A program made the position numbers and the translations under genes. A stretch of 8,178 nt of DNA from Candidatus Auribacterota bacterium (GTDB lineage: Bacteria > Auribacterota > UBA6266), in the NCBI GenBank assembly GCA_023136205.1, contig JAGLRQ010000154.1, positions 1-8,178 of the forward strand. The letters run 5' to 3'. This document shows positions 1-8,178 of this stretch, one piece after another. Numbering within the stretch: position 1 is the first letter of the stretch; every line of letters begins with the position of its first letter. Below the pieces are notes generated by a model. The model saw only the letters and a program-made list of their open reading frames with translations. It had not been told where the DNA came from and did not search any database.

Positions 1-20
1 GCTCATAAAAACACCTGCCT

Positions 21-818
21 CTATCTTTTAAAACTCTCTTTAGCTCTTCTTCTGATTTTTGTTAAAGAATCCCTTGAGAAACGCGGGTTTTTTCTTCTGC
101 CATTTTTTAAATAGCTGCTTTTCACCAAACGCAGGTACCCTTTTATAACCTGTAACAAAGAGGGGAAAGAAACTGCCTTGGATGTTTGATTCGCTCTTAA
201 ACCGAGCCTATAGGGAACCTCCGCGAAAAGATAACCTTTTTTTACAACTCTTATTAAAATATCCGTCTGGAAGAAAAACCCTCCTTCTCTATGATTCAAA
301 TCCTTTAAAATCGATTTTCGATAAAGAATCGTACCATTCGTATAATTTAGATTAACTAAAAATGTTGTATTAATTATAAAACGGTAAACAAAGGAGAGCG
401 CGTTTCGAAATAATGACCTTACCTCTTTATTAAAAACAAAAGGCACAACAATATCTACATGTTTAAGAAGTTCGTGATACCGAAAAATCTCCCATGGATC
501 ATTTTCATTGTCTCCGGGAAGCATAATAACTACATCACCGGAAGCATTGTCAACTCCTTCCCAGAAGGATGCTCCTATACCACAGGGCACATCATGCTGA
601 ATCATATTAACAGGTTTCCCCTCTTCGATTACCCCATCAACCAATTCTCCTGTTCTATCCATACTTCCATCGTTAACAACAATAATTTCACCTGTCATAC
701 TAAAATATTCAAAAGCTTTTAACACATTATCAACGGCGGGTAAAATATTTGCCTCTTCATTAAGAGCCGGCATAATAACACTGATTTCGGGTTTATTCCA
801 GAATCTCATTTTTTTCAT
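21..818 (-). CDS. Family-2 glycosyltransferase (DPM1 / polyprenyl-phosphate glycosyltransferase-like), 265 aa
   Basis: The N-terminus 'ISVIMPALNEEANILPAV...GEIIVVNDGSMDRTGELV' is the classic GT-A/GT2 nucleotide-sugar binding signature. An acidic 'PGDNENDP' segment sits where the DxD-type motif is expected. A GGAG Shine-Dalgarno lies about 8 nt upstream of the ATG at 818. The gene starts 21 nt downstream of the preceding gene. Confidence 0.85.
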   Translation of the reverse strand: MKKMRFWNKPEISVIMPALNEEANILPAVDNVLKAFEYFSMTGEIIVVNDGSMDRTGELVDGVIEEGKPVNMIQHDVPCGIGASFWEGVDNASGDVVIMLPGDNENDPWEIFRYHELLKHVDIVVPFVFNKEVRSLFRNALSFVYRFIINTTFLVNLNYTNGTILYRKSILKDLNHREGGFFFQTDILIRVVKKGYLFAEVPYRLGLRANQTSKAVSFPSLLQVIKGYLRLVKSSYLKNGRRKNPRFSRDSLTKIRRRAKESFKR

Positions 819-839
819 ACAATACTCTCCGCGCCCCGA

Positions 840-1331
840 TTAAACACGCATGTACCCCGCTCCGGCATCCTTAATCCATTCATCAACTAATACGTTAAAA
901 GGTTTTTCATTAGAATAGGGGTTATAAACTTTCAAGTTTATTAATTTCATAATACTTATATCATCACTCCCGCAACAATGTGAAAGCCCAAGAAATTCAA
1001 AATAATTGTTAACTCCGTTTCCAATAAATTTCACATTGAGGTTTTGCAAAACAACATCATTTCTGATTTGTTCAAGCGCCCTGAAAACCAGAAAATTTAC
1101 TATTGAGTACACTATAGGTATTAAACCGCTCATACTCATCCCGGCAGCAATCCCCACCGTCCCTTGCTCCATAATACCGCAGTTGATTACCCTCTCAGGG
1201 AATTCATCTTTCATATTGTCAACAGCACCAAAGCCCATATCACATATTAAAAGGCGGTACCGTTCATCCTTACGAAAATATGGGATGATATAATTTAAGA
1301 TGTCTTTTCTAAAATTAGCTGTATCAGTCAT
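840..1331 (-). CDS. Transketolase-like subunit B, pyrimidine-binding (Pyr) domain only, 163 aa (truncated relative to usual split-transketolase C-terminal subunits)
   Basis: 'EFPERVINCGIMEQGTVGIAAGMSMSGLIPIVYSIVNFLVFRALEQIRNDVVLQNLNVKFIG' matches the transketolase/DXS Pyr-domain core (FP.R..n.GIaEQ..vg.AaG.a..G..P...t...F..Ra.eQIRn). It ends at '..GYMRV', where the usual 'vYiRl' ends the Pyr domain. Its ATG overlaps the upstream subunit's stop by 8 nt (1324-1331). Confidence 0.75.
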   Translation of the reverse strand: MTDTANFRKDILNYIIPYFRKDERYRLLICDMGFGAVDNMKDEFPERVINCGIMEQGTVGIAAGMSMSGLIPIVYSIVNFLVFRALEQIRNDVVLQNLNVKFIGNGVNNYFEFLGLSHCCGSDDISIMKLINLKVYNPYSNEKPFNVLVDEWIKDAGAGYMRV

Positions 1332-2130
1332 AGGTTTTTCCCATAGTTAATTCTTCTTTCGTTGGAACGCGAAAGTGAAATTTCGGCACATTCTCCATGC
1401 ATTTCAAACCAAACCCCTTCACTGTCGCGGCAACAATTACTTTCGGTTTGTTTTCCAGTGAAGATTTTGCCGCATGGATAGAATGGGTAAGTTTAATAAC
1501 ATCATGCCCCGGACATACAACAGGCGACAGGCCGAACCCGCGCAATTTCTTAATCAGGCCGTCTTTTTCTTTATCTAGAATATTTATAACAAAATCCATT
1601 GCCTGAAGACGGTTGTAATCAACAATAATGGTAAGATTTTTCACCTCATGTTTAACCGCAAACTGCAGTGCTTCCCATGTTGTTCCTTCCTGTAGCTCTC
1701 CATCTCCAACAATACAAAATGTATGGTAGTCTTTTCCTCGCGTTCGCGCTCCAAAAGCAAGGCCGACGGCAATCGGCAAACCGTGTCCAAGGGAACCGCA
1801 CCCTCCCTCAAGCCCGTATTCAACTTTTCGTTCCACGCATCCCGGCAGAATACTTCTTTCTGTATAAAAATCTTCCCACTCTTTCTTAGGGAAAATCCCC
1901 TTATCAGCCAGAATCGCGTAAAGAGCGTAACAGCCGTGCGCTTTTGAAAAAATTAATCTATCTCTCTCTTCCCATAAAGGATTTTCAGGTTCATATGTCA
2001 TAGCGTTATAATATAAAGCAACAAGTATATCAACACACGACAACGAAGGAGCAATGTGTCCGGCACCACGGCGGACAGCAACCCTTATGACTTCATCCCT
2101 GATATAATTCGCTTTTTTTAGTAAATCCAT
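1324..2130 (-). CDS. Transketolase subunit A, thiamine-diphosphate (PP) binding domain, 268 aa
   Basis: 'GAGHIAPSLSCVDILVALYY', 'SKAHGCYALYAILA' and 'GSLGHGLPIAVGLA' are transketolase-type motifs. The ThDP motif 'GDGELQEGTTWEA...IIVDYN' (GDG-x(n)-N) is present. The length is typical of the N-terminal half of split transketolases. Confidence 0.85.
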   Translation of the reverse strand: MDLLKKANYIRDEVIRVAVRRGAGHIAPSLSCVDILVALYYNAMTYEPENPLWEERDRLIFSKAHGCYALYAILADKGIFPKKEWEDFYTERSILPGCVERKVEYGLEGGCGSLGHGLPIAVGLAFGARTRGKDYHTFCIVGDGELQEGTTWEALQFAVKHEVKNLTIIVDYNRLQAMDFVINILDKEKDGLIKKLRGFGLSPVVCPGHDVIKLTHSIHAAKSSLENKPKVIVAATVKGFGLKCMENVPKFHFRVPTKEELTMGKTYD

Positions 2131-2177
2131 TTTAAAAGCCGTATGAGGACTATAGTCTGCGTCCTATCCTATTTTTT

Positions 2178-3245
2178 TTAAATAAAATTTACATGTTCGG
2201 GAGTATTTTTCAGGCTCCAAAGATACCTGTTTACTTCATCCATCCGGCAATTCACCCTGCACCGGGAAGCATCCAATTCCTCTTCTACCCAACGGAGCGA
2301 CTTTAATCGTTTTTCCCCCTCCCATATTTGCCGGAAAGATTGTTCATATATATTTCCATATAAAAACCGCTCATCACTCAGATAAACACTGCATCCCCAG
2401 ACATTGCCGCCGGCATCAATGTAGGACCAGAAGGGCAGCGCGAGGCAACGGTTATAATTCCGTTTCCCCTCGTCCCACTTCTTCATAGTATGTACCCTGA
2501 ATACAACATTAAACTCGTTTGTATTGAAATTTTCCAGTTCGCCGGCAAGATGTTCATAATCATTGTATTTAACAGAACTATATTTAGTTGTTTTGCTTTG
2601 AGGATGCTGCGAATACGGTTTTATAACCAGATAATCCATGCCAATGTCCCGGGCAAGTTTTGCCAGAGGCACTGCTTCGTGACAATTTTCCGGCAATAAT
2701 AAGAGCTGCATACCTAAAGTGCAGGAATAATTATTTTCTTTCCTCGTTTTTACTGCATAGGACATGTTTTCAATCACACGATTAAAATCAGCGGCATCAC
2801 AGCGATGAATTTTCGCGTAAGTATCACATGCCGCTCCATTAATACTTACTTTAAGCCACTCGATACTGCCAAGAATTCTATCTGCAATTTCTCCTTTAAA
2901 TAAGACACCGTTGGTTGTCACTGCCGCATCAATACCAGACTCTTTCGTATAATTAACTATTTCCGCCATATCACAATGTAAAAACGGCTCGCCTTCACCA
3001 GCATACATAATACTTTTGAGCCCAAGTTTTCCCAGCTCCGAAAGCCTTTCTTTAAACAAACCGGTATCAAGACACCTCGGCTCATAATCCATAAAATCCA
3101 GTCCGCAATATAAACACCGGTGATTGCAGGCGCCTGCCGGGCTAACCTCCATGTATATAGGATAGATTATTTTACCCTCCGACCACTCGCTTACCCGTGA
3201 AGGATGGTAAATGAGCTTATGGCTGTCTATTGAGTATTTGTCCAT
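2178..3245 (-). CDS. Radical SAM enzyme with a SPASM/twitch-like C-terminal auxiliary-cluster domain, 355 aa
   Basis: The CxxxCxxC motif 'CNHRCLYCG' (C40/C44/C47, nt 3105-3128) is followed by a 'YAGEGEPFL' (GGEP-like) SAM-binding motif. The C-terminus 'CLALPFWSYIDAGGNVWGC...YGNIYEQSFRQIWEG...CRVNC' fits the C-x(n)-G-x4-C ... C-x3-C pattern of SPASM/twitch domains (nt about 2247-2447). There is no N-terminal cobalamin-binding domain. An AGGA Shine-Dalgarno lies upstream of the ATG at 3245. Confidence 0.85.
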   Translation of the reverse strand: MDKYSIDSHKLIYHPSRVSEWSEGKIIYPIYMEVSPAGACNHRCLYCGLDFMDYEPRCLDTGLFKERLSELGKLGLKSIMYAGEGEPFLHCDMAEIVNYTKESGIDAAVTTNGVLFKGEIADRILGSIEWLKVSINGAACDTYAKIHRCDAADFNRVIENMSYAVKTRKENNYSCTLGMQLLLLPENCHEAVPLAKLARDIGMDYLVIKPYSQHPQSKTTKYSSVKYNDYEHLAGELENFNTNEFNVVFRVHTMKKWDEGKRNYNRCLALPFWSYIDAGGNVWGCSVYLSDERFLYGNIYEQSFRQIWEGEKRLKSLRWVEEELDASRCRVNCRMDEVNRYLWSLKNTPEHVNFI

Positions 3246-3816
3246 TCTTTATTCCTATAACCATATCAACAAAACAGTGGCAAATGGAAAGGTGAACTGC
3301 TTCTACATAACCGTATTCCGATGCCGGTACATAAAAATTAATATCCCCTAAACTGCTCAGAGAATTATTTTTCTTAAATCCTGAAAGGGTTATCACTTTA
3401 ACATTCTTTTTTTTCGCCGCGAGTACTCCGGATAAAATATTATCGGATTGGCCCGAACTACTGATGGCAATTAAAATATCGCCCCTGTCGGCAAACATAT
3501 CAATCGGTTTTTCAAATACATGTTTATATCCATAATCGTTGCTAATACAGGTTAAGAGAGTGCTGTCATTAAAAGTAAGCGCCCGTATGCCCGCGTTTTT
3601 CCAGAAATCGGCCGCTATATGGCTGGAGATAGAAGCACTCGCGCCATTGCCAATTAAAAAAAGTTTTTTGCCCGAAGCTGCCTGATCAATAATCATACGT
3701 ATTGACATATCCATAGCTTCATCAAACTGATATACTTCACCATTCGCGCCGACAGCACTAATCTTGCTGAACAAACTTTTCAGGGTTAAAAAATATTCTT
3801 TTACAACTTGCCTCAT
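3217..3816 (-). CDS. SIS-domain sugar-phosphate isomerase, GmhA (sedoheptulose-7-phosphate isomerase)-like, 199 aa
   Basis: It aligns by eye along its whole length with E. coli GmhA: 'KKLFLIGNGASASISSHIAADF' vs '[22 protein letters not shown]'; 'ISNDYGYKHVFEKPIDMFADRGDILIAISSSGQSDNIL..AAKKKNVKVITLSG' vs '[52 protein letters not shown]'. Its ATG overlaps the upstream stop as ATGA (3813-3816). Confidence 0.8.
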   Translation of the reverse strand: MRQVVKEYFLTLKSLFSKISAVGANGEVYQFDEAMDMSIRMIIDQAASGKKLFLIGNGASASISSHIAADFWKNAGIRALTFNDSTLLTCISNDYGYKHVFEKPIDMFADRGDILIAISSSGQSDNILSGVLAAKKKNVKVITLSGFKKNNSLSSLGDINFYVPASEYGYVEAVHLSICHCFVDMVIGIKNGQILNRQP

Positions 3817-5348
3817 TTTAACAGCCTCGTAATATATTTAATCAAGTCCACAAATTTGACAGGTTCTCTGTTGCAGACTATCTGAACAGCCAGCGAACCC
3901 ACCGCGTTTCCGACAAAAGAAACTAAATCCTGAGGCAAACCCGCGGAAAAACACGGCGCGACAAAAGCAAAAAAAGCGTCTCCCGCTCCAATCGCGTCTA
4001 CAACACGGTACGCGAAAGCCGGCGTTTCATGATACCCGGCTGTTTCACAATAACTCAAAGAACCGTGCGGCCCGCGGGTAGCAATCACTTGCTGACATTT
4101 AAGGTCATGATACACTTTCCTGGCAAGCGTCCGCAGGTCGCTAAATTTATCATGCGTAGCAAAACGCAGTTCCATTTCATCAACACAAACACAATTCACG
4201 CGCGGATATTTAGTCACAAGATTAAATCCGATATTCGCGCTATTCGTCTGCACGTTCAAAGCAAGATATTTTGCCTTAGCGCAAATAAGGTCAATAATCC
4301 GCTTTGTCAGCAGGCCGTGTCCAAAATCCGAAACAACAACCAGATCGTAATTCTCAATTGTTTTTTCAATCTGTTTTAATATCCTTGTTTCAATACGCCC
4401 GAAAATACTATCATCTTTCATATAACAAATCTCAAACAGTTTTCTGTTTGAATCTTTATTAACAAATCTTCTTTTTATAATGGTTCCAACATCGGGCCTA
4501 TAGAAAAAAACAGGAGTAATGTTAGGACTTAACCGGCTTTTAATAAAATCATTTAAAGAATCTTCATCTTCCTTGCCCAGCATAGTCAATAAATCAACCT
4601 GTTTACAAAGGTTGGCTATGTTGTTAGCTGTCGCCAGAGTGCCGCCTGCGAACGTTTCCTCAGAATCATATCTATTAGCGACCAAATGCTCTTTTGAAGA
4701 TTTCCCCATCGGTGTACAGTAATGGTACTGGTCAATAATAGCATCCCCGATCACCAGCACTTTCAGATCTTTAAGCAAACACAGTTTTTCAGTTATAAAA
4801 TCTATGGAATATTTCTTACCAATCGCTTTTAGATATTTAACAGTTCTTGGCGGATAAACATCCAGATATTTATTGAGTAATTTTGAAGAACTGAAGGTAA
4901 TATCATCGGTAAATACCAGCCGTCCGCCAACAGTCTTCACGGCTTCCTCTTCTTCTGAAATTTTACCGGTTATATCCCCTTCTTTTTTTCTGTATTCACT
5001 GCCCTTCACATAGAAATCCGGTTTCAAAATCCCCAGGCATTCAATAGCAGTCGGCGAATCAATAATACTCACATAATCTGTAACAGCAAGAGACGCAAGC
5101 GCTTCTGCCCGCAGATGCTCATTGAAAACCGGCCGTCCCGGCCCCCTCTTAACATGTTTATCCTTTGTAATTGTAACAATAAGAATATCACCGTGCTTTT
5201 TAGCTAACTTGAAATGGCGGATATGCCCCAGGTGCAAAAGATCAAATACACCATGGCAATGAACTATTTTTTTGCCCTTAGTCTTAAGTTTCGAGCACAC
5301 CCCTCCTAACTTTTCTACTTTAACAATTTTCCTATGGATATCTTCCAT
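3813..5348 (-). CDS. Bifunctional sugar-phosphate nucleotidyltransferase (cytidylyltransferase fold, HldE domain II-like, N-terminal) + PfkB-family sugar kinase (HldE domain I-like, C-terminal), about 511 aa
   Basis: The N-terminal half 'HGVFDLLHLGHIRHF...GDILIVTITKDKHVKRGPGRPV...YVKGSEY' matches the HxGH nucleotidyltransferase of HldE/RfaE domain II. The C-terminal half 'VLVIGDAIIDQYHYC', 'GGTLATANNIANL' and 'DAIGAGDAF' (nt 3972-3989) match the PfkB ribokinase-like kinase. The ORF track starts at a GTG at 5426. I prefer the ATG at 5348 (M27, 'MEDIHRK'), which has an AAGGA Shine-Dalgarno (5356-5360) 7 nt upstream and a promoter-like element inside the 5349-5426 extension. Confidence 0.85.
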   Translation of the reverse strand: MEDIHRKIVKVEKLGGVCSKLKTKGKKIVHCHGVFDLLHLGHIRHFKLAKKHGDILIVTITKDKHVKRGPGRPVFNEHLRAEALASLAVTDYVSIIDSPTAIECLGILKPDFYVKGSEYRKKEGDITGKISEEEEAVKTVGGRLVFTDDITFSSSKLLNKYLDVYPPRTVKYLKAIGKKYSIDFITEKLCLLKDLKVLVIGDAIIDQYHYCTPMGKSSKEHLVANRYDSEETFAGGTLATANNIANLCKQVDLLTMLGKEDEDSLNDFIKSRLSPNITPVFFYRPDVGTIIKRRFVNKDSNRKLFEICYMKDDSIFGRIETRILKQIEKTIENYDLVVVSDFGHGLLTKRIIDLICAKAKYLALNVQTNSANIGFNLVTKYPRVNCVCVDEMELRFATHDKFSDLRTLARKVYHDLKCQQVIATRGPHGSLSYCETAGYHETPAFAYRVVDAIGAGDAFFAFVAPCFSAGLPQDLVSFVGNAVGSLAVQIVCNREPVKFVDLIKYITRLLK

Positions 5349-5396
5349 TTTTAGTTCCTTTACGGGCCGTTGGCAATGTAGAACATTTAAAACAAA

Positions 5397-5425
5397 ATAA
5401 TAGCTAAATTGTTCATAATTGTCCA
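5397..5425 (-). promoter_or_regulatory. Putative sigma-70-type promoter for the minus-strand sugar operon: TGGACA (-35) - 17 nt - TATTAT (-10)
   Basis: Read on the minus strand, the sequence is TGGACAattatgaacaatttagcTATTAT (plus coordinates: -35 at 5420-5425, -10 at 5397-5402). Each hexamer is one mismatch from consensus and the spacer is the optimal 17 nt. The element lies about 45 nt upstream of the preferred ATG at 5348. The host sigma-factor specificity is unknown. Confidence 0.4.
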
Positions 5426-5506
5426 CAAAATGAAAGAATAAAAACCATGGGATTGCGGATCACAATTTGAAGAGGAGCAGTAACCTGCACAAGATCAAAA
5501 AAACAC

Positions 5507-5535
5507 TTGCGCATTTCTCATAATCCCATTATAGA
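5507..5535 (+). promoter_or_regulatory. Possible promoter for the SGNH gene: TTGCGC (-35) - 17 nt - TATAGA (-10), ending 6 nt before the ATG
   Basis: The sequence is TTGCGCatttctcataatcccatTATAGA, followed by tatagcATG. No Shine-Dalgarno is visible upstream of the ATG at 5542, and an in-frame TAA at 5521 excludes any upstream start. The geometry would give a leaderless or nearly leaderless transcript. The hexamer matches are weak. Confidence 0.25.
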
Positions 5536-5541
5536 TATAGC

Positions 5542-6690
5542 ATGACACCTTTTAAAAGAAATGTAAGCTCTCCCTTTTTCAACGCGTTAGTTCGCTTCGG
5601 CTTGTTGTGCCTTTCATTATGCGTTTCAATTGTCCTGATGGAAACAATACTACGCGTGTTTTACCCACAGCAACTGACATTCCGAAGAGAAAACAAATAC
5701 ACTGTAAGCCAATGCCTTGAAAACTGGAAAGGGGTTGTTAGATCGAATGAATATAATACCAAACTTGAATTTAACAACCGGGGGTTAAGAGGAGAGCTTG
5801 TTCCCTATCAGAGGCAAATGCCTTCTCTGCGGGTGTTTTTTTCAGGTGATTCTTTTGTAGAAGCCGCGCAGGTTGAGTTGAATAACCACTTCAGCAGGCT
5901 CACAAAGGAAATTCTGACTCAAAAGAACAACAAAAAAACAGAAACTGTTACCTGCGGCGTGGGAGGATGGGACAATGTACAACAGTTAATTTACCTGAAA
6001 AACGAGGCATATAAATACAGCCCTGATTATTTTCTTTTATTTGTATATCCCGGGAATGATATTAATGGAAATTATGGAAGATACTACAAGGAAAACCTTA
6101 AACAGTATATTAATAGAAGGGATCTTAATCTTCTCTACAGATCCACGCGGAAAGAGAATCTGTTTCTACGGCTTAAAGAATATTTGCTTTCTCACTCGCA
6201 CATTTTTACTCTTTTTAAAATTTCTCTGGAAAAAACAAAAACAAAAAGCTCTTTTGAGAAAATACAGCGGGCACTTAAGATGATAAACATCCCTGAAAAG
6301 TCTTCCAAAAATGTAACCATGGATACACAAACAACAATAGAGAAATCGTGGGAATTATTTGAATTTTTAATGAAAGATTTTTCCCTGTTCTGTGAAGAAC
6401 AGAATATTAATTTCGCGGTGGCAGTCATCCCTCATATTAATCAGATTTACTTTGATCGTTACCCCGAACAGTATAAAAAGATAGCGCGAAACCGCTGGGG
6501 CAAACCCGATGGATATTCAAAAACAATCGGCATTTTAAAACAGAATAATATTAATGTAATCGATCTATATCCCGGGTTACTAAAAAATAAAGAGCACAAT
6601 GTATATTTTCATGGAGACATGCACTGGACCCCCGAGGGACATCGTGTTGTCGCGGGCATAATAGCAGAGTATTTGCTTTCTGATATATAA
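5542..6690 (+). CDS. Membrane-anchored SGNH/GDSL-type hydrolase or polysaccharide O-acyltransferase/esterase (AlgX/AlgJ/DHHW-like C-terminal motif), 382 aa
   Basis: There is an N-terminal hydrophobic anchor 'FFNALVRFGLLCLSLCVSIVLMETIL'. SGNH blocks are present in canonical order: 'FFSGDSFVEA' (GDS, nt 5845-5853), 'CGVGGWD', 'YPGNDING' (GxND) and 'HGDMHWTPEGHRVVA' (D-x-H-W, nt 6616-6627). It is the only plus-strand gene in the window. Confidence 0.7.
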   Translation: MTPFKRNVSSPFFNALVRFGLLCLSLCVSIVLMETILRVFYPQQLTFRRENKYTVSQCLENWKGVVRSNEYNTKLEFNNRGLRGELVPYQRQMPSLRVFFSGDSFVEAAQVELNNHFSRLTKEILTQKNNKKTETVTCGVGGWDNVQQLIYLKNEAYKYSPDYFLLFVYPGNDINGNYGRYYKENLKQYINRRDLNLLYRSTRKENLFLRLKEYLLSHSHIFTLFKISLEKTKTKSSFEKIQRALKMINIPEKSSKNVTMDTQTTIEKSWELFEFLMKDFSLFCEEQNINFAVAVIPHINQIYFDRYPEQYKKIARNRWGKPDGYSKTIGILKQNNINVIDLYPGLLKNKEHNVYFHGDMHWTPEGHRVVAGIIAEYLLSDI

Positions 6691-6705
6691 AAATAATTTG
6701 TTTTT

Positions 6706-7713
6706 TTATTTTTCCAAATACTTAAACCAGTCTTTTGTAGCTTCCTCAATTTCCTTTGGTGTCCACACAGGAGCATCCTTCCAGCAGTCGATGTTATCCA
6801 GTAAAATTTTTACCCCTTCCTCAAAACTTACGTTCGGCTTCCAGTTTAATACCTTTTGTATTTTGGATATGTCAGCAAAAGTGCATTCCGGTTCGCCGGG
6901 CCGCTTTGGAATATAGGCCACTTCTCCTTTTAAAAGTTTTACAAGGGTATTTACGCTATAAGTGTCACCGCTGCCCACATTAAAAATTTCACCGGACACA
7001 CCCGACATAGCCGCGTTTATAAAAGCCTCAACTACATCAGTCACAAAGGTAAAATCACGCCTTTGGGTACCGTCACCCACAACGGTAAAAGGTTTACCAG
7101 CTAACTTTTGAGCTAAAAACACACCGAAAACCGCCCCATATGTGCCCGATGTCCGCGACCTGGGCCCGTAAACATTAAATAAACGCAAGGAAACAACCGG
7201 AAGCTTATAGATCTTTCCCCAGTGCAAAGCAATCTGCTCACCCAGATGCTTAGTAAGAGCATAGGGATATTCCGGACGAATTTCAGCATTTTCAGCAGTG
7301 GGACAGCAGTCAGGAATACCATAACAGGAAGAAGAAGCCGTATAGAGAAATTTTTTCAGGTTCGGCGACATTTCACGCGCGGCTTCTAAAACACTTATGG
7401 TTCCATCAACATTTGCCCTGTGATAAGACAAGGGATTGACAATCGATGGAACAATATCAGCCAGTGCCGCCATATGAAAAACATAAGATACACCCTTGAA
7501 ATATTTCTTTATACCGGCAATATCATTAACATCCGCTTCCACTAACTCAAAATTTTTATTTTCCTTAAAAGAAGCCAGGTTTTCTATTCTGCCGGTGGAC
7601 AAATTATCTATAGCTACAACATAACAACCGTTTTTCAATAAAGTTTCCGCCAAATGACTGCCGATAAATCCGGCGCCGCCGGTTACTATACACTTAACTA
7701 AATTAGTCTTCAT
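6706..7713 (-). CDS. NAD-dependent nucleotide-sugar epimerase (extended SDR, GalE/WbpP-like rather than 4,6-dehydratase-like), 335 aa
   Basis: It has the Rossmann motif 'VTGGAGFIGSHL', the catalytic 'ASSSCYG' Ser region without the Asp-Glu pair of 4,6-dehydratases, the YxxxK motif 'YALTK', and 'LFNVYGPR' and 'GDGTQRRDFTFVTDVV'. The ORF track's TTG start at 7842 adds 43 non-homologous residues. The ATG at 7713 ('MKTNLVKCIVTGGAG') has GGAGG 9 nt upstream and overlaps the upstream gene's end by 11 nt. Confidence 0.85.
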   Translation of the reverse strand: MKTNLVKCIVTGGAGFIGSHLAETLLKNGCYVVAIDNLSTGRIENLASFKENKNFELVEADVNDIAGIKKYFKGVSYVFHMAALADIVPSIVNPLSYHRANVDGTISVLEAAREMSPNLKKFLYTASSSCYGIPDCCPTAENAEIRPEYPYALTKHLGEQIALHWGKIYKLPVVSLRLFNVYGPRSRTSGTYGAVFGVFLAQKLAGKPFTVVGDGTQRRDFTFVTDVVEAFINAAMSGVSGEIFNVGSGDTYSVNTLVKLLKGEVAYIPKRPGEPECTFADISKIQKVLNWKPNVSFEEGVKILLDNIDCWKDAPVWTPKEIEEATKDWFKYLEK

Positions 7714-8178
7714 CCTTGCCCGCCTCCGCATGTTTTGTATTCCAGGCCAACCGGGGCCGCACAACACCAATCCAGGTGCCAAAAAACTCCTTACGCATCT
7801 CACCTGAATCATAAACGTGAAATGACACCGCGTAATCTTCAAGGACCTGGGTGTCAGATACCCCCCTGCCTACAATAGCTGTAACACTATACAATCCTTC
7901 ATTTAGAAAATTGCCGGGAATACGGCAAACAGACTGAAAAAGGCCCGCAGGATAAGAACGTCCGCTCCAGGGATCAGCCGTCAAGGAAATTGATTTGTGA
8001 TTGGTTGACGCGAGCACAAACGTACCTGTCTGATCCCTTAACCAAATCGCGGGGTAAAGCAACGCTCCTTCCTGTAAATTCCAATAGCTGATCTGAATAA
8101 GTATTTCTTTTGAAATATCTACATCTGCCACAGGGCCCTCAATATCCTCCTGTAGAATACGAACCGCGTGTAAACGGA
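7703..8178 (-). CDS. 3' end of a polysaccharide ABC-transporter ATP-binding protein (Wzt/TagH-like); only the C-terminal beta-sandwich, Wzt_C-type domain is in the window (partial CDS)
   Basis: The reading frame stays open from the listed GTG (8131) up to the window edge ('RLHAVRILQEDIEGP' upstream). The pattern 'V.I......G......I...E.L.I.I.Y.......L...I.....G..V..T.......L.......G.....C.IP...L..G.Y.V...V........VLED....F.V' resembles the C-terminal carbohydrate-binding domain of O-antigen ABC-transporter ATPases. The nucleotide-binding domain would lie beyond position 8178. Confidence 0.6.
   Translation of the reverse strand, partial: RLHAVRILQEDIEGPVADVDISKEILIQISYWNLQEGALLYPAIWLRDQTGTFVLASTNHKSISLTADPWSGRSYPAGLFQSVCRIPGNFLNEGLYSVTAIVGRGVSDTQVLEDYAVSFHVYDSGEMRKEFFGTWIGVVRPRLAWNTKHAEAGKDED

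Follow-up and report, generated by a model that had tools for sequence, protein, structure and literature searches.

How might genes of heptose-activation type, a radical SAM enzyme and a split transketolase (TK) work together in one tightly packed locus? This question is raised by the window, the whole 8,178-nt stretch of DNA analysed here, in which the original prediction had seen a five-gene route to a nucleotide-activated modified heptose or higher-carbon sugar. The notion of a conserved heptose-tailoring module stood, whereas the role of the TK as precursor supplier and the five-gene boundaries did not. We consider the chances about even that the core of a nucleotide-sugar pathway, widespread but uncharacterised, is encoded here; in this pathway, heptose supply would be followed by tailoring through a radical SAM enzyme (rSAM1) and a ThDP enzyme and by transfer through a GT2 glycosyltransferase. 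The genes and sites concerned are the following.

21-818, minus strand: GT2 glycosyltransferase, 265 aa (Pfam PF00535)
840-1331, minus strand: TK-like pyrimidine-binding (Pyr) subunit, 163 aa (Pfam Transket_pyr only)
1324-2130, minus strand: TK-like ThDP/diphosphate-binding subunit, 268 aa (Pfam Transketolase_N)
2178-3245, minus strand: radical SAM enzyme rSAM1 with a SPASM/twitch-type C-terminal domain, 355 aa (Pfam PF04055 and PF13186)
3217-3816, minus strand: SIS protein, GmhA-like, 199 aa (Pfam SIS_2/SIS)
3813-5348, minus strand: NT+PfkB protein ("swapped HldE"), ATG at 5348, 511 aa according to gene callers
5397-5556, minus strand: promoter-like hexamer pairs (consensus scan) in the 193 nt between the NT-kinase gene and its divergent upstream neighbour
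6706-7713, minus strand: extended-SDR NDP-sugar epimerase/dehydratase, 335 aa (Pfam GDP_Man_Dehyd/Epimerase)

Six minus-strand genes run in the same direction, in the order NT+PfkB, SIS, radical SAM/SPASM, split TK-like pair and GT2, and the ORF listing and minus-strand sequence bear out all genes, overlaps and spacings first described for them. NT+PfkB and SIS meet in an ATGA stop/start overlap (3813-3816), the SIS and radical SAM genes overlap by 29 nt (3217-3245), those for the ThDP and Pyr subunits overlap by 8 nt (ATGACTGA, 1324-1331), and a gap of 21 nt separates the Pyr-subunit gene from the GT2 gene. The rSAM1 start at 3245 is backed by its homologues, all of 355 aa and with conserved residues from position 2. 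Pfam and NCBIfam searches confirmed the domain calls of all module proteins. No terminator-like sites occur in the short gaps between module genes, and two minus-strand sites upstream of the NT-kinase gene (5556-5528 and 5425-5397), each with 10 of 12 consensus matches, faintly suggest a possible operon start. In the source locus a Wzm/Wzt ABC transporter adjoins and many other tailoring genes are present. A HAD/GmhB gene, already reported missing from the window, is found neither there nor in the 21-kb source locus.

The adjacency of the module genes is far beyond chance. The rSAM1 family spans at least 449 GTDB species in more than 10 phyla, plus archaea and phages, at 57-75% identity, and the cassette occurs in hundreds of bacteria, most of them anaerobes, as well as in some archaea and in phages. 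Homologues of rSAM1 number 5365 at E ≤ 1e-10 and form 476 clusters at 50% identity and E ≤ 1e-30; identity is 67-97% among the best 120 matches listed and 57-73% in 80 GTDB loci from many phyla, the 80 analysed loci being those closest to the query and hence a biased sample. Of 68 loci, 58 have a ThDP enzyme downstream of rSAM1, on its strand and within 6 kb, and four more have an ALS-type ThDP enzyme (about 60 of 68 informative). The module order recurs in dozens of unrelated genomes, which contradicts accidental adjacency, and an independent lineage on an Azospirillum oryzae plasmid reads SDR-NTK-SIS-SDR-E1a-E1b-DegT-DegT-hyp-rSAM2. In phage cassettes, rSAM1 and the ThDP enzyme persist along with a second radical SAM enzyme, rSAM2, but kinase and isomerase are often absent; one such cassette adjoins a 2077-aa beta-helix protein and tail genes. 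In Desulfobacterota and anammox variants, rSAM1 and the ThDP enzyme are accompanied by a GT2 or GT9-like gene, and both NT-kinase and SIS genes are missing within 10 kb. No precursor peptide or carrier-protein gene is conserved near the cassette. NCBIfam and the literature searched contained no description of the cassette, and we found no characterised locus with the same gene set, in line with its original designation as undescribed.

The first two module genes appear to be of the heptose-activation kind. In the NT+PfkB protein, PF01467 covers residues 58-151 and PF00294 residues 222-515 (Pfam), and profile positions 314-453 of the NCBIfam HldE model, its C-terminal nucleotidyltransferase part, align to residues 26-170. 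The predicted swap of domains (NT N-terminal, kinase C-terminal) is therefore real. NCBIfam scores are 160.5 bits for HldE (cutoff 521), 114 for rfaE domain I (345) and 101 for domain II (181.5); the nearest solved structures are the LPS-core nucleotidyltransferase 3glv and the HldA heptose-7-P kinase 4e84, and full-length identity to a 'PfkB family carbohydrate kinase' from Solidesulfovibrio carbinolicus pDCAR1 is 42%. The protein would act as heptose-7-P 1-kinase and heptose-1-P nucleotidyltransferase. Its gene lies upstream of rSAM1 in 40 of 60 informative loci, and where it is absent, GT9-like genes flank rSAM1. The SIS protein, whose best PDB matches are phosphoheptose isomerases and which scores 100.3 bits with NCBIfam gmhA (cutoff 209), is a GmhA-like sugar-phosphate isomerase of a distinct subfamily. 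In all 36 cassette members, the residues matching H61 and H180 of E. coli are retained together with the Ser-rich phosphate loop, E65 is replaced by Asp and Q172 by Glu, and R69 and D169 are absent. The original assignment of both genes to heptose activation is supported because archaeal cassettes carry transaldolase and a cutoff-passing GmhB (in Methanoperedens, a HAD protein adjoining the cassette scores 199 against the equivalog cutoff of 178, with the transaldolase adjacent) and an HldE-domain-II nucleotidyltransferase occurs fused to rSAM1. In Geobacter, whose LPS core contains heptose, hldE and gmhA flank a GSU2086-family gene. Since NT-kinase and SIS fall well short of the equivalog cutoffs for HldE and GmhA and the isomerase has Asp in place of its catalytic Glu, the sugar may differ from the canonical heptose.

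The anchor of the cassette and its most conserved element is rSAM1. Conserved in it are a CX3CX2C motif (C40/C44/C47) and four invariant Cys outside this motif (C267, C285, C329 and C333), and its score with every NCBIfam family is well under the cutoff. For its AF2 model (pLDDT 83), Foldseek ranks DesII (E 1.6e-16), a TDP-sugar radical enzyme, first among PDB structures. However, the TM-score of 0.63 barely exceeds those of the peptide maturases SuiB and anSME, so that this match shows only the SPASM/twitch radical SAM fold. Natural fusions link rSAM1 to an HldE-domain-II nucleotidyltransferase, a SIS domain, a methyltransferase or an ALS-type ThDP enzyme. The nucleotidyltransferase fusions fall into three separate 50% clusters (P0142, P0155 and P0158), and the NT domain of P0142 exceeds the rfaE domain II cutoff (182 vs 181.5); P0126 is a GmhA-like SIS domain fused to rSAM1, and P0171, an ALS-type fusion, was found on a single 4.4-kb contig. 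The NT and SIS fusions imply channelling between activation and the radical step. A role of rSAM1 in the radical oxidation or dehydration of an NDP-heptose would agree with its earlier assignment to sugar tailoring, to which its resemblance to nucleotide-sugar radical enzymes also points.

The TK-like enzyme is where our reading departs from the original one. Its ThDP-binding subunit (Pfam Transketolase_N, 101 bits) best matches the N-terminal chain of the Carboxydothermus split TK in the PDB (6yak, 1.6e-52) and retains the equivalents of E. coli H26, H66 and H261 and the GDG...N motif. The position of H100, which contacts the donor C1-OH in TK, is Cys throughout the 19 'short-type' members, while 11 of 12 'long-type' members retain His. 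The Pyr subunit lacks the TK C-terminal domain and has DXS as its best NCBIfam match (43.6 bits). It retains equivalents of E411 and H473 and also of the two phosphate-binding arginines of true TK, R358 and R520; their retention in the window counts against a carboligase reading. S385 and H461 also are phosphate-binding in TK. Here the S385 position is hydrophobic (Val in 17 of 19, otherwise Ile or Leu), and the alignment shows neither a His at H461 nor an Asp at D469; 6yaj, a genuine split TK, by contrast retains THaG..GeDGaSHQ. Across loci, four interchangeable architectures fill the ThDP slot: short split TK, long split TK, E1 alpha/beta (PF00676 plus Transket_pyr/TK_C) and ALS-type, the last two in about half of the loci. 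To our knowledge, E1 alpha/beta and ALS-type enzymes cannot perform ketol transfer or make sedoheptulose-7-P. What all four have in common is acyl-anion chemistry, not ketol transfer. Because H100, S385, H461, D469 and the C-terminal domain are missing, the window enzyme probably does not supply sedoheptulose-7-P but works as a carboligase on a carbonyl derived from an NDP-heptose, in the manner of YerE-type branching.

The cassette extends beyond five genes on both sides. The GT2, of the polyprenyl-phosphate glycosyltransferase type and without a transmembrane segment, has dolichol-P-mannose synthase 5mlz, ArnC and GtrB as best PDB matches. Its predicted association with the module holds in about half of the loci: in 31 of 64, the ThDP genes are followed by an orthologue (240-375 bits), often with rSAM2 directly next. 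This paralogue of rSAM1 is encoded just beyond position 1 of the window. The SDR, with the UDP-hexose 4-epimerases WbgU, WbpP and GalE as nearest solved structures, has orthologues (430-520 bits) directly upstream of the NT-kinase gene in 17 loci; in the window, an opposite-strand gene is inserted between the two. Across loci, the SDR and the GSU2086-family gene are nearly mutually exclusive. The SDR and rSAM2 are conserved cassette members, and the original boundary was too narrow.

Directly observed are the genes present, their conserved order, the fusions of domains and the active-site substitutions; from these we infer all substrates, the sequence of reactions and the product as follows. 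The GmhA-like isomerase and NT+PfkB would turn sedoheptulose-7-P into NDP-D-glycero-D-manno-heptose, with the 7-phosphatase encoded elsewhere in the genome. rSAM1 would abstract hydrogen from the activated heptose and leave a carbonyl (keto, deoxy-keto or aldehyde), as DesII, AprD4 and BtrN do, to which the two-subunit TK-like enzyme would add a ThDP-bound acyl anion, for which a pyruvate-derived C2 unit is the simplest donor. This would yield a sugar with nine or more carbons, either acyl-branched or extended in its chain. Further redox or epimerisation steps may fall to the SDR and rSAM2, the DPMS/ArnC-like GT2 may move the product onto polyprenyl phosphate or a glycan, and the neighbouring Wzm/Wzt transporter may export the glycan.

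A different division of labour, in which the radical SAM and ThDP enzymes build a separate acyloin- or keto-acid-derived substituent or modify a glycan-, lipid- or protein-bound heptose, and the heptose genes are co-located supply, is unlikely. It would fit the Desulfobacterota and anammox variants, the match of the SPASM-type fold to the protein-modifying anSME and SuiB, and the phage cassette beside the beta-helix protein. The channelling implied by recurrent fusions of rSAM1 to heptose-1-P nucleotidyltransferase and GmhA-like domains, and the lack of a conserved precursor peptide or carrier-protein gene nearby, argue against it. We regard as distinctly unlikely the original scheme, in which the split TK makes the ketose-phosphate precursor (sedoheptulose-7-P or a longer ketose) on the spot, to be activated by SIS and NT-kinase and then tailored by the radical SAM enzyme. 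Both subunits are clearly homologous to genuine split TK and retain seven of its residues (H26, H66, H261, E411, H473, R358 and R520), and archaeal cassettes recruit transaldolase and GmhB, both supply enzymes; that precursor supply genes can join the cassette counts against the carboligase reading. However, E1 alpha/beta or ALS-type enzymes occupy the same slot, once fused to rSAM1, the substitutions in the short type include an invariant Cys for H100, and phages keep the ThDP enzyme often without kinase and isomerase.

It is very improbable that the locus provides ordinary ADP-heptose for an LPS or S-layer glycan, with radical SAM, TK and GT2 as unrelated neighbours. Glycan loci are mosaics, this one has many other tailoring genes, and hldE-GSU2086-gmhA is a housekeeping operon in Geobacter, but the ThDP enzyme comes after rSAM1 in bacteria of different phyla, in archaea and in phages alike, and this synteny, together with the domain fusions and the translational overlaps seen here, already contradicts such a view. 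Hardly credible is a salvage route from 5'-deoxyadenosine, the by-product of radical SAM enzymes, through 5-deoxyribose and TK to 7-deoxysedoheptulose, isomerised and activated without GmhB. The TK-dependent formation of 7-deoxysedoheptulose from 5-deoxyribose is known (PMC8102628), and both the missing GmhB and the loss of the phosphate-binding S385 and H461 would suit it. Yet the E1 and ALS-type replacements cannot transfer ketol, the phosphate-binding Ser loop of SIS is kept in all 36 members, GmhB is present in archaeal cassettes, and rSAM1, the most constrained protein of the set, is no incidental by-product source.

Several known systems come close to the proposed tailoring pathway. With GmhA/HldE heptose activation it shares a SIS isomerase with conserved metal site and phosphate loop, a PfkB domain whose nearest counterpart is HldA/HldE domain I, and an NT of cytidylyltransferase fold that comes nearest to HldE domain II. 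However, the NT-kinase order lies outside the three HENase architectures of PMC11573728, all scores fall well short of their equivalog cutoffs, every member has Asp for GmhA E65 and Glu for Q172, and the NT reads DDITFSSS in place of (F/L)XXGRSTT; the window locus lacks GmhB, and the cassette genes always are embedded with radical SAM and ThDP genes. Like DesII, AprD4, BtrN, BlsE, viperin and MoaA, rSAM1 has a CX3CX2C core and one auxiliary Cys cluster (twitch/SPASM-like); DesII and BlsE are its best sequence and fold matches, and it also resides in a nucleotide-sugar operon. In contrast to them, it is at most 18% identical to any, reaches no NCBIfam subfamily, has its own highly conserved N-terminal 30 residues and C-terminal EHVNFI tail, and is paired with rSAM2 and a ThDP enzyme. 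The GT2 shares the GT-A catalytic domain of DPMS, ArnC and GtrB, with DGS..D and DxD-like motifs, but has only 265 aa and no transmembrane helices and scores far below ArnC and other equivalog cutoffs. The split TK of Carboxydothermus hydrogenoformans (6yak/6yaj) has the same two-gene architecture, and its N-subunit aligns over the full length (181 bits), whereas the second subunit in the window is a Pyr domain alone, with H100, S385, H461 and D469 replaced in the enzyme. For the ThDP step, the avilamycin and aldgamycin clusters carry E1 alpha/beta-type pairs similar to that of the paulomycin cluster. The latter pair serves acyl-branching (PMC4753412), and YerE and ErwE are ThDP enzymes that add acyl branches to NDP-keto-sugars (PMC9306805). 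A truncated split TK with His100 changed to Cys is not reported for sugar branching in the literature searched; the cassette sugar would be a heptose instead of a 3,6-dideoxyhexose, and its carbonyl probably comes from a radical SAM enzyme instead of a dehydratase with E1/E3. As in the YerE/ErwE/MyGE (ALS family) and paulomycin systems, however, the ThDP gene lies inside a nucleotide-sugar operon beside keto-sugar-forming and reductase genes, and relatives of the cassette use ALS-type or E1-type enzymes at the same position.

The cassette comprises the following genes:

3813-5348, minus strand: cytidylyltransferase-like and PfkB protein (NT-kinase)
3217-3816, minus strand: GmhA-like SIS protein
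2178-3245, minus strand: radical SAM/SPASM protein rSAM1
1324-2130, minus strand: transketolase (TK) ThDP-binding subunit
840-1331, minus strand: pyrimidine-binding (Pyr) subunit, 163 aa
21-818, minus strand: GT2

The junctions originally predicted between these genes (an ATGA overlap at 3813-3816, a 29-nt overlap at 3217-3245, and an 8-nt overlap at 1324-1331) match the minus-strand sequence exactly, and GT2 lies 21 nt beyond the Pyr subunit, as claimed. The GmhB-type HAD phosphatase that had been noted as missing is absent, by Pfam and gene content, from the window and from 21 kb of the source contig. No RNA family was matched in an Rfam scan of the window. Downstream of the window the operon goes on with rSAM2, a paralogous radical SAM/SPASM gene, followed by genes for an RmlD-like SDR, an acetyltransferase, a DegT aminotransferase, a GT2, a methyltransferase, and a B12-radical SAM protein, and Wzm/Wzt-type ABC transporter genes are located upstream of the module. 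The five genes first proposed as the module form its core, but these limits were too narrow, as they left out the SDR gene (6706-7713, minus strand) and rSAM2.

Between the SDR and NT-kinase genes, on the opposite strand, lies an AlgX/SGNH-type gene (5542-6690, plus strand; gene callers' start at 5638), whose product, a putative polysaccharide O-acetyl-transferase or esterase, has an N-terminal hydrophobic segment. Since the SDR and NT-kinase genes directly adjoin in about 17 other genomes, this gene appears to have been inserted locally, interrupting the cassette. An ORF without a Pfam match (7703-8131, minus strand) runs off the window end. It encodes the C-terminal end of an ABC-transporter ATPase of 440 aa. 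Its stop and the SDR start overlap by 11 nt, and a Wzm-like ABC2 permease gene is found upstream of the ATPase gene in the source locus. Past its ATPase domain the protein extends for about 190 aa, which may form a domain that binds a glycan cap, as in some Wzt proteins.

Homologues of rSAM1 are numerous (5365 at E<=1e-10; at E<=1e-30, 476 clusters of a 50%-identity library). Among the best 120, nearly all are 355 aa long and 67-97% identical, and the named sources are Omnitrophota, Planctomycetota, Elusimicrobiota, and Scalindua, with Omnitrophota and Planctomycetota the closest. At least 449 GTDB species carry rSAM1 according to a scan of one genome per species; the best 80 of these belong to Omnitrophota, Planctomycetota (including anammox genera), Nitrospirota, Desulfobacterota/Thermodesulfobacteriota, Elusimicrobiota, Hydrogenedentota, Fibrobacter, Lentisphaeria, Methanoperedens, Nanoarchaeia, and Hydrothermarchaeota. 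ORFs were called in these best 80 loci, scored against the proteins of the window, and clustered. A two-subunit ThDP enzyme is encoded on the same strand within 6 kb downstream of rSAM1 in 58 of the 68 loci with at least 3 kb of downstream sequence. NT-kinase, usually followed by the SIS gene, lies upstream of rSAM1 in 40 of the 60 loci with at least 4 kb on that side, and GT2, rSAM2 and/or a B12-radical SAM gene occur downstream in about half of the surveyed loci. Co-occurrence is thus conserved beyond the source genome and does not reflect accidental adjacency; the module is real.

Upstream of NT-kinase in the homologous loci (L005-L084), the SDR and a GSU2086-family protein are nearly mutually exclusive (SDR only in 17 loci, GSU2086 only in 14, both in one, neither in eight). 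The latter is a Rossmann-like protein with weak ArgZ-C/deoxyhypusine-synthase similarity, and loci of this type usually have an extra stand-alone HldC-like nucleotidyltransferase. The two proteins may serve equivalent functions, such as those of NDP-heptose epimerases or oxidoreductases. A HAD_2-type phosphatase gene immediately follows rSAM1 in three loci (L011, 7315-8013, overlapping rSAM1; L006, 11076-11726; L072, 11077-11739), where it may be a stand-in for the missing GmhB.

The rSAM1 protein (PF04055 and PF13186) contains the SAM-cluster motif CX3CX2C (C40/C44/C47) and the invariant residues C267, C285, C329, and C333. These four additional cysteines fit one auxiliary Fe-S cluster rather than two. 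BlsE, DesII, MoaA, and viperin, which all act on nucleotides or nucleotide-linked sugars, are the nearest solved relatives by sequence. The AlphaFold model (pLDDT 83, pTM 0.86) retrieves DesII as the first PDB match (E 1.6e-16, TMq 0.63, 16% identity), followed by SuiB, SkfB, anSME, BlsE, and viperin; this ranking is suggestive only. Compared with the curated DesII and BlsE subfamilies, rSAM1 scores far below the cutoffs (TIGR04426, 36.7 vs 450; TIGR04466, 31.9 vs 400). Its N-terminal 30 residues (invariant D7, K10, H14, and W21) and its C-terminal tail, residues 335-355 (..NRYLW.LKNPPEHVNFI; invariant H351, N353, and F354), belong to its best-conserved stretches, although both are modelled at low confidence (pLDDT 28-59). 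Candidate roles for them are docking of a partner protein or closing the active site as a lid. Variants of rSAM1 include a 631-aa homologue (P0174) that is interrupted immediately ahead of its radical SAM core by an intein (Intein_splicing and HNH_3, between residues 90 and 323), and a fusion to a class I methyltransferase (P0160). A role of this SPASM enzyme as a peptide maturase was rejected, because no conserved small ORF or carrier is encoded nearby and the fusions involve sugar-activation domains.

Several independent lines of evidence tie rSAM1 to activated heptose. Cytidylyltransferase-rSAM1 fusions are found in three separate 50%-identity clusters (P0142, P0155, and P0158), and the nucleotidyltransferase domain of P0142 scores above the NCBIfam cutoff for HldE domain II, heptose-1-P adenylyltransferase (182 vs 181.5). 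In another homologue (P0126), a GmhA-like SIS domain is fused to rSAM1. A transaldolase and a HAD protein are encoded ahead of the cassette in Methanoperedens and two other archaeal loci; this HAD protein scores above the GmhB equivalog cutoff (199 vs 178). A GT9-like (heptosyltransferase-like) gene often flanks rSAM1 in loci without NT-kinase. Finally, a 320-aa protein of the NCBIfam GSU2086 family is encoded in many loci, either flanked by the NT-kinase and SIS genes or next to them. In Geobacter sulfurreducens, GSU2086 lies between hldE (GSU2085) and gmhA (GSU2087), and transposon fitness defects were observed for all three genes (PMC5585712); a passage of PMC13252051 cites heptose as present in the Geobacter LPS core. 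The tie of the NT-kinase to GSU2085 rests only on the GSU2086-family neighbor that they share. Taken together, the heptose-supply reading is well supported, and the exact sugar is putative.

The contig with P0142 (L088; GCA_004196255.1, SDBU01001091.1, 5947-12667) encodes a GT2, the fused rSAM1, two more radical SAM proteins, TK_N, and a 165-aa Pyr-only subunit. Kinase and isomerase are absent from this locus. Besides many tiny ORFs, it contains a MazE-like gene, a transposase, and a faint LAGLIDADG match. It may represent a mobile element or a small-genome archaeon.

The NT-kinase and SIS proteins resemble HldE and GmhA and differ from both. In HldE the kinase precedes the nucleotidyltransferase, whereas the window protein has the reverse order (nucleotidyltransferase at residues 26-170, kinase at 218-517). 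This domain swap, already recognised in the original prediction, is borne out by the alignment of the C-terminal part of the NCBIfam HldE model to residues 26-170. The cytidylyltransferase fold (PF01467) carries the HxGH motif in HGVFDLLHLGH, and its best nucleotidyltransferase model is TIGR02199 (101 bits, below the cutoff of 181.5). The PfkB-fold part (PF00294, residues 222-515) has the GAGD catalytic motif in AIGAGDAFF, and its best structure match is HldA (4e84). The protein stays below the HldE equivalog cutoffs of NCBIfam (NF008454, 160.5 vs 521; TIGR02198, 114 vs 345). A putative role on D-glycero-D-manno-heptose 7-P and 1-P is suggested by the gene context of relatives, that is, the archaeal cassettes with GmhB and transaldolase and the link through the GSU2086 family to the Geobacter hldE-gmhA operon. 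The SIS protein (Pfam SIS_2 and SIS) is likewise below the GmhA equivalog cutoffs (TIGR00441, 100.3 vs 209.45; NF010546, 96.5 vs 276). Its Ser/Thr-rich phosphate loop (E. coli S119-S124) reads SSSGQS in all 36 members compared. Of the E. coli GmhA catalytic and metal residues H61, E65, Q172, and H180, both histidines are invariant in these 36 members, E65 is replaced by Asp and Q172 by Glu, and R69 and D169 are absent. These replacements are chemically conservative, yet mark a distinct subfamily.

The position after rSAM1 is occupied by ThDP enzymes of different types: a short-type TK (TK_N and a Pyr-only subunit of about 165 aa) in 16 loci, a long-type TK (TK_N and a full Pyr/TK_C subunit) in 13, and an E1 alpha/E1 beta pair (PF00676; Transket_pyr and Transketolase_C) in 22. 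Four otherwise empty loci encode an acetolactate synthase (ALS)-type ThDP enzyme (TPP_enzyme_N/M/C) within about 1-2 kb, and in one homologue (P0171) an ALS-type enzyme and rSAM1 are joined in a single polypeptide of 951 aa. What these four architectures have in common is decarboxylation and acyl-anion carboligation, and not ketol transfer between sugar phosphates. In the short-type TK, the ThDP-binding GDG...N motif, the cofactor-activating Glu (E411), and H26, H66, H261, and H473 are kept in 19 of 19 members. At the position of His100 (E. coli TktA numbering), which in the yeast and E. coli enzymes contacts the donor C1-hydroxyl, all 19 have Cys; His is kept in 11 of 12 long-type members. 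In the Pyr subunit, the position of Ser385, a phosphate-binding residue of transketolase like His461, is hydrophobic (Val in 17 of 19). No His aligns at H461 and no Asp at D469, the contact to the acceptor C2-hydroxyl, although local indels make the latter two positions less certain than H100 and S385. A genuine split transketolase (6yaj) keeps both residues (THaG..GeDGaSHQ). The window's Pyr subunit (163 aa) consists of PF02779 without the TK C-terminal domain, and against the TK equivalog NF004559 (cutoff 488) the N subunit scores 204.8 and the Pyr subunit 38.6. With its cofactor residues (E411, H473, and GDG...N) intact and its substrate contacts changed, the enzyme is likely active, but is no standard phosphosugar transketolase.

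The transketolase had been proposed to make the ketose-phosphate precursor locally. Supply of sedoheptulose-7-P by this enzyme was rejected as improbable in view of its displacement from the slot by E1 and ALS types, the loss of H100, S385, H461, D469, and TK_C, and the fusion evidence. A salvage function, in which 5'-deoxyadenosine would be converted to a 7-deoxyheptose, is highly improbable. Rather, a transketolase lineage has apparently been repurposed as a carboligase, marked by the exchange of His100 for Cys and the truncated Pyr subunit, and the slot offers a natural case of four ThDP architectures with one job.

In the composite scheme that we infer, the SIS protein would isomerise sedoheptulose-7-P and the kinase would phosphorylate at C1. 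After removal of the 7-phosphate by a phosphatase encoded elsewhere, the nucleotidyltransferase domain would form NDP-heptose. rSAM1 would then generate a carbonyl, to which the ThDP enzyme would add an acyl unit, probably C2, giving a branched or extended sugar that the SDR, rSAM2, and other locus-specific enzymes could change further. Finally, the DPMS/ArnC-like GT2 would transfer the product to polyprenyl-phosphate or a glycan for export by the ABC transporter. The genes are observed, the chemistry of every step is proposed, and we give the scheme as a whole an even chance. The original idea that a modified or higher-carbon heptose is made here by a route not yet described is supported in outline; precursor supply by TK is not supported. 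More broadly, rSAM1, rSAM2, and the interchangeable ThDP enzyme might form an unrecognised C-C bond-forming system that converts NDP-heptose to a sugar of nine or more carbons, either branched or with a longer chain, and has spread horizontally, in part by way of tailed phages, across anaerobic bacterial phyla and archaea, perhaps decorating virion proteins in some phages. This is a tentative proposal, somewhat more apt to fail than to hold. In its strongest form, the radical and ThDP steps would be coupled (substrate radical and ThDP enamine) and not sequential.

To our knowledge, surface glycans are almost unstudied in Omnitrophota, anammox Planctomycetota, Nitrospirota, Desulfobacterota, Elusimicrobiota, and Methanoperedens. 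The identity of about 60-75% across these groups and the carriage by phages point to one common, undescribed sugar. rSAM1 represents a new radical SAM subfamily whose likely substrate, NDP-heptose, can be identified. The NDP-heptoses belong to a class of metabolites in which ADP-, CDP-, and UDP-heptose act as agonists of ALPK1, an innate immune receptor of vertebrates; modified NDP-heptoses could therefore matter for immune recognition.

The cassette is also carried by plasmids and phages. Plasmid pDCAR1 of the cultured sulfate reducer Solidesulfovibrio carbinolicus DSM 3852 encodes NT-kinase, a GSU2086-family protein, SIS, and rSAM1 (56% identical; genes C3Y92_RS20620-20635); here the cassette adjoins pseudaminic-acid genes, and the split TK (RS20665/RS20670) is in a divergent operon. 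This island (L085, 10994-19500 and 5622-7390) includes pseB/pseC/pseF, NeuB-like, ATP-grasp, methyltransferase, and sialate O-acetylesterase genes, a context hinting that flagellin or a surface protein is glycosylated, more than that O-antigen is made. On an Azospirillum oryzae plasmid the order is SDR-NTK-SIS-SDR-E1a-E1b-DegT-DegT-hyp-rSAM2-NUDIX. The cultured strains, S. carbinolicus DSM 3852 with pDCAR1 and A. oryzae KACC 14407 with this rSAM2/E1 variant, make the hypothesis directly testable. In IMG/VR, ten viral contigs encode rSAM1 (40-54% identity); nine of them have rSAM2, and nine have a ThDP enzyme of the short TK, E1-like, or ALS type. Two contigs that were checked carry phage tail, neck, RecT-like, and ParB-like genes and are thus genuine phages. 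Among GenBank phages, radical SAM matches are only 23-26% identical and no isolated phage has the rSAM1 family.

One viral contig (L090, 3-16996; UViG_3300027861_000044) encodes a GT9-like protein, a 2077-aa pectate-lyase-like (beta-helix) protein, a small radical SAM protein, rSAM1, a short split TK, and rSAM2, followed by neck and major-tail genes. The first two resemble the AAH/AIDA-I pair of heptosyltransferase and beta-helix substrate, and by this analogy the arrangement suggests virion or tail-fibre glycosylation with a modified sugar. A PDB search with the GT9-like protein gave weak GT9 matches (3tov, 1psw) and no TibC, and a link to the autotransporter heptosyltransferases TibC/AAH is a lead only.

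A full-text literature search found no paper describing this gene set; the papers that it did find cover the enzymes of NDP-heptose synthesis, branching by ThDP enzymes, and the Geobacter hldE-GSU2086-gmhA operon. In NCBIfam, rSAM1, NT-kinase, SIS, the TK subunits, and GT2 all score well short of every model's cutoff. None of the proteins of the cassette passes a curated family threshold, and the TK lacks several defining features. The cassette is best filed as a nucleotide-sugar tailoring variant outside the named pathways. GT2 shares the GT-A catalytic domain with DPMS, ArnC, and GtrB (PF00535; 5mlz, 2e-11; ArnC, 9e-10), but its 265 aa have no hydrophobic segment, unlike these membrane-anchored enzymes (ArnC NF007986, 43.6 vs 529). 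DesII, BtrN, and AprD4 convert a sugar CH-OH or diol to a ketone. Just such a group serves as acceptor for ThDP branching enzymes such as YerE and ErwE (PMC9306805) and for the E1-type ThDP pairs of antibiotic clusters (PMC4753412). As in these systems, the ThDP enzyme is kept in an NDP-sugar operon beside a putative carbonyl-forming enzyme, in about 60 of 68 loci, and it accompanies the cassette in phages and on an alphaproteobacterial plasmid as well. The window's own enzyme differs from ALS/YerE and E1 alpha/beta in belonging to the TK/DXS lineage; only its positional counterparts elsewhere are of the ALS or E1 type. Its candidate activity is to join an acyl anion, derived from a 2-oxo acid, to an NDP-keto-sugar. 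Functionally, the cassette reads as three known systems in one: the ADP-heptose pathway, a radical step of the DesII/AprD4 type, and ThDP branching of the YerE type.

Follow-up and report, generated by a model that had tools for sequence, protein, structure and literature searches.

To our knowledge, only a handful of sugar-tailoring radical SAM enzymes (BtrN, DesII, BlsE, AprD4, HygY, and NeoN) have been characterised, and we know of no characterised sugar radical SAM enzyme that has a heptose nucleotide as its substrate or a ThDP carboligase as its partner. HygY and NeoN are twitch-type radical SAM sugar epimerases, and in epimerases of this type a conserved cysteine thiol is the hydrogen-atom donor. 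Among ThDP enzymes, YerE is acetolactate-synthase-like, AviB1-AviB2 and AlmDI-AlmDII carry out E1-type branching of keto-sugar nucleotides, and transketolase produces sedoheptulose 7-phosphate in central metabolism.

DesII (PDB 8hzv), the TDP-4-amino-4,6-dideoxy-D-glucose ammonia-lyase of the desosamine pathway, generates a C3' alpha-hydroxyalkyl radical and gives a 3-keto sugar by deamination; it also dehydrogenates TDP-quinovose (PMC11434129). YerE is a ThDP/flavin carbohydrate-modifying enzyme that brings activated acetaldehyde to ketones (PMC11331486). The twitch domain of radical SAM enzymes has three or four cysteines and one additional [4Fe-4S] cluster, and the full SPASM domain has seven or eight conserved C-terminal cysteines and two auxiliary clusters (PMC9477430).

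We analysed an 8,178-nucleotide stretch of DNA from a Candidatus Auribacterota bacterium (contig JAGLRQ010000154.1), hereafter the window, in which the gene of a radical SAM protein lies in a heptose-nucleotide operon beside the genes of a ThDP enzyme (Table 1). This pairing points to an undescribed anaerobic sugar modification. A search of the full-text literature found no paper on this radical SAM family or on its gene combination.

Table 1. Features of the window and the evidence on which each was assigned.
Feature	Position	Strand	Evidence
GT2 glycosyltransferase, polyprenyl-phosphate-sugar-synthase-like type, 265 aa	21..818	(-)	Pfam Glycos_transf_2
TktC, short Pyr-domain ThDP subunit, 163 aa	840..1331	(-)	Pfam Transket_pyr
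TktN, N-terminal (PP-domain) subunit of split transketolase-like ThDP enzyme, 268 aa	1324..2130	(-)	Pfam Transketolase_N, 101 bits
Radical SAM/twitch-type enzyme, 355 aa	2178..3245	(-)	ATG start; Pfam Radical_SAM and SPASM above GA; AF2 model
Twitch-like C-terminal domain, C267-x12-G280-x4-C285 ... C329-x3-C333, predicted single auxiliary [4Fe-4S] site	2247..2447	(-)	SPASM match and cysteine conservation
CX3CX2C motif C40/C44/C47 (CNHRCLYC), predicted ligands of the SAM-cleaving [4Fe-4S] cluster	3105..3128	(-)	Sequence
GmhA-like SIS sugar-phosphate isomerase, 199 aa	3217..3816	(-)	Pfam SIS_2; PDB phosphoheptose isomerases, E=1e-22
HldE-like bifunctional protein, N-terminal nucleotidyltransferase and C-terminal pfkB sugar kinase	3813..5426	(-)	Pfam CTP_transf_like, PfkB
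SDR nucleotide-sugar epimerase/dehydratase, 335 aa from ATG 7713	6706..7713	(-)	Pfam GDP_Man_Dehyd, Epimerase

Domains and conserved cysteines of the radical SAM protein

Comparison with Pfam showed that the 355-residue protein matches Radical_SAM (PF04055) with 53.1 bits against a GA of 29.5 over residues 35-176, and SPASM (PF13186) with 32.3 bits against a GA of 21.5 over residues 273-333. Its cysteines are at positions 40, 44, 47, 58, 91, 140, 149, 175, 188, 267, 285, 329, and 333. The C-terminal domain carries the CX12GX4C signature, with 17 residues between C267 and C285, followed by YGNIYEQSFRQIW at residues 296-308 and then by C329-x3-C333. The initial annotation had described CNHRCLYC and these four further cysteines as the pattern of a radical SAM enzyme with a twitch-like auxiliary site, and the cysteine positions, their spacing and the intervening segment were all found as it gave them.

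The C40-x3-C44-x2-C47 motif was kept in 100% of 81 orthologues and of 124 more distant representatives, while C267, C285, C329, and C333 were kept in 100% of the orthologues and in 97-100% of the representatives. In both sets, exactly these seven cysteines are conserved, in agreement with a twitch-like site. A full two-cluster SPASM enzyme was ruled out, as there are only four conserved C-terminal cysteines and the CX2C of CX2CX5CX3C is missing; four cysteines therefore correspond, by the published definition (PMC9477430), to one extra cluster. The pattern indicates that the protein would bind one fully cysteine-ligated auxiliary cluster of the twitch type.

The GGE-like motif GEGEP (residues 83-87) is conserved among the orthologues, and conservation of D2, I6, D7, K10, and H14 at the N-terminus supports M1 as the true start. 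No match to the B12-binding domain PF02310 was found in the protein with Pfam, and about 30 residues precede the cluster motif; a class B (B12-dependent) methyltransferase, which the initial annotation had considered unlikely, was ruled out by the absence of the cobalamin-binding domain.

The AF2 model of the protein (pLDDT 84, pTM 0.87) has a pLDDT below 50 at residues 329-338, that is, around C329 and C333. Comparison of this model with the PDB by Foldseek gave more than 200 radical SAM structures at E<=1e-3 and showed the partial TIM-barrel fold. The best fold match was DesII; anSME was among the matches, and BtrN was outside the top 50.

Size of the family and comparison with curated families

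A search with the radical SAM protein gave 5366 homologues at E<=1e-3. Nearly all of the best 120 are exactly 355 aa long and at least 67% identical to it, so that the conservation of this ORF is far beyond chance. There were 476 representatives (50% identity) at E<=1e-30, and relatives were present in 296 stretches of species-representative genomes. The family is large, widespread and uncharacterised, and carries generic names only. Its conservation is strong, and its members are found in Omnitrophota, Planctomycetota, Elusimicrobia, Deltaproteobacteria, Nitrospirae, and others, among them many anaerobic phyla that are poorly understood.

The protein reached the cutoff of none of the curated NCBIfam families. 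Its top match was W_rSAM_matur, the tungsten-enzyme maturase, with 81.7 bits against a cutoff of 380, while it scored 54.4 against 180 with viperin (NF038283), 44.7 against 284 and 50.9 against 325 with the MoaA models TIGR02666 and TIGR02668, respectively, 36.7 against 450 with DesII (TIGR04426), and 31.9 against 400 with BlsE (TIGR04466). The RiPP and protein maturase families (MftC, PqqE, SCIFF, sactipeptide, and anSME) were all below cutoff, with scores lower than that of W_rSAM_matur. Placement in a characterised non-carbohydrate family, which according to the initial annotation would speak against a sugar substrate, was thus not observed at any curated cutoff, and no precursor-peptide gene lies nearby. 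There was also a weak match to PDB entry 7wzv, on which no paper was found in the full-text literature.

The operon in the window

All neighbours of the radical SAM gene encode carbohydrate enzymes, and the intergenic gaps within the operon are from -29 to +47 nt. The GmhA-like protein scored 100.3 bits against the cutoff of 209.45 of the NCBIfam gmhA model (TIGR00441). At the metal and catalytic positions, which we take to follow the numbering of E. coli GmhA, it keeps H61 and H180 and has the changes E65 to D and Q172 to E. The HldE-like gene probably starts at the ATG at 5348, which gives 511 aa, the length also found in the source gene call. This protein was below the cutoffs of the NCBIfam models of HldE, rfaE domain I, and rfaE domain II, and its two halves match PDB 4e84 (heptose 7-phosphate kinase) and 3glv (LPS core protein).

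TktN matched the N component of a split-chain transketolase (PDB 6yak) with E=1.6e-52. TktC is missing the transketolase C-terminal domain; this short form, of 162-163 aa, is conserved in 9 loci, which rules out a truncation artefact. The GT2 protein gave weak NCBIfam matches to ArnC, PpgS, and dolichyl-P hexose transferase, all below cutoff, and a GT2 gene recurs downstream of the ThDP genes in related loci. The SDR was below the cutoffs of LegB, GalE, and heptose_epim; in related loci it is 55-76% identical and its gene is usually directly upstream of that of the nucleotidyltransferase-kinase (NT-kinase).

The start codon of the radical SAM gene is 29 nt inside the GmhA-like ORF, an overlap from which the initial annotation had argued for co-expression. 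Comparison of 25 loci showed that the gap between the SIS and radical SAM genes is from -29 to +14 nt in 23 of them. Tight coupling of the two genes is thus conserved, while an overlap of as much as 29 nt is peculiar to this organism, the commonest value being -8.

Conserved gene context and fusions

A SIS, NT-kinase or GT9 gene was present in 42 of the 45 well-flanked radical SAM loci. Of 67 loci, 58 contain the gene of a ThDP subunit, which in 46 is the next gene downstream of the radical SAM gene; no ThDP enzyme was detected in the other 9. As the ThDP partner, E1 alpha/beta pairs and split transketolases are interchangeable. In the loci of the E1 type, SIS and NT-kinase are absent and the ThDP genes are retained; the ThDP enzyme therefore tracks the radical SAM gene and not the isomerase. 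The position of the gene between a heptose isomerase and a transketolase, as first annotated, was correct, but it is the ThDP enzyme, to which no such role had been given, that is the tightest and most conserved functional partner of the radical SAM gene.

The two functions are also found in single proteins. In seven protein clusters, from the same kind of polysaccharide locus, the radical SAM domain is preceded by a fused ThDP domain of the acetolactate-synthase-like type; since the seven clusters are independent, with 48-100% identity, a gene-calling artefact was ruled out. Matches in DPANN archaea were to the ThDP half only. Other fusions join the radical SAM domain to SIS (P0126) or to CTP_transf_like (P0142, P0155, and P0158), and these proteins fall in the radical SAM clade under study, outside the paralogue. 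Fusions of the family with methyltransferase domains also occur.

The motif of the GmhB-type HAD phosphatase was absent from 83 of 84 loci in a regex search, which could miss divergent phosphatases; the true nucleotide sugar may therefore not be the canonical NDP-heptose. PHP and HAD proteins occur in the fusion-type loci. A few loci carry only an NT-kinase and the radical SAM gene, and these, together with the loci that lack a ThDP enzyme, imply that the product must have a use even where the ThDP step is missing. Related clusters hold further radical SAM enzymes, namely B12-type enzymes, a type of 300 aa, and a twitch-type paralogue.

A sugar or nucleotide-sugar substrate, which the initial annotation had considered plausible, is supported by the conserved context, by the SIS and nucleotidyltransferase fusions, and by DesII and BlsE as the closest solved relatives.

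Proposed role and alternatives

From the fold, the motifs, the cysteine conservation, the gene context and the fusions, we infer a substrate, the formation of a ketone and an order of steps. Our preferred reading, to which we give slightly less than an even chance, is that the radical SAM enzyme takes a nucleotide-activated heptose as its substrate and yields a ketone that the ThDP enzyme uses. The operon would make the activated heptose through the GmhA-like isomerase and then the HldE-like kinase/nucleotidyltransferase, together with the SDR, and the substrate would most likely be the NDP-heptose or, less likely, its phosphate precursor. The 5'-deoxyadenosyl radical would take a hydrogen from a carbinol carbon of the sugar, and the resulting alpha-hydroxyalkyl radical would give a ketone in one of two ways: it could pass an electron to the auxiliary cluster, as in dehydrogenation of the BtrN or DesII type, or expel a neighbouring leaving group by beta-elimination, as in a lyase of the DesII/viperin type. 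The ketone would then be passed to the adjacent ThDP enzyme, which would either attach a two-carbon unit at the carbonyl, in a carboligation of the YerE type, or cleave beside it, and the GT2 would transfer the modified sugar.

Against this scheme, the SDR of the operon could itself provide the keto group, the most similar structure, that of DesII, lacks an auxiliary cluster, and only weak similarity was seen to BtrN, which is the archetype of twitch sugar dehydrogenases. Auxiliary clusters are also found in redox-neutral enzymes, and the low pLDDT around C329 and C333 is a further point against it.

More tentatively, the radical SAM and ThDP enzymes could form a dedicated unit that would make, under anoxic conditions, an undescribed branched or chain-extended (C9 or longer) sugar from NDP-heptose, with the radical SAM enzyme replacing an NAD-dependent dehydratase as the source of the ketone and with the product serving as a widespread cell-surface sugar of anaerobes; this extension is possible rather than probable. 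If true, it would be a new route to branched or higher-carbon sugars, whose product would belong to Omnitrophota, anammox Planctomycetes, Elusimicrobia, and Geobacter-type Deltaproteobacteria, and it would account for a recurrent unannotated block in the polysaccharide gene clusters of uncultured bacteria. Substrates usually limit the assignment of function to radical SAM enzymes, and the ThDP, SIS, and nucleotidyltransferase fusions give a concrete pathway hypothesis and candidate substrates.

The alternative that survives best, although we consider it rather unlikely, is that the radical SAM step follows that of the ThDP enzyme or has the lipid-linked GT2 product as its substrate, and that the radical SAM enzyme rearranges, cyclises, deoxygenates or otherwise tailors a sugar already branched or extended, the SDR providing the keto acceptor. 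The well conserved SDR of many loci and the position of the ThDP domain, N-terminal to the radical SAM domain in the fusions, are consistent with this order, and the clusters with several further radical SAM enzymes suggest multi-step radical tailoring. However, Deltaproteobacterial loci keep the radical SAM gene and E1 alpha/beta genes when the SDR is absent, and there are loci and fusions in which the radical SAM domain is accompanied by the nucleotidyltransferase only, and these put its action near nucleotide activation.

An epimerase of the HygY/NeoN type is less probable still. Such an enzyme would invert one stereocentre of the NDP-heptose, possibly as an anaerobic counterpart of the C6-epimerase HldD, and the ThDP enzyme would be independent of it. 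The heptose context is real, twitch-type sugar epimerases exist, and C175, which might be put forward as the hydrogen donor, is retained in at least 90% of the 50 nearest sequences. Among the 81 orthologues, however, this residue is a cysteine in 50 and a serine, alanine, threonine or valine in 31, and most of the representatives at 50% identity have likewise lost the cysteine. Apart from the cluster ligands, neither a cysteine nor a tyrosine is conserved family-wide, either in the 81 orthologues or in the 124 representatives. Of the dehydrogenase or epimerase activities first suggested by analogy, the epimerase is thus weakened, and it would leave both the adjacency and the fusion of the ThDP enzyme unexplained.

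We gave a marginally lower probability to the explanation that the transketolase merely feeds sedoheptulose 7-phosphate to the GmhA-like isomerase and that its adjacency has no mechanistic meaning. The closest match of TktN is a genuine split-chain transketolase, and formation of sedoheptulose 7-phosphate is a normal activity of that enzyme, but the E1 alpha/beta or acetolactate-synthase-like proteins that replace it do not make this compound, and the ThDP genes persist in loci without SIS and NT-kinase. The 163-aa beta subunit without the transketolase C-terminal domain and the direct fusion of a ThDP domain to the radical SAM domain also argue against it, and the transketolase as a mere source of sedoheptulose 7-phosphate was rejected on the replacements and on this persistence. 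Finally, an anSME-like or RiPP-type maturase acting on a neighbouring enzyme or on a small precursor peptide is very improbable and was rejected, since, although the fold matches include SuiB, SkfB, CteB, and anSME and the top NCBIfam match is a tungsten-enzyme maturase (about 82 bits against 380), the cutoff of no maturase family was reached, no small precursor ORF is present in the closely spaced operon of carbohydrate genes, and the partners belong to three unrelated ThDP architectures and are absent from some loci.

Comparison with known systems

DesII is the closest solved relative of the radical SAM protein both in sequence (phmmer E=1e-6) and in fold, for which Foldseek gave E=1e-15 and TMq 0.65 with about 334 aligned columns. 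DesII is a radical SAM enzyme that acts on a nucleotide sugar, as is proposed for the protein of the window, and the C-terminal domain of DesII consists of a beta-hairpin and helices. However, the identity of the two proteins is only about 16%, DesII has an extra N-terminal helical domain, and it has a single [4Fe-4S] cluster where the protein of the window has four C-terminal cysteines for a predicted second one. The genes around DesII are those of a macrolide aminosugar, and those found here are for a heptose, a ThDP enzyme and a GT2.

BtrN (PDB 4m7t), the 2-deoxy-scyllo-inosamine dehydrogenase, shares the arrangement of a radical SAM core and a short C-terminal domain with four cysteines and one auxiliary cluster, and the C-x17-C ... 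C-x2/3-C spacing is similar. BtrN makes a ketone from a secondary alcohol of a carbohydrate by oxidation, and we propose the same chemistry for the enzyme of the window. In contrast, its profile match is weak (E=3e-6) and restricted to the N-terminal part, its substrate is an aminocyclitol and not a nucleotide sugar, and it has no ThDP partner. The cytosylglucuronate decarboxylase BlsE (PDB 7vob) gave the top PDB profile match (E=8e-10) as well as a fold match, and it is a radical SAM enzyme with a nucleoside-linked sugar as substrate, but its decarboxylation reaction and its gene context are both unlike those of the radical SAM gene.

The operon resembles the canonical ADP-/GDP-heptose pathway (GmhA, HldE or HldA/HldC, GmhB, and HldD) in its GmhA homologue, pfkB kinase, nucleotidyltransferase, and SDR, the kinase and nucleotidyltransferase being closest to domains I and II of HldE. 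It differs from that pathway in that its proteins are all below the equivalog cutoffs, in the inverted domain order, with the nucleotidyltransferase N-terminal, in the two substitutions (E65 to D and Q172 to E) of the GmhA-like protein, and in the lack of a GmhB-type phosphatase in 83 of 84 loci.

The proposed role shares its pathway logic with YerE, AviB1-AviB2, and AlmDI-AlmDII, where a keto-sugar nucleotide gains a two-carbon unit from a ThDP enzyme, and acetolactate-synthase-like, E1 alpha/beta, and transketolase-like ThDP enzymes adjoin or are fused with members of the radical SAM family. The known pathways obtain the ketone from an NDP-hexose 4,6-dehydratase and involve no radical SAM enzyme, whereas the constant partner in the present family is a twitch radical SAM enzyme, and the sugar is apparently a heptose.

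Results

The radical SAM gene of the operon (see the table) encodes a protein with cysteines at positions 40, 44 and 47 (motif CNHRCLYC), 58, 91, 140, 149, 175, 188, 267, 285, 329 and 333. Pfam searches of this protein returned the Radical_SAM domain (53.1 bits, GA 29.5) and the SPASM domain (32.3 bits, GA 21.5, residues 273-333) and no B12-binding domain. The initial annotation, which had described a radical SAM ORF with CNHRCLYC and C267/C285/C329/C333, without a B12-binding domain and starting 29 nt within the GmhA-like SIS gene, was fully borne out. AGGA lies about 10 nt upstream of the start codon, and M1 is the predicted true start since orthologues keep the N-terminus.

The alignment of 81 orthologues from species-representative genomes (52-100% identity) showed that exactly seven cysteines were invariant, C40/C44/C47 and C267/C285/C329/C333, while every other cysteine varied. 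These seven were 97-100% conserved in 124 full-length representatives of 32-62% identity. The spacing C267-x12-G280-x4-C285 matches the CX9-15GX4C signature, and the CX2C pair of the full SPASM motif is missing. SPASM domains have 7-8 cysteines and two clusters and twitch domains 3-4 cysteines and one cluster (PMC9477430), so the counts point to a twitch-type C-terminal domain with a fully Cys-ligated site that would bind a cluster. The site first described as twitch/SPASM-like is thus refined to twitch, with only four conserved cysteines beyond those of CX3CX2C, and the product is very probably a twitch radical SAM enzyme. All 24 loci with a transketolase-type thiamine-dependent (ThDP) partner have Cys at position 175, which in 29 of the 40 E1-type loci is Ser, Ala, Thr or Val, a co-variation that may be phylogenetic or reflect a subtype-specific role. 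A 631-aa homologue, P0174, has an intein with an HNH endonuclease inserted exactly inside CX3CX2C (junctions ...CNHR / CLTGDT...VLVAN / CSFC...), the second cluster cysteine being the +1 splice residue.

No NCBIfam model reached its cutoff with this protein; the top match was a tungsten-enzyme maturase (82 bits, cutoff 380), and DesII and BlsE scored 37 (cutoff 450) and 32 (cutoff 400), respectively. Single-sequence matches in the PDB were weak (DesII 1e-6, BlsE 3e-6, 7wzv 4e-5), and the family profile matched BlsE (8e-10), viperin-like proteins (1e-9), MoaA, CteB, DesII (6e-9) and BtrN (3e-6). The AlphaFold2 model (pLDDT 84, pTM 0.87, low confidence at residues 329-338) had DesII as its best fold match (Foldseek E=1e-15, TMq 0.65), followed by SuiB, SkfB, CteB, BlsE, anSME, viperins and MoaA. 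These results thus place the protein in a separate family inside the SPASM/twitch group, with nucleotide-sugar enzymes nearest. Our literature search found no paper on it.

Homologues numbered 5366 at E<=1e-3; the best 120 of these were nearly all 355 aa long and at least 67% identical, and any names they carried were either generic radical SAM designations or MoaA-type ones assigned automatically (GTP 3',8-cyclase). There were 476 representatives at 50% identity (E<=1e-30) and 296 relatives in species-representative genomes. Carriers include Omnitrophota, Planctomycetota (including anammox), Elusimicrobia, Patescibacteria, Nitrospirae, Hydrogenedentes, Lentisphaerae, Deltaproteobacteria/Thermodesulfobacteriota (including Geobacter sp. 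OR-1 and one Pseudodesulfovibrio isolate) and others, and a contig of MAG GCA_030639325.1 is identical to the window. We conclude that this twitch family of heptose-type polysaccharide clusters is genuine, widespread and uncharacterised.

Features of the operon and its surroundings
Feature	Position	Strand	Remark
GT2 glycosyltransferase	21-818	-	operon gene
Split transketolase, short Pyr subunit	840-1331	-	operon gene, 163 aa
Split transketolase, TktN		-	operon gene
Radical SAM gene	2178..3245	-	operon gene, 355 aa
GmhA-like SIS isomerase	3217..3816	-	operon gene
HldE-like protein	3813-5426	-	operon gene; nucleotidyltransferase then pfkB kinase (inverted order)
Sigma-70-like motif	5556-5528	-	TTTAAA-17-TATAAT
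AlgX-like SGNH protein	5542-6690	+	sole plus-strand gene; putative polysaccharide O-acetyltransferase or esterase
Wzt-like ABC transporter ATPase, C-terminal part	7703-8131	-	runs past window end; whole gene L001:4221-5543, 440 aa
Twitch radical SAM paralogue	L001:13240-14349		369 aa

Gaps along the operon are -4, -29, +47, -8 and +21 nt, and among solved structures the neighbours are closest to heptose-pathway enzymes and to a split-chain transketolase. For the HldE-like protein, ATG 5348 (511 aa), favoured by homologues and by the source gene call, is probably the correct start in place of the mechanically called GTG at 5426. The GmhA-like isomerase scored below the gmhA equivalog cutoff. 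At the metal/catalytic positions of E. coli GmhA, which we take to be H61, E65, Q172 and H180, it has His, Asp, Glu and His, respectively; it may make a different heptose stereoisomer or use a different ketose phosphate. The short transketolase beta subunit consists of a Pyr domain and lacks the C-terminal domain of transketolases. Truncation was ruled out by conservation of the 162-163 aa form in nine loci, 12 others having a 304-319 aa form, and a distinct subtype is indicated.

The AlgX-like gene separates the SDR gene from the HldE-like (NT-kinase) gene; most related loci have the SDR gene immediately before the NT-kinase gene. The ORF at 7703-8131 alone had no Pfam match. In L001, the locus that matches the window and extends past its edges, the whole Wzt-like gene shares 11 nt with the start of the SDR gene and has an ABC-2 permease gene upstream, which indicates a putative ABC-transporter-dependent route of polysaccharide export. 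The region past the right edge encodes a Wzm/Wzt-type ABC transporter, a flippase-like protein, a GT2 and a large membrane protein. Past the left edge lie two radical SAM genes, one a twitch paralogue and the other of the B12 type, together with genes for an SDR, an aminotransferase, a methyltransferase, an acetyltransferase-like protein and a GT2. The paralogue, just past window position 1 and downstream of the operon GT2, is 30% identical to the radical SAM protein, with the same seven conserved cysteines, the 'DxHKL..H' N-terminus and the C-terminal 'HVNFI'. It occurs at 69-76% identity in many loci across phyla, usually adjoining a GT2 gene, and this recurrence suggests that the pathway probably needs two related radical steps.

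Gene context was surveyed by tblastn in 80 loci, 67 of which had enough flank for ThDP counts. A ThDP subunit gene lay directly downstream of the radical SAM gene in 46 of the 67 and anywhere in the locus in 58, and none was detected in nine; the partner was a split transketolase or an E1 alpha/beta pair (PF00676). A flank of 5 kb or more on each side was available for 45 loci; a SIS, NT-kinase or GT9 heptosyltransferase-family gene was present in 42 of them, and a ThDP enzyme and an additional radical SAM gene in 39 each. Deltaproteobacterial loci (radical SAM, E1 alpha, E1 beta, GT2, B12-radical SAM, GT9 and a 300-aa radical SAM gene) keep E1 without SIS or NT-kinase, which shows that the ThDP enzyme tracks the radical SAM gene and not the isomerase. 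The constant partner is a ThDP carboligase-type enzyme, a result that supports and sharpens the original interpretation. The SIS stop and radical SAM start were -29 to +14 nt apart in 23 of 25 loci, confirming the tight coupling of these genes. A recurrent pair, a 220-aa methyltransferase then a 361-aa radical SAM protein without SPASM match, was seen in L006, L010, L013, L020, L032, L041, L062, L071 and other loci.

The GmhB-type HAD phosphatase motif was absent from 83 of 84 loci (L001-L084) and present in one, and the cluster thus seems to lack the canonical step that removes the 7-phosphate. The ThDP-fusion loci (P0272 and P0276, L085) contain PHP-domain and HAD proteins, which might substitute for the phosphatase.

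Fusion proteins of the same clade join radical SAM to SIS (P0126), a cytidylyltransferase-like domain (P0142, P0155, P0158), a methyltransferase (P0160) or an acetolactate-synthase-like ThDP enzyme (P0171). A true acetolactate synthase was rejected for P0171 (461 bits, below the 538 cutoff). The ThDP fusion was found in seven clusters (48-100% identity), in polysaccharide loci with a 511-aa NT-kinase, SDR, DegT aminotransferase, PHP phosphatase, methyltransferase, SPASM-type and B12-type radical SAM genes, Wzx and GT4. A related acetolactate-synthase-like ThDP enzyme, P0362, carries a fused DegT sugar aminotransferase, which places that subfamily in keto-sugar nucleotide chemistry.

Discussion

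The sugar or nucleotide-sugar substrate proposed at the outset is likely, given DesII and BlsE as nearest relatives, the heptose-type gene context and the SIS and cytidylyltransferase-like fusions. The three ThDP architectures are interchangeable beside the radical SAM enzyme. Their common chemistry would be at a carbonyl: a ketone or aldehyde would receive an activated C2 unit, as with YerE (PMC11331486), or cleavage would take place beside it.

In the simplest coherent model, the twitch enzyme would make a ketone on a nucleotide-activated heptose, beginning with H abstraction at a carbinol carbon. The resulting radical would have two possible fates: electron transfer to the auxiliary cluster, a dehydrogenation with parallels in BtrN and in the side reaction of DesII, or beta-elimination of the DesII/viperin type, attractive because the phosphate is possibly retained where GmhB is missing. 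The ThDP enzyme would next branch, extend or trim the sugar, and the GT2 would pass it on. That ketone formation feeds the ThDP enzyme is a tentative proposal, somewhat short of an even chance, and the SDR of the cluster could be the source of the ketone instead. An epimerase role of the HygY/NeoN type is argued against, as no free Cys or Tyr is conserved in the family-wide alignments.

For ketone formation by the radical SAM enzyme, BtrN is just a weak match to the family. The substrate of DesII is a TDP-sugar, on which the enzyme generates a C3' alpha-hydroxyalkyl radical; deamination gives a 3-keto sugar, and TDP-quinovose is dehydrogenated as well (PMC11434129). However, DesII lacks an auxiliary cluster, whereas the radical SAM protein has a predicted auxiliary site.
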